Shown: positions 1 through 64,000, counted from the stretch's first letter. The stretch: DNA of 64,000 nt from Gammaproteobacteria bacterium (GCA_030148865.1 JASBSR010000040.1:62518-126517), one strand, 5' to 3'. The notes: generated from the letters alone by a model not told the origin. Numbers and translations: made by a program.

Positions 1-220
1 CAATCCACCACGCTGGCCTGAAGCGACTGCTATCGTGAAGCGTATTCTGAAAGCCTATAAAGAAGATGCCAAAGACTGGGAACGCATTAACGACTGGATT
101 GAACGTATCGGCTGGCCGCGTTTCTTCGAGGCCACTGGCCTGCCGTTCACCAAGTATCATATTGATAACTGGCGCGGCGCTCGTAACAGCTTAAACGCAT
201 CCACACATATCCGCTTCTAA
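1..220 (+). CDS. dsrB: Dissimilatory sulfite reductase beta subunit, C-terminal fragment (5' end outside window)
   Basis: Open frame runs in from the window edge and ends ...ERIGWPRFFEATGLPF...STHIRF. It lies immediately upstream of dsrEFHC, the conserved position of dsrB. Confidence 0.55.
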   Translation, partial: NPPRWPEATAIVKRILKAYKEDAKDWERINDWIERIGWPRFFEATGLPFTKYHIDNWRGARNSLNASTHIRF

Positions 221-234
221 TATAGGAATCACTT

Positions 235-627
235 GTGAAGTTTGGTATTCAAATAAACGAAGGGCCGTACCAGCATCAGGCGGCTGATAGTGCCTATCAG
301 TTCGCCAAAGCTGCCCTGGCTAACGGACACGAAATATTTCGCGTGTTCTTCTACCACGACGGCGTCAACAACGCGACCCGGCTTGCAGTTCCACCGCAGG
401 ACGATCGCAATGTTGGCCAGCTCTGGTCTGATCTTGCTAAAGAGCATAATCTTGATTTAGTCGTATGTATTGCCGCTGCCCAGCGTCGTGGCCTGCTTGA
501 CGAAGATGAAGCAAAACGCCAGGGCAAAGATGCAAACAACATCGCTGAAGGTTTTCGCATTTCAGGTCTGGGTCAATTGATCGAGGCCGGTATTGAAAGC
601 GATCGTCTTGTTGTATTTGGCGCATAA
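235..627 (+). CDS. dsrE: DsrE sulfurtransferase subunit of the DsrEFH complex
   Basis: 130 aa, GTG start preceded by AGGA. DsrE/TusD-like sequence (MKFGIQINEGPYQHQA...). First of three small DsrE-family ORFs between dsrB and dsrC. Confidence 0.8.
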   Translation: MKFGIQINEGPYQHQAADSAYQFAKAALANGHEIFRVFFYHDGVNNATRLAVPPQDDRNVGQLWSDLAKEHNLDLVVCIAAAQRRGLLDEDEAKRQGKDANNIAEGFRISGLGQLIEAGIESDRLVVFGA

Positions 628-639
628 GGGGAAGAGATA

Positions 640-1044
640 ATGGCTACTAAAAAATTCATGTATCTCAACCGCAAGGCACCTTACGGTACTGTCTATGCGC
701 TTGAATCACTCGAAGTTGTACTGATTGGTGCGGCATTTGAACAGGACGTCAGTCTGGCATTTATAGGCGATGGCGTTTATCAGCTGGTCAAAGGTCAGAA
801 GACTGATGGCATTGGCATGAAAAACTTCTCGCCCACATTCGCAGCTCTCGGTGATTACGAAGTCAACAAAATTTATGTTGAAAAAGAATCTCTCGAAGAA
901 CGCGGCCTGACGCTGGAAGATTTACAGCACCTGGTCTGGGAAGATGAAGACGACGATTATGCTGAAAAAGATTCTATCCGTCTGGTTAATCGCAGCGAAC
1001 TAGCTGATGTGCTTGACGATCAAGACATCGTACTGAGTTTCTAG
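640..1044 (+). CDS. dsrF: DsrF subunit of the DsrEFH complex
   Basis: 134 aa DsrE/DsrF-family ORF, 12 nt after dsrE with an RBS. Canonical dsrEFH order. Confidence 0.8.
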   Translation: MATKKFMYLNRKAPYGTVYALESLEVVLIGAAFEQDVSLAFIGDGVYQLVKGQKTDGIGMKNFSPTFAALGDYEVNKIYVEKESLEERGLTLEDLQHLVWEDEDDDYAEKDSIRLVNRSELADVLDDQDIVLSF

Positions 1045-1053
1045 GAGATAATT

Positions 1054-1356
1054 ATGTCAACTTTACACACTGTCAACAAATCTCCTTTCGAGACAAACGT
1101 GCTGGAAATCTGCATTAGTCTTGCAAAATCCGGCTCTACGGTTCTTCTATATGAAGACGGCGTTTATGCTGCAACCGAAGGCACTCGTGCTGCGGTTGCA
1201 ATCAAAAATGCAAATGGTATTTCCTTCTGTGTACTTGGCCCTGACCTACAGGCACGCGGCATAGAAGGTAAATTGGCTAACGATATCAAAGTCGTTGATT
1301 ACGACGGTTTCGTTGATTTAGTCGCTGGGCATGACACGATTCAGGCCTGGCTTTAA
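1054..1356 (+). CDS. dsrH: DsrH subunit of the DsrEFH complex
   Basis: 100 aa DsrH/TusB-like ORF, tightly spaced after dsrF. Confidence 0.75.
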   Translation: MSTLHTVNKSPFETNVLEICISLAKSGSTVLLYEDGVYAATEGTRAAVAIKNANGISFCVLGPDLQARGIEGKLANDIKVVDYDGFVDLVAGHDTIQAWL

Positions 1357-1393
1357 GATATTTTAATTTTATTCTCAACGAGGAGCGCACATC

Positions 1394-1729
1394 ATGGCGG
1401 CTATCGAAGTAAACGGTAAAAGTTACGAAGTAGATGAAGAGGGTTACCTTTCTGACCTGAATCAATGGGACAAAGACGTTGCTGAAGCAATGGCAAACGC
1501 AGAAGATTGTAAGTTGACTGATGAACACTGGGATATCATCAACTTCCTGCGTGAATATTATGAAGAGTACCAGATTGCACCTGCAGTCCGCGTTCTGACC
1601 AAAGCAGTTGGCAAGAAACTGGGTAAAGATAAAGGCAACAGCAAGTATCTGTACGAACTGTTCCCTTATGGTCCTGGTAAGCAGGCATGTAAATATGCCG
1701 GTCTGCCAAAACCAACTGGTTGCGTATAA
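1394..1729 (+). CDS. dsrC: DsrC sulfur-carrier protein
   Basis: 111 aa. Characteristic C-terminal arm ...GLPKPTGCV with the two conserved Cys (CxxxxxxxxxxC) of DsrC/TusE. Sits between dsrH and dsrM. Confidence 0.9.
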   Translation: MAAIEVNGKSYEVDEEGYLSDLNQWDKDVAEAMANAEDCKLTDEHWDIINFLREYYEEYQIAPAVRVLTKAVGKKLGKDKGNSKYLYELFPYGPGKQACKYAGLPKPTGCV

Positions 1730-1744
1730 GCTCTGGTACGACCC

Positions 1745-1775
1745 GAAGGGGGTCACAAGACCCCCTTCTTCATTT
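1745..1775 (+). terminator. GC-rich hairpin followed by a short T tract after dsrC; possible partial terminator or attenuator
   Basis: gaagggggtc-acaa-gacccccttc (10-bp perfect stem) followed by ttcattt, 16 nt after the dsrC stop. Confidence 0.4.
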
Positions 1776-1809
1776 AACACTTAGTAATAGCAGGCGAGAC
1801 ACCTAAACA

Positions 1810-2586
1810 ATGACCGCTTTAAGTATTATTTACGTCATACTTTTTTATCTGGCGATGATCACCCTGGTGGTAGGCGTGGCCAATAAAATTGTGCAATACG
1901 TGCGTGTGCCTGCTCCGCTGAAAATTGCGGTAACTCCTGCGCCGATTACTCGCGGCGGTGTGGTTTATAGATTCTTTACCGAGGTTGTTTTTTTCAACAG
2001 CCTGTTTCGCGCAACCAAGTGGACCTGGATATTCGGCTGGATATTCCACCTTTCCCTGTTGCTCGCGTTTTTCCGTCACCTGCGTTATGTGATTAGCCCG
2101 AATTCATTTCTGTGGCCGCTGGTGAATCTGGAAGTGGTGCAAAGCTTTGGCAAATACGCCGGCTTTGCCATGCTGTTTGGCCTGACCGGATTATTTGTGC
2201 GTCGCATCTTTGTCGACCGCGTACGTTATATTTCTTCCCCTTCTGATTATTTGATGCTGCTGCTGATTTTTGCGATTGCTGGCACCGGTCTGCTAATGAG
2301 TTTCTCAAAAGAAGTGGGCATTAGCGGAGTTGACATTATTCAGCTAAAAGCTTTTGTCATGGGCCTGTTCCTGCTTGACTGGCAGAGCCTGCCTGGCGAT
2401 ATTATTCTACTGGTGCACCTGACCATGGTGCTATTCCTGATGATGATTTTCCCCGTGAGCAAACTGTTACACGCGCCGGGTTTGTTCTTTGCTCCGACTC
2501 GCTACCAGGTCGACAATCCGCGTGAAAAGCGCCATTTGTCTGATTGGGGTGCAGCGATCGAAGCTAAAGACGGCAGAAATGCTTAA
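1810..2586 (+). CDS. dsrM: DsrM, membrane dihaem b subunit (NarI-like) of the DsrMKJOP complex
   Basis: 258 aa polytopic membrane protein with NarI-like helices, immediately upstream of dsrK. Confidence 0.8.
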   Translation: MTALSIIYVILFYLAMITLVVGVANKIVQYVRVPAPLKIAVTPAPITRGGVVYRFFTEVVFFNSLFRATKWTWIFGWIFHLSLLLAFFRHLRYVISPNSFLWPLVNLEVVQSFGKYAGFAMLFGLTGLFVRRIFVDRVRYISSPSDYLMLLLIFAIAGTGLLMSFSKEVGISGVDIIQLKAFVMGLFLLDWQSLPGDIILLVHLTMVLFLMMIFPVSKLLHAPGLFFAPTRYQVDNPREKRHLSDWGAAIEAKDGRNA

Positions 2587-2645
2587 AAACACAGATTGGC
2601 CCATTAAAAAAGTTACAACCGGTACTGTGAAACAAGGTTAAAAAC

Positions 2646-4181
2646 ATGGCAGACTTCGAAACACCGCAAACCCACGAGTTCCCCGTCATCCCTACGGTGA
2701 TGGAAGGTGCTATGGCTCATAGTTCGCCGTTTGTCGCGAGCGCTGAGTTTCAGAGCGAGATGGGATTCCCCGGTGATGGCGGACTGATCGAAGGCTGGAA
2801 AGATAGATTTCTCGATCTGCTTGACGACAAACTCGGCAAATACCGTTCGCTGCAGGTGTTTATGGACACTTGCGTGAAATGCGGCGCCTGTACTGACAAA
2901 TGCCATTATTTCCTCGGCACCAGCGATCCAAAAAATATGCCGGTGGCACGTCAGGATCTACTGCGTAAGGTATATCGCCGCTATCACACATTTGCAGGAA
3001 AATACTTCCCGAAACTGGTGGGCGCGATTGATCTGACTGAAGACGTCGTCAACGATATGTATTCGTACTATCATCAGTGCTCTGAATGCCGCCGTTGCGC
3101 GGTGTTCTGCCCGTTCGGTATCGATACTGCTGAAGTCACCATGGCCGCGCGCGATATTCTGGCGCAGGTGGGCCTGGGTCAGAAATACTCGAATCAGATT
3201 ATTCCCAAAGTCCACAAGATTGGTAACAACCTCGGCCTGCCTGAGAAAGCACTCGCGGATACTCTGGAAGGTCTGGAAGAAGATGTGGAAGACGATACCG
3301 GCGTTAAGGTTCGTTTCCCGCTGGACGAAAAAGGTGCTGACATTTTACTGGTCACGCCGTCTGCTGACTTCTTTGCTGAGCCCCACGTCGATGGCCTCAT
3401 GGGTTACGGCAAAGTATTTCATGCTGCCGGCGTGAGCTGGACCTTGAGCTCAAAAGCCTCAGAAGCCGCCAACTTTGGTTTATTCATTGGTAGCTACGAA
3501 CAAATGCGTCAGGTATCACTGCGTATTCGTGATGCCGCCAAAGAGCTTGGCGTTAAGCGCATTGTGTTTGGTGAGTGCGGCCACGCCTGGCGCGTTGCCT
3601 ACAATCACCTGAACACACTGGCCGGCCCATGGGATTTTCTTGATCAGAGCTATCCGATTCCACAGCACATACTGGAATTCACCAAGGATTGCTTAGACCG
3701 CGGTATTTTAAATATCGACAAGTCACAAAATGATGATATGACGCTGACTTTCCACGATTCGTGTAACATCGCCCGTGCCTCACGCATTGGTGCAGAACCA
3801 GGCAGCCAGTTCACCACGCCGCGCGAAGTGATTAAAGCGGTGTGTAATAATTTTTACGATATGTCGGCAGACACCATCCACGATGCCACCTTCTGCTGTG
3901 GCGGCGGCGGCGGTCTGCTCACCGATGATCTGATGGAGCTGCGCGTAAAAGGCGCACTGCCAAGAATGGAATCGCTGAAGAATGTCATCGCCGACAAAGG
4001 CGTAACACACATGGCCGCGATTTGCGCCATCTGTAAATCACAGTTTACAAAAGTCCTGCCCTACTACGGCATGACCATGGATCAGATAGTGAGTGTTCAC
4101 CAGCTGGTTGGCAATGCCATCATTCTTGATGGTCAGGGCGACGACGCGGATGAATCTGACGACGCAGACGAAGCTGCATAA
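2646..4181 (+). CDS. dsrK: DsrK, HdrD-like iron-sulfur catalytic subunit
   Basis: 511 aa. Ferredoxin motifs CVKCGACTDKC and CSECRRCAVFCP, plus an HdrD-type CCG region (FCCGGGGG). Confidence 0.85.
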   Translation: MADFETPQTHEFPVIPTVMEGAMAHSSPFVASAEFQSEMGFPGDGGLIEGWKDRFLDLLDDKLGKYRSLQVFMDTCVKCGACTDKCHYFLGTSDPKNMPVARQDLLRKVYRRYHTFAGKYFPKLVGAIDLTEDVVNDMYSYYHQCSECRRCAVFCPFGIDTAEVTMAARDILAQVGLGQKYSNQIIPKVHKIGNNLGLPEKALADTLEGLEEDVEDDTGVKVRFPLDEKGADILLVTPSADFFAEPHVDGLMGYGKVFHAAGVSWTLSSKASEAANFGLFIGSYEQMRQVSLRIRDAAKELGVKRIVFGECGHAWRVAYNHLNTLAGPWDFLDQSYPIPQHILEFTKDCLDRGILNIDKSQNDDMTLTFHDSCNIARASRIGAEPGSQFTTPREVIKAVCNNFYDMSADTIHDATFCCGGGGGLLTDDLMELRVKGALPRMESLKNVIADKGVTHMAAICAICKSQFTKVLPYYGMTMDQIVSVHQLVGNAIILDGQGDDADESDDADEAA

Positions 4182-4240
4182 CACTAAAATTAGTTTTAAC
4201 GCATTACGCTTATAACGGTTGAAGCAACAGGAGAACTGGC

Positions 4241-6208
4241 ATGGCCACTTCCAAAGAAAACATGGTAAACGAAAAGTTAACCTTCAGAAAATTTGAAGAC
4301 GGTGATCAAAACTGGGGTGCACTCACTAATAAAATCTTCAAAGAAGATACTTCATATAAGTGTCCGACTTACGTTCACCGTACGCCACCTTGCCAGGGCA
4401 GCTGCCCTTCGGGTGAAGATATTCGCGGCTGGCTGGATATCGTTCGCGGTATCGAATCGCCATCAGAAGGCACCAGCATGAGCGAATACGCTTTTCGGCG
4501 CCTGACTGATGCCAACCCGTTTCCTTCTATGATGGGTCGCGTATGCCCAGCACCCTGTCAGGATGGCTGTAATCGTAATAATGTCGAGGACTTCGTTGGC
4601 ATTAATGCAGTTGAGCAGTATATCGGTGATACCGCATTCTCTAACAACTATAAATTCGATAACACCGCACCCATGACCGGCAAAAAAGTTGCCATCATCG
4701 GTGGTGGTCCTGCGGGCCTGGCGGCTGCCTATCAGTTGCGCCGTAAAGGTATCGCTTCAACCGTATTTGACGATCACTCAGAACTCGGTGGTATGTTCAA
4801 ATACGGTATTCCTGGTTATCGTACCCCACGCGACTACCTGAACAACGAAATTCAGCGCATCGTCGACATGGGCGAAATTGAAATCAAACTCAACACCCGC
4901 GTCGGTAAAGACGTCGCCGTCGACGCGCTTGAAAAAGAATACGACGCTGTGCTCTGGGCGATTGGCTGTAAAAGCGGTCGCGCACTGCCCGTGCCCAATG
5001 CCGATGCTCCTAACTGTGTATCGGGTGTTGCCTTCCTCGAAGCCTTCAATAAAGGCACGATGCAGGTCACTGCAGAAAAAGTGGTGTGTGTCGGCGGCGG
5101 TGATACTTCGATCGACGTGGTTTCAGTTGCACGTCGTCTGGGTAAAATCAACAACATCGACGACAGCAATCGTCCTGAGCAGGTCATCGGCGGTTATGTA
5201 GCTCACGACTCAGCTATGACAGCTTCACGTGAAGGCGCACAAGTGACCCTGACGTCATTGTTCCCGCGCGATCAAATGACTGCTGCTGAGCACGAAGTGG
5301 AAGATGCCACTGTCGAAGGCGTAGATATTCACACTGGAGTAATGCCGCTCGAGGTGATTGTCGATGCCAATGGCCGCGCCACCGCACTGAGAATGTGCAA
5401 GTGTGAACTGGTTGATGGCCGTCCCAGCAAAATCGAAGGCACTGAGTACGACATCGAAGCTGACCTGATCGTATCTGCGATTGGCCAGAGCGGTGACATG
5501 ACCGGCCTGGAAGACTTCGACAATGGTCGTGGTTTAATGGATGCCGACAGCTTCTACCGGGTACCGGGTAAAGACGGTCATTTCGTGTGTGGCGACATCG
5601 TCCGTCCTCACCTGCTGACTACTGCTATCGGTCAGGCTTCAATTGTTTCTGACACCATCGAAGCTTACTTCAAAGAAACTGATCTGCGTAAACGTCCTAA
5701 AGTTGACGTGCATCACTTCAAACTGATAAACAAACTGGATGAAGCCGGGCTGCATATTGATTCCTACAGTGCTGACAAATACCAGGATGATGCCCAACGC
5801 GGTACTGATCATCAGAAATATGCGATCCATAACTATGAGGACCGCTCAGCTCAGGAAATTATTTCTTCTGATCAGCTGTTCCTGGGTCATTTTTCATACA
5901 CTCCCCGTATCCAGCGCAAAACCATTGTGCCGACTTCAGAAGAAGTCCTGGGCCACTTTGCGGAACGCCAGATTGGTTACAGCGAAGAAGAAGCCGTTGC
6001 CGAAGCCGAACGTTGCATGAGTTGTGGTATGTGTTTCGAATGTGACAACTGTGTCATCTTCTGCCCTCAGGATGCGGTATTCCGCGTTAAGAAGAGCGAA
6101 AGCACCACTGGCCGTTATGTTGATACCGACTACAGCAAGTGTATTGGTTGCCATATCTGTGCTGATGTATGCCCCACTGGCTACATTGACATGGCGCTGG
6201 GCGAGTAA
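4241..6208 (+). CDS. dsrL: DsrL, NAD(P)H:acceptor oxidoreductase (glutamate synthase small-subunit-like)
   Basis: 655 aa. N-terminal FeS Cys cluster, dinucleotide-binding AIIGGGPAGLAAAY, C-terminal ferredoxin domain CMSCGMCFECDNCVIFCP and CIGCHICADVCP. Confidence 0.8.
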   Translation: MATSKENMVNEKLTFRKFEDGDQNWGALTNKIFKEDTSYKCPTYVHRTPPCQGSCPSGEDIRGWLDIVRGIESPSEGTSMSEYAFRRLTDANPFPSMMGRVCPAPCQDGCNRNNVEDFVGINAVEQYIGDTAFSNNYKFDNTAPMTGKKVAIIGGGPAGLAAAYQLRRKGIASTVFDDHSELGGMFKYGIPGYRTPRDYLNNEIQRIVDMGEIEIKLNTRVGKDVAVDALEKEYDAVLWAIGCKSGRALPVPNADAPNCVSGVAFLEAFNKGTMQVTAEKVVCVGGGDTSIDVVSVARRLGKINNIDDSNRPEQVIGGYVAHDSAMTASREGAQVTLTSLFPRDQMTAAEHEVEDATVEGVDIHTGVMPLEVIVDANGRATALRMCKCELVDGRPSKIEGTEYDIEADLIVSAIGQSGDMTGLEDFDNGRGLMDADSFYRVPGKDGHFVCGDIVRPHLLTTAIGQASIVSDTIEAYFKETDLRKRPKVDVHHFKLINKLDEAGLHIDSYSADKYQDDAQRGTDHQKYAIHNYEDRSAQEIISSDQLFLGHFSYTPRIQRKTIVPTSEEVLGHFAERQIGYSEEEAVAEAERCMSCGMCFECDNCVIFCPQDAVFRVKKSESTTGRYVDTDYSKCIGCHICADVCPTGYIDMALGE

Positions 6209-6244
6209 TTCGCAAATCACTAGGCGAGCAATAAGGCGAGAATT

Positions 6245-6709
6245 ATGACCAGGAGTTTTCTGCAACTCACCATCTTTTGCGGCATGTTTCTGCTAATGCT
6301 TTCTGGTAAAGCATTGGCAGAAACGCCGTTTCCAAAGATACATGAACCTGAAGGCGAAGGTGTCAAGTGCGTACAGCCGGAAGATGAAATTCGCAGAAAT
6401 CATATGAAATATATTCTGCACCAGCGTGATAAAACCGTGCACGAAGGTATCCGCACTGAGCGCTACAGCCTGGCAAAATGTATCGACTGCCACGTACAGC
6501 CAGATGAAAACGGCAAGATCGTCGATCACACCAGTGACGAGCATTTCTGTAATGCCTGTCATCAGTATGCCGCAGTGCAAATCGACTGTTTTGAATGCCA
6601 CGCTGATCGCCCGCAAAAATTCATCAAACGTAGCACTGACAAGCAGGCATTGAATCAACAGATGCAGGACATGCTGGCTAAAAAAACCAGCGATGGGAGC
6701 AATGAATAA
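6245..6709 (+). CDS. dsrJ: DsrJ, periplasmic trihaem cytochrome c
   Basis: 154 aa, signal peptide, three CxxCH motifs (CIDCH, CNACH, CFECH). Confidence 0.8.
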   Translation: MTRSFLQLTIFCGMFLLMLSGKALAETPFPKIHEPEGEGVKCVQPEDEIRRNHMKYILHQRDKTVHEGIRTERYSLAKCIDCHVQPDENGKIVDHTSDEHFCNACHQYAAVQIDCFECHADRPQKFIKRSTDKQALNQQMQDMLAKKTSDGSNE

Positions 6710-7452
6710 TGAGCGATTGCGTGAATAATTCAAGACGTGACTTTATTTCGAAAGTCGCACTCGCCGGCACTGTTACCCTCGCCCCCGGACTATTGCTGCA
6801 CACCGCCCAGGCCAAGCCTGATGACCAGGCAGTTTCCAGTAAAACCCGCTGGGGCATACTGATCGACACCAACAAATGCGGCAAAGGCTGCACTTCCTGT
6901 GTTGATGCCTGTAATGAAGAATTCGCCCTCATCGGCAGCATGCCGAATTCTGCGGATACTCAAAAAACTCAATATATTCGCAAGGTCACGCTCAAAGAAA
7001 AAACCACCGGTCATGAACAATCATTACCGTTATTATGCCAGCACTGCGAAAACCCACCGTGTGTTGATGTCTGCCCAACGGGTGCATCGTTTAAACGCGC
7101 TGACGGTATCGTACTGGTCGACAAGCATATCTGTATCGGCTGCCGCTATTGCATGATGGCCTGCCCATACAAAGCACGCTCTTTTGTGCATGAAGAAATC
7201 GTCAACCAGACACTGGCTGCACCACGCGGCAAAGGCACGGTTGAGTCCTGCACCATGTGCGTACATCGCGTTGACAAAGACCGTAACCCTGCCTGTGTCG
7301 AAGCCTGTAATGCAGACAATCACAACGCCATGATCTTTGGCGATATGAATGATCCTGAGAGTGCGCTTTCGGTAGAACTTAAAAACAATGGCGGCAAGCA
7401 AATCCGCGCCGATCTCGGCCTCAACACTGGTGTGCGCTACCAGGGCATCTAG
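6709..7452 (+). CDS. dsrO: DsrO, periplasmic Tat-targeted 4Fe-4S ferredoxin subunit
   Basis: 247 aa. Tat-like N-terminus (SRRDFISKVALAG) and multiple CxxCxxCxxxCP motifs. Start overlaps the dsrJ stop. Confidence 0.8.
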   Translation: MSDCVNNSRRDFISKVALAGTVTLAPGLLLHTAQAKPDDQAVSSKTRWGILIDTNKCGKGCTSCVDACNEEFALIGSMPNSADTQKTQYIRKVTLKEKTTGHEQSLPLLCQHCENPPCVDVCPTGASFKRADGIVLVDKHICIGCRYCMMACPYKARSFVHEEIVNQTLAAPRGKGTVESCTMCVHRVDKDRNPACVEACNADNHNAMIFGDMNDPESALSVELKNNGGKQIRADLGLNTGVRYQGI

Positions 7453-7473
7453 TTTTAAGAGAGAACGTTTTAG

Positions 7474-8676
7474 ATGAAAAAATTCGAATACTCGCAAATT
7501 AATGGCAAGAGCCTGGCGTACTTCGGTCTGCTCGCGGGCCTGGGCTTAATCGCAGTGATTGGTGTGCTTGCCAGCTGGTATATGGAACATAACGGCCACT
7601 ACGTGACTGGCATGAACAACCAGGTGATCTGGGGTACACCGCATATATTTGCCGTATTTTTGATCGTCGCGGCGTCAGGCGCGCTGAATGTGGCTTCGAT
7701 TGCATCTGTGTTCAGCAAAAAAATGTACGAACCGATGGCACGCTTATCCGCGCTGCTGGCCATCGCCCTGCTCGCCGGCGGTCTGGTCATTCTGCTGCTC
7801 GACCTCGGTCGTCCGGACAGACTGATCGTTGCCATGACCTATTACAATTTCAAATCCATCTTTGCCTGGAATATTATTCTGTATACCGGTTTCTTCGCCA
7901 TAGTCGGTACCTACATCTGGATGATGATGGATCACAATATGTACAAATACAAAAAAACCGTCGGCCTGGCGGCTTTTATCTGGCGACTGACACTCACCAC
8001 CGGTACCGGTTCAATTTTTGGTTTTCTGGTCGCGCGTTCCGCCTACGATGCCGCCCTGCTGGCACCGATGTTCATCATCATGTCATTTTCCTTCGGGCTG
8101 GCGATATTTATTCTGGTACTGATGGCCGCCTACAACTGGACAGGACGTGAGCTCGGTGACGTGGTGATTGCCCGCCTGCGTAAATTACTCGGCGTGTTCG
8201 TTGCCGCCGTGCTCTATTTTGTCATTGTTTACCACCTGACCAATCTCTACATTACCCAGCGTCATGGTGTTGAAGAGTTCATTCTATCTTCCGGCGGTAT
8301 TTACACCCAGCTGTTCTGGATCGGACAGGTGCTGATCGGTGGCCTGATTCCGCTGGTGCTGATTTATGCACCCGGTGTCAGCCAGTGTCGCAAGACCCTG
8401 GCCTTTGTCTGCACACTGGTCATTCTCGGCGGTCTCGCCCAGTTGTACGTCCTTATCATCGGTGGTCAGGCCTTCCCGCTGGATATATTCCCCGGCTACG
8501 AGGTCAGTAGTTCATTCTATGACGGTGTCATCGCCAGTTACTCACCTTCGTTACCCGAAGTCCTGCTCGGTCTCGGTGGCATCGCCGTCGCCCTGCTACT
8601 GGTCACCTTTGCGCTCAAAGTGCTGCGTTTTCTGCCACCGTCACTGGCTGATTCAGTCGCGGACCCGCACGCGTAG
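7474..8676 (+). CDS. dsrP: DsrP, NrfD/PsrC-like integral membrane quinone-interacting subunit
   Basis: 400 aa, about 10 TM helices, NrfD-like; follows dsrO. Confidence 0.8.
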   Translation: MKKFEYSQINGKSLAYFGLLAGLGLIAVIGVLASWYMEHNGHYVTGMNNQVIWGTPHIFAVFLIVAASGALNVASIASVFSKKMYEPMARLSALLAIALLAGGLVILLLDLGRPDRLIVAMTYYNFKSIFAWNIILYTGFFAIVGTYIWMMMDHNMYKYKKTVGLAAFIWRLTLTTGTGSIFGFLVARSAYDAALLAPMFIIMSFSFGLAIFILVLMAAYNWTGRELGDVVIARLRKLLGVFVAAVLYFVIVYHLTNLYITQRHGVEEFILSSGGIYTQLFWIGQVLIGGLIPLVLIYAPGVSQCRKTLAFVCTLVILGGLAQLYVLIIGGQAFPLDIFPGYEVSSSFYDGVIASYSPSLPEVLLGLGGIAVALLLVTFALKVLRFLPPSLADSVADPHA

Positions 8677-8688
8677 AAGCAATTAATA

Positions 8689-8799
8689 GTGAATAATGAA
8701 AGGCGACGCTTGCCAATAAACTATGGGCTTGCTTCAGGTCTGGTGTTTTCATTATTCATTGTTCATTATTCATTGCTCTTTTGAGCTGCGGCGCAGCTC
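8689..8799 (+). promoter_or_regulatory. Structured dsrP-dsrN intergenic region: inverted repeat, 14-bp tandem repeat and an RBS-occluding palindrome
   Basis: gtgaataatgaaagg (8689-8703) is the inverse of ttttcattattcatt (8746 onwards). ttcattattcattg occurs twice in tandem (8748-8761 and 8762-8775). Perfect palindrome gagctgcg-gc-gcagctc (8783-8799) abuts the dsrN ATG at 8800. Confidence 0.4.
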
Positions 8800-10188
8800 A
8801 TGTCTCGTCTGTTCATTTCTGCTGGCCACAAGTCTTCTGGCAAAACCACGGTCAGCATCGGCCTGTGCGCCGCCCTGACCGCTGCTGGTAACAGCGTACA
8901 GACCTTCAAAAAAGGCCCTGACTACATCGATCCACACTGGTTAGCCAAAGCCAGTGAGCGCCCGTGTTTTAATCTCGACTTTTACACCATGACACACGAT
9001 GAGATCAAAACCGCGTTCGCCCAGCACTCGGCAACGGCTGATATCAGTCTGATTGAAGGCAACAAGGGGCTCTACGACGGTCTTGATCTCGACGGCAGTA
9101 ACAGCAATGCCGCGCTGGCAATATTGCTGCATACGCCAGTGATACTGGTGCTGGACGCGCGCGGCATGACACGGGGCATCGCTCCGCTGATTCTCGGCTA
9201 CCAGGCATTCGATGCCAATATCAAGATTCGCGGCGTCATTCTCAACCAGCTCGGCGGGTCACGTCATGAAGCCAAACTGCGCAACGTAATCGAACACTAC
9301 ACCGATGTCAGCGTGGTCGGTGCTATTCATAAGGATGCGCGTTTCGATATCGACGAACGTCACCTTGGCCTGGTACCCAGTCACGAAGACCCGGCCTCGG
9401 CAACTAAAATTACTCTGTTGCGCGACGCCATCAGTGAACAGGTGGATCTCGACATGCTCCGGCACATCGCCAACACCGCGCCCGCGCTACCGAACACGAC
9501 CCCTGCCTCGCCGGCGTTTAGCAAAACCCGGCAGGATTTACGCATCGGTGTCGCGCGTAATGCAGCGTTCGGCTTTTATTACCCCGATGATCTGTTCGCG
9601 CTGGAACATGCTGGCGCCGAGCTTGTCGAAATTGACCCAATACGCGACCGCCAGCTACCCGAACTCGATGGCCTGATCATCGGCGGCGGCTTCCCGGAAA
9701 CCCACATGAGCGAATTATCGGCCAACCAGAGTATGCGTAGCGCCATCCACGAGGCGATTGGTGCCGGTCTGCCGGTCTATGCCGAGTGTGGTGGCCTGAT
9801 GTATCTGGCGCGATCGATCGAATGGCAGGGCGAAAACCACGCCATGGTGGGCAGTATCGCCGGGGACATCATCATGGAAGCTCGACCTCAGGGACGCGGC
9901 TACGTCCAGCTCAGCGAAAATACCGTCAGTCTCTGGCCAAACCCGACAAAGTCACAGATCTCGGCGCATGAGTTTCATTACTCGCGTTTTAAAAATCTGG
10001 ACAAAGATGCTAGATTTGCATTCTCCGTCAAACGCGGTACTGGTATCGATGGCAAGCATGATGGCTATATGTATAAGAATCTGCTGGCCTGTTACAGTCA
10101 CCAGCGCAGCACTGGCAGCAATCCATGGACACAACGCTTTGTTGATTTCGTAAGGCAACACAAACACAACACAACTACAGAAACATGA
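8800..10188 (+). CDS. dsrN: DsrN, sirohaem amidase (cobyrinic acid a,c-diamide synthase homolog)
   Basis: 462 aa. CbiA/CobB-like P-loop (GHKSSGKTT) and C-terminal glutamine amidotransferase domain (AECGGLMYL). Confidence 0.8.
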   Translation: MSRLFISAGHKSSGKTTVSIGLCAALTAAGNSVQTFKKGPDYIDPHWLAKASERPCFNLDFYTMTHDEIKTAFAQHSATADISLIEGNKGLYDGLDLDGSNSNAALAILLHTPVILVLDARGMTRGIAPLILGYQAFDANIKIRGVILNQLGGSRHEAKLRNVIEHYTDVSVVGAIHKDARFDIDERHLGLVPSHEDPASATKITLLRDAISEQVDLDMLRHIANTAPALPNTTPASPAFSKTRQDLRIGVARNAAFGFYYPDDLFALEHAGAELVEIDPIRDRQLPELDGLIIGGGFPETHMSELSANQSMRSAIHEAIGAGLPVYAECGGLMYLARSIEWQGENHAMVGSIAGDIIMEARPQGRGYVQLSENTVSLWPNPTKSQISAHEFHYSRFKNLDKDARFAFSVKRGTGIDGKHDGYMYKNLLACYSHQRSTGSNPWTQRFVDFVRQHKHNTTTET

Positions 10189-10499
10189 TTACCATAACAC
10201 CCAGCGCAGCGAGTCAGATTAAACTCTCTGCCCAGCAGAGCAAATCAGAAGGCATGCCACTGCGCATCGCCGCGACCCGAAACAGTGATAACAGCATTCA
10301 TTACGGCATGGGCTTCGATGACAGCAAAGAAGATGATATCAGCGTCACCTGTGAAGACATCGAATTAATCGTCTCGCCGGCGAGCGCTATTTTATTAAAA
10401 GATACGCAACTGGATTTCGTCGAACTCGAGCCGGGGAAATTTCAGTTCATTTTTCTCAACCCAGGTGACCCCAACTACAAACCCCCGGTTGAGCAATAG
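10185..10499 (+). CDS. dsrR: DsrR, IscA/HesB-like protein
   Basis: 104 aa with an A-type carrier fold but lacking the canonical Cys triad, as described for DsrR. Overlaps the dsrN stop. Confidence 0.6.
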   Translation: MITITPSAASQIKLSAQQSKSEGMPLRIAATRNSDNSIHYGMGFDDSKEDDISVTCEDIELIVSPASAILLKDTQLDFVELEPGKFQFIFLNPGDPNYKPPVEQ

Positions 10500-10522
10500 T
10501 CGACTCATCTGAGAGCACGATC

Positions 10523-11701
10523 ATGGGCAAGACGACCAAGGCCAAGGCCAGCGCGAAAATTTCGAGCCCGATCATCGAGTGGAGCCGAGACTCAATTATC
10601 ATTCTGTACGAAGTCATCAGTCTGATTAATTCGGCTGAAAATCAGCAGGAGCTGTTCAATTATTTTCTCAGGCATCTCACCAACCGGCTAAAAGCAAAAG
10701 CCGCCACTCTGCGGCTGATCACCAATGATGACTGGATGGAGCTGGTGGGTAGTTACAAACTTGATGACCCGAGCATCAGCAAAATTCAGCAAACCGCGAT
10801 TGAAGCGCCATTATTCAGCCGCAGTAGTGAACCGATCAATTTAGTCCGGGTAGCTCCCGCCGACGCGCTGCTGGCGGATTCAAGTGACCTGATGATTACC
10901 GTTCCGGTACGCCATCTGGTGCACACTCTGGGCGCGATCAATATTGTCTTCGCGCCCGGCGCTATCGACCTCGACAATGAACTGGCTTCGTTGCTGTTCA
11001 GTGCCGGCCACCATCTGGCGCTGGCGATTGAAAAATACCGCCTGGAAAACCTGACCCGACAAAAACTGGTGCAGGAAGAACGCAATATGCTGGCCAGCGA
11101 GCTACACGACTCACTGGCACAAACCCTGGCCTCATTACGCTTTCAGGTGCGGGTGCTGGATCAGTCCCTGCAGCCCTCGGGTGACTATATGGCAATTAAT
11201 AGCATCGAACAGGTGGAACACGGCCTTGATGAAGCCTATACCGATCTGCGCGAACTCATCGCCCACTGTCGCGAACCCATCGAGCAGCAGGGCCTGCTGC
11301 CCTCGATCGAGCGCGTGGTGGCCAAATTCCGCGAAGAAACCGGGATTCATATCCTGTTACAATGCGAGCATCAGCTGCCGGATATCCCCGTGATAATGGA
11401 AATGAATGTCTACCGCATCGTACAGGAATCGCTGACCAATATTAAAAAACACGCGAATGCCAAAATCGTGCGTATATTACTCGACTGCGATAACGAAGGC
11501 CGCTATCGTGTCCTGGTCGAAAACGATGGCATTGGCTTTGATAAAAAAGCCATTCAGAGCCACGCCGGTCAACATCTTGGCCTGACTATTATGCAGGAGC
11601 GCGCGCACCATTTGGGCGGTAAACTACGCATCGAGAGCGAGCCGGACGAAGGCACGCGGATCGAACTCAAGTTCCAGTACCAGAGAGAGCAGGCAATCTG
11701 A
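10523..11701 (+). CDS. Cytoplasmic sensor histidine kinase, NarX/HisKA_3 type, with a putative N-terminal GAF-like sensor domain
   Basis: 392 aa with no TM segments. H-box ERNMLASELHDSLAQTLASL and HATPase_c region (GLTIMQERAHHLGGKLRIESEPDEGTRIEL). Begins 24 nt after dsrR. Confidence 0.7.
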   Translation: MGKTTKAKASAKISSPIIEWSRDSIIILYEVISLINSAENQQELFNYFLRHLTNRLKAKAATLRLITNDDWMELVGSYKLDDPSISKIQQTAIEAPLFSRSSEPINLVRVAPADALLADSSDLMITVPVRHLVHTLGAINIVFAPGAIDLDNELASLLFSAGHHLALAIEKYRLENLTRQKLVQEERNMLASELHDSLAQTLASLRFQVRVLDQSLQPSGDYMAINSIEQVEHGLDEAYTDLRELIAHCREPIEQQGLLPSIERVVAKFREETGIHILLQCEHQLPDIPVIMEMNVYRIVQESLTNIKKHANAKIVRILLDCDNEGRYRVLVENDGIGFDKKAIQSHAGQHLGLTIMQERAHHLGGKLRIESEPDEGTRIELKFQYQREQAI

Positions 11702-11706
11702 CCATC

Positions 11707-12360
11707 ATGCGAGTCATTATAATCGACGATCACGCCCTGTTCCGGGTCGGCCTCAAAGGTCTGCTCGAACAACGCAACATCGAAGTGATCGGGGTCGCAG
11801 CCGACGGCAATGCCGGCATTAAGCTCGCCGAACTTCTCAGCCCCGATATTATTCTGCTCGACCTGCGCATGCCCGGCATCGGTGGCCTCGAAGTCCTGAA
11901 AACACTGCGCGGACACAATCCGACCATCCCCGTGGTCATGCTCACCACCAGCAATGAAGAATCCGACCTGATTAAATCCTTACGCCTTGGCGCACAGGGC
12001 TATTTGTTAAAAGATATGGAGCCTGATGAACTGGTGAGCGCGCTGCGTGATATCGAAAAAGGCAAGAATGTGGTCGCCCACGACCTCACCGATGCGCTGG
12101 CACGCATGGTTCAGGGTGAAACCACGGTCGATGACGATGCCGGCCCCTTCGCCAGCCTGACTCCGCGTGAGCGCGAAATCCTCTGCCTGCTCGCCGATGG
12201 CCAAAGCAATAAACTGATCGCGCGTAACCTCGGCATCTCCGATGGCACGGTCAAACTTCACGTCAAAGCGATTTTGCGCAAACTCGGGATTCATTCCCGG
12301 GTTGAAGCCGCCGTCATCGCTGTCGAACAGGGCCTGCGTAAAGCTGATACCAGTACCTGA
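11707..12360 (+). CDS. NarL/LuxR-family response regulator
   Basis: 217 aa. REC domain (MRVIIIDDHALFRVGLKGLL...DLRMPG) plus C-terminal LuxR HTH (LTPREREILCLLADGQSNKLIARNLGISDGTVKLH). Start 6 nt after the kinase. Confidence 0.85.
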   Translation: MRVIIIDDHALFRVGLKGLLEQRNIEVIGVAADGNAGIKLAELLSPDIILLDLRMPGIGGLEVLKTLRGHNPTIPVVMLTTSNEESDLIKSLRLGAQGYLLKDMEPDELVSALRDIEKGKNVVAHDLTDALARMVQGETTVDDDAGPFASLTPREREILCLLADGQSNKLIARNLGISDGTVKLHVKAILRKLGIHSRVEAAVIAVEQGLRKADTST

Positions 12361-12370
12361 GCTATCACTC

Positions 12371-12850
12371 ATGAAAACTTTTAAACAGATTGTCGAAGAC
12401 GCACGTCAGCAGGTTAGCGAGCTCATGCCCTGGGATGTGGATGAACTCTGCCGCAGTCACCCTGACACGCTAGTACTCGATATTCGAGAGGAATGCGAAT
12501 TTGCCAGTTTCCATATCGCGAACTCCATGCTGGTGCCTCGCGGCATCCTGGAAACTGCCTGTGAAGCTGAATACGAAGACGCTGTGCCCGAATTAATCAC
12601 TGCCCGTGAACGTGAAATCGTCATCATTTGCCGATCAGGAAATCGCAGCATACTGGCCGCCCAGACCCTGCAGACACTGGGCTACAAAAACGTCAAATCG
12701 ATGCAAACCGGTTTACGCGGCTGGAATGATTATGAATTGCCGCTGATCAACGCCAAGCGCGAAGTGCTCGACCCGGAACAGGTGGATCTGCTACTGGCCA
12801 AAGGTTTTAGTTCTGCAGTGTTGCAAACTGATCGCCGGCTCCAGTCGTAG
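12371..12850 (+). CDS. Single-domain rhodanese-like sulfurtransferase
   Basis: 159 aa from the ATG at 12371; the ORF track begins at an earlier in-frame codon. Active-site loop CRSGNRS in a rhodanese fold. 10 nt after the response regulator. Confidence 0.7.
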   Translation: MKTFKQIVEDARQQVSELMPWDVDELCRSHPDTLVLDIREECEFASFHIANSMLVPRGILETACEAEYEDAVPELITAREREIVIICRSGNRSILAAQTLQTLGYKNVKSMQTGLRGWNDYELPLINAKREVLDPEQVDLLLAKGFSSAVLQTDRRLQS

Positions 12851-12853
12851 ATC

Positions 12854-13225
12854 TCAGTCGTAACGTCTATGGTCTTTACGCCGACGTCCGGCCTGCTGTG
12901 AAATCACCCCGGAAATTTGCTCCAGCCCCGAAATTTCCACGGTATCATAAAGATCGTTCAATGGCTGAAGATAATATTTGTCGTCAACCATACGCAGCTG
13001 ACGAAAAATATATTCGTCATTATGGGTGGCAATGACATAACAGCCATCGCGAATCGCGCCCGCAGGGTCGATGACAATGACGCTACCCTCAGCAAATTCA
13101 GGCAGCATAGAATCCCCTAACACCCGTAAGGCGTAAGGTTCTGATGCACTGCAGCCACCTGTTTCTGACATACCAACTCCTGATTTTAATTCGCCAATTA
13201 TACCCGCCCGCTGGAATGCGACCAA
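12854..13225 (-). CDS. S24-family LexA/UmuD-like peptidase domain protein
   Basis: 123 aa with RVLGDSMLPEFAEGSVIVIDP (catalytic Ser region), a downstream Lys and an Ala-Gly near the N-terminus. No HTH domain. Confidence 0.55.
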   Translation of the reverse strand: MVAFQRAGIIGELKSGVGMSETGGCSASEPYALRVLGDSMLPEFAEGSVIVIDPAGAIRDGCYVIATHNDEYIFRQLRMVDDKYYLQPLNDLYDTVEISGLEQISGVISQQAGRRRKDHRRYD

Positions 13226-13291
13226 GCCCGGACATGCAATGCCCTGCCTGGCGGTGTAAAATGCCAGCTCTATTCAGAGCACCGATCTGTC

Positions 13292-13771
13292 ATGGCCAAA
13301 CACATCAAAAAAGATAAATATGTGTCGCTCACCTACACCATCACCGATGACATCGGCAAAGTGCTGGAACGCATTGATCTGCCGATTAATTTTATTCAGG
13401 GTCGCGACGCACAGATCATCAAAAAAATCTCGCAGGCGCTGGAAGGCCGTGCCAGCGGCGATCAGCTCAGTATCAGCCTGAGTCCGGCCGAGGGTTTTGG
13501 CGAATTACAGCCTGAACTCATATTTACCGATGAGCTGAGCAATGTGCCACCACAGTTTCACAGCATCGGCGCCGAGGTCGAGTTTCAAAACGACCGTGGC
13601 GAGATGAAGGTATTCCGCGTCAGCAAAATTGAAGACGGCAAACTCACGGTCGACGGCAATCATCCGCTCGCTGGCAAGGAGATTACCTACAATATCACCG
13701 TACAGGAGGTGCGCGACGCGACCCCGGATGAACTCGTCAACAGTGTCAGCGATTCACTGCAGCTGCATTAA
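13292..13771 (+). CDS. slyD: FKBP-type peptidyl-prolyl cis-trans isomerase (SlyD/FkpB-like)
   Basis: 159 aa aligning to SlyD, including DGNHPLAGKEITYNITVQEV (SlyD: DGNHMLAGQNLKFNVEVV). Confidence 0.75.
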   Translation: MAKHIKKDKYVSLTYTITDDIGKVLERIDLPINFIQGRDAQIIKKISQALEGRASGDQLSISLSPAEGFGELQPELIFTDELSNVPPQFHSIGAEVEFQNDRGEMKVFRVSKIEDGKLTVDGNHPLAGKEITYNITVQEVRDATPDELVNSVSDSLQLH

Positions 13772-13909
13772 GCGCTGCGATGCCGTCGATACCATTAACA
13801 GTGATAAGAGTATTAGCGGACAAACAGCGCGCCGGCGATGAATTCAGCTGAAAAAATGTCCGATTTAAGGTATCCTCGTGCCCCGTTGTCCAGCGTCAGG
13901 AATACTAGT

Positions 13910-14239
13910 ATGGCGACTGTTGCTGATTTTAGCGCAAGCGAGACCGGGACCATCGAAACTGCGCTGAAACAGCGCTGGCCGGGACAGGAACTTGATATCC
14001 AGCTGGCGGAGGTTGAAATCAGGATGCATCCGGATGATCGCGAGCTCAGCGAAATTCCCGCCATATTCTGGCAGGTCGGAGAAGCTAAATTCGTCATCTG
14101 CCAGATCGGGGATCACAGCTATCGCAGCCAGTTTTATTGCCGCGGCTATCAGCAGCACGGTGCCGGCAAAAGCGAGTTCAATGATATTAGCGATTGCCTG
14201 GTGACACTGTTGCAGATGCATGCCGACAAGGAACCATGA
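13910..14239 (+). CDS. Hypothetical acidic protein
   Basis: ATG at 13910 preceded by AGGAAT. No recognisable domain. The overlapping minus-strand ORF looks less protein-like. Confidence 0.3.
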   Translation: MATVADFSASETGTIETALKQRWPGQELDIQLAEVEIRMHPDDRELSEIPAIFWQVGEAKFVICQIGDHSYRSQFYCRGYQQHGAGKSEFNDISDCLVTLLQMHADKEP

Positions 14240-14343
14240 AACGCGAAGCACAGGAACAGCAATAAACAGGCGCACCACGAGCCATACAAACACAGATTCA
14301 GATTTATCAATTTAAAACTTCCAGTTCCAGGGGAATTCACAAC

Positions 14344-15603
14344 ATGAGTAAAAAAAACGCGTTTTACGCGCAATCCGGCGGTGTTACCGCAGTTATTAAT
14401 TCATCTGCCTGCGGCGTTATCGAAACTGCACGCAAGCACAAAGACAAAATCGGCAAAGTCTACGCCGGTCGCAACGGTATTATCGGCGCTCTCACCGAAG
14501 ATTTGATCGATACCAACAAGGAATCCAAATCAGCGATTGCTGCTTTGCGTTACACGCCTTCCGGCGCTTTTGGTTCCTGCCGTTTCAAAATGAAAAGTCT
14601 TGAAGCCAACAAACTTCAGTACGAGCGTTTGATCGAAGTTTTCAAAGCTCACAACATCGGTTATTTCTTTTACAATGGCGGCGGTGACTCGGCTGATACC
14701 TGTCTGAAAGTATCACAGATCGGTGAAAAAATGGGTTACCCAATCACTGCCGTACACGTGCCTAAAACGGTCGACAATGATTTACCAATTACCGACAACT
14801 GCCCCGGTTTTGGCTCTGTCGCCAAATACATTGCTGTGTCCACCATGGAAGCCAGCTTCGACGTAGCATCGATGTGCGCCACATCGACCAAAGTATTCGT
14901 CCTGGAAGTGATGGGCCGTCACGCCGGCTGGATTGCCGCTGCTGGTGCCATGGCTTCGACCAAAGAACACGAAATTCCTATCGTTGTCCTGTTCCCGGAA
15001 GTTGAGTTCAACCAGGAAAAATTCCTCAAAACCGTCGATGACAAAGTTAAAAAATTTGGTTACTGCTCAGTCGTCGTTTCTGAAGGTGTGCACTGGCCGG
15101 ATGGCAAATTTCTCGCCGAAACCGGTTTGAAAGATGCCTTCGGACACAGCCAGCTGGGCGGTGCTGCACCTGTGGTTGCCAACATGATTCAGGAAGGCCT
15201 GGGCTATAAATATCACTGGGGCGTGGCCGACTATATGCAGCGTGCTGCACGCCATATCGCGTCCAAGTCTGACGTGGATCAGGCTTATGCCACTGGTAAA
15301 GCCGCGGTTGAATACGCGCTCAAAGGCCATAACTCAGTCATGCCTGCGATCAAACGCGTTAGCAATAAGCCGTACAAGTGGAAAATCGAAATGGCACCGT
15401 TAAGCAAAATCGCCAACGTCGAGAAAATGATGCCAAAAAACTTCATTTCTAAAGACGGTTTCAGCATCACACCAAAATGTCGTGAATATCTGGCGCCGCT
15501 GATGAAAGGCGAAGACTATCCTCCATATAAAGATGGTCTGCCAAAATATGTCACACTGAAGAAAGTGGCCGTTGCTAAAAAACTGGCGCCTTTTGAAATT
15601 TAG
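14344..15603 (+). CDS. pfp: Pyrophosphate-dependent 6-phosphofructokinase
   Basis: 419 aa PFK-A family (GGGDSADT, MGRHAGW). PPi-type length and architecture. Strong RBS CAGGGGAA. Confidence 0.8.
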   Translation: MSKKNAFYAQSGGVTAVINSSACGVIETARKHKDKIGKVYAGRNGIIGALTEDLIDTNKESKSAIAALRYTPSGAFGSCRFKMKSLEANKLQYERLIEVFKAHNIGYFFYNGGGDSADTCLKVSQIGEKMGYPITAVHVPKTVDNDLPITDNCPGFGSVAKYIAVSTMEASFDVASMCATSTKVFVLEVMGRHAGWIAAAGAMASTKEHEIPIVVLFPEVEFNQEKFLKTVDDKVKKFGYCSVVVSEGVHWPDGKFLAETGLKDAFGHSQLGGAAPVVANMIQEGLGYKYHWGVADYMQRAARHIASKSDVDQAYATGKAAVEYALKGHNSVMPAIKRVSNKPYKWKIEMAPLSKIANVEKMMPKNFISKDGFSITPKCREYLAPLMKGEDYPPYKDGLPKYVTLKKVAVAKKLAPFEI

Positions 15604-15701
15604 ACTGAGGTCAAGCTCGATAAGACACGCAAACTCCTTACCATGCCTTGAGCGTTGTAGCTATAACCGCAACGTTGCAGGCATGGCGCTGGGGGAAGTG
15701 A

Positions 15702-16520
<819 letters not shown>

Positions 16521-16533
16521 TTTGTTTGAACTG

Positions 16534-16560
16534 AAGCCCTGTATATGCAGGGCTTTTTTG
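16534..16560 (+). terminator. Rho-independent terminator after adk
   Basis: aagccctg-tatatg-cagggctt followed by ttttttg. Confidence 0.6.
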
Positions 16561-16590
16561 TACTTTCACAATAATAAGCGAGATAGAATA

Positions 16591-18609
16591 ATGTCTAACG
16601 AACTTGTCTTTGCATTAGTCTGCGCGCTAGTCGGCATCGGCTATGGCGTAGTGTCAATTTTTAGCATCATGAGCAAGAACCCTGGCAATGCAGAAATGGT
16701 ACGCATTCAGGGGGCTATTCAGGAAGGCGCAATAGCTTATCTGAAACGCCAGTACACCACAATCGCCATGGTCGGTGTAGTGATCTTTGCTGTTATCTGG
16801 TTTCAGCTGAATGCGCACACGGCGATTGGCTTTGCCATTGGTGCCATTTTTTCCGGCCTTGCCGGTTACATCGGCATGCACGTTTCAGTGCGCGCTAACT
16901 CACGTACCGCACAGGCAGCAAATGAAGGCATCAACGCCGCATTCAAGGTCGCGTTTCGTGGCGGTGCCATCACCGGCATGTTAGTCGTCGGTCTTGGACT
17001 GCTCGGAGTCGCTGGCTATTACGCCTATCTTTTGCAAAGCGGTGCAGAAGATCCTTTGCACGCATTAATCGGCATGGCCTTTGGCGGTTCGCTGATTTCA
17101 ATTTTTGCGCGTCTCGGCGGCGGTATCTTTACCAAAGGCGCGGACGTCGGTGCTGACATCGTCGGTAAAGTTGAAGCCGGCATTCCCGAAGACGACCCGC
17201 GTAACCCGGCAGTGATCGCGGATAACGTTGGTGACAATGTCGGCGACTGTGCCGGCATGGCGGCTGACCTGTTTGAAACTTACGCGGTGACGATTATCGC
17301 CACCATGCTGCTCGCCAGCCTGCTGGTAGAGGGTGATGCAGGTCAGGTCATCCTCTACCCACTGGTGCTGGGTGGCGCCTCGATTATTGCTTCAATCATC
17401 GGTACCTTTTTCGTTAGCATCAAACCCGGTCAGAAAATTATGAACGCGCTGTATCGCGGCCTGATTATTTCCGGGGTGCTGGCGGCGATTGCGTTTTATC
17501 CCATCACCAGCCAGATGATCGGCGATCATCTGGTGTTTGCAGGTAAAGTCATCTCCGCGATGGATGTTTATTTCAGCGCACTCATCGGTCTCGCGCTCAC
17601 CGCAGCCATGGTGGTAATTACCGAGTATTACACCGCGACTGAATACGGCCCGGTGCGTAGAATCGCCGCCGCCTCCACAACAGGCGATGGCACCAATGTG
17701 ATCGCCGGTCTTGGTGTCTCGATGAAATCGACTGCACTGCCCGTGCTCTCGGTATGCGCCTCGATCTGGGGTGCCTACGAGCTCGCCGGCCTGTTCGGCA
17801 TTGCGATTGCTGCCACTGCCATGCTGTCGATGACCGGCATGATCGTCGCGCTCGATGCCTATGGTCCGATCACTGACAATGCCGGCGGGATTGCTGAAAT
17901 GGCCGAGCTGCCGGAAGACATTCGCAACATCACCGACCCGCTGGACGCTGTCGGCAACACCACCAAAGCTGTCACCAAAGGTTACGCGATTGGTTCAGCC
18001 GGTCTTGCCACGCTGGTGCTGTTTGCAGACTACACCCACAATCTTGGCGGTGACGTGATTTTCAAGCTGTCTGATCACCGTGTCATCATCGGCCTGTTCC
18101 TCGGCGGTATGGTGCCGTATCTGTTCGGTGCCATGGCGATGGAAGCGGTAGGTCGTGCTGCTGGCGGTATTGTCAACGAAGTGCGCCGTCAGTTCCGCGA
18201 GATGCCAGGCATCATGGATAAGAGCCAGAAACCGGATTATTCCAGCGCCGTCGATATGCTGACCCGTGCTGCCATCAAGGAAATGATTCTGCCTTCATTG
18301 CTGCCGATCGCAGTGCCGGTGGCGGTGGGTCTGTTGCTGGGCAAAGAAGCGCTCGGTGGCCTGCTTATCGGTACCATTATCACCGGCCTGTTCGTGGCCA
18401 TTTCCATGACCACCGGTGGTGGTGCCTGGGATAACGCCAAAAAATATATCGAGGACGGCAATCACGGCGGCAAGGGCTCGGATGCGCACAAGGCCGCAAT
18501 CACTGGCGACACGGTTGGCGACCCTTATAAGGATACCGCGGGGCCAGCGATCAACCCACTGATCAAAATTATCAATATTGTTGCCCTGCTGATGATTCCG
18601 CTGCTGTAA
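16591..18609 (+). CDS. hppA: Membrane-bound proton-translocating inorganic pyrophosphatase
   Basis: About 672 aa from the ATG at 16591 (downstream of the adk terminator). Polytopic protein with H+-PPase signature motifs ([28 protein letters not shown]). Confidence 0.9.
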
Positions 18610-18635
18610 ATAATCTGCCGCTTCGGCACACCAAG

Positions 18636-18661
18636 GCCCCGCAATGCGGGGCCTTTTTTTA
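18636..18661 (+). terminator. Rho-independent terminator after hppA
   Basis: ggccccgc-aat-gcggggcc followed by ttttttt. Confidence 0.7.
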
Positions 18662-19176
18662 ACAGCATCACAAACTGGTGGAGTATTTGCCGCCAGCCTA
18701 GTTATCGATTCCCAAAGAGTGATTTAGAACACAGTTTTATGCTATATCTACGGTCAGGATGTTTGTCTACAGGGAGTCTGGAAATGATTCAAAATCACCC
18801 GCACAAAAACCACCCGTCTGCGACCGCACTCAGCGATTTCCGCTGTATGGCCTGCCTGGTCATGGTCATACTGATCGTTGCCAGCACATCACTGGCTTTG
18901 ATCATGACTGACTGGGCCGACTGAGCGCTGACTTTTCGAACAGGCCGCTGCCACCCCCCCTCCGACTACGAATATTGCCCACTTTGAGGTAGAATGCGGC
19001 GCTCGAATCAGTGGTCGTGCCCAGGTGCTGAGCGGAATCCGCGTTTGAGCCTGAACCTAAGCCAACAGCAAAATGTAACGGCCTCACCGGATTTTTAATA
19101 TTTAATAGTTTATAAACCCGCTTTAACTAAACAGGACTGGCGATAACGCCAGCACTACCGCCCTCTGGAGATCCTA

Positions 19177-20376
19177 ATGATTAAACCTCATGGTTCTGAC
19201 ACTCTGAACCCTTTGTTTGTATACGATGCAGCCAAAAACGAAGCGCTGCAAAAAGCAGCCGCGGACCTGCCCGCGATCATCGTCAGCTCGGCCGCTGCCG
19301 CCAATGCAGTGATGCTCGGTGCCGGCTATTTCAACCCGCTGACCGGTTACATGAGCAAGGCCGATGCCCTGTCAGTCGCCAAAGACATGAAAACCACTGC
19401 CGGCCTTTTCTGGCCGACCCCGGTTTTAAATCTGGTGGAAAATGCTGGCAATATCAAGGCTGGCGACCGGATTGCACTGAAAGACCCCAATGTATCTGGT
19501 CATCCCGTGCTGGCGATCATGGATGTTGAGGCGGTCGAAAGCTTCAGCGATGAAGACATGGCCATGATGACCGAAAAAGTGTACGCACCTGCCGCTGGCG
19601 AAGCTCACCCCGGCGTGGATGCGTTCAACTCACAGGGCAAAGTTTGCCTGTCTGGCCCCATCCAGGTGCTGAACTTCTCTTATTTCCAGAGCGAGTTTCC
19701 AGATACCTTCCGCACGGCGGTCGAAATCCGCAATGAAATCGCCGAACGCGGCTGGAAAAAAATTGTTGCTTTCCAGACCCGTAACCCGATGCATCTGGCC
19801 CACGAAGAACTCTGCCACATGGCCATGGATCGTTTAGGCTGCGATGGCCTGGTAATCCACATGCTGCTCGGCAAACTGAAAAAAGGTGACATCCCGGCTC
19901 CAGTTCGCGATGCTGCGATTCGCAAAATGGTGGAGCTGTATTTCCCGGAAAACAGCGCCATGGTCACCGGCTACGGTTTCGACATGCTCTACGCCGGCCC
20001 ACGCGAAGCCGTGCTGCACGCGGTGTTCCGCCAGAATATGGGCGCCACCCACTTCATCATCGGTCGCGACCACGCCGGTGTTGGTGATCACTACGGTGCC
20101 TTCGATGCCCAGACCATTTTCGACAACGAAGTGCCCAAAGACGCTCTCGACATCGAAATCTTCAGGGCTGACCACACAGCCTGGTCGAAGAAACTGAACA
20201 AGGTGGTGATGATGTGCGAAGCGCCGGATCACCAGAAAGAAGATTTCATTTTATTGTCCGGCACCAAAGTCCGCGAAATGCTGGGCAATGGCGAAGCACC
20301 ACCAAAAGAATTCTCGCGCCCTGAAGTCGCGAAAATCCTGATCGACTACTACCAGAGCGAAGCAGCTAATGCCTGA
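19177..20376 (+). CDS. sat: Sulfate adenylyltransferase (ATP sulfurylase)
   Basis: 399 aa with QTRNPMHLAHEEL and GRDHAGVG motifs of homo-oligomeric ATP sulfurylase. Confidence 0.9.
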   Translation: MIKPHGSDTLNPLFVYDAAKNEALQKAAADLPAIIVSSAAAANAVMLGAGYFNPLTGYMSKADALSVAKDMKTTAGLFWPTPVLNLVENAGNIKAGDRIALKDPNVSGHPVLAIMDVEAVESFSDEDMAMMTEKVYAPAAGEAHPGVDAFNSQGKVCLSGPIQVLNFSYFQSEFPDTFRTAVEIRNEIAERGWKKIVAFQTRNPMHLAHEELCHMAMDRLGCDGLVIHMLLGKLKKGDIPAPVRDAAIRKMVELYFPENSAMVTGYGFDMLYAGPREAVLHAVFRQNMGATHFIIGRDHAGVGDHYGAFDAQTIFDNEVPKDALDIEIFRADHTAWSKKLNKVVMMCEAPDHQKEDFILLSGTKVREMLGNGEAPPKEFSRPEVAKILIDYYQSEAANA

Positions 20377-20400
20377 GCACTGGTAATAAGTCAGCATAAA

Positions 20401-20428
20401 AACGGCGCCACCTGGGCGCCGTTTTTAT
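20401..20428 (+). terminator. Rho-independent terminator after sat
   Basis: aacggcgcc-acctg-ggcgccgtt followed by tttta. Confidence 0.6.
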
Positions 20429-20520
20429 GCCTAAATAAATAATAAATATTGCCACAGAGGCACAGAGCACGTAGAGAAAAAATCTGCTGTTATAGTTTTT
20501 CAATTCCTCTAGAACGAGCC

Positions 20521-20759
20521 ATTGTGTGGTGTAGTGAATAAGGGGCTTTCCGCTGCGGCTATCTGAGCATTTTTTGCGAGTTGCGAGCTATTCACCCCAT
20601 CCATACACCGCATAGAACCCACTACCACTGAAATATAATTACTCGATAAGGCAAAAACAAAGATTCTTCATTGTCGCTCAGGACAAAAATGCTGGATCCC
20701 CGACACAGCCTTCGGGGATGACGAATGCGGGGCTGGCCTTATTCACTACACTACACAAA
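20521..20759. repeat. Inverted-repeat-flanked element of about 240 bp (MITE-like or structured RNA candidate)
   Basis: ttgtgtggtgtagtgaataaggggc (20521-20545) versus the reverse complement of ggccttattcactacactacacaa (20735-20759), about 22 of 24 matching. An internal hairpin (atccccga...tcggggat) lies between them. Confidence 0.35.
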
Positions 20760-20927
20760 AACAAATGCAGTGGCAGCGGCCTGCTCCTGACCAGCTGAAT
20801 TGCTATATGGCTGGTTTTGCACCTAAAATACGCTCCCTTGTTTTGCGCTGGTGTGAAGCTTCTAAAAGATGCAGCAAACCACACACCGTGATGACCACAT
20901 ATTAACCAGGCATAGAATAGATAATCC

Positions 20928-21461
20928 ATGAGTCAGGACATGATTCGAGTTGGCATTTTATCGGACACCCACGGCTTTATTGATCCGCGCGTGCTGGAAA
21001 CCGTTAATGACTGCGACCATATCATCCACGCCGGCGATATCTGCGGTGCGGATGTGCTCGCCCTGCTCAAGGCCGGAATAGAACTGCACGCAGTCGCCGG
21101 CAACAATGACCATGCCGCCGCCTGGGAGGCTTCAGAGCGCGCTGTCGTCGATGCTCTGCCGAAGCAGATCGACCTTGATCTGCCTGGGGGCCGCATTGTT
21201 ATCGAGCACGGTGATCGTCTCGGCAACCACCCCGATCACGAGCAGTTCCGCTGGGACCACGCCGATGCCCGTATGGTGATCTACGGACACACCCACAAAC
21301 GCGTCATTGATCAGAGCGCCGAACCCTGGGTGATCAATCCTGGCGCTGCCGGCAAGGTGCGCACCAAAGGCGGCCCCTCCTGCCTGATTTTGCAAATCTC
21401 GAACGCTCAATGGCTAATCGAACCGGTGGTTTTTCCTGACGCCAAAGAGTCCTCCGCCTGA
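20928..21461 (+). CDS. Metallophosphoesterase (YfcE/MJ0936-family phosphodiesterase)
   Basis: 177 aa with GILSDTHG, HAGD, GNND, GHTH motifs. Confidence 0.75.
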   Translation: MSQDMIRVGILSDTHGFIDPRVLETVNDCDHIIHAGDICGADVLALLKAGIELHAVAGNNDHAAAWEASERAVVDALPKQIDLDLPGGRIVIEHGDRLGNHPDHEQFRWDHADARMVIYGHTHKRVIDQSAEPWVINPGAAGKVRTKGGPSCLILQISNAQWLIEPVVFPDAKESSA

Positions 21462-21959
21462 AGCTTTTCCACTACTGCCAGTAGCTCCAGCCGGTCCAGA
21501 TAGCCCAGCAATAATTCCCGATTCGACGCCCGATTAAAACTGTGATTATGATTGTCTGTCATTGCGATAAAGCTATGCGGCGGTCGAGCGGCAGCGAACA
21601 GGTCTTTGCCATGTTGAATATTGATGATCTCATCATCACGGCTCTGCATAGTAATCAACGACTATAGCATCTAGCTCCGGCTCTCCCTGCGACTGGCCGT
21701 AACCACGATACTCAAACAAATAAACGTCGTAACCGTATTCTACCCGCCAGTACACATTACCGAACTGGGTGCTGATATTCTCACCATTGCCGTGAAAAAA
21801 TATCAAACTGCCAGCATGCTGCTGTGATGCCCGTTTCTCTGATACTCGTAATTTCCAGCCGTGTATGCGTAAACCATCGGCTGTTTTCACATAGATATCA
21901 TCGTAGGCAAAATGAACAACTTCGGGAGAATATATCTGATGCTTGAGCGGCTGAAACAA
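21407..21959 (-). pseudogene. Degraded alpha/beta-hydrolase gene (frameshifted and internally deleted)
   Basis: N-terminal part in one frame (HGNGENIS...YRGYGQSQGEPEL, TTG start). C-terminal part in another frame (DDEIINIQHGKDLF...TDNHNHSF, containing the Asp and His). The GxSxG nucleophile region is missing. A signal-peptide-like remnant sits in a third frame upstream, across a T7 homopolymer (about 21960-22040). Confidence 0.5.
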
Positions 21960-22126
21960 TAGCTGGGGTGCACGCAGACGCCAGCGTCAGCAGCAATAAG
22001 ACAAAAAAACCTGTAATGCACGAAACAATCCATGCATTACAGTTTGATAGCGATGTGTTGAATGGGGTTCAGACAGCAGCAGGCAGCCTCAGAGGTGTTG
22101 CGTAAACACCAGCACCGACTGACTCT

Positions 22127-22873
22127 CTAAACCTTAATGTATACCCAGCCTTTATTAATACGCTCGGGAATCAGCTCGCGCGCAGTCTTGTCGACTTTGG
22201 TTTCCGGCAGCATCACGATATCATGGCCTTCTCTGAGTTTTGCTTTCCTGATAGAGCGTTGACAGGCAAACAGTGATACCACGTCATGATTCTCAGAAAT
22301 CATTTTCTGGATCCGGCTGAGATAAGGTGAGACATCAACACGCAGAACATCGATACCCTGCTTGTTGGTAATAATGTCGATCTTAAGCGGTGTATTGGTG
22401 CGTTTATAACTCGCGATCAGATTATCCGCCTCATCAAGCGCAGCTTTAACCGCACCAAAGTTAGAAGTACTGAGATGCAAGATGAATTTGCGCTCTGAAA
22501 ATTCGACAGGTTGCTGTGAGGCATAATAGCTAAAGACCCCATTCGCTGTTGGCGAGCCGGCAATGACACGGGGGCCGTATTGATGTGTTGACCAGCCGAT
22601 CACTACACCCAGACCAAGCAAAAGTGCTGCGGCAACACATTTCCAGCAACGTCGCTGGTTTTTCACATGCCTCTTATCCGCGTGCTCAACTGATGGTGGC
22701 GTTTGATAGGCGAACGCCACCAGCTCGCGCACGGCCTTCAGGCGGCAGGTGCGTTCTCTAAGCGCATGATCTTCCAGTAGAGTCTCATGCAGCTGATTGG
22801 TCTCATCGGCGTCGAGTTCACCATCAATGAACATATTCAGGCGATGATCATCATATTCACTATTATCGTTCAC
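22127..22873 (-). CDS. Anti-sigma factor: RseA-like N-terminal domain, single TM segment, periplasmic DsrE/YchN-like domain
   Basis: 248 aa. N-terminus DDHRLNMFIDGELDADE...LHETLLEDHALRERTCRLKAVRELV resembles the RseA N-terminus (MDGELD). TM segment CVAAALLLGLGVVIGW. The C-terminal 150 aa are paralogous to the secreted ORFs at 24272 and 24813, share the C-terminus G(W/Y)VYIK(P/V) and carry a single conserved Cys (LFACQRSI). ATGA overlap with the sigma gene. Confidence 0.7.
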   Translation of the reverse strand: MNDNSEYDDHRLNMFIDGELDADETNQLHETLLEDHALRERTCRLKAVRELVAFAYQTPPSVEHADKRHVKNQRRCWKCVAAALLLGLGVVIGWSTHQYGPRVIAGSPTANGVFSYYASQQPVEFSERKFILHLSTSNFGAVKAALDEADNLIASYKRTNTPLKIDIITNKQGIDVLRVDVSPYLSRIQKMISENHDVVSLFACQRSIRKAKLREGHDIVMLPETKVDKTARELIPERINKGWVYIKV

Positions 22874-23424
22874 TTAACACTCCGTAATTTGAATCGGATA
22901 TTTTCATCACTGCTTATATCCAGTAACTGGTCCTTCAGATTTTGGCGGGCACGGTAGAGACGACTCATCACCGTGCCGACCGGAATATCGACAATGCTGG
23001 CGATCTCGGCATAACTAAACCCGGCAAAATCTGCCAGGGTTACCACTTCACGCAGGTTCATCGGCAGCTTCGCCACTGAAGAACGCACTCGATCTACAAT
23101 CTGCACCTTTTGATACATATCACTGTGATCTCCGATACGATCATCACTGATGTCAAAAAGTTCTACGTGTCGGCCGGAAACCCTCAGGTAATCGTGCCAG
23201 CAATTAATTAAAATACGGTACAACCAGGTATCCAGCGTTGCGATTTCGCGCAGCTTCGATGAATTCTTGATCGCTTTGACCATGGTGTCCTGCACCAGAT
23301 CATCCGCCAGTGCAGGATCATGGCACCAGGAATACGCTATTTGATACAATTTGGTACGACGTTTCGCCAGTTCCTGTTTAATCCCTAACGCGACTACAAA
23401 ATTCTTAACAATCTTCATCCACAT
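22870..23424 (-). CDS. ECF (RpoE-like) sigma-70 family sigma factor
   Basis: 184 aa with sigma-70 region 2 (DLVQDTMVKAIKN...WLYRILINCWHDYLR) and region 4 (LREVVTLADFAGFSYAEIASIVDIPVGTVMSRLYRARQNL). RBS AAGGGGA. Confidence 0.85.
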   Translation of the reverse strand: MWMKIVKNFVVALGIKQELAKRRTKLYQIAYSWCHDPALADDLVQDTMVKAIKNSSKLREIATLDTWLYRILINCWHDYLRVSGRHVELFDISDDRIGDHSDMYQKVQIVDRVRSSVAKLPMNLREVVTLADFAGFSYAEIASIVDIPVGTVMSRLYRARQNLKDQLLDISSDENIRFKLRSVK

Positions 23425-23456
23425 TCCCCTTTAAAGACGCGCCAGCCAGATAAATA

Positions 23457-23496
23457 TTCACCCTGTCAATTCGAATTTCACCCTGTCAATTCGAAT
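23457..23496. repeat. Perfect 20-bp direct tandem repeat (two copies) in the divergent promoter region between the ECF sigma gene and the TlpA/DsrE-like genes
   Basis: ttcaccctgtcaattcgaat at 23457-23476 and again at 23477-23496. On the sigma-gene strand each unit contains TTGACA. Confidence 0.6.
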
Positions 23497-23579
23497 ATTT
23501 ATGTGAATATACCAACGCCCTGAAGCGCCTGATATTAACCTCGGACAACCGTGCCCACAAGCCGCAGGCAATCAATAAC

Positions 23580-24122
23580 ATGAAATCAGTGATACCAACC
23601 AGGCTATATTCGAAATTACTAATATTATTTATAGCTATCTACAGTCAATCTATATTAGCTAATAATGAAATACTGTTAAAACACGTTAATGACCAACAGC
23701 ACGCACTCAGCGAGTACGTTGGAAAAGGCCAATGGACTTGTGGTGAATCTCTGGGGCGTAAATTGCCCACCGTGCCGAGAAGAATGCCAGAACTTGTCCT
23801 GCTGCATGATGAATATCATCAATCTCTGGTCAGTGTGCTCGGCATCGTGATCGATTTTCCCAGCTTCAGCTACCCCGACAAAACCGAAATAAATCAGTTT
23901 TTACAATAACTTATGGTTGATTTCCCAATATTACTCAGCGACGAAAGCATAGCCTCCAAACTGAACGCCGGTTATTTACAAGGCCTGCCCACCACTTACC
24001 TGTTCGACCCCAGTGGCAAACTGGTCGCACAACAGGTGGGGGCTGTGACCCGCAACATTATTCTGGATTTCATAAAAAAACACGAGCAAAGCAGAAATAT
24101 TGACAAAAACAAGAAAAATTAA
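23580..24122 (+). pseudogene. TlpA/ResA-like periplasmic thiol:disulfide oxidoreductase, disrupted by two frameshifts and an in-frame stop
   Basis: Signal peptide and ...LSEYVGKG in frame 1. Thioredoxin motif VVNLWGVNCPPCREE is in the +1 frame. The reading returns to frame 1 at MPELVLLHDEY...LGIVID, which requires one base missing in gaagaa(a)tgcc. An in-frame TAA at 23907-23909 is followed by ...DFPILLSD...GLPTTYLFDPSGKLV, the TlpA C-terminus. Confidence 0.6.
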
Positions 24123-24271
24123 TGAATAAATTCTCAGCTTGCCCGTCTTTTATCTCTGAGACTACCCGTGCAGCGATTACTACTGAATTCCTGCAACGAA
24201 ATAACGTTATCTAAAAAAAACCAGTCCGCTGGCCTTTTGGCCTGCGGCTGTATAAATCAATGAGGTAAGTT

Positions 24272-24760
24272 ATGAGAATCAGTACTATGAGATATTTATC
24301 AGTCATCTTTACAGCCTTGATGATGCTGTCGGCAGGCACAGCCATCGCTAACGAACGCTATGGCAAGCAAAAGGTGGTTTATCACATCAACTACGATGAT
24401 CCGAAAAAACAAACCGGTGCCCTGCGTAACATCCAGAACCATATCAATGCAGTGGGTGCAGAAAACCTGGATATTAAGGTTGTGCTCCACGGCAATGGTC
24501 TGGCACTGCTATTAGAACCTGATTCACTGGCGAAACTGAAAAAGTTCAAACACGCCAATGCCGATAACAGAATGACAGCACGCATCGACGGCCTGAAAAA
24601 TCAGGGCGTATCGTTCAATGTATGCGCCAACACCGTTAAAGGCCGCAAGGTTGATATCAAAACTGATCTCTACAACGTCGACGATAAGGACATCGTACCT
24701 AGCGGTGTAGCAGAACTCGCACGATTGCAGCAGATGGGCTACGTATACATCAAGCCTTAA
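24272..24760 (+). CDS. Secreted DsrE/YchN-like family protein (paralog 1)
   Basis: 162 aa. Signal peptide MRISTMRYLSVIFTALMMLSAGTAIA. Rossmann-like pattern comparable to YchN/DsrE, single conserved Cys (FNVCANTV), C-terminus GYVYIKP. RBS GAGGTAAG. Confidence 0.6.
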   Translation: MRISTMRYLSVIFTALMMLSAGTAIANERYGKQKVVYHINYDDPKKQTGALRNIQNHINAVGAENLDIKVVLHGNGLALLLEPDSLAKLKKFKHANADNRMTARIDGLKNQGVSFNVCANTVKGRKVDIKTDLYNVDDKDIVPSGVAELARLQQMGYVYIKP

Positions 24761-24812
24761 GCATTAAAGTCTTTCACACACCAAGCACTACTTTCCCCCA
24801 CTGGAGATAACA

Positions 24813-25256
24813 ATGAAAACAGCAATACGCGTTATGCTGCTCGCGGCACTCGCAACAATGACCACCATGACTAATGCGGCACAGCCCGAGGACAAACCGT
24901 TTGCAGAAAAGAAAGTCGTTCTGCAAATCAGCGATGGCGATCCATCCAAACAAACACTCGTATTGAATGTCGCCGGCAACATCATCAGGCACTACGGTGC
25001 CGACAAGGTAGATGTTGAAATCGTCGCTTTTGGCCCGGGCCTGCGCCTGTTGTTTAAAAACAATGCCAATGGTGATCGCATCACTGGCCTCGTCGGTAGT
25101 GGCGTTCGCTTTGCTGCCTGCAGTAATACGGTACACAACATGGGCAAAAAACTCGGCCATGACCCCGAGTTGAATTCAAATGCCACCACTGTTTCAGCGG
25201 GTGTAGTACGAATCATCGATCTGGTTTCTGATGGTTACGTTCTGGTCAAACCCTGA
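24813..25256 (+). CDS. Secreted DsrE/YchN-like family protein (paralog 2)
   Basis: 147 aa. Signal peptide MKTAIRVMLLAALATMTTMTNA, conserved Cys (FAACSNTV), C-terminus GYVLVKP. RBS GGAGATAA. Confidence 0.6.
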   Translation: MKTAIRVMLLAALATMTTMTNAAQPEDKPFAEKKVVLQISDGDPSKQTLVLNVAGNIIRHYGADKVDVEIVAFGPGLRLLFKNNANGDRITGLVGSGVRFAACSNTVHNMGKKLGHDPELNSNATTVSAGVVRIIDLVSDGYVLVKP

Positions 25257-25308
25257 TCTGTTCAGTATTTAAAACTAAAAAATTATATTTTTATCCGGAG
25301 GAGTCATT

Positions 25309-26664
25309 GTGACTATTACAGTAAATAAAAAGCGTCTATACGCTTCAGCGATTCTATGCTCACTGCTGAGCGCACCCACCTACGCTGCCAACTGGCTGGC
25401 ATTACAGGGCACTGAGCCCGACAGCGCAGCACCACGCGCCAAAGTATGGGGCTTTATCCAGCCTGAGTTCTCATCGACTGATGGCACCAAGCTCAAGGCG
25501 GGTCCCTGGAAAGGTCAGAATGCCATCTTTAACCAGATGCGCCCCAATCTGAAAACCAATGAAGGTTTTAATGTTCTACGTGCACGTGTCGGCGTGCGTG
25601 GTACCGGCATGCCGCTGGACAGTAATGTTAACTATTTTTTCCTGGCTGAATTTGGTAACAACGGCATCACCGCAGAAGGCGGTGGCAGCGTCAAAATCAC
25701 TGACGCCAGTGTTACCTTGAATCATATTCCAGGGGCGCGCATACGTGTCGGCCAGTTCAAAACCCCTGGCTCTGAAGAAGGTTTACAGGCAATTCACGTG
25801 TTCGACTACATCAACTTCACCAATGCCACTAACGGTCTGCTGCTGGAACGATTCTTCGATGGGAACGGTTCTGGAACGAACGTGGTACCGGGAACACCAC
25901 CTACTTTTAACAACTCAGGTGATGCGAACCGTCCCAACGGCCCGGTAAGCGCGTTTCGTGACACCGGTATTCAGGTGTTTGATATATTCAAAGTCGGCCA
26001 ATGGGAACATAGCTATGCGGTGATGATTGGTAACGGCAATGGTATCACTCGTGGTGATAACGATGACAACAAGGAAACCTATCTGTACTGGTCATCAGAA
26101 CTGGTGTTTGGGGGCGCGGGCGCACGACGCCAGGGCTGGAAACTGTTTGCCTGGAATCAAAATGGTAAACGCACGCTGATCACTGAAGGCGCGGGCGAAT
26201 ATGACCGTACCCGCAGTGGCCTTGGCACCACCTTCAAGAAAGACAAATACCGCGCCGCCTTCGAGTATATGACTGCTGACGGCATGATCTTCAACGGTAC
26301 CGATGGCGGTGCATTACCAGGTGCTTCCTCTAACAACGGGCAGACAATATCGTCATTCAACGTTGAAACGAAAGGTGAGGCTGACGGCATGTACGTGCAC
26401 TTCGGTTATGCCATTACGCCTGAGTTAGAACTGGATGCACGCTACGACGTGTACAACCGCATGACTGATGTTGCAGCAAAAGAACGTAAATTCGAAACTG
26501 TAACTCTGGGTGCTCAGTACTTCTTCAACAAAAAGAGTCGTTTAATCGTGAACTATGAAGCACGCAAAGCCGAAGCACCTAACCAGGCTAGTACTAGCAA
26601 TGCTAATCAAATTCTGGATAGCATAGACGACAGAATTGCAGCTCAGTTGCTGATCATTTTCTAA
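25309..26664 (+). CDS. Outer-membrane beta-barrel porin (possibly anion/phosphate-selective OprO/P-like)
   Basis: 451 aa, GTG start after GGAGGAG, signal peptide, alternating amphipathic beta-strand pattern, C-terminal ...LLIIF (terminal Phe). Confidence 0.55.
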   Translation: MTITVNKKRLYASAILCSLLSAPTYAANWLALQGTEPDSAAPRAKVWGFIQPEFSSTDGTKLKAGPWKGQNAIFNQMRPNLKTNEGFNVLRARVGVRGTGMPLDSNVNYFFLAEFGNNGITAEGGGSVKITDASVTLNHIPGARIRVGQFKTPGSEEGLQAIHVFDYINFTNATNGLLLERFFDGNGSGTNVVPGTPPTFNNSGDANRPNGPVSAFRDTGIQVFDIFKVGQWEHSYAVMIGNGNGITRGDNDDNKETYLYWSSELVFGGAGARRQGWKLFAWNQNGKRTLITEGAGEYDRTRSGLGTTFKKDKYRAAFEYMTADGMIFNGTDGGALPGASSNNGQTISSFNVETKGEADGMYVHFGYAITPELELDARYDVYNRMTDVAAKERKFETVTLGAQYFFNKKSRLIVNYEARKAEAPNQASTSNANQILDSIDDRIAAQLLIIF

Positions 26665-26715
26665 TTGTGAATCTCCCATAACAATAATAATACTCTCCCC
26701 TGCATGTAGTCTCTC

Positions 26716-26741
26716 GCCCCGGCTTGTCCGGGGCTTTTTTT
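26716..26741 (+). terminator. Rho-independent terminator after the porin gene
   Basis: gccccgg-cttgt-ccggggc followed by ttttttt. Confidence 0.7.
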
Positions 26742-26808
26742 GCCTGAAAAACATTACTCAGAATTATTTTTAGTCAGAGTGGCTATTCGGGTAATCAGAA
26801 AAACCGTG

Positions 26809-27075
26809 AGTCCACAAACAACGCAAATGCATGCGAATGAAATAAAAACCATACACCAGCCGCAAACTACACCAATAACGCAAAGGCAAAACCGGGTGAT
26901 AGGCCTTTTGCGAGATTGGCGTAGTTTGCGGCAAATGTTTTGTTTTTTAATGCCGGCGTACTGTCATCTTGAGCCTCGAGCAGCTTTACACACGAAGTGA
27001 AGGATCTCGTACCACAAAGATTCTTCTTCGCAGAAAACGCTTATCAGAATGGCAGATCGAATAAGAAAAAAATGC
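26809..27075. repeat. Intergenic repeat family, copy A (shares two segments with copy B at 55388-55667)
   Basis: Segment S2 gtccacaaacaacgcaaatgcatgcgaatgaaa (26809-26841). Hairpin gccgcaaactacacc...ggcgtagtttgcggc (26868-26932). Segment S1 ctgtcatcttgagc...gtgaaggatctc...gcttatcagaat (26960-27050). Lies between convergent genes. Confidence 0.45.
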
Positions 27076-27095
27076 AGAAAAGTGTTGCTTTTAAG

Positions 27096-28331
27096 CTATT
27101 CAGCAAAAGCCAGATAGTCGAGCACATCGCCTTCTTTAATTTCACGGCCCACTGGTATCACCACCAGACCCTCGGCCCAGCTCGCCGAACTCAGGACACC
27201 CGAGCCCTGTTTTGGATAGATTACCGCCCAGGACTCACCATCGCGCTGTTCGATGCGGGCGCGCAGGAATTCGCTGCGCTGCGCTGCACGCCAGGCAAAA
27301 CCTGCTTTCACAGAGATCGGCTTTGCCAGACATTCGCTTTCACCCTGTAACTGTCGAATCACTGGCCGGGCAAAAATCTGCGCGGTGACAAACACCGACA
27401 CCGGGTTGCCGGGCAGGCCGAGAAACAGTGCCTTGCCAATGCGGCCAAAGGCCACCGGCTTGCCCGGTTTCATCGCAATACGCCAGAGCACCAGTGTGCC
27501 CAGTTGTTGCAGTGCGCGGCGCACATAATCTTCTTCACCGACCGAAACGCCACCGCTGGTGAGAATCAGATCGGCCTCGGTGGCAGCCTGTTCGATCACT
27601 GCCAGTGTCGCCTCCATGCTGTCGGCGATGATGCCATAGTCGGTGATTTCGCAGTCCTGTGCCTGTAAAAAACCGTTCAGGGTATAGCGATTGGAATTGT
27701 AGATCTGACCATCAGCCAGCGGCTCGCCCGGGCTAACCAGCTCGTCGCCGGTAAAAAAACAGGCGACCTTGAGTCGGCGCACCACTTCGACTTCGGCGAT
27801 GCCGACCGAGGCGATCAAGCCCAGCTCCTGCGATCGCAGACGACGACCTGCATTCAGAATGATACTGCCCTGCTGAATGTCTTCACCAGTACGGCGGATA
27901 TTATCGCCGGCCTTCACGACAGCTTCGATGCGAACCTGATCGCTGTCTTCGCTACGTGTACAGCGTTCCTGCATCACCACCGCGTCCGCCCCCGGCGGGA
28001 TCGGCGCACCGGTAAAAATACGCGCCGCGGTGCCGGCTTTCAGTTCGACCCCGGAAGTGCCGGCAGGAATGCGCTGCGCCACGGTCAAAACTGCACCCGA
28101 CCGGGCGCAATCGGCGCTGCGCACCGCATAGCCGTCCATCGCGGAATTATCGTAACCTGGCACATTCAGGCTGGAGACCACAGCCTGCGCCAGCACTCGG
28201 TCACGTGCCTGCAACAGATTCAGTTTTTCACTGGCTGTCAGCACCGGGGTCTGCGCCAGCAGCTGCGCGATGGCCGCCTCGACCGAGAGCAGTGGTTCTG
28301 AATAACAGTCTTCTGGCTTTGCAGGACTCAT
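27096..28331 (-). CDS. moeA: Molybdopterin molybdotransferase
   Basis: 411 aa MoeA family (...GGVSVGEEDY..., four-domain layout). Confidence 0.85.
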   Translation of the reverse strand: MSPAKPEDCYSEPLLSVEAAIAQLLAQTPVLTASEKLNLLQARDRVLAQAVVSSLNVPGYDNSAMDGYAVRSADCARSGAVLTVAQRIPAGTSGVELKAGTAARIFTGAPIPPGADAVVMQERCTRSEDSDQVRIEAVVKAGDNIRRTGEDIQQGSIILNAGRRLRSQELGLIASVGIAEVEVVRRLKVACFFTGDELVSPGEPLADGQIYNSNRYTLNGFLQAQDCEITDYGIIADSMEATLAVIEQAATEADLILTSGGVSVGEEDYVRRALQQLGTLVLWRIAMKPGKPVAFGRIGKALFLGLPGNPVSVFVTAQIFARPVIRQLQGESECLAKPISVKAGFAWRAAQRSEFLRARIEQRDGESWAVIYPKQGSGVLSSASWAEGLVVIPVGREIKEGDVLDYLAFAE

Positions 28332-28337
28332 CGAGGT

Positions 28338-28856
28338 TTATTGCTCGAGCAATCGCGGCATCAGTTCGACCATATTGCAGGGCGCATTGCGATGGTCCAG
28401 CTGCGGCCCGATGATTTCGTCCCAGCCAGTTTTACAGGCACCGGTGGAACCTGGCAGACAGAAAATAAAAGTGGCATTGGCGACCCCGCCAAGCGCGCGC
28501 GAGGCCACAGTGGAGGTCTTGATGTCCTGATACGAAAGCCAGCGAAACAGCTCACCAACGCCTTCGATTTCTTTATCCAGCAATGGGCGAATCGCTTCCG
28601 GAGTGATATCGCGACCCGTAAGGCCGGTGCCACCGGTGATGATCACCACATTGACCCCGGGGTCGGCTATCCAGCGCGAAACCGTCTCGCGGATGCGATA
28701 TTTGTCGTCGACGATAATGGTTTTTTCCGCGAGCTGATGGCCAGCTTCGCTGATACGCTCGACCAGTATTTGCCCCGAAGTGTCCGTGGCTTCGGTACGA
28801 CTGTCAGACACGGTTAGCACCGCGATATTCACTGCAATAAAATTAGGTTCATTCAT
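28338..28856 (-). CDS. moaB: Molybdenum cofactor biosynthesis protein B (MoaB/Mog family)
   Basis: 172 aa MogA/MoaB fold with IITGGTG and GSTG motifs; 6 nt upstream of moeA. Confidence 0.8.
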
Positions 28857-28928
28857 AGCTAGAGGTCTTCTATCCTGGGATCAGATGGGTCACGCGTGCA
28901 TTTTATTTTATGTTTATGAATCTTGACA

Positions 28929-28942
28929 TTGATGCATATCAA
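28929..28942 (+). promoter_or_regulatory. Consensus FNR/ANR-type binding site upstream of nirT/napC
   Basis: TTGATgcatATCAA (perfect TTGAT-N4-ATCAA), centred about 90 bp upstream of the 29027 start. A -10-like tatagt lies at 28958-28963. Confidence 0.5.
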
Positions 28943-29026
28943 GTCGTGTAGAGTACCTATAGTATCAAATCCGCTCATATAAATTATCGGTAAATTCATT
29001 ATGCAGGGTAATGCCTCGGGACGCCT

Positions 29027-29674
29027 GTGAGAAAGTTCGCGCTCGGATTCCACAATTTCACCACCCCTGTAGCGCTCTTTATCCTGATTGTGAGTTTTAT
29101 CGCAGGTATTTTGTTCTGGGGAGCGTTCAACACCATCCTTGAATTAACCAATACCGAAAGTTTCTGTATCTCCTGTCATGAAATGAGAGACAACGTATAC
29201 AAGGAATATCGTCACAGCGTCCATTTCGCAAATGCTACTGGAGTACGCGCCACCTGCCCGGATTGTCATGTGCCTAAAGAATGGACGCATAAAGTGGCCC
29301 GAAAAATTGCTGCCACCAACGAATTATTCCACCATTTTGCCGGTTCTATAGATACCACAGAAAAATTCACTGCAAAGCGTTTCGAACTGGCGCAGATCGT
29401 CTGGCGCGTTATGAAGGAAACCGATTCTCGAGAATGCAGAAACTGCCACAGCGAAACCGCGATGGCATTATCCAGGCAAAGACCCGCCGCTGCAGAACAA
29501 CATGAACTTGCCCAGCAACAGCACAAAACCTGCATCGACTGCCATAAAGGTATCGCACATGAACTGCCAGAAAAATTTCTGGCGGCTGAGCACGAGCGCT
29601 TTGAAAAAGAAAAAGTCGATTGCATACAATGCCATGCCGATATGGCACACGCCAAACCCGGCGATGAAATCTGA
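29027..29674 (+). CDS. nirT: NapC/NirT-family membrane-anchored tetrahaem cytochrome c quinol dehydrogenase
   Basis: 215 aa, GTG start. N-terminal TM helix, four CxxCH motifs (CISCH, CPDCH, CRNCH, CIDCH) with NapC-family spacing. Confidence 0.8.
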   Translation: MRKFALGFHNFTTPVALFILIVSFIAGILFWGAFNTILELTNTESFCISCHEMRDNVYKEYRHSVHFANATGVRATCPDCHVPKEWTHKVARKIAATNELFHHFAGSIDTTEKFTAKRFELAQIVWRVMKETDSRECRNCHSETAMALSRQRPAAAEQHELAQQQHKTCIDCHKGIAHELPEKFLAAEHERFEKEKVDCIQCHADMAHAKPGDEI

Positions 29675-29897
29675 TTTCCGGAAACCGCCACCATTTTCAG
29701 TCACTTAGCCGTGATTGAAAATTGGATGAATTATTCAAAGGGGACTGGGATATGTAGCAGTGTTCGACGCAGCGTTGAATAGTTCATTACTTTGGGAGCT
29801 TCTCTGGGGTTTTCTACGGATTATTGACTTACGTCATAAATAGCGAGCATATATACCGGTACTGTTGCACGGGAAAAACCACCCTCAGGAGTCCAGG

Positions 29898-30539
29898 ATG
29901 TCAGTCAAACTCGCGCTATCAGCCCTGCTCGTTGCGGTATCGTGCTATTCACCATTACTGCTGGCTGCAAATAAAGCAGAGATCGCACTAGGCGAACAAA
30001 TCTATAATCAGAATTGCTCGGTCTGTCACCAGGCAGATGCTATCGGCAAGCCCGGCTTTGCACCATCGCTCACAAATCCAGAATTGCTTCACATAGCATC
30101 CGATAAATTTTTTGAAGGCACGATTCGTGATGGCCGCGGTGGCACCGGTATGCCACCATTTAGCCACCTGGGTAGAAAAAACATCAAGGCCATTGTCGCC
30201 TATTTACGCTCACATACTGACAAGCCAAATATTGCCGAAAAAGTGAATAAACAACCCGATGCACACGGGGATCCTCGGCTCGGTAAGGAATGGTTCCATT
30301 CTATTTGTTCCACCTGCCACGGCGCCAATGGCGATGGCTATAGTGCAGGCGGTACTGGAACCGCCATTGGTAAAAAAGGTTTTCTCAGTAAGGTATCTGA
30401 TGGCTTTATTCGCACCACCATCAAACTGGGACGTTCTAACACACGCATGCTTGGTTTTCAGGGTGCCAGCGGTCTCGCCAATCTGAGTGACCGGGAAATC
30501 GACGACATCATTGTTTACTTACGCAGTCTGCCTGAATAA
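29898..30539 (+). CDS. Periplasmic dihaem cytochrome c (c4/c552-type, NirB-like)
   Basis: About 213 aa from the ATG at 29898 (RBS AGGAG). Signal peptide. Two class-I cytochrome c domains with CSVCHQ and CSTCHG about 110 residues apart. Confidence 0.75.
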   Translation: MSVKLALSALLVAVSCYSPLLLAANKAEIALGEQIYNQNCSVCHQADAIGKPGFAPSLTNPELLHIASDKFFEGTIRDGRGGTGMPPFSHLGRKNIKAIVAYLRSHTDKPNIAEKVNKQPDAHGDPRLGKEWFHSICSTCHGANGDGYSAGGTGTAIGKKGFLSKVSDGFIRTTIKLGRSNTRMLGFQGASGLANLSDREIDDIIVYLRSLPE

Positions 30540-30553
30540 AGAGGATCCTGATC

Positions 30554-33274
30554 ATGAAACGCTTCAAAATAAATCGACGTACCTTTCTCAAGGGCAGCGC
30601 ATTTATCACCGGCTCCACCGCAGGCGCGGGCTTGATGGTGGCTGCCAACCCTGAGCTGGAAGCCGCAACTTCAACGATTGATTCCGCTTCGCGCACCACT
30701 GCGCTGGCACAGTGCCCGTATTGCGGCGTTGGCTGCGGCACTGTGATTCAGGTCGAGAACGGAAAAATTGTATCCATGCGCCCGGACAAAGATCATCCGA
30801 CAAATTTCGGTCTGCAATGTATAAAAGGCCTGACCGCTGCCGAACCGATTTATGTCGATCGTATGGAAGGTGATTCTTATGTACGCAAAGATGTCTGGGA
30901 TGAATGGAACAAACCCGGTCACGGTGATCTCGCTTATGTAAGCAAAACCAAAGGCTCGTTTGATGAAGAACATTTTGTCCGCGTACCTTACAAAGCGGCG
31001 GGCGAAATGGTCGATCACAAGATCGCACACTTTGCGAAGAAAGACGGTGGCAACTCGATAGCACTGTATGGCTCTGGCCAGCTCACCATGGAAGGCCAGT
31101 ATCTTGAAAACCTGTTCATGAAGGGCGTACTAGGTTCCAATACCATTGAAGCCAATGCGCGTATGTGTATGACTTCGGCGGTCACCGGCTACTTTGCTAC
31201 CCTTGGCTCAGATACACCGCCTCTGGCCTATGAAGACATTGAGATGTGCGACATGATTATGCACTTTGGTCATAATGCACGCGAATCACACCCGATTATT
31301 TTCTGGCGCGCTGCTGATTATAAAAAGAAAAACGATATCCCCACCGTAGTGGTTGATCCGCGTCGTACCGGAACTGTAATGGGATACGAGGACATCAACC
31401 CAAAAAATACTGTACACGTTCCTATTCTCAACGGTGACATAAGTTTTCTTAACGCCATCGCGCACGTGCTGCTGAAAGACCACGACGATGTCATTGACTG
31501 GGAATTTCTCAAAGCCCACGCCAACGGCTGGAAAGATTACGTAGACGGCGTAAAAGCCAATTATAGTCCCGAACAGGTGCAGGATCGTATGGGTGGCCCT
31601 AATCACGATGTATCACCCGAACTCATCAGACGCGTCGCTGGCATGTTTGCCGACGCCACTCGTAAGCGTCTGGCCCGCAGCAAAGGCAAGCAAAATGCCA
31701 GTGAAAGTGGTGTACCCGGTGGTGATGGTTATGGTGGTGTCATCATCATGTGGGGTATTGGTTACAATCAGCACATTCACGGCCAGAACAATGTAATTTC
31801 AATCATTAACCTGCTGACACTGACCGGCAATCTGGCCAAACCTGGCTGTGGCCCGTTTTCAATGACCGGCCAGCCCAATGCCATGGGCGAACGTTTCACC
31901 GGCGGTTTAACCGGTCGTCTGCCTTTCAATCAGCCATTAAAAAATGCAGAGCATCGTTTACATATGGCCCAACACTGGCGGGTTCCAGAAAAAAATCTGG
32001 TGAATGCCATGAACTCTCAAAACCCGGGCATGGCTGTAGGCATGATGGAGCGAGCGTTGAAAGGCGATGTCAAAGCCATGTTTCTGGTCTATGCCACACA
32101 CATCGACTTGCCCGATCAGGAAAACCTTGTGCGCCCGGCATTAATGAAAACATTTAATGTGGTGCAGGAAATATATCGCCATGCACCCAATAATTTATAC
32201 GCCGATGTTATATTCCCGGCAGCAACCTGGGGTGAGGTTAACGGTGTTTATATCAGCTCTGAACGCCGGATCAATATCTGTGAACAGGCCGCTATGCCAC
32301 CCAAAGGCTGTTTACCCGATCTTGATATGGTCATCGACAAAGCCAAAGGGATTGGCGAATTACTCGGCCTCGACATGGAAAAAACCCTGCCCTACAAAAA
32401 AGGCAAGAATGGGTTTTACGATACTGAAGAAATTTTCCGCGATGTCTGCCGTGCATCCGAAGGTACTGATACTGATTTAACCGGCATACTCGAACGCGAA
32501 AAAGTCGATGGCATCTCACCGTATGAGCAGCTCAAGGAGCTGCGTGGCATCCAGTGGCCCGCACCGACCTACGCGATTGCCAAAGCAGGCGGTACCAAGC
32601 GTCGCTATATGCTGCAGGAAGGCAACTGGAAATCCAAACCCTACGGTTACTTCCGCACCAAGGATGGCAAGGTACACATGAAACTGTGCCAGCAGGATTA
32701 CAGTCAACGTGAAGCCGTGACCAAAAAACTGATGGAATTTGGTATCAAGAAAGATCTATACACGATTGACCATATCGACCTCATCAAGCAGGCGCGTGAT
32801 ATGGGGCTGACGCCCGACTTACCGGATGAAAAATATCGTGGCAAGCTCTGGCAGGATGTTCCCGATGACAAATTCCCCTACTGGTTTGGCCTCGGTGTTG
32901 TCTATGAGCATTTTCATACAGCCAAATCTAACCGTAGCCCGACTACACGACGGCTGGTGCCTGAAATGTATGTTGAAATGCACCCCGATGATGCCAAAGA
33001 TCTCGGCATCAAAGACGGCGACAAAGTACGGGTGGTGACTCGTCGTGGCTCACTGGAAGCCCGGGCACAGGTGGGCACTGCTAGTCTGGTTAAACCGGCA
33101 CGAAACAATGTACCACGCGGCTACATGTTCGGCCCCTGGAACCTGTCAGTTGCCGACAGCGCGGTACCGGAAAAAAATAAGTGGCTGGCGAATCGCGTTA
33201 CCAGCCGCGTCTGGGATCCCGTCTCGGGTCAGGTTGATTTCAAGAAATCAGCGGCACGCATAGAGAAAATATAG
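30554..33274 (+). CDS. napA: Periplasmic nitrate reductase catalytic subunit, long form
   Basis: 906 aa. Tat signal KINRRTFLKGSAF. FeS motif CPYCGVGCG (NapA: CRFCGTGCG), LQCIKGLT (LNCIKGYF), and GSGQLTMEGQY...NARMCMTSAVTG...HPIIF aligning with the NapA Mo-ligand Cys region. Confidence 0.85.
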   Translation: MKRFKINRRTFLKGSAFITGSTAGAGLMVAANPELEAATSTIDSASRTTALAQCPYCGVGCGTVIQVENGKIVSMRPDKDHPTNFGLQCIKGLTAAEPIYVDRMEGDSYVRKDVWDEWNKPGHGDLAYVSKTKGSFDEEHFVRVPYKAAGEMVDHKIAHFAKKDGGNSIALYGSGQLTMEGQYLENLFMKGVLGSNTIEANARMCMTSAVTGYFATLGSDTPPLAYEDIEMCDMIMHFGHNARESHPIIFWRAADYKKKNDIPTVVVDPRRTGTVMGYEDINPKNTVHVPILNGDISFLNAIAHVLLKDHDDVIDWEFLKAHANGWKDYVDGVKANYSPEQVQDRMGGPNHDVSPELIRRVAGMFADATRKRLARSKGKQNASESGVPGGDGYGGVIIMWGIGYNQHIHGQNNVISIINLLTLTGNLAKPGCGPFSMTGQPNAMGERFTGGLTGRLPFNQPLKNAEHRLHMAQHWRVPEKNLVNAMNSQNPGMAVGMMERALKGDVKAMFLVYATHIDLPDQENLVRPALMKTFNVVQEIYRHAPNNLYADVIFPAATWGEVNGVYISSERRINICEQAAMPPKGCLPDLDMVIDKAKGIGELLGLDMEKTLPYKKGKNGFYDTEEIFRDVCRASEGTDTDLTGILEREKVDGISPYEQLKELRGIQWPAPTYAIAKAGGTKRRYMLQEGNWKSKPYGYFRTKDGKVHMKLCQQDYSQREAVTKKLMEFGIKKDLYTIDHIDLIKQARDMGLTPDLPDEKYRGKLWQDVPDDKFPYWFGLGVVYEHFHTAKSNRSPTTRRLVPEMYVEMHPDDAKDLGIKDGDKVRVVTRRGSLEARAQVGTASLVKPARNNVPRGYMFGPWNLSVADSAVPEKNKWLANRVTSRVWDPVSGQVDFKKSAARIEKI

Positions 33275-33367
33275 AACCGGGTTGTACAGGTGAATGATGG
33301 GGGAAAACAAACAACGACACACCGAATGCCATAACAACTTATGCAACCGTTCACGTAAAAGATAAAA

Positions 33368-33943
33368 ATGAAGCGTAGAACCGCACTCAAGTTCATTGGT
33401 TTTGGCGCAGCTGTAGCATTGCGCCCTGAAATGAGCATTGCGGCGACATCCAGTCCTGTATTACGATTCCTGAGGCCACCGGGCGCACTCACAGAAAATG
33501 AATTTCTGCAACGCTGTATTCACTGTGGCCAGTGTGGTGAGGCCTGCCCTAATCGTTGTATTAATTTTTTTGATCTGGAAAACGGCATTGCGTCGAGTGA
33601 CACGCCGTATATCATTCCTCGCGAAAAAGCCTGCATCCTCTGCATGAAATGTGGTGAGGTCTGTCCTACGGGTGCCATTCAAAAGGTTGCTGCCACCATG
33701 GCAGACATCATTAGCAAGGTTCACATGGGACGAGCCGTCGTCGATAGACAATTATGTTTATCGTGGCAGGGTAAAACCTGCGGTGTGTGTTACCGCGCCT
33801 GCAAGCTTCCTGATGTCGCCATTCGTGTCGGCATGCTTGAGCAACCGCATGTCCTCGATCATTGCGTCGGCTGTGGCCTGTGCGAGCGCTCGTGTATTCA
33901 AATACCTCAGGCCATCCGCATCGTACCTGATGTTTCAGCATGA
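33368..33943 (+). CDS. napG: NapG-like Tat-exported four-cluster ferredoxin
   Basis: 191 aa. Tat motif KRRTALKF. Four ferredoxin motifs (CIHCGQCGEACP, CILCMKCGEVCP, CGVCYRAC, CVGCGLCERSC). Confidence 0.8.
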   Translation: MKRRTALKFIGFGAAVALRPEMSIAATSSPVLRFLRPPGALTENEFLQRCIHCGQCGEACPNRCINFFDLENGIASSDTPYIIPREKACILCMKCGEVCPTGAIQKVAATMADIISKVHMGRAVVDRQLCLSWQGKTCGVCYRACKLPDVAIRVGMLEQPHVLDHCVGCGLCERSCIQIPQAIRIVPDVSA

Positions 33944-34926
33944 ACGGGGACAACATCAAACCCTTTTTTCTCTGGAAACATTTAAATAAACTACGTTGGC
34001 TGAGTTTGATCAGCATTTTTACCGTGCTGATTTATTTACCTTATGCGCATCTTTATCAAACCTATGAATCGGCACATGCCTATGACCTACTGGCGGACTC
34101 AGAAAAATTCATCTATGACACGATGGAAACAATCACCTCGCCTTTTATCGATGACCCGATAGAAGATCTCGACGCGATCAAGGGCAACACCTGGTCAGGA
34201 ACATTTTTCGGATTTAAACTGAGCGATCCACTTGCGGTTATCTCGCAGATATTTTCTGGCATGACCATTTACACAGCATTTTTATTGACTGCGGCATTAC
34301 CTGTATTATTAACGTTTGTATTCGGACGTTTTTTCTGTGGCTGGATTTGCCCGGCGACATTTTTATATGAGCTCAACACCAACCTGGCGGCGGGCTTAAG
34401 ACGTGCTGGACTAAAAACAGGCAACCGGCGTTTTGATCGCCGTGCCAAATATCTTGTGCTCACTATTGGCCTGATACTCTCCGCCATCAGTGGCTCAGTG
34501 CTGGCCGCAAACATTTACCCACCAGCGATTATTGGTCGAGAAATTTATTATGCAATCGCCTTAGGCGGATTCGGCACGGGTGCGGTTTTTTTCGTCGCCA
34601 CGCTGATGTTCGACCTACTGGTCGCTCGTCGCGGTTTCTGTCGCTACTTGTGTCCGGGCGGCGCACTGTATTCCATACTCGGGCGTTTCCGCCTGGTTCG
34701 CATCCAGCGTGTTGTCGAAAACTGCAATGACTGCGCCAAGTGCAATGCCATCTGCGAATTTGGACTTGACCCGCTGCGCGATGATTTTGGGCAGGAGTGC
34801 AACAACTGTTCTGCGTGCATAGCTATCTGCCCCACTGACGCCCTCACCTTCAAAATCCGGATGACAGACAGCCATTTTCAGGGCCCGGGCCATCTAGGCC
34901 GGCAATACAGTAAAGCGGCCAGATAA
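33940..34926 (+). CDS. napH: NapH-like membrane quinol dehydrogenase subunit
   Basis: 328 aa with 4 TM helices, FCGWICP and FCRYLCPGGA motifs, and two C-terminal ferredoxin motifs (CNDCAKCNAICEF, CNNCSACIAICP). Overlaps the napG stop. Confidence 0.8.
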   Translation: MNGDNIKPFFLWKHLNKLRWLSLISIFTVLIYLPYAHLYQTYESAHAYDLLADSEKFIYDTMETITSPFIDDPIEDLDAIKGNTWSGTFFGFKLSDPLAVISQIFSGMTIYTAFLLTAALPVLLTFVFGRFFCGWICPATFLYELNTNLAAGLRRAGLKTGNRRFDRRAKYLVLTIGLILSAISGSVLAANIYPPAIIGREIYYAIALGGFGTGAVFFVATLMFDLLVARRGFCRYLCPGGALYSILGRFRLVRIQRVVENCNDCAKCNAICEFGLDPLRDDFGQECNNCSACIAICPTDALTFKIRMTDSHFQGPGHLGRQYSKAAR

Positions 34927-35534
34927 TGCTGCGTCGTAATTTTATTCAGCAAATCGTTTTCAGCACGGGCGTGCTGATGGCATCAACCCTGCCTTACGGT
35001 TTTAGTCGACTGCTGGCACCCGAAGTTAAAGCCGACCCTTCAAGACAGTTAAGACCGCCGGGGGCTTTAAAGAATGACCAGGCTTTTATCGAAGCCTGTA
35101 TCGGCTGTGGCTTATGTGGTGAAGCGTGTCCACCAAAGTGTATCAAGTTTTATCAACGTGATGGCGGTAGTAAGCATAATACGCCATACATTAATCCAGA
35201 GGAGAAAGCCTGTATACTGTGTAACAAGTGCATGGAGGTTTGCCCGACCAAGTCATTAACCCTGATACCCAGAGAAAACATTGACATGGGTATTTCACAG
35301 ATAGACCGACTCGCCTGTTATCCCTGGGTAGACCGTGGAATTTGCGGCGCCTGCGTCAGCATTTGTCCGTTGGGTGAACACGCCATTGGCTTTGAAATGT
35401 GGGGACAGTACCGGCCAACGGTAAAAAGTGGCTGCGTCGGCTGCGGTCTTTGCGTAGAAGTTTGCCCGCACCCCAGTCTACCGATCAGAATAGTCGAGCG
35501 ATCACAGGGCACTGTCATGAGACACCAGATATGA
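34926..35534 (+). CDS. Second NapG/MauM-like Tat ferredoxin (paralog of napG)
   Basis: 202 aa, RRNFI Tat-like motif. LRPPGALKNDQAFIEACIGCGLCGEACP...EKACILCNKCMEVCPT parallels the same positions in napG. Four clusters. Confidence 0.7.
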   Translation: MLRRNFIQQIVFSTGVLMASTLPYGFSRLLAPEVKADPSRQLRPPGALKNDQAFIEACIGCGLCGEACPPKCIKFYQRDGGSKHNTPYINPEEKACILCNKCMEVCPTKSLTLIPRENIDMGISQIDRLACYPWVDRGICGACVSICPLGEHAIGFEMWGQYRPTVKSGCVGCGLCVEVCPHPSLPIRIVERSQGTVMRHQI

Positions 35535-36115
35535 AACTGCTTAAATTGCTTGCCGTATTGCTCGCATGCCTTGTCTGGAGTGAAGCCGGCTTCGCGCATC
35601 ACGTCCTCGGTCGCCCCTCATATAGTCTTGGCGAAGATTCAAACACTCCCCCCGGTATGCAGATTGATACCCAAATCGGTAATTATTTTGTCACCTATAT
35701 GATATTTCCTGCATTTCCAAAAGCAGGCGAACGTGGTCGTGTCAACCTCTATGCCACCCGTCTTGACAACGGGAAGGCTTTGACCGGGCAGGTCGCATTT
35801 AAAGTTCGCGATGATGTGATGTTCGGCGACAACAACGAAGAAGTGCTGGGCACACAATCTCCCGATGACAGTGTTTTTCGTCAGGGTTTTGTTTTTAGCG
35901 GCGATGGCAAATACATTATTACGGCTGAATTTACCGCCGATGGCGAACCCTATAGTATTGATTTTCCCTTGCGCATAGGTCCACCAAATTCAATAGGCCC
36001 GATCGGTTTTGCTGTTGGTGCCATTTTGATTGTTCTGATCGGCGTCAATCTGATACAACGCAAACGCCTGTTGCATACCAAAATTCGGCGTGCTCACGAG
36101 GAAACCTCGCGATGA
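35531..36115 (+). CDS. Periplasmic single-pass membrane protein, possible CopC/YtkA/FixH-like metal-binding fold
   Basis: About 194 aa from the ATG at 35531. Signal peptide cleavable after AGFA would give a mature N-terminus HHVLG (His1, as in CopC-type proteins). C-terminal TM anchor IGPIGFAVGAILIVLIGV followed by basic residues. Confidence 0.4.
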   Translation: MKLLKLLAVLLACLVWSEAGFAHHVLGRPSYSLGEDSNTPPGMQIDTQIGNYFVTYMIFPAFPKAGERGRVNLYATRLDNGKALTGQVAFKVRDDVMFGDNNEEVLGTQSPDDSVFRQGFVFSGDGKYIITAEFTADGEPYSIDFPLRIGPPNSIGPIGFAVGAILIVLIGVNLIQRKRLLHTKIRRAHEETSR

Positions 36116-37644
36116 CGATGACACACCCGGGATTACCCGATTTTTGGGGGCTGATTATCATTAGCCTCATGTTGCTCGGTGTTATCTGGGTGGTATTTTC
36201 CCCACTCCCTGCACAGTTTAATCTCTCTACCTTCAGTCTCGCGCGGCTGCCGCTGCTGGGGCGTGGTTTTCGTAAACTGAGCGCAAGCCGCTGGTTACTG
36301 TTCTCGCTAAAGCTCATTGTTGTTGGGTTTTTTTTATTAATTATCATTGCGGGTCTTTTTGGCACGCCGATAGCGGAGCGCAACATTGCTACCGTACTCA
36401 CCTGGAACCTGTGGTGGTCAGGCCTGGTTTTTTCTATATTTTTCCTGGGCTCTGCATGGTGTGCCGTCTGTCCCTGGGATACGCTGGCACAATGGCTGGT
36501 TAAACGAAAGTTGTGGAAACGTCACCATCAAATCACCAGCCTGAACTTGCGCGTGCCGCGCTGGCTACAGAATGTATGGCCTGCGCTCGCTCTATTTATC
36601 ATACTCACCTGGCTTGAGCTGGGTGTCGGCATCACCAGCAATCCTTACGCCACCGCTGCAGTTTCTTTATTAATGGTTGTGCTCGCGACAATTTCACTCG
36701 CCCTTTTTCAGCGGAAAGCGTTTTGCCGTTACTTTTGTCCAGTCGGACGCACAGTGGGTTATTACTCGCAACTGGCACCTGTTGAACTGCGTCCAATCAA
36801 CCATGATGTATGCCTGAACTGTAAAACCCTGGACTGCTACCACGGCACTGATGAAGTTGAACCCTGTCCAACCTGGCTGGTCATGGGCCGCCTGCAACAA
36901 AACAGTTATTGCACCTCTTGTGGTAACTGCAGCCAGAGTTGTCCGCATGAAAATATCGCCTGGCGTTTACGCTCACCCAGTGTTGAAGCTCTGCACAGCG
37001 CGCGCCCACATTGGGATGAATCCTGGTTTATGATTGGCCTGCTGGCACTCACTGGTTTTCATGGACTCACCATGATGCCATTCTGGGAAATCTGGATGAG
37101 CGACCTGGCTCGTGTTATTGGCGACTCAGGCCGCTTATTATGGAGCTTTTCACTCGGACTGACTGCCAGTGTTGCTGTGATAGCGAGCACCTACGCAATA
37201 CTGGTTGCAATCACAAAAAATGTACTCGGCACCGATTTGCCATTTAAACGAATGTTCTCCAACTTTGCATTTGTTTCATTACCACTTGCCTTTTCCTATC
37301 ACATGGCACACAACCTGAATCATCTAATCCGTGAAGCCGGAAATATTGGCTCAGTATTTCTCAACCCGCTCGGCATTGACACATTACCACTGAGCATGAT
37401 GGAGAAACATCAACGACAGATAGACATGTGGCTCTCGCAGGATGTGATTTTCTCTATCCAGGCGGGTTTAATGATCTTTGGTTTCTGGATTGCACTCCAG
37501 GTGGTACGTTATCGCGGTTTTAAACTTGTCCCCGCCGGCACAAGTTTTGCCAGCCTGCGATTATTCCCCATCCTGATGTTTGCAATTCTGGTAACCGGAT
37601 TCCATCTCTGGTTATTGATGCAACCCATGATCATGAGAATGTAA
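36112..37644 (+). CDS. Polytopic NapH/MauN/CcoG-family membrane polyferredoxin (510 aa, atypical architecture)
   Basis: About 10 TM helices. CAVCPWD and FCRYFCPVG motifs typical of the NapH/CcoG family. Central ferredoxin motifs CLNCKTLDC...CP and CTSCGNCSQSCP, followed by about five further TM helices. Confidence 0.65.
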   Translation: MTMTHPGLPDFWGLIIISLMLLGVIWVVFSPLPAQFNLSTFSLARLPLLGRGFRKLSASRWLLFSLKLIVVGFFLLIIIAGLFGTPIAERNIATVLTWNLWWSGLVFSIFFLGSAWCAVCPWDTLAQWLVKRKLWKRHHQITSLNLRVPRWLQNVWPALALFIILTWLELGVGITSNPYATAAVSLLMVVLATISLALFQRKAFCRYFCPVGRTVGYYSQLAPVELRPINHDVCLNCKTLDCYHGTDEVEPCPTWLVMGRLQQNSYCTSCGNCSQSCPHENIAWRLRSPSVEALHSARPHWDESWFMIGLLALTGFHGLTMMPFWEIWMSDLARVIGDSGRLLWSFSLGLTASVAVIASTYAILVAITKNVLGTDLPFKRMFSNFAFVSLPLAFSYHMAHNLNHLIREAGNIGSVFLNPLGIDTLPLSMMEKHQRQIDMWLSQDVIFSIQAGLMIFGFWIALQVVRYRGFKLVPAGTSFASLRLFPILMFAILVTGFHLWLLMQPMIMRM

Positions 37645-38252
37645 TGGATCGCCGCGCATTTTTTAAAACCACGTTCAATAAAAGCACGAAGACAATCGTG
37701 GATGAAGCCAGCCGACGCGTCAACAAAAAAGCGTCGCGCTGGATTCGACCGCCGTTTGCCATCGATGAGCTCGATTTTTTACTCGCCTGCACTCGCTGCG
37801 GTGATTGTGGTGTGGCCTGTCCACACGAGGTCATATTCGACCTGCCAGCCCGTCTCGGTGCCAGGGTCGCCGGCACTCCGGCGCTGGATTTACTCAACAA
37901 GGGCTGCCATTTATGTAGCGACTGGCCCTGTGTCAACGCCTGTAGCCCCGGCGCTTTAGCGATCAAAATTACCGAGAATGAAAGCGCGAACACTGATACT
38001 CAGCCAGCCTCTGAGCTACCGAGACTGGCGGTCGCAGCGATCGACTCAGTCACCTGCCTGCCCTTCCACGGGCCTGAGTGTGGTGCCTGTATTCCATCCT
38101 GCCCGGTACCTGGCGCACTGTCGCTGGCGGTGACCCGGCCAGTGATTAATTCAGCACTGTGCACAGGCTGCGGCCTGTGTCGGGAAAACTGTATAGTCGA
38201 ACCCGGAGCGATTCGTATCAAATCGTTGTATACTATCAAGGCGCATACATAA
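37644..38252 (+). CDS. Third NapG/MauM-like Tat ferredoxin
   Basis: 202 aa. Tat motif DRRAFFKTT. IRPPFAIDELDFLLACTRCGDCGVACP and three further Cys clusters. Confidence 0.7.
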   Translation: MDRRAFFKTTFNKSTKTIVDEASRRVNKKASRWIRPPFAIDELDFLLACTRCGDCGVACPHEVIFDLPARLGARVAGTPALDLLNKGCHLCSDWPCVNACSPGALAIKITENESANTDTQPASELPRLAVAAIDSVTCLPFHGPECGACIPSCPVPGALSLAVTRPVINSALCTGCGLCRENCIVEPGAIRIKSLYTIKAHT

Positions 38253-38339
38253 ACCAATGATTTTATATGGTTTTTTGATTAAGCTTGTTATGGCAGTATA
38301 GCTAAATTTTATCCACCAGGTGATCACCAGAAGACTGAT

Positions 38340-39347
38340 ATGGCAAGCTTACGAAACACTACAGATCCCGGCATGCTGATTGATCCATTTGGCCGCAGGA
38401 TCGAGTATTTGCGCCTGTCGGTGGCCGATAAGTGCAATCTGCGCTGTTTCTATTGTCTGCCCGAAGGCCACAAAGATTTCGAGCAACCCGATCACTGGCT
38501 GAGGTTTGACGAAATTGAACGTGTCATCAAAGCTTTCGCCGAACTCGGTGTTGGCCGCGTGCGCCTCACCGGCGGAGAACCTCTGGTGCGCAAAAATCTG
38601 CACCAGTTGGCTGCGAGTTTGAGTGCTCTACCCGGCATTGAGGATCTTTCGCTCAGCACCAATGCTGTATTGCTGGAACGGCACGCAGAAAATCTATTCA
38701 AGGCTGGCGTAAAACGTATTAACGTCAGTCTCGACAGCCTGAATCCCGAACGTTTCAAAGCTATCACCGGTGGTGAACTGGCAGCTGTATTATCTGGTTT
38801 GCAGGCCGCGCGCCGGGTCGGTATCGCACCGATCAAAATCAATATGGTCGCGATGAAAGGCATCAATGATGATGAGTTCGAAAACATGGTGACCTATTGT
38901 CTGGCGAACGATTTCACTCTACGCCTGATCGAAACCATGCCGATCGGCAGCACTGGCGTCACTGCCAGCGACCACTATCTCGATTTACAGGACGTGAAAA
39001 AAAATCTCAGCGAACGTTTCGATTTAATCCCCGGTGTCATGCCAGGCGGTGGCCCGGCACGCTATATGCAGATGCGCAACGAAAATTTACGCATCGGTTT
39101 TATCACACCCATTTCACAGCACTTTTGCGAAACCTGTAACCGCGTGCGACTGTCCGTCGATGGTACTTTGTATATGTGCCTCGGCCAGGAAGACAACATG
39201 GAGCTACGCCCTTTGCTACGCGCCGGTATTAGTGATGATGGCTTAAAACAGGCCATTTTTGCCGCGATTGCGCTTAAACCCGAAAAACACGAGTTCAAAA
39301 ATAAACCCGGCCAGGTGGTGCGTTTTATGAGCATGACCGGCGGCTAA
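38340..39347 (+). CDS. moaA: GTP 3',8-cyclase (molybdenum cofactor biosynthesis protein A)
   Basis: 335 aa radical SAM protein with CNLRCFYCLPEG and a C-terminal second cluster (CETCNRVRLSVDGTLYMCLG). Confidence 0.9.
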   Translation: MASLRNTTDPGMLIDPFGRRIEYLRLSVADKCNLRCFYCLPEGHKDFEQPDHWLRFDEIERVIKAFAELGVGRVRLTGGEPLVRKNLHQLAASLSALPGIEDLSLSTNAVLLERHAENLFKAGVKRINVSLDSLNPERFKAITGGELAAVLSGLQAARRVGIAPIKINMVAMKGINDDEFENMVTYCLANDFTLRLIETMPIGSTGVTASDHYLDLQDVKKNLSERFDLIPGVMPGGGPARYMQMRNENLRIGFITPISQHFCETCNRVRLSVDGTLYMCLGQEDNMELRPLLRAGISDDGLKQAIFAAIALKPEKHEFKNKPGQVVRFMSMTGG

Positions 39348-39474
39348 TTGATAATCATTTTCAAATACTACCGCCAGACGTCTGGCGCTTCACTCAACAA
39401 CAACCCACGCACTAACCTCACCACCACAGGTGGCGCATAAAATATATATTCCTGCACCAATCCGGTTCCTTTAT

Positions 39475-39488
39475 TTGACATAGGTCAC
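39475..39488 (+). promoter_or_regulatory. Candidate DNR/NNR/FNR-family half-palindromic box upstream of nirS
   Basis: TTGACatagGTCAC, about 95 bp upstream of the nirS ATG; one mismatch against TTGAC-N4-GTCAA. Confidence 0.35.
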
Positions 39489-39550
39489 CTTGTTCGCTGC
39501 CTTCAAGAGGTAGTGTCTGGTTAAAACAAGCATTTAATATACCTGTTTGA

Positions 39551-41287
<1,737 letters not shown>

Positions 41288-41295
41288 TGGCCTGC

Positions 41296-41330
41296 CTGCG
41301 GGCAGTCATCGACTGTCCGCAGCATTTTTA
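41296..41330 (+). terminator. Hairpin plus T tract after nirS (terminator or attenuator)
   Basis: ctgcgggcagtc-atc-gactgtccgcag (12-bp stem, one mismatch) followed by cattttta. Confidence 0.5.
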
Positions 41331-41342
41331 AGGAACAGCAAC

Positions 41343-42137
41343 ATGCACAACGAAGGTTTTGTTTCACTGGTTGGCGCAGGTCCTGGCGATGTTGAGCTAC
41401 TGACAGTAAAAGCCCTGCGTTTGATTCAACAGGCTGAGGTTATAGTTTACGATCGTCTTATATCGGGCGATATTCTCAAACTGATACCAGCAGGTGTCAG
41501 TCGTATCGCAGTTGGCAAATCTCCTGGTGCACACTGCCTGCCACAGAATGATATCAATGAAATCATGATTAATCTCGCCACAGCAGGTCGTCGCGTGGTA
41601 CGACTCAAGGGGGGTGACCCTTATCTGTTTGGCCGTGGCAGCGAAGAGGCGCTGGCGCTTAAAAAACACCATATCAAATTTGAAGTCGTACCCGGCATAA
41701 CAGCAGCATTCGGTTGCAGTGCCTATAGCGGCATACCTCTGACACATCGCGGCCTGAGCCGTAGTGTGAAATTCATCACTGGCCACTTCAGCAACGATGA
41801 AGCGCTCGAGTATGACTGGGAAAAACTCGCCGACCAGGATTGCACCCTGGTGTTTTATATGGCGATGGCGAATCTATTAACTATTTGCAGTCAATTGATT
41901 AATGCTGGATTAGATGCAGGCACACCCGCCGCTGCAGTTGAAAATGGAACCACGCAATCACAACGACGTATCATTTCAACATTAGGCCTGCTCTTTGCCG
42001 AAGTGAGTGCACAGAGAATACAGGCACCTGCGATGATTATTATCGGCAATGTGGTTTCACTCGCTACAGACATCGACTGGTTTCAGCAATCACTGGAGAT
42101 GACAGTCTATGACGAAAGTCTCGCTGCCAGTCGCTAG
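41343..42137 (+). CDS. nirE: Uroporphyrinogen-III C-methyltransferase (haem d1 / sirohaem branch)
   Basis: 264 aa SUMT with GAGPGDVELLTVKA and RLKGGDPYLFGRG motifs. Confidence 0.8.
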   Translation: MHNEGFVSLVGAGPGDVELLTVKALRLIQQAEVIVYDRLISGDILKLIPAGVSRIAVGKSPGAHCLPQNDINEIMINLATAGRRVVRLKGGDPYLFGRGSEEALALKKHHIKFEVVPGITAAFGCSAYSGIPLTHRGLSRSVKFITGHFSNDEALEYDWEKLADQDCTLVFYMAMANLLTICSQLINAGLDAGTPAAAVENGTTQSQRRIISTLGLLFAEVSAQRIQAPAMIIIGNVVSLATDIDWFQQSLEMTVYDESLAASR

Positions 42138-42438
42138 TATGATATTAATCGGCACGATACTAATGATGAACACCAGTATCGCCGATGTCAGTGTCGCACG
42201 TCAGACTGAGCTGGTGTATCTACTCAGACAGGATTGCGGCTCGTGTCATGGTATGACTCTCAGGGGTGGCCTCGGCCCAGCCCTGCTACCCGAGTTGCTG
42301 ATCGGTAAATCAGAACAGTTTCTTAGCACGACTATTCTCGAAGGTCGTCCTGGCACAGCGATGCCAGCGTGGAAGGGCATGTTGAACAAAGCTGATGCCA
42401 GCTGGCTGGCGCATCAGCTGCAACGGGGCGTGCAATGA
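42109..42438 (+). CDS. nirC: Monohaem cytochrome c55X
   Basis: 109 aa, signal peptide, CGSCHG. Canonical position between nirE and nirF. An alternative ATG at 42139 is possible. Confidence 0.65.
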   Translation: MTKVSLPVASMILIGTILMMNTSIADVSVARQTELVYLLRQDCGSCHGMTLRGGLGPALLPELLIGKSEQFLSTTILEGRPGTAMPAWKGMLNKADASWLAHQLQRGVQ

Positions 42439-43601
42439 TAATCCGCGTGTTTTGTGCCATTACGCTGATGTTATCAGCAAATTTGCTGCACGCTCGTGGT
42501 ACTGGCGATCTCGGTATCGTGATTGAACGTGCGAGCGGTAGCATGCAAATTATCGAAACCACAGGCAACAGCAGCCTTGGCCGAATTGAAGGTCTTGGTG
42601 ATCTGTCTCATGCCTCTGCGGTGTACTCACGCGATGAACAATTCGTGTATATCTTCGGTCGCGATGGCGGACTGAGCAAAATCGACCTGCTGGATAAAAA
42701 ACTGGTGAAACGCGTGATGCAGGCCGGCAACAGTATTGGCGGTGCCATATCGCAGGATGGCACACTGGTTGCGGTATCAAATTACACGCCCGGCGGAGTA
42801 AAAATATTTGACGCTGGCACAATGCAGCTGGTCGCTGACATTCCAGCCAGCTATGGTGACAGCACTCTACAGTCAAAAGTCATAGGCCTCGTGGATGCAC
42901 CCGGCCAGAAGTTTGTCTTTAGTCTGTGGGATGCGGGCGAAATCTGGGTCGCAGACCTAGCAGACAGATCAAATCCTGTTATCACAAAATTCAAAAACAT
43001 CGGCAGCAATCCTTACGATGCTCTGATTACACCTGATGGACGATACTATATCGCCGGCCTGTTCGGCGAAGATGGCATGGCATTGCTTGACTTATGGAAC
43101 CTGGACTCGGGCGTGAAACGCATTCTCAACCACTATGGCAAGGGTGAACAAAAACTTCCGGTGTACAAAATGCCACACCTCGAAGGCTGGGCGATTGCAG
43201 GAAGATATACTTTTGTGCCAGCGGTGGGCCACCATGAAGTACTGGTGATCGATACTCAAACCTGGAAGGAAAAATGCCGTATCGAGGTTCATGGCCAGCC
43301 GGTATTTGTTATGGCACGTCCCGATGGTCGCCACGTCTGGGTCAATTTTGCAGTACCTGACAACAACACTTTGCAGGTAATTGATACCCAGTCGTTAAGT
43401 ATTATCAAAACATTAACACCCGGCAAAGGCGTACTGCACATGGAGTTCGAGCCCCGTGGCGAACAGGTCTGGGTATCGGTGCGCGATGAAGATCGTGTTG
43501 CCGTGTTTGATACCAGTAACTTCAGACAAATCACCACCCTGCCAGCAAGAAAACCCAGCGGTATTTTTTTCACCTCGCGCGCACATAAAACAGGTCTGTA
43601 A
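42435..43601 (+). CDS. nirF: NirF, haem d1 biosynthesis dehydrogenase (cd1-like beta-propeller without a haem c domain)
   Basis: 388 aa, signal peptide, d1-type propeller repeats similar to the NirS C-terminal domain. Confidence 0.75.
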   Translation: MIIRVFCAITLMLSANLLHARGTGDLGIVIERASGSMQIIETTGNSSLGRIEGLGDLSHASAVYSRDEQFVYIFGRDGGLSKIDLLDKKLVKRVMQAGNSIGGAISQDGTLVAVSNYTPGGVKIFDAGTMQLVADIPASYGDSTLQSKVIGLVDAPGQKFVFSLWDAGEIWVADLADRSNPVITKFKNIGSNPYDALITPDGRYYIAGLFGEDGMALLDLWNLDSGVKRILNHYGKGEQKLPVYKMPHLEGWAIAGRYTFVPAVGHHEVLVIDTQTWKEKCRIEVHGQPVFVMARPDGRHVWVNFAVPDNNTLQVIDTQSLSIIKTLTPGKGVLHMEFEPRGEQVWVSVRDEDRVAVFDTSNFRQITTLPARKPSGIFFTSRAHKTGL

Positions 43602-44068
43602 TGAACAAAATCGATGTATTGAACACGCTTGAAAAAAATCTTCTGAATAACTTTCAGCATGATATGAGTTTATCGACCATGCCCTATGCTGATATCGCCA
43701 GAGACCTCGGTGTTGGCGAAGACAAAATTATTAGCACATTGACAGAGTTACAGAACAGGGGTTACATCAGTCGCATTGGGCCTGTATTTACCGCCAATCG
43801 CATCGGTGTCAGCACCCTGGCCGCCATGGCAATACCCGATGACGAGCTGGAATGCGTGGCGCGTATCATCAGCACCTTTCCAGAAGTGAATCATAACTAT
43901 GAGCGCGAGCATCATTATAATTTGTGGTTCGTGGTCACCGCCTGTAGCGAAGAGCATCTGGACATCGTGTTGCACGAGATTGAACAACATGCCGAACATC
44001 CATTAATGTCATTACCAATGCTGGAAGACTATTTTATCGACCTGGGATTCAAACTGCCATGGGCATAA
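43601..44068 (+). CDS. nirD: Sirohaem decarboxylase subunit NirD (Lrp/AsnC-like)
   Basis: 155 aa, AsnC-type HTH plus ligand-binding domain. Head of the nirDLGH set. Confidence 0.7.
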   Translation: MNKIDVLNTLEKNLLNNFQHDMSLSTMPYADIARDLGVGEDKIISTLTELQNRGYISRIGPVFTANRIGVSTLAAMAIPDDELECVARIISTFPEVNHNYEREHHYNLWFVVTACSEEHLDIVLHEIEQHAEHPLMSLPMLEDYFIDLGFKLPWA

Positions 44069-44643
44069 TGCAGGCCAATCAGTTAGTCGCTCAACTTTCA
44101 GTTGATGACCGCAAACTGGTCAAACTAATTGAGCATGGCATTCCAGTCACCAGGAGGCCCTATGCCGAAATCGCACAACAGCTGGGAATTACCGAGCAGA
44201 TGGTAGTTGCACGCATTCAGGCGCTGATACACAGTACAGCGATAAAACGCTACGGAGTAGTTGTACGTCATCATGAACTCGGTTACAAAGCCAACGGTAT
44301 GGTAGTGTGGAATATCCCCGATGAGTCTGTCAGTGAAATTGGAAAATGTATTGGTGAATATAATTGTGTGACCTTAAGCTACCGTCGACCACGACGCCTG
44401 CCAGACTGGCCCTATAATTTATTCACCATGGTGCACGGCCAGAACCGCGAAGCAGTCATCGCACAGGTGAACCACATCGTGCAGCGGTGTAATTTGAGCC
44501 ACATTGAACACACCATTTTATTTAGCATGCGTCGCTTCAAGCAACGTGGCGCTAAATACACCCGAATGGAACATGCTACAGATCATACAGCAAGTCCACT
44601 ATCAGAAAATCTGAAATCAATTAAACAGCGAGCACACGTATGA
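44059..44643 (+). CDS. nirL: Sirohaem decarboxylase subunit NirL
   Basis: 194 aa Lrp/AsnC-like paralog; overlaps nirD. Confidence 0.7.
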   Translation: MGIMQANQLVAQLSVDDRKLVKLIEHGIPVTRRPYAEIAQQLGITEQMVVARIQALIHSTAIKRYGVVVRHHELGYKANGMVVWNIPDESVSEIGKCIGEYNCVTLSYRRPRRLPDWPYNLFTMVHGQNREAVIAQVNHIVQRCNLSHIEHTILFSMRRFKQRGAKYTRMEHATDHTASPLSENLKSIKQRAHV

Positions 44644-45638
44644 CACAGTCACCTGACAAACTCAATGAGCTTGAAACTGCTCTGATCAACCAGTATCAGG
44701 GCGGCTTTCCGTGTTGTGCATTGCCCTTTGCCGAAATTGCACACAAACTTAACAGCAGTGAAGCAAAAATTATTGACACAATACAACGACTGATCGATGC
44801 CGGCTGGTTGACACGCTTCGGCCCTCTGTACGATGCGGCCGCACTTGGTGGCGGCCTGACGCTGGCGGCAGTCTCTGTAGATGAGGCAGACTACGATAGA
44901 ATCGCGGGCATTATTAACCACTATCCTCAGGTGGCGCACAATTATCGACGCGAACATCAGCTCAACATGTGGTTTGTACTCGCCACTGAAACACCTGAAG
45001 CCATTCAAGATATAATTGACAATATCGAGTCAAGCACCGGGCTGCAAGTTTACAACTTTCCCAAACTACACGGGTTTTACGTTGGGCTCTGGCTACACCT
45101 TGCCAATGATCGGGTCAGCACGATTCCCTTACCAGAAAACCCAATCGAAACCATCCCTTATCATCAGCAGAATCTGGACAAAAAAATTATTCACCTCACT
45201 CAGGCAGGTCTGCTGCTGACCAGTCAGCCCTATGCCGAAATCGCCAGAAGCATCGGAAGCTCTACCGAAATGGTCCTTAATCGTATGCAACATATGCTGG
45301 CCAGCGGAGTTATTCGCCGTATTGGCGCGGTGCCCAATCATTACAAACTGGGGCTAAAAGCCAACGGCATGTCTGTCTGGCATGTAAGCGAAAAAAATAT
45401 TAGACAATTTGGCAACCTCATCGGTACTTTTAATTTTGTCAGCCACTGTTATCAGCGTCCACAGCATTTACCTGAATGGCGTTACAACCTGTTTGCCATG
45501 GTGCACGGTCACGACCGTGATGAAGTTGATAAAAAAGTGGCCCGCATTGCCGATACTCTCGGCGATGACTGCACTGCCTATGAAGTACTTTATAGCAGTG
45601 CAATTCTTAAGAAAACCGGCATACGACTGGTCGCCTGA
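44640..45638 (+). CDS. nirGH: Fused NirG-NirH sirohaem decarboxylase subunits
   Basis: 332 aa with two tandem Lrp/AsnC-like repeats. The first half resembles NirD/G, the second NirL/H, including the shared motif HNY(R/Q)R.H.LNMWF. Confidence 0.7.
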   Translation: MTQSPDKLNELETALINQYQGGFPCCALPFAEIAHKLNSSEAKIIDTIQRLIDAGWLTRFGPLYDAAALGGGLTLAAVSVDEADYDRIAGIINHYPQVAHNYRREHQLNMWFVLATETPEAIQDIIDNIESSTGLQVYNFPKLHGFYVGLWLHLANDRVSTIPLPENPIETIPYHQQNLDKKIIHLTQAGLLLTSQPYAEIARSIGSSTEMVLNRMQHMLASGVIRRIGAVPNHYKLGLKANGMSVWHVSEKNIRQFGNLIGTFNFVSHCYQRPQHLPEWRYNLFAMVHGHDRDEVDKKVARIADTLGDDCTAYEVLYSSAILKKTGIRLVA

Positions 45639-45649
45639 GGATCAATCAC

Positions 45650-46855
45650 ATGTTCCGACTCAGTCAGTATTTAAACGCGATTAATAATAAAAAGTCGTCA
45701 CCCCCCAGGCAGGAGCCGACCGGCCCGGTAGTCATCTGGAATTTAATCCGCCGCTGTAATCTCACCTGTAAACACTGTTATGCCACCTCGGCTGATAAAA
45801 ATTTTCCGGGGGAGCTGAGTACCCAGGAGATTTACACCGTCATGCAAAACCTGCATGATTTTGGCGTACGCGTGCTGATACTCTCTGGTGGCGAGCCACT
45901 GATGCGACCTGATATTTTTGCAATCTCGCAACATGCAAAAGCCATGGGGTTTTACCTCGGATTGTCGACTAATGGAACGCTGATTGATGAACACAATATT
46001 GATGAAATTGTTAAGGTTGGCTACAACTACGTCGGCATTAGTATTGATGGCATGCGTGAAACCCATGACAGATTCAGACGCAAACTCGGTTCTTACGATG
46101 CTGCATTGCGCGGTATTCGGCTGTGTCATGCCGCGGGCATTAAGATTGGTCTGCGTTTTACCCTGACCCAGGATAACCAGCACGAATTACCTGATCTACT
46201 GCAACTGATGGACGATGAATGCGTGGATAAATTTTATTTATCACATCTTAATTATGCTGGTCGCGGCAACAAAAACCGGCGTGATGACCTGCACCACCAG
46301 ATGACCCGCAGGGCGATGAATCTGCTCTTTAAGACCTGTTGGCAGGATACGCAAAATAACCGGCAACGCGAGTTTGTCACCGGCAACAATGATGCCGATG
46401 GCGTCTACCTGTTGCTCTGGGTGCGTAAACACATGCCAGCACATGCCGACTATCTGGAAACTATGCTTATGCGCTGGGGGGGCAATTCATCCGGCGTCAA
46501 TATTTCCAATATCGATAACCTTGGTAACGTGCACCCCGACACCATGTGGTGGGAGTACACCATTGGTAATGTTAAACAACGTACTTTTTCCGATATCTGG
46601 ATGGACACCAGCAACCCATTAATGGCAGGACTGAAACACCAGCAGCGCCCGGTAGAAGGCCGCTGCGTAGACTGCATTTACCGTCAGATTTGTGGTGGTA
46701 ACACACGCACACGTGCCTGGCAACTCACCGGTAACTTCTGGGCGGAAGATCCGGGCTGTTATTTAAACAATGAAGAAATCGGTGTCGATATTGAGCAACA
46801 GCGTTTACAATTACAACCGTGGTCACATCAGTTAAAAATCAGCCCTTCTGCGTGA
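45650..46855 (+). CDS. nirJ: NirJ, radical SAM enzyme of haem d1 biosynthesis
   Basis: 401 aa with CNLTCKHCY radical SAM motif and a C-terminal SPASM-like Cys-rich domain. Confidence 0.85.
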   Translation: MFRLSQYLNAINNKKSSPPRQEPTGPVVIWNLIRRCNLTCKHCYATSADKNFPGELSTQEIYTVMQNLHDFGVRVLILSGGEPLMRPDIFAISQHAKAMGFYLGLSTNGTLIDEHNIDEIVKVGYNYVGISIDGMRETHDRFRRKLGSYDAALRGIRLCHAAGIKIGLRFTLTQDNQHELPDLLQLMDDECVDKFYLSHLNYAGRGNKNRRDDLHHQMTRRAMNLLFKTCWQDTQNNRQREFVTGNNDADGVYLLLWVRKHMPAHADYLETMLMRWGGNSSGVNISNIDNLGNVHPDTMWWEYTIGNVKQRTFSDIWMDTSNPLMAGLKHQQRPVEGRCVDCIYRQICGGNTRTRAWQLTGNFWAEDPGCYLNNEEIGVDIEQQRLQLQPWSHQLKISPSA

Positions 46856-48414
46856 AACCAAACCGTTTTATTCTCTTTGTCATGAGCGCACTCGCAGCAG
46901 CGCCTGTCTATGCAACAGGTGACGCCAGTGAAATCTATCAACAGTATTGCGCCAGTTGCCATGGCGCAGACCGGCTCGGCATGATAGGCCCGGCTCTGTT
47001 GCCAGAAAATATGCAACGTCTGCGCAGGAATGAAGCAATTAACACCATTCGCCAGGGGCGCATTGCCACCCAGATGCCCGCCTTCGCTGACAAATTATCT
47101 GGCGAACAAATACAGTCGCTGATCGATTTAATCTACACACCGCTGGCAGCGCCCCCCCGCTGGAATCAGCAGGCGATTACAACCAGTCATGTCATTTACG
47201 AACCCGCTTTCACTCGGGGGGATGTCACCAGTGTCAAGCCGGTTTACGCGGCTGACCCGCTAAATCTATTCCTGGTGGTCGAAAGTGGTGACCACCATGT
47301 TAGTGTACTCGATGGCGACAAAATGGTACCTATCTATCGCTTTAAATCGCGTTTTGCTCTCCATGGCGGGCCCAAGTTTTCCTTCGACGGACGGTTTGTC
47401 TATTTTGCTTCACGCGACGGCTGGATCAGCAAGTTTGATATGTACACGCTGAAAACGGTGGCAGAGATACGTGCCGGAATAAATACCCGCAACCTGGCCG
47501 TATCCGCTGATGATCGTTATGTTATGGTCGCTAACACTCTGCCGCACAGCCTGGTTATACTCGATGCAGGCGATCTTAGCCTGATAAAAGTGATTCCGGT
47601 AACAGATGATTTTGGCAACAGCTCACGGGTGAGCGCAGTCTACACCGCGCCGCCGCGTAATAGCTTTATCATTGCGCTAAAAGATTTCAAAGAAGTCTGG
47701 GAGATTAATTACACTGATACACCGCCGCGAGTATTTCGCGGCCATGTCCATGATTACAAAATGGGCGAAGGCATCTCCGAGCAGGGACTATTCCCGGTAC
47801 GGCGCATTATGCTCGATGATTATCTTGATGATTTTTTCTTCGACCAGAGCTACGTAAACCTGATCGGTGCCTCACGTGGTGGTGGCAAGGGCCAGGTGGT
47901 TAATCTCATCGTTGGCAAAAAAATTGCCGATATCGACCTCCCCGGCATGCCACATCTGGGCTCAGGTATTACCTGGAAATACAAAGATACCACAGTACTG
48001 GCCACACCTAACCTCAAACAAGGCATCGTCAGCATTATTGACACTGAAACATGGCAAACTATCAAAAAGATAAAAACCGATGGCCCCGGGTTTTTTATGC
48101 GCAGCCATGAAAACTCACCCTATGCCTGGGTGGACGTGTTCGTCGGCCCCCATAGAGATGTCATGCATGTCATCGATAAAAGCACGCTGGAAATCGTCAA
48201 AACCCTGAAACCTGACCCTGGAAAAACCTCAGGGCATATCGAATTTAACCGCGATGGCAGCCGTGCTCTGCTCAGTATCTGGGAAGATGACGGTGAAGTG
48301 ATTGTATATGACAGCAAAACGCTTAAAATCGTAAAACGCCTGCCGATGCGTAAACCTGTCGGCAAATATAATGTTTATAATAAGGTCACACATTCTGAAG
48401 GCACCAGTCATTAA
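46852..48414 (+). CDS. nirN: NirN, cytochrome cd1-like dihydrohaem d1 dehydrogenase
   Basis: GTG at 46852 overlaps the nirJ stop (GTGA). Signal peptide, CASCHG haem c domain, d1-type propeller. Confidence 0.75.
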   Translation: MKPNRFILFVMSALAAAPVYATGDASEIYQQYCASCHGADRLGMIGPALLPENMQRLRRNEAINTIRQGRIATQMPAFADKLSGEQIQSLIDLIYTPLAAPPRWNQQAITTSHVIYEPAFTRGDVTSVKPVYAADPLNLFLVVESGDHHVSVLDGDKMVPIYRFKSRFALHGGPKFSFDGRFVYFASRDGWISKFDMYTLKTVAEIRAGINTRNLAVSADDRYVMVANTLPHSLVILDAGDLSLIKVIPVTDDFGNSSRVSAVYTAPPRNSFIIALKDFKEVWEINYTDTPPRVFRGHVHDYKMGEGISEQGLFPVRRIMLDDYLDDFFFDQSYVNLIGASRGGGKGQVVNLIVGKKIADIDLPGMPHLGSGITWKYKDTTVLATPNLKQGIVSIIDTETWQTIKKIKTDGPGFFMRSHENSPYAWVDVFVGPHRDVMHVIDKSTLEIVKTLKPDPGKTSGHIEFNRDGSRALLSIWEDDGEVIVYDSKTLKIVKRLPMRKPVGKYNVYNKVTHSEGTSH

Positions 48415-48449
48415 TTTGACAGCGCCACTAAACCCAAAGAAAAATTAAT

Positions 48450-49340
48450 ATGACAAACGATAAAAATGACTCTTCTGCGATAAAGATCGGACTCGCAGAA
48501 ATGCTGAAAGGTGGCGCCATCATGGATGTCACCAATGCCGAACAGGCGAAAATTGCCGAGGACGCTGGCGCCTGTGCGGTGATGGCGCTGGAGCGCATAC
48601 CGGCCGACATCCGCCGCGACGGCGGTGTCGCGCGCATGTCAGACCCTGAAATGATTCAGAATATCAAAAACACGGTGTCTATCCCGGTGATGGCAAAATG
48701 CCGTATTGGTCATTTTGCCGAAGCCCAGATCCTGCAGACACTGGAAGTCGATTTCATCGACGAGTCCGAGGTATTAACCCCGGCGGATGAAGCCAATCAT
48801 ATTTATAAACGCGACTTCAAGGTTCCTTTTGTCTGTGGCGCCACAAATCTTGGCGAAGCCCTGCGGCGCATCGGTGAAGGTGCCGCCATGATCCGCACCA
48901 AGGGCGAAGCCGGCAGCGGTAATATCGTTGAAGCCGTGCGCCACATGCGCGCCCTGCAAAATGAAATGCAACGGCTGACGACGCTCGGCAGAGAACAACT
49001 GATGGCGGTGGCCAGAGATCTGGGCGCCCCCTATGATCTGGTATGTTATGTCGCAGAGCACGGACGATTGCCGGTACCAAATTTTTCTGCGGGGGGTATC
49101 GCCACCCCTGCAGACGCCGCCCTCGTCCGTCAGCTAGGCGCAGAAGCCGTTTTTGTCGGTTCCGGTATCTTTAAATCCGAAGATCCCGAGGCACGCGCAA
49201 CGGCGATCGTGAAGGCCACTACTCACTACGACAACCCTGATATACTGCTGGAAGTGAGTCGGGGTTTACAGGCAGGAATGAAGGGGCTTGAAATGTCTGA
49301 TATTCCTGACAGCGAGCGTCTGGCTGACAGAGGCTGGTAA
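48450..49340 (+). CDS. pdxS: Pyridoxal 5'-phosphate synthase lyase subunit
   Basis: 296 aa PdxS/SNZ family ([17 protein letters not shown]...), ends ...RGW. Confidence 0.9.
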
Positions 49341-49353
49341 GCGTAGCGAGCCT

Positions 49354-49929
49354 ATGGAAAACATTGTCGGTGTGCTCGCCTTGCAGGGCGCGTATCAGAA
49401 ACACATTGATATGCTGCATGCGCTAGGTGTATCGGCACAAAGCGTACGTCAGCCACACCAGCTGACGGATTGCTCAGCATTGATCATACCCGGTGGTGAG
49501 TCAACCACCATCAGTCTGTTAATACAGGAGTACGGCTTATATGAACCGATTAAAACATTTGCAGACAGTCTTCCTGTCATGGGCGTCTGCGCAGGTCTGA
49601 TTATGCTCGCAAGTGAAGTTGATGATGTACGCATTAAGCCACTGGAATTGATGCCGTTTAAAGCCATCCGTAATCATTACGGACGGCAGCTACACAGCTT
49701 TACTGCGGATATCAAACTGAATTTCGATCACAGTAACAAGTTTTTTCATGCACCCTTTATTCGCGCACCCGGTACTACACAATTGTCACCCGAGATCGAA
49801 GTACTGGCAACACACAATGATAAGGCTGTTATGCTAAGCACAGGCCGGCATCTGGCATTATCATTTCATCCTGAATTAACCAACGACAGTCGAATTCACC
49901 AGTACTGGCTGAACAGGTTCTGCCAATAA
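49354..49929 (+). CDS. pdxT: Pyridoxal 5'-phosphate synthase glutaminase subunit
   Basis: About 192 aa from the ATG at 49354. Class I GATase (MENIVGVLALQGA, catalytic Cys in GVCAG). Confidence 0.85.
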   Translation: MENIVGVLALQGAYQKHIDMLHALGVSAQSVRQPHQLTDCSALIIPGGESTTISLLIQEYGLYEPIKTFADSLPVMGVCAGLIMLASEVDDVRIKPLELMPFKAIRNHYGRQLHSFTADIKLNFDHSNKFFHAPFIRAPGTTQLSPEIEVLATHNDKAVMLSTGRHLALSFHPELTNDSRIHQYWLNRFCQ

Positions 49930-49946
49930 ATTCCCGGACAAATCCA

Positions 49947-50444
49947 ATGCATCCATCAAACCAGTCTACTCGATCCAGCCCCGTATTTCCGGCACTATTG
50001 TCACTGCCGTTAAAAACAATCCCCTGCTTTATACATAACCGCATGCTGGTCGCTGCGCTTAATAAAATATTTTACAAAAATCTGCAACAGGGGGAACTTG
50101 ACTTTCTAAAAAACAAGCTGGTACGCATCTTCATTGAAGATACTGGTATTGAATTTCGCATCAGCTTAAACCAGAATAAACTGATACCCGGCGACAAAGA
50201 TCAGGCTGCTGATCTTTCACTAAAAGGAACAGTGTATAACTATTTGCTACTGGCGAGTCGGCGCGAAGACACTGACACCCTGTTTTTTAGCCGCCGCCTG
50301 CAGATGCAGGGTGATACCGAACTCGGCCTGTATGTGAAAAACTTTCTTGACGGTATCGATCTGGAGTCATACAAAACCCCTGCTTATCTTGAATCAGCAT
50401 TACAAAAGTTTTTGCCTGTCTATGAGCGTCTGTTCAGGCTGTAG
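49947..50444 (+). CDS. ubiT: SCP2-domain ubiquinone biosynthesis accessory factor (UbiT/YhbT-like)
   Basis: 165 aa aligning with E. coli YhbT (FPALLSLPLKTIPCF vs GPSLLSVPVKLTPF; DTLFFSRRLQMQGDTELGLYVKN vs DTLFFQRRLVIEGDTELGLYVKN). Confidence 0.75.
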   Translation: MHPSNQSTRSSPVFPALLSLPLKTIPCFIHNRMLVAALNKIFYKNLQQGELDFLKNKLVRIFIEDTGIEFRISLNQNKLIPGDKDQAADLSLKGTVYNYLLLASRREDTDTLFFSRRLQMQGDTELGLYVKNFLDGIDLESYKTPAYLESALQKFLPVYERLFRL

Positions 50445-50557
50445 TTTTCGATTGTAATGACCGATTAATATCATCACCAGGGCAGGTATCTAATAAGCCA
50501 CTGGCCGAGGTGATTATATACCTGAACTCCAGCCTTAGATCACAACAGCGAAGTAAT

Positions 50558-51727
50558 CTAGAACCATTTAAACAGCCAGTATTTTTCAAACGCCACCTTA
50601 GCCAGGTGCAACATACGACTCGGTTGCTGGAGTTTAATTTGTGGACTGGGTTCGGCAAAGAAATTCCCACTACCGAAACCAGCCTGACCGTCACCAATTT
50701 CGACAAAACATTCACCACCGCCATCGAATGCCACCAGCCTGCCTTTATTGGTTATCACATGCGCCAGGTTGTTCGCCACCACCTCAGCCTCGCCATGGGC
50801 GAACACCCCGGCCTTAGGCAGGGGTTTGCCGATAGTAAGCGGGATATCGGTGACATCACCTATCGCATACACACCGGGGAAACGTGTTTCCAGGGTACTC
50901 CGATCAACCGGCACCCAACCAGATGACCCGGTTAAGTCGGCATCAATAACGACTTGCGGTGCTCGATGCGGCGGAACATAAACCAGAAAATCATAGCTTA
51001 CCACCGTACCATTGCTAAAAATAATGCGTTTTGTCTCAGGCTCAACCCGAGTCACAGTATGTTCGGGGTAATAATGAACATCCTTGCTTTCAACCATCTG
51101 CCGAACCTGTCCGGATACTTCTGGTCCCGCGACACCCATCGGTCCGGGCTCTGGTGTAAAAAGATCAATGCTAATACTGTCACGCACATTGCGCTGGCGA
51201 CAGTCAGACTCCAGCAACATCGCCGCTTCATAAGGTGCTGCCGGACACTTGAATGGTACGCCGCTGACCAGAACCACAAGATGCCCTTTACGAAATTCAA
51301 GCCGAGCATCACGCAAGGCTTCAGCACCAGCGAGCGTATATAAATTATGACCTGCTTCAACAAGGCCGGGCACTGTTTCCGGTATCAGTTCTGCTCCCAG
51401 TGCGATAACAAGATAATCTGCTTTGACGTCAGCGCCATTCACCTGTACCGACCTTTGTTCCGGATCAATCTTGCTAATCTCACCACGAATAAGTTCAATG
51501 CCCGTACTTTCTAATTTTGACAGCGGTCGCGAAATATTACTGGTCTTGCGTAAGCCGGTCATCAACCACAAAAATGACGGTGCAAATACAAAATTTGATT
51601 CACGTTCAGCGAGTATGACGCGATGACTGCCTAATAGTTTTTTGCGCAGGAGGCTGGCAACTGTGATACCACCTATGCCTCCACCAAGAACAAGAATTGT
51701 CTTATCCGCATTTTTGTTGATACTCAT
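50558..51727 (-). CDS. sqr: Sulfide:quinone oxidoreductase-like flavoprotein (pyridine nucleotide-disulfide oxidoreductase family)
   Basis: 389 aa. FAD motif ILVLGGGIGG, FVFAPSFLW and KCPAAPYE Cys region resembling SQR. The third SQR Cys is not evident, so the subtype is uncertain. Confidence 0.55.
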   Translation of the reverse strand: MSINKNADKTILVLGGGIGGITVASLLRKKLLGSHRVILAERESNFVFAPSFLWLMTGLRKTSNISRPLSKLESTGIELIRGEISKIDPEQRSVQVNGADVKADYLVIALGAELIPETVPGLVEAGHNLYTLAGAEALRDARLEFRKGHLVVLVSGVPFKCPAAPYEAAMLLESDCRQRNVRDSISIDLFTPEPGPMGVAGPEVSGQVRQMVESKDVHYYPEHTVTRVEPETKRIIFSNGTVVSYDFLVYVPPHRAPQVVIDADLTGSSGWVPVDRSTLETRFPGVYAIGDVTDIPLTIGKPLPKAGVFAHGEAEVVANNLAHVITNKGRLVAFDGGGECFVEIGDGQAGFGSGNFFAEPSPQIKLQQPSRMLHLAKVAFEKYWLFKWF

Positions 51728-51845
51728 AATTTTTCACGCCATTACTTATAACGCCTTCATTTTTCAGCTCGTCATCCGGCCACAGCAGCTTCAGGGCAAG
51801 CAGTACTTTTCACAACAATGATGACTTCTGGCATAACAACTTCCA

Positions 51846-52190
51846 CTAAAATACCAGGGTTTTGTTAGCATTAATTATGTGTTCTGAAAGCTCCTGCATG
51901 GTACTTCGCCGAGCGCCTTCAATCAGTTCCCCATCAATCAAACCGCGTGCGTCCATGCAGGTACCACAGACCAGCACCTCGCCCTGTCGCAGTACAGACT
52001 TGAGCATGAGTTCAAGATTGTAAAAACCCTGCGGTACTTTTTGCCCATGTTTGCCGCAGCTCACCGCATCAGCCATCAGAAATACCGTCACTTTGCAACT
52101 TTCATTACTCACCGCTTTGGCGACACGCAGGCCGTTAAAACTGCGCTCCGTGCCATAAGGCGGATCGTTAAGAATGATCAAAATATTCAT
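51846..52190 (-). CDS. YchN-like DsrE/DsrF-family protein (cytoplasmic)
   Basis: 114 aa, near-collinear with E. coli YchN (MNILIILNDPPYGTERSFNGLRVA vs MQKIVIVANGAPYGSESLFNSLRLA; LVCGTCMDARG vs KLCKTCTDGRG). Confidence 0.8.
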   Translation of the reverse strand: MNILIILNDPPYGTERSFNGLRVAKAVSNESCKVTVFLMADAVSCGKHGQKVPQGFYNLELMLKSVLRQGEVLVCGTCMDARGLIDGELIEGARRSTMQELSEHIINANKTLVF

Positions 52191-52278
52191 CTCTTTCTCC
52201 TCGTACTGGGCATTTACATCTAACGTATACTTCGAATCAAAATGATAGTGCAGTCCAATGCAGCATCAACTGTAACAG

Positions 52279-52521
52279 TTACATACTTACCATCACTGCT
52301 TTAGCATCACATTTTCTTATCTCGCCAAGCAAGACCTCCGAACTAACAGCTTCCGGGTTATAGGCCACCAGCATAATATGCGGATGTTCTTCATCATTAA
52401 AATGAACCGAAATCACGCCATCATGACTGCGCAGTCCCTGTTCGACTTTATCTCTGTCATCACACGAGCTTTCCGGGTGCAGATGAACAGTAATATCAGC
52501 AATTTTTATATCTGCATTCAT
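52279..52521 (-). CDS. Small hypothetical protein with HMA-like ferredoxin-fold pattern (no CxxC)
   Basis: About 80 aa (MNADIKI...). Beta-alpha-beta-beta-alpha-beta hydrophobic periodicity similar to HMA/TusA-sized sulfur or metal carrier domains. Single Cys (SSCDD). Confidence 0.3.
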   Translation of the reverse strand: MNADIKIADITVHLHPESSCDDRDKVEQGLRSHDGVISVHFNDEEHPHIMLVAYNPEAVSSEVLLGEIRKCDAKAVMVSM

Positions 52522-52561
52522 GATGACCTCCCGACAATTAGCTGTCATAAACTCAGTTGTT

Positions 52562-53530
52562 TTAGTGAACCACTGGCAAATTAGCCTCGATCCACTTTGT
52601 CATTCCACCACGCACAACATGTACATCATGAAAACCCTGTCTTGTTAGTAGTAATGCCGCTTTTGCAGAGCGCTTGTCAGTTCTGCACACCAGTGCAACC
52701 GGATGTTCGAGATACTCGCTTAATTCATTGAATCGACTCGGTAATTCTTCTACAGCAATATTAACTGCGCCCTCGATATGCCCCTGCTCACCAACAAAAT
52801 CATCAGCGGTACGCACATCCAGTACTAAGGTTTCATTATTATCAATACGTTTTTTTAACTCAGGAATATCAATCACCGGACCTCGTCGTATGCTCGCAAT
52901 CAAACGCGGTAAAAATGAAACTGTTGCAAGCAGGGCAAGCGCAATTAATATTTTTTGAATCAAGCCTTCGTTGCCGCCGATAGCCTCACGGCCCACGTAG
53001 CCAATGTAGGTATAGGCCACGGCGCCCGGCAACATGAACACATAGCTCGCTATCACATAATGCAACACCGAAATTCGTGTTAAGCCAAGCGCATAATTCA
53101 GCAGGTTAAAAGGAAACAATGGCATCAGCCTGACAAAGGCCACAAAACGCCAGCCTTCCGATTCCACGCCGTTAATGAGTTGTTTTACCCTGCCTCCGGT
53201 TTTTTCTTCAACCCAGCCTGAGGCAAGATAACGAGATATTAAAAATCCCAGCAAGGCTCCCAGGGTCGCCCCCGTCAGATTGTAGAATGTTCCCAGTACT
53301 GGGCCAAACAAAGCACCACCAGCAAGTGTTAACACGGATCCTGGTAAAAACAACACAGTGGCCAGCGCATACACCAGCATAAATACCACTGGCGCCAATG
53401 CGCCTGCATCATTGATCCAGGCTTCGAGTGCAGCCGCATCAAAGTGTTCTCGATAAATAATTGCTAAAACAATGCCTGCACCGAGACCCAGAATTATCAA
53501 TATACGTATCCAGCGGTTATTTTTCATCAT
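52562..53530 (-). CDS. DedA/TVP38-family membrane protein fused to a C-terminal rhodanese domain
   Basis: About 322 aa. N-terminal polytopic DedA (SNARE-associated) region. C-terminal rhodanese with active-site loop CRTDKRS. Confidence 0.7.
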   Translation of the reverse strand: MMKNNRWIRILIILGLGAGIVLAIIYREHFDAAALEAWINDAGALAPVVFMLVYALATVLFLPGSVLTLAGGALFGPVLGTFYNLTGATLGALLGFLISRYLASGWVEEKTGGRVKQLINGVESEGWRFVAFVRLMPLFPFNLLNYALGLTRISVLHYVIASYVFMLPGAVAYTYIGYVGREAIGGNEGLIQKILIALALLATVSFLPRLIASIRRGPVIDIPELKKRIDNNETLVLDVRTADDFVGEQGHIEGAVNIAVEELPSRFNELSEYLEHPVALVCRTDKRSAKAALLLTRQGFHDVHVVRGGMTKWIEANLPVVH

Positions 53531-54386
53531 TACCACTCCACTCACGACGATTAATGGCATAACTGCTTATCTTGCCAATAAACGGTAACACCAGTATGCC
53601 GTGCAGCCACGAAACCAGCCTGGGATCGTTATACTTGTGAATACCGATTGTCATATTCTCATGACCCGCGCGCGGCTGATCCCGATAAGTGCCAAATAAC
53701 CGATCCCACCAGGGCAGGTTAAAACCAAAGTTACTGTTGGCTTCATCATCTTCGACTGAATGATGCACACGATGCATATCGGGAGTAACCACGAACAGGC
53801 GCACTACTTTATCGATGCGCGCTGGAATGCGAACATTACTGTGATTGAACATAGCTGTGGCATTCAGTAGAACTTCAAAAATAATAACAGCTACTACCGG
53901 CGGCCCAAGTACCATAATGGTTGCAAATTTTATAAGCATGGACAGAATGATTTCGATGGGATGAAAACGCGCGCCAGTGGTGACATCAAAATCTATATCG
54001 GCATGATGTACCCGGTGCAGTCTCCACAGTGCTGGTACAGCATGCACCATGACGTGTTGTAGATAGATAATTAAATCCAGAGCAACAACAGAAACGATCA
54101 CTGCCAGCGGAAAAGGTGTCTGGTAATAATTCAATAGCCCCCAGCCCTGGCTACTGGCAAAGCTGGCCATGCCCACAGCTGCCGCCGGAAATAACAGACG
54201 CAGCACAACACTGTTGAGTACCACCAGACCCAGGTTATTGGCCCAGCGTACCGCTTTGGATACTCTAAGTGCACGACGCGGGGCGATGAATTCCCAGAGC
54301 GCCATGACAGCAAACACTCCCAGAAAAAAGCTGAGTCGGATAATCACCTCGTTATTGCTGACAAATTCATTCATACCCATGGCCAC
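53517..54386 (-). CDS. Fatty acid hydroxylase / sterol desaturase superfamily membrane protein
   Basis: 289 aa with His-box motifs HRVHH (twice) and HxxHH on a polytopic membrane core. Confidence 0.7.
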   Translation of the reverse strand: MAMGMNEFVSNNEVIIRLSFFLGVFAVMALWEFIAPRRALRVSKAVRWANNLGLVVLNSVVLRLLFPAAAVGMASFASSQGWGLLNYYQTPFPLAVIVSVVALDLIIYLQHVMVHAVPALWRLHRVHHADIDFDVTTGARFHPIEIILSMLIKFATIMVLGPPVVAVIIFEVLLNATAMFNHSNVRIPARIDKVVRLFVVTPDMHRVHHSVEDDEANSNFGFNLPWWDRLFGTYRDQPRAGHENMTIGIHKYNDPRLVSWLHGILVLPFIGKISSYAINRREWSGNDEK

Positions 54387-54490
54387 CCTCTTTACGGTTA
54401 ACTGGCATTCAGTCCAGATTTTCTGCTATCATAATAATTCGCAAGTATTCAATAGAGTACTTGAATAGTATCTTAATACGATTAACTGTA

Positions 54491-55159
54491 ATGTCAATAG
54501 TCAATTTCAAACATGATCTGTTCGCCCAGTTCGCCCGTGTGGCCAAAGCGCTGAGCAATGCTAACCGGCTGGAATTAATGGAATTTCTGGCGCAGGGCGA
54601 ACGCAGTGTAGACGCCCTCGCCGAGGTCTCGGGGCTGAGCGTGGCCAATACTTCACAACATTTACAGCAGCTCAGACAGACCGGTCTGGTGCTGTCACGC
54701 AAGCAGGGTCTCAAAGTCTACTATCGGCTCTCGGGTGATGATGTGATAGCACTGCTGGACAGCCTGCGCAGTGTGGCCGAAGCGCGAATGGCCGAAATCG
54801 ATCGGCTCATCAACGCTTACCTGACGATCAAGGACAAACTGGAGCCCATTGCCAGCGAGGAGCTACTGCAACGTGTCAAAGACGGTCTGGTGACGGTGAT
54901 CGATGTGCGTCCTGCGGAAGAATATAAAGCCGGCCATCTCAAGGGTGCGATTAATATCCCCCTGACTGAGCTCGACAGCCAGCTCGAAAAACTGGGCAAG
55001 GAGAAAGAAGTCATCGCTTACTGCCGCGGCCCGCATTGCGTGCTGGCGTATGATGCGGTTGCACGCCTGCGCAAAAAGGGTCGCACAGCACGCCGCCTGG
55101 AAGGTGGCTATCCTGAATGGCGGGTTGCTGGCCTGCCGGTGGAAACGTCAGATAAATAA
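54491..55159 (+). CDS. ArsR-family HTH transcriptional regulator fused to a rhodanese domain
   Basis: About 222 aa from the ATG at 54491. ArsR wHTH (LSNANRLELMEFLAQGERSVDALAEVSGLSVANTSQHLQQLRQTGLV). C-terminal rhodanese with CRGPHCV active-site loop. Confidence 0.75.
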   Translation: MSIVNFKHDLFAQFARVAKALSNANRLELMEFLAQGERSVDALAEVSGLSVANTSQHLQQLRQTGLVLSRKQGLKVYYRLSGDDVIALLDSLRSVAEARMAEIDRLINAYLTIKDKLEPIASEELLQRVKDGLVTVIDVRPAEEYKAGHLKGAINIPLTELDSQLEKLGKEKEVIAYCRGPHCVLAYDAVARLRKKGRTARRLEGGYPEWRVAGLPVETSDK

Positions 55160-55387
55160 TGGAGACGAATAAAAATTATCTGCTCCGAAAAAACTATAAA
55201 CCCGCCGCAAATAACGCAAAAAGATATTGGTCGGGTTTTACCTTCGCCTCCTTGGCGCAGCTTGTGGAAAATATTTTGTTTTTTAAGGTAAGCTCACTGT
55301 CAATCCCGAGCAATAGCGAAGGGATCTCATGCTTCAGTGGTGAAAGATTCCTCTTCGCATAAAACGCTCATCAGGATGACAGAATCC

Positions 55388-55667
55388 GTCCTGTCATCCT
55401 GAGCTGCTTTTGTGAAGGATCTCATGCCCTGATGGTCATAAGTTTTTTCTCCCACAGAATGCTTATCAGAATAATAAATCGGATAATCAAAAAATAATTA
55501 GTCCGCAAACAATGCAAATGAATGCGAATCAAAAAATATTAATTATCATGCTATGAAAATGCCAGGTTTACGAACATAAAACCCGACCAATATCTTTTTA
55601 CCTTATTTGTGTCTGGCTTATAATTTTTACTTTTGCTCGCATTCATTTGCATTGGTTGTGGACTCAT
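55388..55667. repeat. Intergenic repeat family, copy B (MITE-like, with about 34-bp inverted repeats)
   Basis: Perfect hairpin tcaggatgacag-aatccgtc-ctgtcatcctga (55383-55414). S1 segment gtgaaggatctc...gcttatcagaat. S2 gtccgcaaacaatgcaaatgaatgcgaatcaaaa (55511-55544) and its inverted copy (55634-55667, about 30 of 34 matching). Confidence 0.45.
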
Positions 55668-55685
55668 GTTTTTCAATATACCGGG

Positions 55686-57349
<1,664 letters not shown>

Positions 57350-57353
<4 letters not shown>

Positions 57354-57952
57354 GACAGCAACTTTAGAAAAGTTTTATCCGGCGGTGGTCGCGGAAAACC
57401 CGGTACATGCTGCAACCACTTCCAGCCAGCCATATCAGTATTACCGCCATAAACAGGGTCTGTTAACAAAGCTTCAACAATGTACAATAATACTGTCGAC
57501 AGCCAGTTCTCACCAGCTTCGCTGCTGGCAATACGTCGCAATACCTTTTCACGTTTAGCATCGGGTAACACAATAAATGAAGCCTTATACATTTGTTGTG
57601 CGATGCCTTCCAGCCAGCCTGAGCCTTTGATGATAAACTCACGACTCTCACTGTCTAGCGTGGTGTCTGTCATGACAAATTTTAAATAGCTCAGGGCATT
57701 GATGTCACGCGCACCCGGTGCGTTCGTTTCGACAGGAAACAGATGTTGCTGAACGCTGTCTATCACCAACCATGAATCAGAGATCTCCAGCTTATTCGTA
57801 GCAGCATGAGATGCCATAGAAAACATCGTCGCCAGGCTACCACCGGCAGCGGCCAGCAAAAATCGACGGCGCGTTATCAAAGACTGGTGCCCGCCTGATA
57901 ACAGACCGATCGAACAGGATGATCTGTCCAACGGGCGTTGTTTACGATTCAT
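57350..57952 (-). CDS. Tat-signal small subunit (gluconate 2-dehydrogenase subunit 3 family) partnering the GMC oxidoreductase
   Basis: About 200 aa from the ATG at 57952. Twin-arginine motif TRRRFLLAAAGGSLA. Overlaps the GMC gene start by 4 nt. Confidence 0.6.
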
Positions 57953-57968
57953 TATCAATACCTGAAAT

Positions 57969-58895
57969 TCAGGTAGCACCTGTTCGGCTAAAATAACGCA
58001 ATCTGTATAATAGACGTTTGTTTTCATCATTATCTTCAAAACCTGACCGATCATGCAATACATTATTACTCACCAGTCCCTGACCAGGCTGAAGTGTAGC
58101 GCGATAAATATAAGTGGATGATGAATGTAGATATTCAGTCAGTACTTTCAATGCGGCCTGTGTTACTGCATCATCTTTCCATTCAATGCTGTGTGTGCGC
58201 GCCGTATAGCGCATATGTAAATGACCGTCCGACATCACGGAAAACACTGGACCGGAGCGCTGCGGTCGGAGTTCCTTACCATGATTTATATTCGCCGGAA
58301 TGGTCATTGCATCCCCCATTGATAATACTCGAATAAAATCCGGGTTATAATCGCGCAGGTGGATATACGCCAGCTCATGATCCAGCAAAGCATTCTCGCC
58401 GCCACTTGCCGCAGGAGTTACGCAATGCAGGAACAGCGCACCAATTTGTTGATTGAGTGAATTATAGTAGCCGTCTGTGTGCCAGTGTATAGGTTTATTA
58501 GTGTAGGGAATATACGCATCACGCCAGTCACCTGAAACCACGGTTAGCGATGTTACACCCTCTTCTGAACCCGCATTATCATCCAGCTCAGTCAGACCAA
58601 ACTGTTCACCGAATTTCACAGGGATGTCTTTGTCAGGATTATTGCCCGTTTTTCCCGCATAAATTGCCATATTGGTTTTAGCGACCAGAGCATGTATCGC
58701 ATTAAATTCCGCACGACTTAAAACTGCCGGGTTATTGATTTCAACGATCAGGTCTTCGATTTTTTCCGGATAGTCATCGAGTTTATTTTCTCGCCAGACC
58801 CGATAGGCCTTGTCATCATCAAGATCGAATGGATTACCATACCTGTATCGATCAGAAATTTTAGTGGTAGCATGGGTAGATGCTTTCTGTATCAT
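57969..58895 (-). CDS. TauD/TfdA-family Fe(II)/2-oxoglutarate-dependent dioxygenase
   Basis: 308 aa with the IHWHTDG (His-x-Asp) motif and a downstream His, in a TauD-like fold. Confidence 0.65.
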
Positions 58896-59821
58896 GTGGA
58901 AGATCTCTGCTTGTTCGGGTCGGCCATCATCATGCCAGCCTGTGCATGCCAGTAACCGTTACATGCACCTGACATAATGTATTGCTGAAGAATAGTATCA
59001 GCCTCACTGGCGGTAACCTGTCCCTGCAAATGTCTGTCAAAAGTCTTAATAATCTGTTCTGTATTATTTGACTGTGGGCTGATGCGTAATACATCTATGC
59101 CAAGATCGATAAAATCATCCACATCCCGAATCAGATTATGAGTTTTTGCTGACTGTGTCTGGATGCCATTGAGAACAAGAAACGACTCATCCTCTCGGGT
59201 GCGTAGCATGAGTCCATCTGGATAGTCCAGACACCTGAACTGGCAATCATCTTTGGCCAGATTGTGTGCACGTGCGGTAAAACATCTGGCCGAATAAGCC
59301 AGTGGCAGCCTGCCAAACACAAACACTTCTGTTTCAATCCCCTCGGGACGATTCTGGTGAAGCTCTATCAATGTCGCTTTTGATAACTCGACGGGCAGTG
59401 TCCAGCGCTGCAAGCCAAGTTTTGTCAGCACTGATAAAGTCTGTGAGTTATAAATATTGAGCGCGGGTCCTGTCACAAATGAGGTTTTACCAGACATCAT
59501 CTGTACTCCGGCCATATCATTGGCTTCCACCAGATATTGATTATTGCTGCAGATTTTTCTCAGTGTGCTCAGTTCAGAGCCTGCCTCCAGCAAGGTCAGC
59601 GTTGACAACGCCACCTGCTTACCTGACTGTTGCAACATGATGGCCAGCTGCAGCCAGTCATCAAGACGCATGACACGGCGCTTTGAACACACGGTTTCAC
59701 CCAGATAAATAATGTCTACCGGCGTTTTTGCAATACCTTCATAAAACCTGAACACGTCTTCACGCGGCCAGAAATAAAGGATTGGCCCGAGTGAAAGCTT
59801 TGGCCTGAATTTATTTAACAT
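58892..59821 (-). CDS. ubiV: U32-family peptidase-like protein, UbiV-type (O2-independent ubiquinone hydroxylation)
   Basis: 309 aa U32 family, smaller partner located directly downstream of the larger U32 gene. Conserved Cys present. Confidence 0.65.
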
Positions 59822-59876
59822 TTTTTATACCCGACAGAAACATTCGGATACAGGCTTTTCACGTTTCGTTTATTCA

Positions 59877-60872
59877 TCACTGCCACGGTCGATGATAAGC
59901 GCCCAGTGTGGTTTGCGAACCTTCTGATACTTTCTCAAGCACTGACAACCACGCTGAATCTACTTTGAAAGTATCAGGATTTTTTAGACAGGCATCAATC
60001 GCAGCACGCCATACTGTTGTCACCTGCGCAACATAGGCCGGACTACGCTGGCGACCTTCGATTTTAATTGCTGCCACACCGACAGATTGTAATTTTGGCA
60101 ATATTGCCAGAGTATTCAGGCTGGTGGGTTCTTCAATCGCGTAATAAGTATTGTTAGCAACATTAAAACGCCCTTTACACAACGTCGGATAGCCGGCCGA
60201 TTCTCCCACAGCATGGCGATCGATCAGCACATGGTTAAGCCGTGTCTCAAGTCCATCCGGAGTTTCTGTCCAGCTAACCGCATTTGCTGGTGAACAGGCA
60301 CCAAAGGTATTGGGCGAACGACCGGTCACATACGAAGACAACATACAACGCCCTTCTACCATGACACAGAGGCTACCAAAGCCAAATACCTCAATCGGTA
60401 CCGGGCTGGTCTGCGCCACGCGTTCCACCTGCCTGAGCGATAACACGCGCGGCAGAACAACGCGCTGAATGGAAAAGTTTTGCTGATAAAACGCAATCGC
60501 TTCTGCGCTGGTGGCTGATGCCTGTACGGATAAATGCAGGCGAAGCTTGGGCCAACGATGATGTGCATATTCCATCACACCAGTATCAGCAAGAATGAGT
60601 GCATCAACCCCAAGATCAGCTGCATGATCAACTGATCGTTGCCAACGAGACCAGCCAGAATCCTGTGGATAGGTGTTGATCGCAACAAATACTTTCACCG
60701 CATGATCATGTGCATAACGAATACCTTCCTCGGCACGTGCTTCATTAAAATTCAGACCTGCAAAATGCCGCGCATTGGTATCGTCACAAAAACCCATATA
60801 AACTGCACTGGCACCGTTATCCACAGCCGCTTTGAGCGATGGTAAATTACCTGCAGGACAAACAAGTTCCAT
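59877..60872 (-). CDS. ubiU: U32-family peptidase-like protein, UbiU-type
   Basis: 331 aa U32 family (MELVCPAGNLPSLKAAVDNGASAVYMG...) with conserved Cys for an FeS cluster. Confidence 0.65.
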   Translation of the reverse strand: MELVCPAGNLPSLKAAVDNGASAVYMGFCDDTNARHFAGLNFNEARAEEGIRYAHDHAVKVFVAINTYPQDSGWSRWQRSVDHAADLGVDALILADTGVMEYAHHRWPKLRLHLSVQASATSAEAIAFYQQNFSIQRVVLPRVLSLRQVERVAQTSPVPIEVFGFGSLCVMVEGRCMLSSYVTGRSPNTFGACSPANAVSWTETPDGLETRLNHVLIDRHAVGESAGYPTLCKGRFNVANNTYYAIEEPTSLNTLAILPKLQSVGVAAIKIEGRQRSPAYVAQVTTVWRAAIDACLKNPDTFKVDSAWLSVLEKVSEGSQTTLGAYHRPWQ

Positions 60873-60893
60873 AATAGTGCTCCAGTATTCTGA

Positions 60894-61568
60894 TTACAGT
60901 CTTATAAACCGACAATAAATAAAGTTTTGTAAAGCCGAGCTCGGTGTCACATGTTTCTCTGTACGCGTTTCAATAAGTTGGAAAGAATCGCCCAGCATAG
61001 CTGAGATAGTCTCTGGACTGTAACGCACAATCTCCAGACCACTGCATTTTTCTGGACCATCCAGACCAAAGGTAGCCATAATAAGCTGTGCCCCCGGTTT
61101 TAAAGCACAGCATACCGCACTCACGTATTTTTCCTGATCATGCGGATCTGTCAGAAAATGAAATACGGCCCGATCATGCCAGATATCATATTTTCCATCT
61201 GCAACAAGTGTGGTGGTATCCAGCCGTGTAATATCATGCTCAAGCCAGACAACCCTGTCAGCATGCTTGCCAAGACGTGACCTCGCCTGTTCGATAGCAC
61301 CACGTGCAATATCAAGCACAGTCAAATTTTGATATCCCGCTGCCAGTAAATAATCCACCAGTGTGGATGCACCAGCACCAATGTCAATAATCCGCGCTGT
61401 ACCACCAACACCGCATGCCTGTACAAGCTCAAGTGAACATTCTGGATGCTGCTGATACCAGCTGACTTCGGTCGCGATCTTGTTCTGATAGACCTGCTCC
61501 CAATGATACTTTCGATTAGAATCCAGCATAGCTTTTGTTCGCGATGATGGCACGGTCACACCGAACAC
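60894..61568 (-). CDS. Class I SAM-dependent methyltransferase
   Basis: 224 aa; SAM-binding motif I (RIIDIGAGAS) and an acidic loop (VLDIA). Confidence 0.65.
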   Translation of the reverse strand: MFGVTVPSSRTKAMLDSNRKYHWEQVYQNKIATEVSWYQQHPECSLELVQACGVGGTARIIDIGAGASTLVDYLLAAGYQNLTVLDIARGAIEQARSRLGKHADRVVWLEHDITRLDTTTLVADGKYDIWHDRAVFHFLTDPHDQEKYVSAVCCALKPGAQLIMATFGLDGPEKCSGLEIVRYSPETISAMLGDSFQLIETRTEKHVTPSSALQNFIYCRFIRL

Positions 61569-62518
61569 ACTTTGTGCCAGCGCGGGATCGATGGTGTTTG
61601 CTGACCAGTATTTTTATCAGGATTCTTCGCCTGCCTGGCCAGCGCAGCTGTGATACGATTTAGCACCTGCCATTTTTTTGAGCACCAGTCGGGTGCCAGT
61701 AGAATACTGGATGATGCCGTACCCGTGAGGCGATGAAACACAACCTCCTCAGGTGTCCGTCTGACCAGCTCGACTGCATCAGCAACGTAATCTTCCAGGG
61801 TTAATGCCCGATACTCACCACGACGCCATTCGTTGGCCAGCTGCGTACCCTTCACCACATGCAGCGGATGCAACTTGAGACCGTCTATACCAAGACTCAG
61901 GACACGCTCCAGTGAAGCAATATAGTGATCCCTGGATTCACCGGGAAGACCAAGAATTAAATGGGCGCACACTTTTATACCCCGGCAGCGTGCCCGTTGC
62001 ACCGCCTGCCGATATTCAGCAAAACCATGCCCCCGATTAACCCGATCCAGAGTCGCATCATGCGCAGACTGCAAACCGAGTTCCAGCCAGACCTCATAGC
62101 CCTGCTGTTGATAATCTACGAGTAGATCAAGCACTTTATCCGGCACGCAGTCGGGACGTGTGCCGATATCAAGCCCGATCACATCTGGCTGGCTTAGCGC
62201 CTGATTATATAAACGACTAAGCTCCTCGACATCGGCATAGGTATTGGTGTACGCCTGAAAGTAGGCCATATATTTTTTTGCACCGGTGCGCCTGCTAATC
62301 ACCTGCCTGCCAGACTCAATCTGCTCAGCAATTGAATCAGGTCTGCGTCCATTCGGACTGAATGAAATATTATTACAGAACGTGCAACCGCCCCGACCAA
62401 TGCTGCCATCACGGTTGGGACAGGTAAAACCAGCGTCGATAGCAATTTTGTGCACACGCTCGCCGTAGCGCCGCAACGTATCCTGACCGAATGTATTGAC
62501 GTAGTTACTAAGATTCAT
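61556..62518 (-). CDS. Radical SAM protein, TIGR01212 (YhcC-like) family
   Basis: 320 aa with CTFCNN... (CxxxCxxC-type cluster region) and a YhcC-like layout. Overlaps the methyltransferase gene start. Confidence 0.65.
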   Translation of the reverse strand: MNLSNYVNTFGQDTLRRYGERVHKIAIDAGFTCPNRDGSIGRGGCTFCNNISFSPNGRRPDSIAEQIESGRQVISRRTGAKKYMAYFQAYTNTYADVEELSRLYNQALSQPDVIGLDIGTRPDCVPDKVLDLLVDYQQQGYEVWLELGLQSAHDATLDRVNRGHGFAEYRQAVQRARCRGIKVCAHLILGLPGESRDHYIASLERVLSLGIDGLKLHPLHVVKGTQLANEWRRGEYRALTLEDYVADAVELVRRTPEEVVFHRLTGTASSSILLAPDWCSKKWQVLNRITAALARQAKNPDKNTGQQTPSIPRWHKVCSV

Positions 62519-62812
62519 TCTCGACCCAGATAGTTTTGAACGGCTATTTTCTACAACTGCACTATAAAATTAATGATCCATATCAAGTAATTCTGCCAGA
62601 CTGCCACAGTGCGTTGTAGATTTAGACATTGTCTGATTTGAGCGTATTCATTAATTTGCGCCGGCTGTAAAAAAATGCGGCCGACGGCAGACTCCAGAGA
62701 TTGACTGGGCCGAACACCATGTCTGGCCAGTATAATATTCGTGTTCGACCTGCTGTTTTCAAACTGGCTGTTTTTAGACCTGATATTTCTTTACCTTGCG
62801 CTGGCTGATTCA

Positions 62813-63580
62813 TTACCCGCATTTGGAATCACCGCAATTCAGGCAGGTCATACAGCCATCCATGCTGATAACTGCTTTGGTATGGCATTTTTTGCACAAT
62901 TTCGACATCGGCGGAAAATCTGTTGCTGGCGTGTTTGTGACGTGACCCTCATCAGCATGATGAAAGGCTTCGTATTCCTTCCGTTTTGCCAGCAACATTT
63001 CTCGCTGGCGCTCATCCATCGCCTCGTCTTCGATCATGCCGATCATTTTCATATGACACTCAATAGCATCGCCAATCTCTGCCACCAGTGAGGGTTTGTA
63101 TTTACCACCGCTTTTGAAATAGCCACCGCGCGGGTCAAACACACTGCGCAATTCATCCACTAGAAAAGTTACATCACCACCTTTTCTGAATACCGCCGAG
63201 ATGATTCGCGTTAGCGCGACAATCCACTGAAAATGATCCATATTTTTTGAGTTAATAAATATCTCATACGGCCGCCGAATCTCATGCTCGGTCCCCGGAT
63301 TCAGGACAACATCATTAATTGTGATATACAGCGCATGCTCGGACTGTGGCGTTTTTATTTTGTAGGTCGAGCCCAGAATCATCTCTGGTCGCTCGAGTTT
63401 TTCGTGCATTTGAATAATTTCCGCACTAGCGGCCTGTTTATCACCTGCCTCTTTTTTCTCTACTGTAGCACTCTGTTTGCGATCACTTTCACTGGCTGGA
63501 CCCGTGCCTTCGCAACCAGCCTCATCACCTGCATTGACAACTTCATACGCCACAATTTTTTGTTTTATTTCTAGCGCCAT
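62813..63580 (-). CDS. nrdJb: Class II (adenosylcobalamin-dependent) ribonucleotide reductase, small C-terminal subunit of a split enzyme
   Basis: 255 aa with a conserved RNR C-terminal core (YITINDVV...FQWIVALTRIISAVFRKGGDVTFLVDEL) and a Cys-rich tail CKKC...CMTCLNCGDSKCG. Confidence 0.6.
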   Translation of the reverse strand: MALEIKQKIVAYEVVNAGDEAGCEGTGPASESDRKQSATVEKKEAGDKQAASAEIIQMHEKLERPEMILGSTYKIKTPQSEHALYITINDVVLNPGTEHEIRRPYEIFINSKNMDHFQWIVALTRIISAVFRKGGDVTFLVDELRSVFDPRGGYFKSGGKYKPSLVAEIGDAIECHMKMIGMIEDEAMDERQREMLLAKRKEYEAFHHADEGHVTNTPATDFPPMSKLCKKCHTKAVISMDGCMTCLNCGDSKCG

Positions 63581-63613
63581 TGCTCCACCTCTATTATTAT
63601 CTTGCCTAAATCT

Positions 63614-64000
63614 TCAATGTTTTCCGTAATAGCCTTCTTTTAATGCATCGTACAGATTCGCTGCGGTATGCTGTTCACCGTCGTAAACGATTGCTTCATT
63701 ACCTTTCACATCAATACTCGTACCATCTTCGAGAATGAATCGGTAGTGGGTGTTCGCCAGGTCTTTTTCATTCACCAGCACACCCTGAAATACTTCTGGA
63801 TTAAATCTAAATGTGGTGCAACCCTTCAGTTTCTTTTCATAGGCGTACATATAAACATCTTTGAAACTCTGATAAGGAAAATCCACAGGGATATTGACCG
63901 TCTTCGAAATCGAAGAATCAACCCATTTCTGCGCCGCCGCCTGGATATCGATATGCTGTATCGGACTAACTTCATCAGCACCAATAAAATACCCGGGCAG
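63614..64000 (-). CDS. nrdJa: Class II ribonucleotide reductase large subunit, C-terminal fragment (5' end beyond window)
   Basis: Open frame continues to the window edge with no upstream stop (...IQAAAQKWVDSSISKTVNIPVDF...CTTFRFNPE...); ends 33 nt before nrdJb. Confidence 0.55.
   Translation of the reverse strand: MPGYFIGADEVSPIQHIDIQAAAQKWVDSSISKTVNIPVDFPYQSFKDVYMYAYEKKLKGCTTFRFNPEVFQGVLVNEKDLANTHYRFILEDGTSIDVKGNEAIVYDGEQHTAANLYDALKEGYYGKH

Follow-up and report, generated by a model that had tools for sequence, protein, structure and literature searches.

Comparison across orthologous loci shows that an ArsR-rhodanese gene and a divergent five-gene operon have one putative palindromic operator in common, placed between predicted promoters that face each other. 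The operon occupies the minus strand from 54380 to 50558 and the regulator gene lies at 54491-55159 on the plus strand; all positions refer to the window, the 64,000-nucleotide stretch of DNA analysed (Table 1). Judged by sequence, this type of regulator is widespread and has a conserved DNA operator. We consider the chances about even that it is a sulfane-sulfur-sensing repressor with a new sensor module. A published characterisation of the ArsR-rhodanese regulator type or of this locus was not found in the literature.

Table 1. Coordinates of genes and sequence elements at the ArsR-rhodanese locus.
Feature	Position	Strand	Details
SQR-like flavoprotein	50558-51727	-	389 aa; Pfam Pyr_redox_2 + FCSD_central
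YchN-like DsrE-family protein	51846-52190	-	114 aa, without signal peptide; Pfam DsrE 80.5 bits
Small HMA-fold protein	52279-52521	-	80 aa; fold from AF2 model
VTT/DedA protein with C-terminal rhodanese domain	52562-53530	-	322 aa; Pfam VTT_dom 84 bits, Rhodanese 69 bits
Rhodanese active-site loop C282-RTDKRS of VTT-rhodanese	52667-52687	-	holds the only cysteine of that protein
FAH, predicted fatty-acid-hydroxylase / sterol-desaturase-family membrane di-iron enzyme	53517-54380	-	Pfam FA_hydroxylase 104 bits
Extended -10-like element TGCTATCATAAT, regulator gene	54424-54435	+	upstream of operator
Candidate operator	54446-54467	.	perfect palindrome TATTCAA-N8-TTGAATA; sole perfect match in the 64-kb window
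Promoter-like site, FAH operon	54470-54497	-	-35 TTGACA 54497-54492, 16-nt spacer, -10 TAAGAT 54475-54470
Predicted ArsR/SmtB winged-helix repressor with rhodanese domain	54491-55159	+	222 aa; Pfam HTH_5 + Rhodanese
Rhodanese catalytic loop C178-R-G-P-H-C183 of regulator	55022-55039	+	proposed sensor site; invariant in orthologues
Terminator-like hairpin 3' of regulator gene	55371-55402	+	12-bp stem; consensus scan, putative

In 5' to 3' order the operon encodes FAH, VTT-rhodanese, the small HMA-fold protein, the YchN-like DsrE protein and a type III-like SQR, with a 14 nt overlap between the FAH gene and the start of VTT-rhodanese. Every component named in the initial annotation was found where it had been placed. 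The DsrE, small-protein and VTT-rhodanese genes had been described as downstream of the SQR gene; on the transcribed minus strand they are upstream of sqr, which is the last gene. The regulator gene is divergent, as had been proposed, but its partner across the gap is the FAH gene and not sqr. FAH, which opens the operon and is the most conserved partner of the regulator, had been omitted from the gene list.

The initial annotation had suggested looking for the regulator's operator both upstream of sqr (51728-51845) and upstream of the regulator's own gene. No operator match is present upstream of sqr, and the single operator lies in the FAH/regulator intergenic region. The comparison set comprised 80 species-representative genomes with an orthologous regulator (67-80% identity). 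The palindrome was found in 79 of the 80 loci, each time immediately 5' of the regulator gene. Among 61 aligned intergenic regions, 56 matched at least 13 of the 14 specified operator bases, and the distance from operator to regulator ATG was fixed at 23 nt. This ATG is conserved, and the gene call of an identical public contig uses it as the start. Alphaproteobacterial plasmid homologues share the core ATTCAA-N8-TTGAAT.

The promoter-like site of the FAH operon had the top sigma-70-like score of the region (10/12). Its -35 element overlaps the regulator ATG and its -10 element stops 2 nt from the operator; TTGACR-N15-18-TAnnnT was present at the matching position in 49/61 loci. On the other side, GCTATAAT or GCTATACT was found 15-18 nt 5' of the palindrome in most of the 61 loci, a consensus from which the window's own extended -10-like element, read directly, departs. 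Since the operator is placed between two face-to-face promoters, one bound dimer could block both.

The regulator scored 78 bits against NCBIfam HTH_metalloreg, above the 55-bit cut-off. Its AF2 model (pLDDT 70.9) comprises alpha1-alpha4, a wing, a long alpha5 helix (82-116) and a rhodanese domain (120-210). The recognition helix NTSQHLQQL is invariant among orthologues. Cys178 and Cys183 of the rhodanese loop CRGPHC are the only cysteines of the protein, and the loop is invariant in 33 orthologues. At 40-57% identity, approximately 100 of the 127 full-length representatives retain YCRGxxC, most of them having exactly two cysteines, and a CX4C loop is kept across a regulator family of hundreds of clusters. 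Because the ArsR domain lacks cysteines and the loop cysteines are conserved family-wide, the rhodanese domain is the natural candidate for the sensing site, as had been suggested. Cys178 aligns with the catalytic cysteine in the persulfide-handling rhodanese domains of 3tp9 (CstB-like), NPSR and CoADR-Rhd. BH2092 (3nhv) has a loop of like kind, CWGPAC.

The flavoprotein groups with SQRs, as initially annotated, and not with NDH-2 or CoA-disulfide reductases. Its top PDB matches were SQRs throughout (E 1e-34 to 1e-29; NDH-2 reached 1e-6 and CoADR 8e-4), Cys161 and Cys340 align with Cys201 and Cys379 of human SQOR, and its orthologues are named sulfide:quinone oxidoreductase at JGI. The best NCBIfam match, over the full length, was to type III SQR (E 2.2e-70, 237.6 bits); this sole available type III model is specific to the selenoprotein subtype, and the flavoprotein's score lies under its 525-bit cut-off. 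The protein is a predicted SQR, type III-like by model match. In common with type III SQRs it has both redox cysteines and a C-terminal stretch (...HLAKVAFEKYWLFKWF) that on direct reading is aromatic-rich and apparently amphipathic.

The sole PDB match of the DsrE-family protein was E. coli YchN (1jx7; E 1.7e-19), with C75-x-x-C78...RG aligned; the motif CG(T/A)CMDARG was kept in 16 of 22 orthologues. The small protein had no Pfam or NCBIfam matches. Its AF2 model (pLDDT 84.7) has the order beta-alpha-beta-beta-alpha-beta, and Foldseek returned HMA domains such as CopZ and MerP (TM 0.6-0.65); the HMA metal-site CxxC is absent from it. The gene comes after VTT-rhodanese in seven loci and immediately before SQR in two (L033 and L044). 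FAH has the His boxes HVMVH, HRVHH and HRVHH and only a weak match to NCBIfam OlsE (92.8 bits against a 475-bit cut-off). Its orthologues (76-86% identical) carry at most the family-level name 'sterol desaturase family protein'.

By sequence comparison the VTT domain is of the DedA superfamily, YdjX/TVP38 subfamily (COG0398): among E. coli proteins, YdjX matched at 35% identity (E 8e-31) and YdjZ at 33% (E 7e-20), with E 0.043 for DedA. RRG...KKR comes after the last TM helix, so the rhodanese domain is predicted to be cytoplasmic. The loop CRTD(K/R)(R/K)S or a near variant was present in most of 33 full-length VTT-rhodanese orthologues. The link between membrane transport and sulfur transfer proposed for this protein in the initial annotation is a hypothetical role. 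Fusion of VTT/DedA and rhodanese domains is a recorded architecture (mBio 2023, PMC10127716), and the link between rhodanese domains and undecaprenyl phosphate (UndP) is called 'unclear' there. The recorded rhodanese fusions are in COG0586 (DedA/YqjA), whereas the window protein is of COG0398. Pyridine-nucleotide disulfide reductase, the common recorded fusion partner of COG0398 (PMC10127716), is encoded by its own gene within the operon in 13 of the loci compared here.

Among the 80 loci, FAH adjoins the regulator in 60, VTT-rhodanese in 43 and DsrE in 22, and many of the other loci are truncated at contig ends; FAH was also adjacent in 4/4 long contigs of reciprocal look-ups. Recurrence across the 80 genomes argues that the arrangement is not due to chance. 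Overall, the gene neighbourhoods favour a link to sulfur. All five SQR orthologues (5/5) are inside ArsR-rhodanese operons. In L114 and L116 the order DsrE-SQR-MBL-MFS is under an ArsR-rhodanese gene; the MBL protein shares 47% identity with an MBL protein of Acidiphilium, which in turn matched CstB, PDO and ETHE1 best in the PDB. Of the 20 annotated plasmid homologues, 10 have a CstB-like persulfide dioxygenase (MBL) and MFS as partners, and four of these have DsrE as well. The hosts of the regulator are sulfur oxidisers (Thiohalobacter, Sedimenticola, Thiodiazotropha and tubeworm symbionts), and the sulfur-oxidiser loci repeatedly contain genes for TauE, cysteine desulfurase and SoxH-like MBL. 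Against sulfur, SQR is present in only 3/80 species-representative loci, and we know of no sulfur chemistry or function for the conserved core of FAH and VTT-rhodanese.

Under the sulfane-sulfur reading, the regulator, an inferred repressor, would bind the palindrome through its invariant recognition helix. The input would be persulfide, polysulfide or thiosulfate-derived sulfane sulfur. Cys178 may take up sulfur catalytically and Cys183 resolve it, giving an intraloop di-, tri- or tetrasulfide; the loop change would reach the winged helix by way of the long alpha5 helix, with release of DNA as the result. Derepression would supply SQR, oxidising sulfide to quinone-coupled sulfane sulfur, and the VTT-rhodanese domain and YchN-like DsrE as cytoplasmic sulfur carriers. 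FAH would be supplied too, and probably acts with the scramblase-like VTT domain to modify a lipid of the envelope, which is the least supported step.

The initial annotation had taken linkage of the orthologues to arsenic or metal genes instead of sulfur genes as evidence against its reading, and such linkage is seen in part: approximately 15/80 loci carry arsenic genes, and many lie in islands for mercury, copper or other metals. The regulator might then sense thiophilic metal(loid)s, with the CX4C pair binding As(III), methylarsenite, Hg(II) or Cu(I) and the regulon forming a detoxification island, which we regard as unlikely. In those 15 or so loci ArsM, ArsS, TIGR04283 GT2 and DUF2064 (arsenosugar-type) genes extend the FAH/VTT-rhodanese string, co-directionally and with overlapping or very short junctions (e.g. 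L069, L014, L076, L108); ArsM scored 371 bits (cut-off 263), ArsS 446 (300) and the GT2 protein 287 (182). ArsM is directly 3' of the regulator in three loci (L027, L037, L059), and a CzcCBA-type efflux pump is in the same string in five. Genes for Czc/Cus efflux pumps, MerR/MerA and P-type ATPases often occur nearby, as do HMA genes; in Tenderia and many plasmids the adjacent genes are of MerR/MerA/MerT, P-type ATPase and Cus type. The small operon protein itself has an HMA fold. However, the operon in the window is free of arsenic and metal genes, and arsB, acr3 and arsC were absent among recurring annotated gene families (+/-9 kb, 80 loci). Immediate partners elsewhere are persulfide dioxygenase, DsrE and SQR rather than metal-resistance functions. 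The As(III) sites of known ArsR proteins use three cysteines (PMC10054925), against two here, and the loop position between the cysteines, occupied by H, Y or F, does not provide a conserved ligand.

It is less probable still that the regulator is a general sensor of thiol oxidation (disulfide stress), in which any oxidant or electrophile (H2O2, HOCl, NO, diamide) able to close or alter the Cys178/Cys183 pair would derepress a regulon for thiol homeostasis and envelope repair. On plasmids of Lactiplantibacillus and other lactic acid bacteria a homologue heads an operon of thioredoxin, TrxB, DsbA, TrxA and FAD-oxidoreductase, partners that a general thiol-stress signal fits equally well. Class I disulfide reductases resembling MerA belong to the operon in 13 loci, and FAH requires O2. 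The rhodanese cysteine of E. coli YgaP is reportedly S-nitrosylated. That SQR, persulfide dioxygenase and DsrE recur specifically as partners nevertheless points to sulfur over generic oxidants, and known ArsR-family dithiol sensors tell persulfides from peroxides (PMC10054925).

The rhodanese loop is an anion cradle, and selD, selA, selB and a YeeE-like gene flank locus L113; a GltD-like partner protein is weakly similar to YgfK. A non-covalent sensor of thiosulfate, selenite, arsenate or similar oxyanions, of the kind proposed for the C-terminal rhodanese-like domain of the chromate-responsive transcription factor ChrB (PMC3817168), or an enzyme unrelated to regulation, is nonetheless very improbable, as both cysteines are invariant over a large evolutionary distance, which argues for thiol chemistry, and the CX5R (Cdc25/Acr2) motif is absent, with Val after the loop.

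ChrB likewise joins an N-terminal DNA-binding part to the rhodanese-like domain, proposed as its effector-recognition module (PMC3817168), but differs in DNA-binding family and inducer (chromate), has no reported CX4C loop and shows no full-length homology. The sulfane-sulfur reading has parallels in SqrR, BigR, HlyU and YgaV, ArsR/SmtB winged-helix repressors adjoining sulfide/persulfide-detoxification genes (SQR, persulfide dioxygenase, membrane exporters), with operator palindromes from ATTC...GAAT half-sites. The regulator matched SqrR (E 1.8e-8), YgaV (E 8.8e-8) and BigR (E 1.7e-6) in the PDB, and scored 45.7 bits against the NCBIfam BigR model (cut-off 155). Those sensors are single-domain proteins whose sensing cysteines form a pair contributed by helices alpha2 and alpha5 (PMC9774590, PMC10054925), whereas the cysteines of the window regulator are only in the fused rhodanese catalytic loop. 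A large ArsR similarity-network survey left out proteins of >150 residues (PMC10054925).

The two domains of the regulator match the E. coli YgaV-YgaP structures 3cuo and 2moi/5hbl, and the protein resembles a fusion of such a functionally linked pair. YgaV and YgaP are separate polypeptides in one operon, however, with the rhodanese membrane-anchored, and the similarity to YgaP is weak (E 5.6e-4). To our knowledge, YgaP lacks the second loop cysteine. The cst operon of CstR and other SQR-persulfide dioxygenase operons similarly place SQR, a CstB-like PDO, rhodanese/DsrE carriers and an exporter under one sulfane-sulfur-responsive repressor. CstR is of the CsoR family, and the window operon has FAH and VTT-rhodanese instead of a persulfide dioxygenase or exporter; the CstR-type logic is matched by L114 and L116, which have DsrE-SQR-PDO-MFS under an ArsR-rhodanese gene.

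Six genes occupy positions 50558-55159 of the window, five on the minus strand and the regulator gene, encoding an ArsR-rhodanese fusion, on the plus strand. Every component listed in the initial annotation was present at the locus. Its gene list lacked the first gene of the operon, encoding a membrane protein of the fatty-acid-hydroxylase/sterol-desaturase family (FAH), and the DsrE, small-protein and VTT-rhodanese genes, described as downstream of the sulfide:quinone oxidoreductase (SQR) gene, lie upstream of sqr on the transcribed strand. Successive intergenic distances in the operon were -14, 40, 88 and 118 nt. A consensus scan returned no convincing terminator between operon genes, and Rfam (E <= 1) returned no known RNA element in the leaders and gaps of 50300-55800. 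The TTG at 54461, initially taken as the regulator start, matched no public gene product with that sequence. On an identical public contig the gene is called from the ATG at 54491, and the ATGTCAA found there is kept at a fixed distance from the operator.

Genes of the operon and the divergent regulator gene
Feature	Coordinates	Strand	Remarks
FAH, FA_hydroxylase-family membrane protein	53517-54380	-	287 aa; first gene of the operon
VTT/DedA domain with C-terminal rhodanese	52562-53530	-	322 aa; start overlaps the FAH gene by 14 nt
80-aa protein without family match	52279-52521	-	
DsrE-family protein	51846-52190	-	
SQR-like flavoprotein	50558-51727	-	last gene of the operon
ArsR-rhodanese regulator	ATG at 54491	+	222 aa; divergent from the five minus-strand genes

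The locus is firmly supported as a real, conserved regulator/operon unit with a defined operator. The divergent intergenic region between FAH and the regulator spans 110 nt and contains a perfect palindrome, TATTCAA-N8-TTGAATA, at 54446-54467, upstream of the regulator's own gene, one of the two places where the initial annotation suggested searching. This was the only perfect match in the 64-kb window, and a search for a second operator there at two or fewer mismatches gave 7 sites against 4.4 expected, which is chance level. The operator proposed upstream of sqr (51728-51845) did not materialise: the best match was at most 8/14, and nothing better was found at the equivalent position in the related loci L033, L044 and L070, in two of which the supposed gap contains the small HMA-like gene. 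In 56 of 61 aligned orthologous loci the palindrome differed at no more than one of its 14 specified bases, and in the great majority of the 61 it ended 23 nt before the regulator ATG. Across the 80 loci from species-representative genomes with an orthologous regulator (984 kb), 85 sites with at least 12/14 matches were counted, and a site lay directly upstream of the regulator in 79 of the 80. Two perfect copies were present in Ca. Tenderia electrophaga and in locus L115. Spacing of approximately 30-40 nt separated the two perfect palindromes in the intergenic regions of the SQR-bearing loci L112 and L115; the window has one. Alphaproteobacterial plasmid homologues of approximately 50% identity carry CATTCAA-N8-TTGAATG.

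A minus-strand promoter-like sequence, TTGACA-N16-TAnnnT, was present in 49/61 loci. Its -10 stops 2 nt short of the palindrome, and the window's copy is the best sigma-70-like site in the region. The regulator's opening codons (ATG TCA A.., 54491-54497) are conserved and at the same time form, on the opposite strand, the -35 hexamer TTGACA of this promoter. Most loci also have a plus-strand extended -10, GCTATAAT or GCTATACT, 15-18 nt ahead of the palindrome; in the window it reads TGCTATCATAAT. Judged from sequence, the two promoters face each other across the operator, which coincides with or closely follows each predicted start site; because of this geometry, a single dimer bound there could silence the operon together with the regulator's own gene.

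The SQR-like protein matched Pfam Pyr_redox_2 (85 bits, cut-off 26 bits) and contains a VLGGGIGG motif and, at the N-terminus, an FAD-binding Rossmann fold of the pyridine-nucleotide-disulfide oxidoreductase type. Its top PDB relatives were all SQRs (E 1.5e-34 to 6e-28), including human SQOR (1.5e-34), Aquifex (5.7e-32) and Acidithiobacillus (~1e-29), followed by flavocytochrome c sulfide dehydrogenases (FCSD; 3e-23), NDH-2 (~1e-6) and CoA-disulfide reductase (CoADR; 8e-4). Cys161 and Cys340 aligned with human SQOR Cys201 and Cys379 in the HMMER alignment, with fkCpaaP opposite vkCagaP and gggeCfv opposite gytsCpl, and FKCPAAP was kept in the SQR orthologues of L033, L044 and L070 (3/3). These E-values and catalytic cysteines group the flavoprotein with SQRs, in agreement with the initial annotation. 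Identity as NDH-2 or CoADR was ruled out on PDB E-values far behind those of the SQRs. The best NCBIfam model was that of type III SQR (NF049943; E 2.2e-70, full length). The score of 237.6 bits is below the 525-bit cut-off, which applies to the selenoprotein subtype for which the model is specific, and the protein is therefore described as type III-like and not as a typed SQR. SQR orthologues of 65-79% identity were abundant under the JGI name sulfide:quinone oxidoreductase.

The DsrE protein scored 80.5 bits against Pfam DsrE (cut-off 22.7) and 27.5 bits against the TusD/DsrE equivalog (cut-off 89). It is YchN-like, its sole PDB match being 1jx7 (E 1.7e-19) with the CxxC...RG motif aligned. 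The 80-aa protein has a predicted beta-alpha-beta-beta-alpha-beta fold (pLDDT 84.7) resembling HMA domains such as those of CopZ and MerP (TM 0.6-0.65). It lacks the HMA metal site GMxCxxC, having only the isolated Cys20 and Cys71, and did not match Pfam HMA.

The VTT-rhodanese protein matched VTT_dom at 84 bits (cut-off 34), and its VTT domain belongs to the YdjX/TVP38 (COG0398) branch, with 35% identity to E. coli YdjX (E 8e-31) and E 7e-20 for YdjZ. DedA/YqjA (COG0586) identity was ruled out, E. coli DedA giving E 0.043 vs 8e-31 for YdjX. The only cysteine, C282, is in a conserved loop, CRTD(K/R)(R/K)S, which reads C282-RTDKRS in the window. The rhodanese domain probably faces the cytoplasm, since a positively charged stretch follows the last membrane helix. 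DedA-rhodanese fusions have been recorded in another DedA subfamily, where the link between rhodanese and UndP (undecaprenyl phosphate) was called 'unclear' (PMC10127716); that record differs from the YdjX-type protein of the window. In E. coli K-12 (L103, NC_000913.3 1833401-1840774), ydjX and ydjZ, which are of the YdjX-type VTT group, lie in ydjXYZ-ynjABCD. The gene directly after this cluster, ynjE, encodes a rhodanese sulfurtransferase, an independent case of neighbouring VTT (COG0398) and rhodanese genes.

FAH matched Pfam FA_hydroxylase (104 bits, cut-off 31) and contains the histidine boxes HX3H, HX2HH and HX2HH (HVMVH, HRVHH and HRVHH) of the membrane di-iron hydroxylase/desaturase type. 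No characterised subfamily was matched, the OlsE model giving 92.8 bits against a 475-bit cut-off, and a homologue search returned family-level names only. The protein is 76-86% identical across hundreds of metagenomic clusters.

The N-terminal half of the regulator is an ArsR/SmtB winged helix (HTH_5, 37 bits vs 22; NF033788, 78 bits vs 55). An AF2 model built from 33 orthologues (pLDDT 70.9) comprised alpha1-alpha4, a beta wing and a 35-residue alpha5 (82-116), followed by the rhodanese domain. There are two cysteines only, Cys178 and Cys183, both in the rhodanese catalytic loop C-R-G-P-H-C, and none in residues 1-177. Both, together with the recognition helix NTSQHLQQL, are invariant among the orthologues. 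Of the known ArsR inducer sites, the regulator has neither the alpha3 CXC (the equivalent region reads LELMEFLAQGERSV) nor an alpha5 site nor the alpha2/alpha5 cysteine pair of SqrR/BigR. A canonical As(III)- or metal-sensing ArsR/SmtB protein was rejected, as neither the alpha3 CXC, the alpha5 cysteine triad nor the alpha5 His/Asp/Glu ligands are present. Cys178, like C282 of VTT-rhodanese, takes the first position of a rhodanese active-site loop (six residues in catalytic rhodaneses), and it aligns with the catalytic cysteine of rhodanese domains in persulfide-handling enzymes (CstB-like 3tp9, NPSR (3nta) and CoADR-Rhd). A like loop type, CWGPAC, occurs in BH2092 (PDB 3NHV/3O3W), an uncharacterised structural-genomics protein. 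The seven-residue CX5R loop of Cdc25/Acr2-type arsenate reductases/phosphatases was ruled out, because CRGPHC is followed by Val and there is no Arg at +6.

Homologues of the fusion formed 477 clusters (50% identity) at E <= 1e-30 among 1.84 billion representative proteins, mostly full-length matches of 40-57% identity. YCRGxxC was kept in approximately 100 of 127 full-length representatives, most with exactly two cysteines. Members were seen in Proteobacteria, Actinomycetota, Bacillota and Deinococcota, and at least 198 plasmids encode one; food lactic acid bacteria account for many of these plasmids. Three long proteins, P0121 (2327 aa), P0191 (1654 aa) and P0199 (1197 aa), contain 8-16 rhodanese-like stretches matching the regulator's rhodanese domain.

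Rhodanese domains in ArsR-type regulators were already noted by Bordo and Bork 2002, as cited in PMC3817168. A 2023 similarity-network survey of ArsR proteins (PMC10054925) excluded proteins of more than 150 residues, and the ArsR-rhodanese family is missing from this main survey because of that cut-off. No characterised ArsR-rhodanese fusion was found in the full-text literature searched, which mostly lacks subscription-journal papers, and earlier work is possible. M. tuberculosis Rv0324 may have the same architecture.

Regulator orthologues of 67-80% identity were found in sulfur-oxidising Gammaproteobacteria (Thiohalobacter, Sedimenticola, Thiogranum, Sulfuriflexus, Thiodiazotropha, Chromatiaceae and the symbionts of Riftia, Lamellibrachia and Escarpia). 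Cultured carriers include Sedimenticola hydrogenitrophicus SN1189 (locus L078) and Thiohalobacter sp. IOR34. FAH was the divergent partner in 60 of the 80 loci; after it came VTT-rhodanese (43 loci), DsrE (22), the small protein (7) and SQR (3). Where FAH was missing, the operator faced VTT-rhodanese, DsrE or a NapH-like/GltD-like fusion. Reciprocally, FAH orthologues chosen solely for long contigs lay opposite an ArsR-rhodanese gene in 4/4 cases (two look-ups), as did SQR orthologues in 5/5. The gene order in Ca. Tenderia electrophaga is that of the window, FAH-VTTrhd-DsrE-x-SQR. Two metagenomic loci read DsrE-SQR-MBL-MFS, the MBL protein being 47% identical to an Acidiphilium protein whose best PDB matches were CstB, bacterial persulfide dioxygenases and ETHE1. 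That ArsR-rhodanese regulons habitually include the SQR-like enzyme is firmly supported. In L113 (8349-14524; Sulfuricaulis sp.), SQR is directly followed by a YeeE/YedE-like Sulf_transp gene, selD, selB, selA and tusA, so that selenium-utilisation genes adjoin the regulon there.

The co-directional string runs on, via overlapping or very short junctions, into variable modules. These comprised the NapH-GltD fusion with HAO-like and other multihaem cytochromes (~18 loci); methyltransferase, ArsS, GT2, DUF2064 and ArsM (~15 loci); a MerA-like class I disulfide reductase with a cytochrome (13 loci); a SoxH-like MBL protein (8 loci); CzcCBA (5 loci); an MMPL/LolA-like/DUF1302 lipid-export trio (4 loci); and TauE with cysteine desulfurase (3-4 loci). 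ArsS, ArsM and GT2 each scored above their curated NCBIfam cut-offs. The window contains no true homologue of the arsenic or NapH-GltD/cytochrome modules. The fusion of a NapH-like polyferredoxin and a GltD-like NAD(P)H flavoprotein (770-850 aa) is a recurrent gene product under the palindromic operator, and its gene in some cases lies immediately across from the regulator (L063, L066, L067, L048 and L058; also L006, L010, L017, L027, L028, L042, L047 and L062). After it come genes for a monohaem cytochrome and two multihaem cytochromes, the first of these two being HAO/hydrazine-dehydrogenase-like. ArsS, a TIGR04283 GT2, DUF2064 and ArsM are joined to FAH, VTT-rhodanese and DsrE in L069, L014, L076, L049, L033 and L108. 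Hosts of these arsenosugar-type strings, which the regulator heads, are free-living relatives of chemosynthetic symbionts.

Of the 198 plasmids encoding a homologue, 20 annotated neighbourhoods were read. MBL and MFS genes were present in 10/20, four of these ten also with DsrE, and cysteine desulfurase in 2/20. A sterol desaturase was present in 3/20: in Roseibium with a VTT gene directly after it, in Sulfitobacter with one further off, and in Thioclava with none listed. The Lactiplantibacillus neighbourhood contained thioredoxin, TrxB and DsbA. Metal-resistance islands (mercury, copper or others) surround many of the 20.

Sulfane-sulfur sensing through the rhodanese domain is the best-supported mechanism, to which we give about an even chance, because of the association with sulfur genes, the cysteine-free ArsR domain and the invariant CX4C of the catalytic loop. 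Across phyla, the family is associated with SQR, CstB-like persulfide dioxygenase, DsrE, TauE and cysteine desulfurase. We infer the signal itself, the bridging chemistry and an allosteric route through alpha5. From family knowledge, SQR would generate sulfane sulfur, and VTT-rhodanese and the YchN-like DsrE would be cytoplasmic carriers; that FAH, with the VTT domain, might act on an envelope lipid is the weakest link. The system would work like the sulfide-detoxification operons controlled by SqrR, BigR or CstR. The regulator itself lies outside the SqrR/BigR sensor class, since it has no alpha2/alpha5 cysteine pair and its score with the BigR model (45.7 bits) is below the 155-bit cut-off. 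In SqrR, BigR and HlyU the sensing cysteine pair is inside the DNA-binding domain, whereas here a cysteine-free DNA-binding domain is joined to a complete sulfurtransferase domain. If the interpretation holds, this is a different way to sense reactive sulfur, in which the receptor is an enzyme active site. With the operator defined, the promoter arrangement described, two residues named as candidate sensors and the regulon members listed, the hypothesis can be put to a direct test.

The initial annotation named linkage of the fusion orthologues to arsenic or metal genes instead of sulfur genes as counting against its reading. Linkage to sulfur genes was found (SQR, persulfide dioxygenase and DsrE), and arsenic and metal neighbours were also frequent, too frequent to dismiss a regulator that senses a thiophilic metal(loid). 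Such a sensor is nevertheless unlikely: no recurring neighbour in the 80 loci was annotated arsB, acr3 or arsC, the regulator has two cysteines and not three, and in other loci its immediate partners are sulfur enzymes. A sensor of general thiol oxidation would fit the thioredoxin operons of lactic acid bacteria and is very unlikely.

A wider version of sulfane-sulfur sensing, quite unlikely when taken as a whole, treats ArsR-rhodanese proteins as 'catalytic' sensors with an ancestral core regulon of FAH and VTT-rhodanese, rather than sulfide oxidation, and with coupling to arsenosugars. The fused rhodanese would take up sulfane sulfur from donors of the thiosulfate, polysulfide or thioarsenate type, the CX4C loop would close into a polysulfide bridge, and the conserved operator would be released. 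The ancestral core would be an O2-dependent membrane di-iron lipid hydroxylase and a YdjX-type VTT-rhodanese, and vent symbionts, like their free-living relatives, would use the same switch to drive synthesis of arsenosugar-type organoarsenicals as well. If true, sulfur stress would be tied to remodelling of envelope lipids or to mobilisation of sulfur dissolved in the membrane, the COG0398 branch of DedA proteins, so far enigmatic, would gain a function, and sulfane-sulfur sensing would be coupled to arsenic transformation. The most conserved predicted targets of the regulator are two widespread membrane proteins, the FAH-family enzyme and the YdjX-type VTT-rhodanese.

The island is flanked on one side by ubiT (49947-50444, plus strand; NCBIfam UbiT, 136 bits) and on the other by two peptidase-U32 genes (58892-60872, minus strand) resembling ubiV and ubiU of the O2-independent ubiquinone pathway. 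A Thioclava plasmid likewise has ArsR-rhodanese and sterol desaturase genes near SCP2 and U32 genes. The placement of ubi genes around the island may be coincidence or may be tied to supplying SQR with quinone at low O2. Beside the regulator (55686-58895, minus strand) are genes for a GMC oxidoreductase (555 aa), a gluconate-2-dehydrogenase subunit-3-like protein and a TauD/TfdA-family dioxygenase, a trio not conserved beside the regulator in other genomes. Unrelated to the finding, positions 45650-49929 (plus strand) encode a NirJ-like radical SAM protein and a NirN-like cytochrome cd1-family protein (haem d1 biosynthesis), then PdxS and PdxT; the NirJ- and NirN-like genes indicate a denitrifying host.
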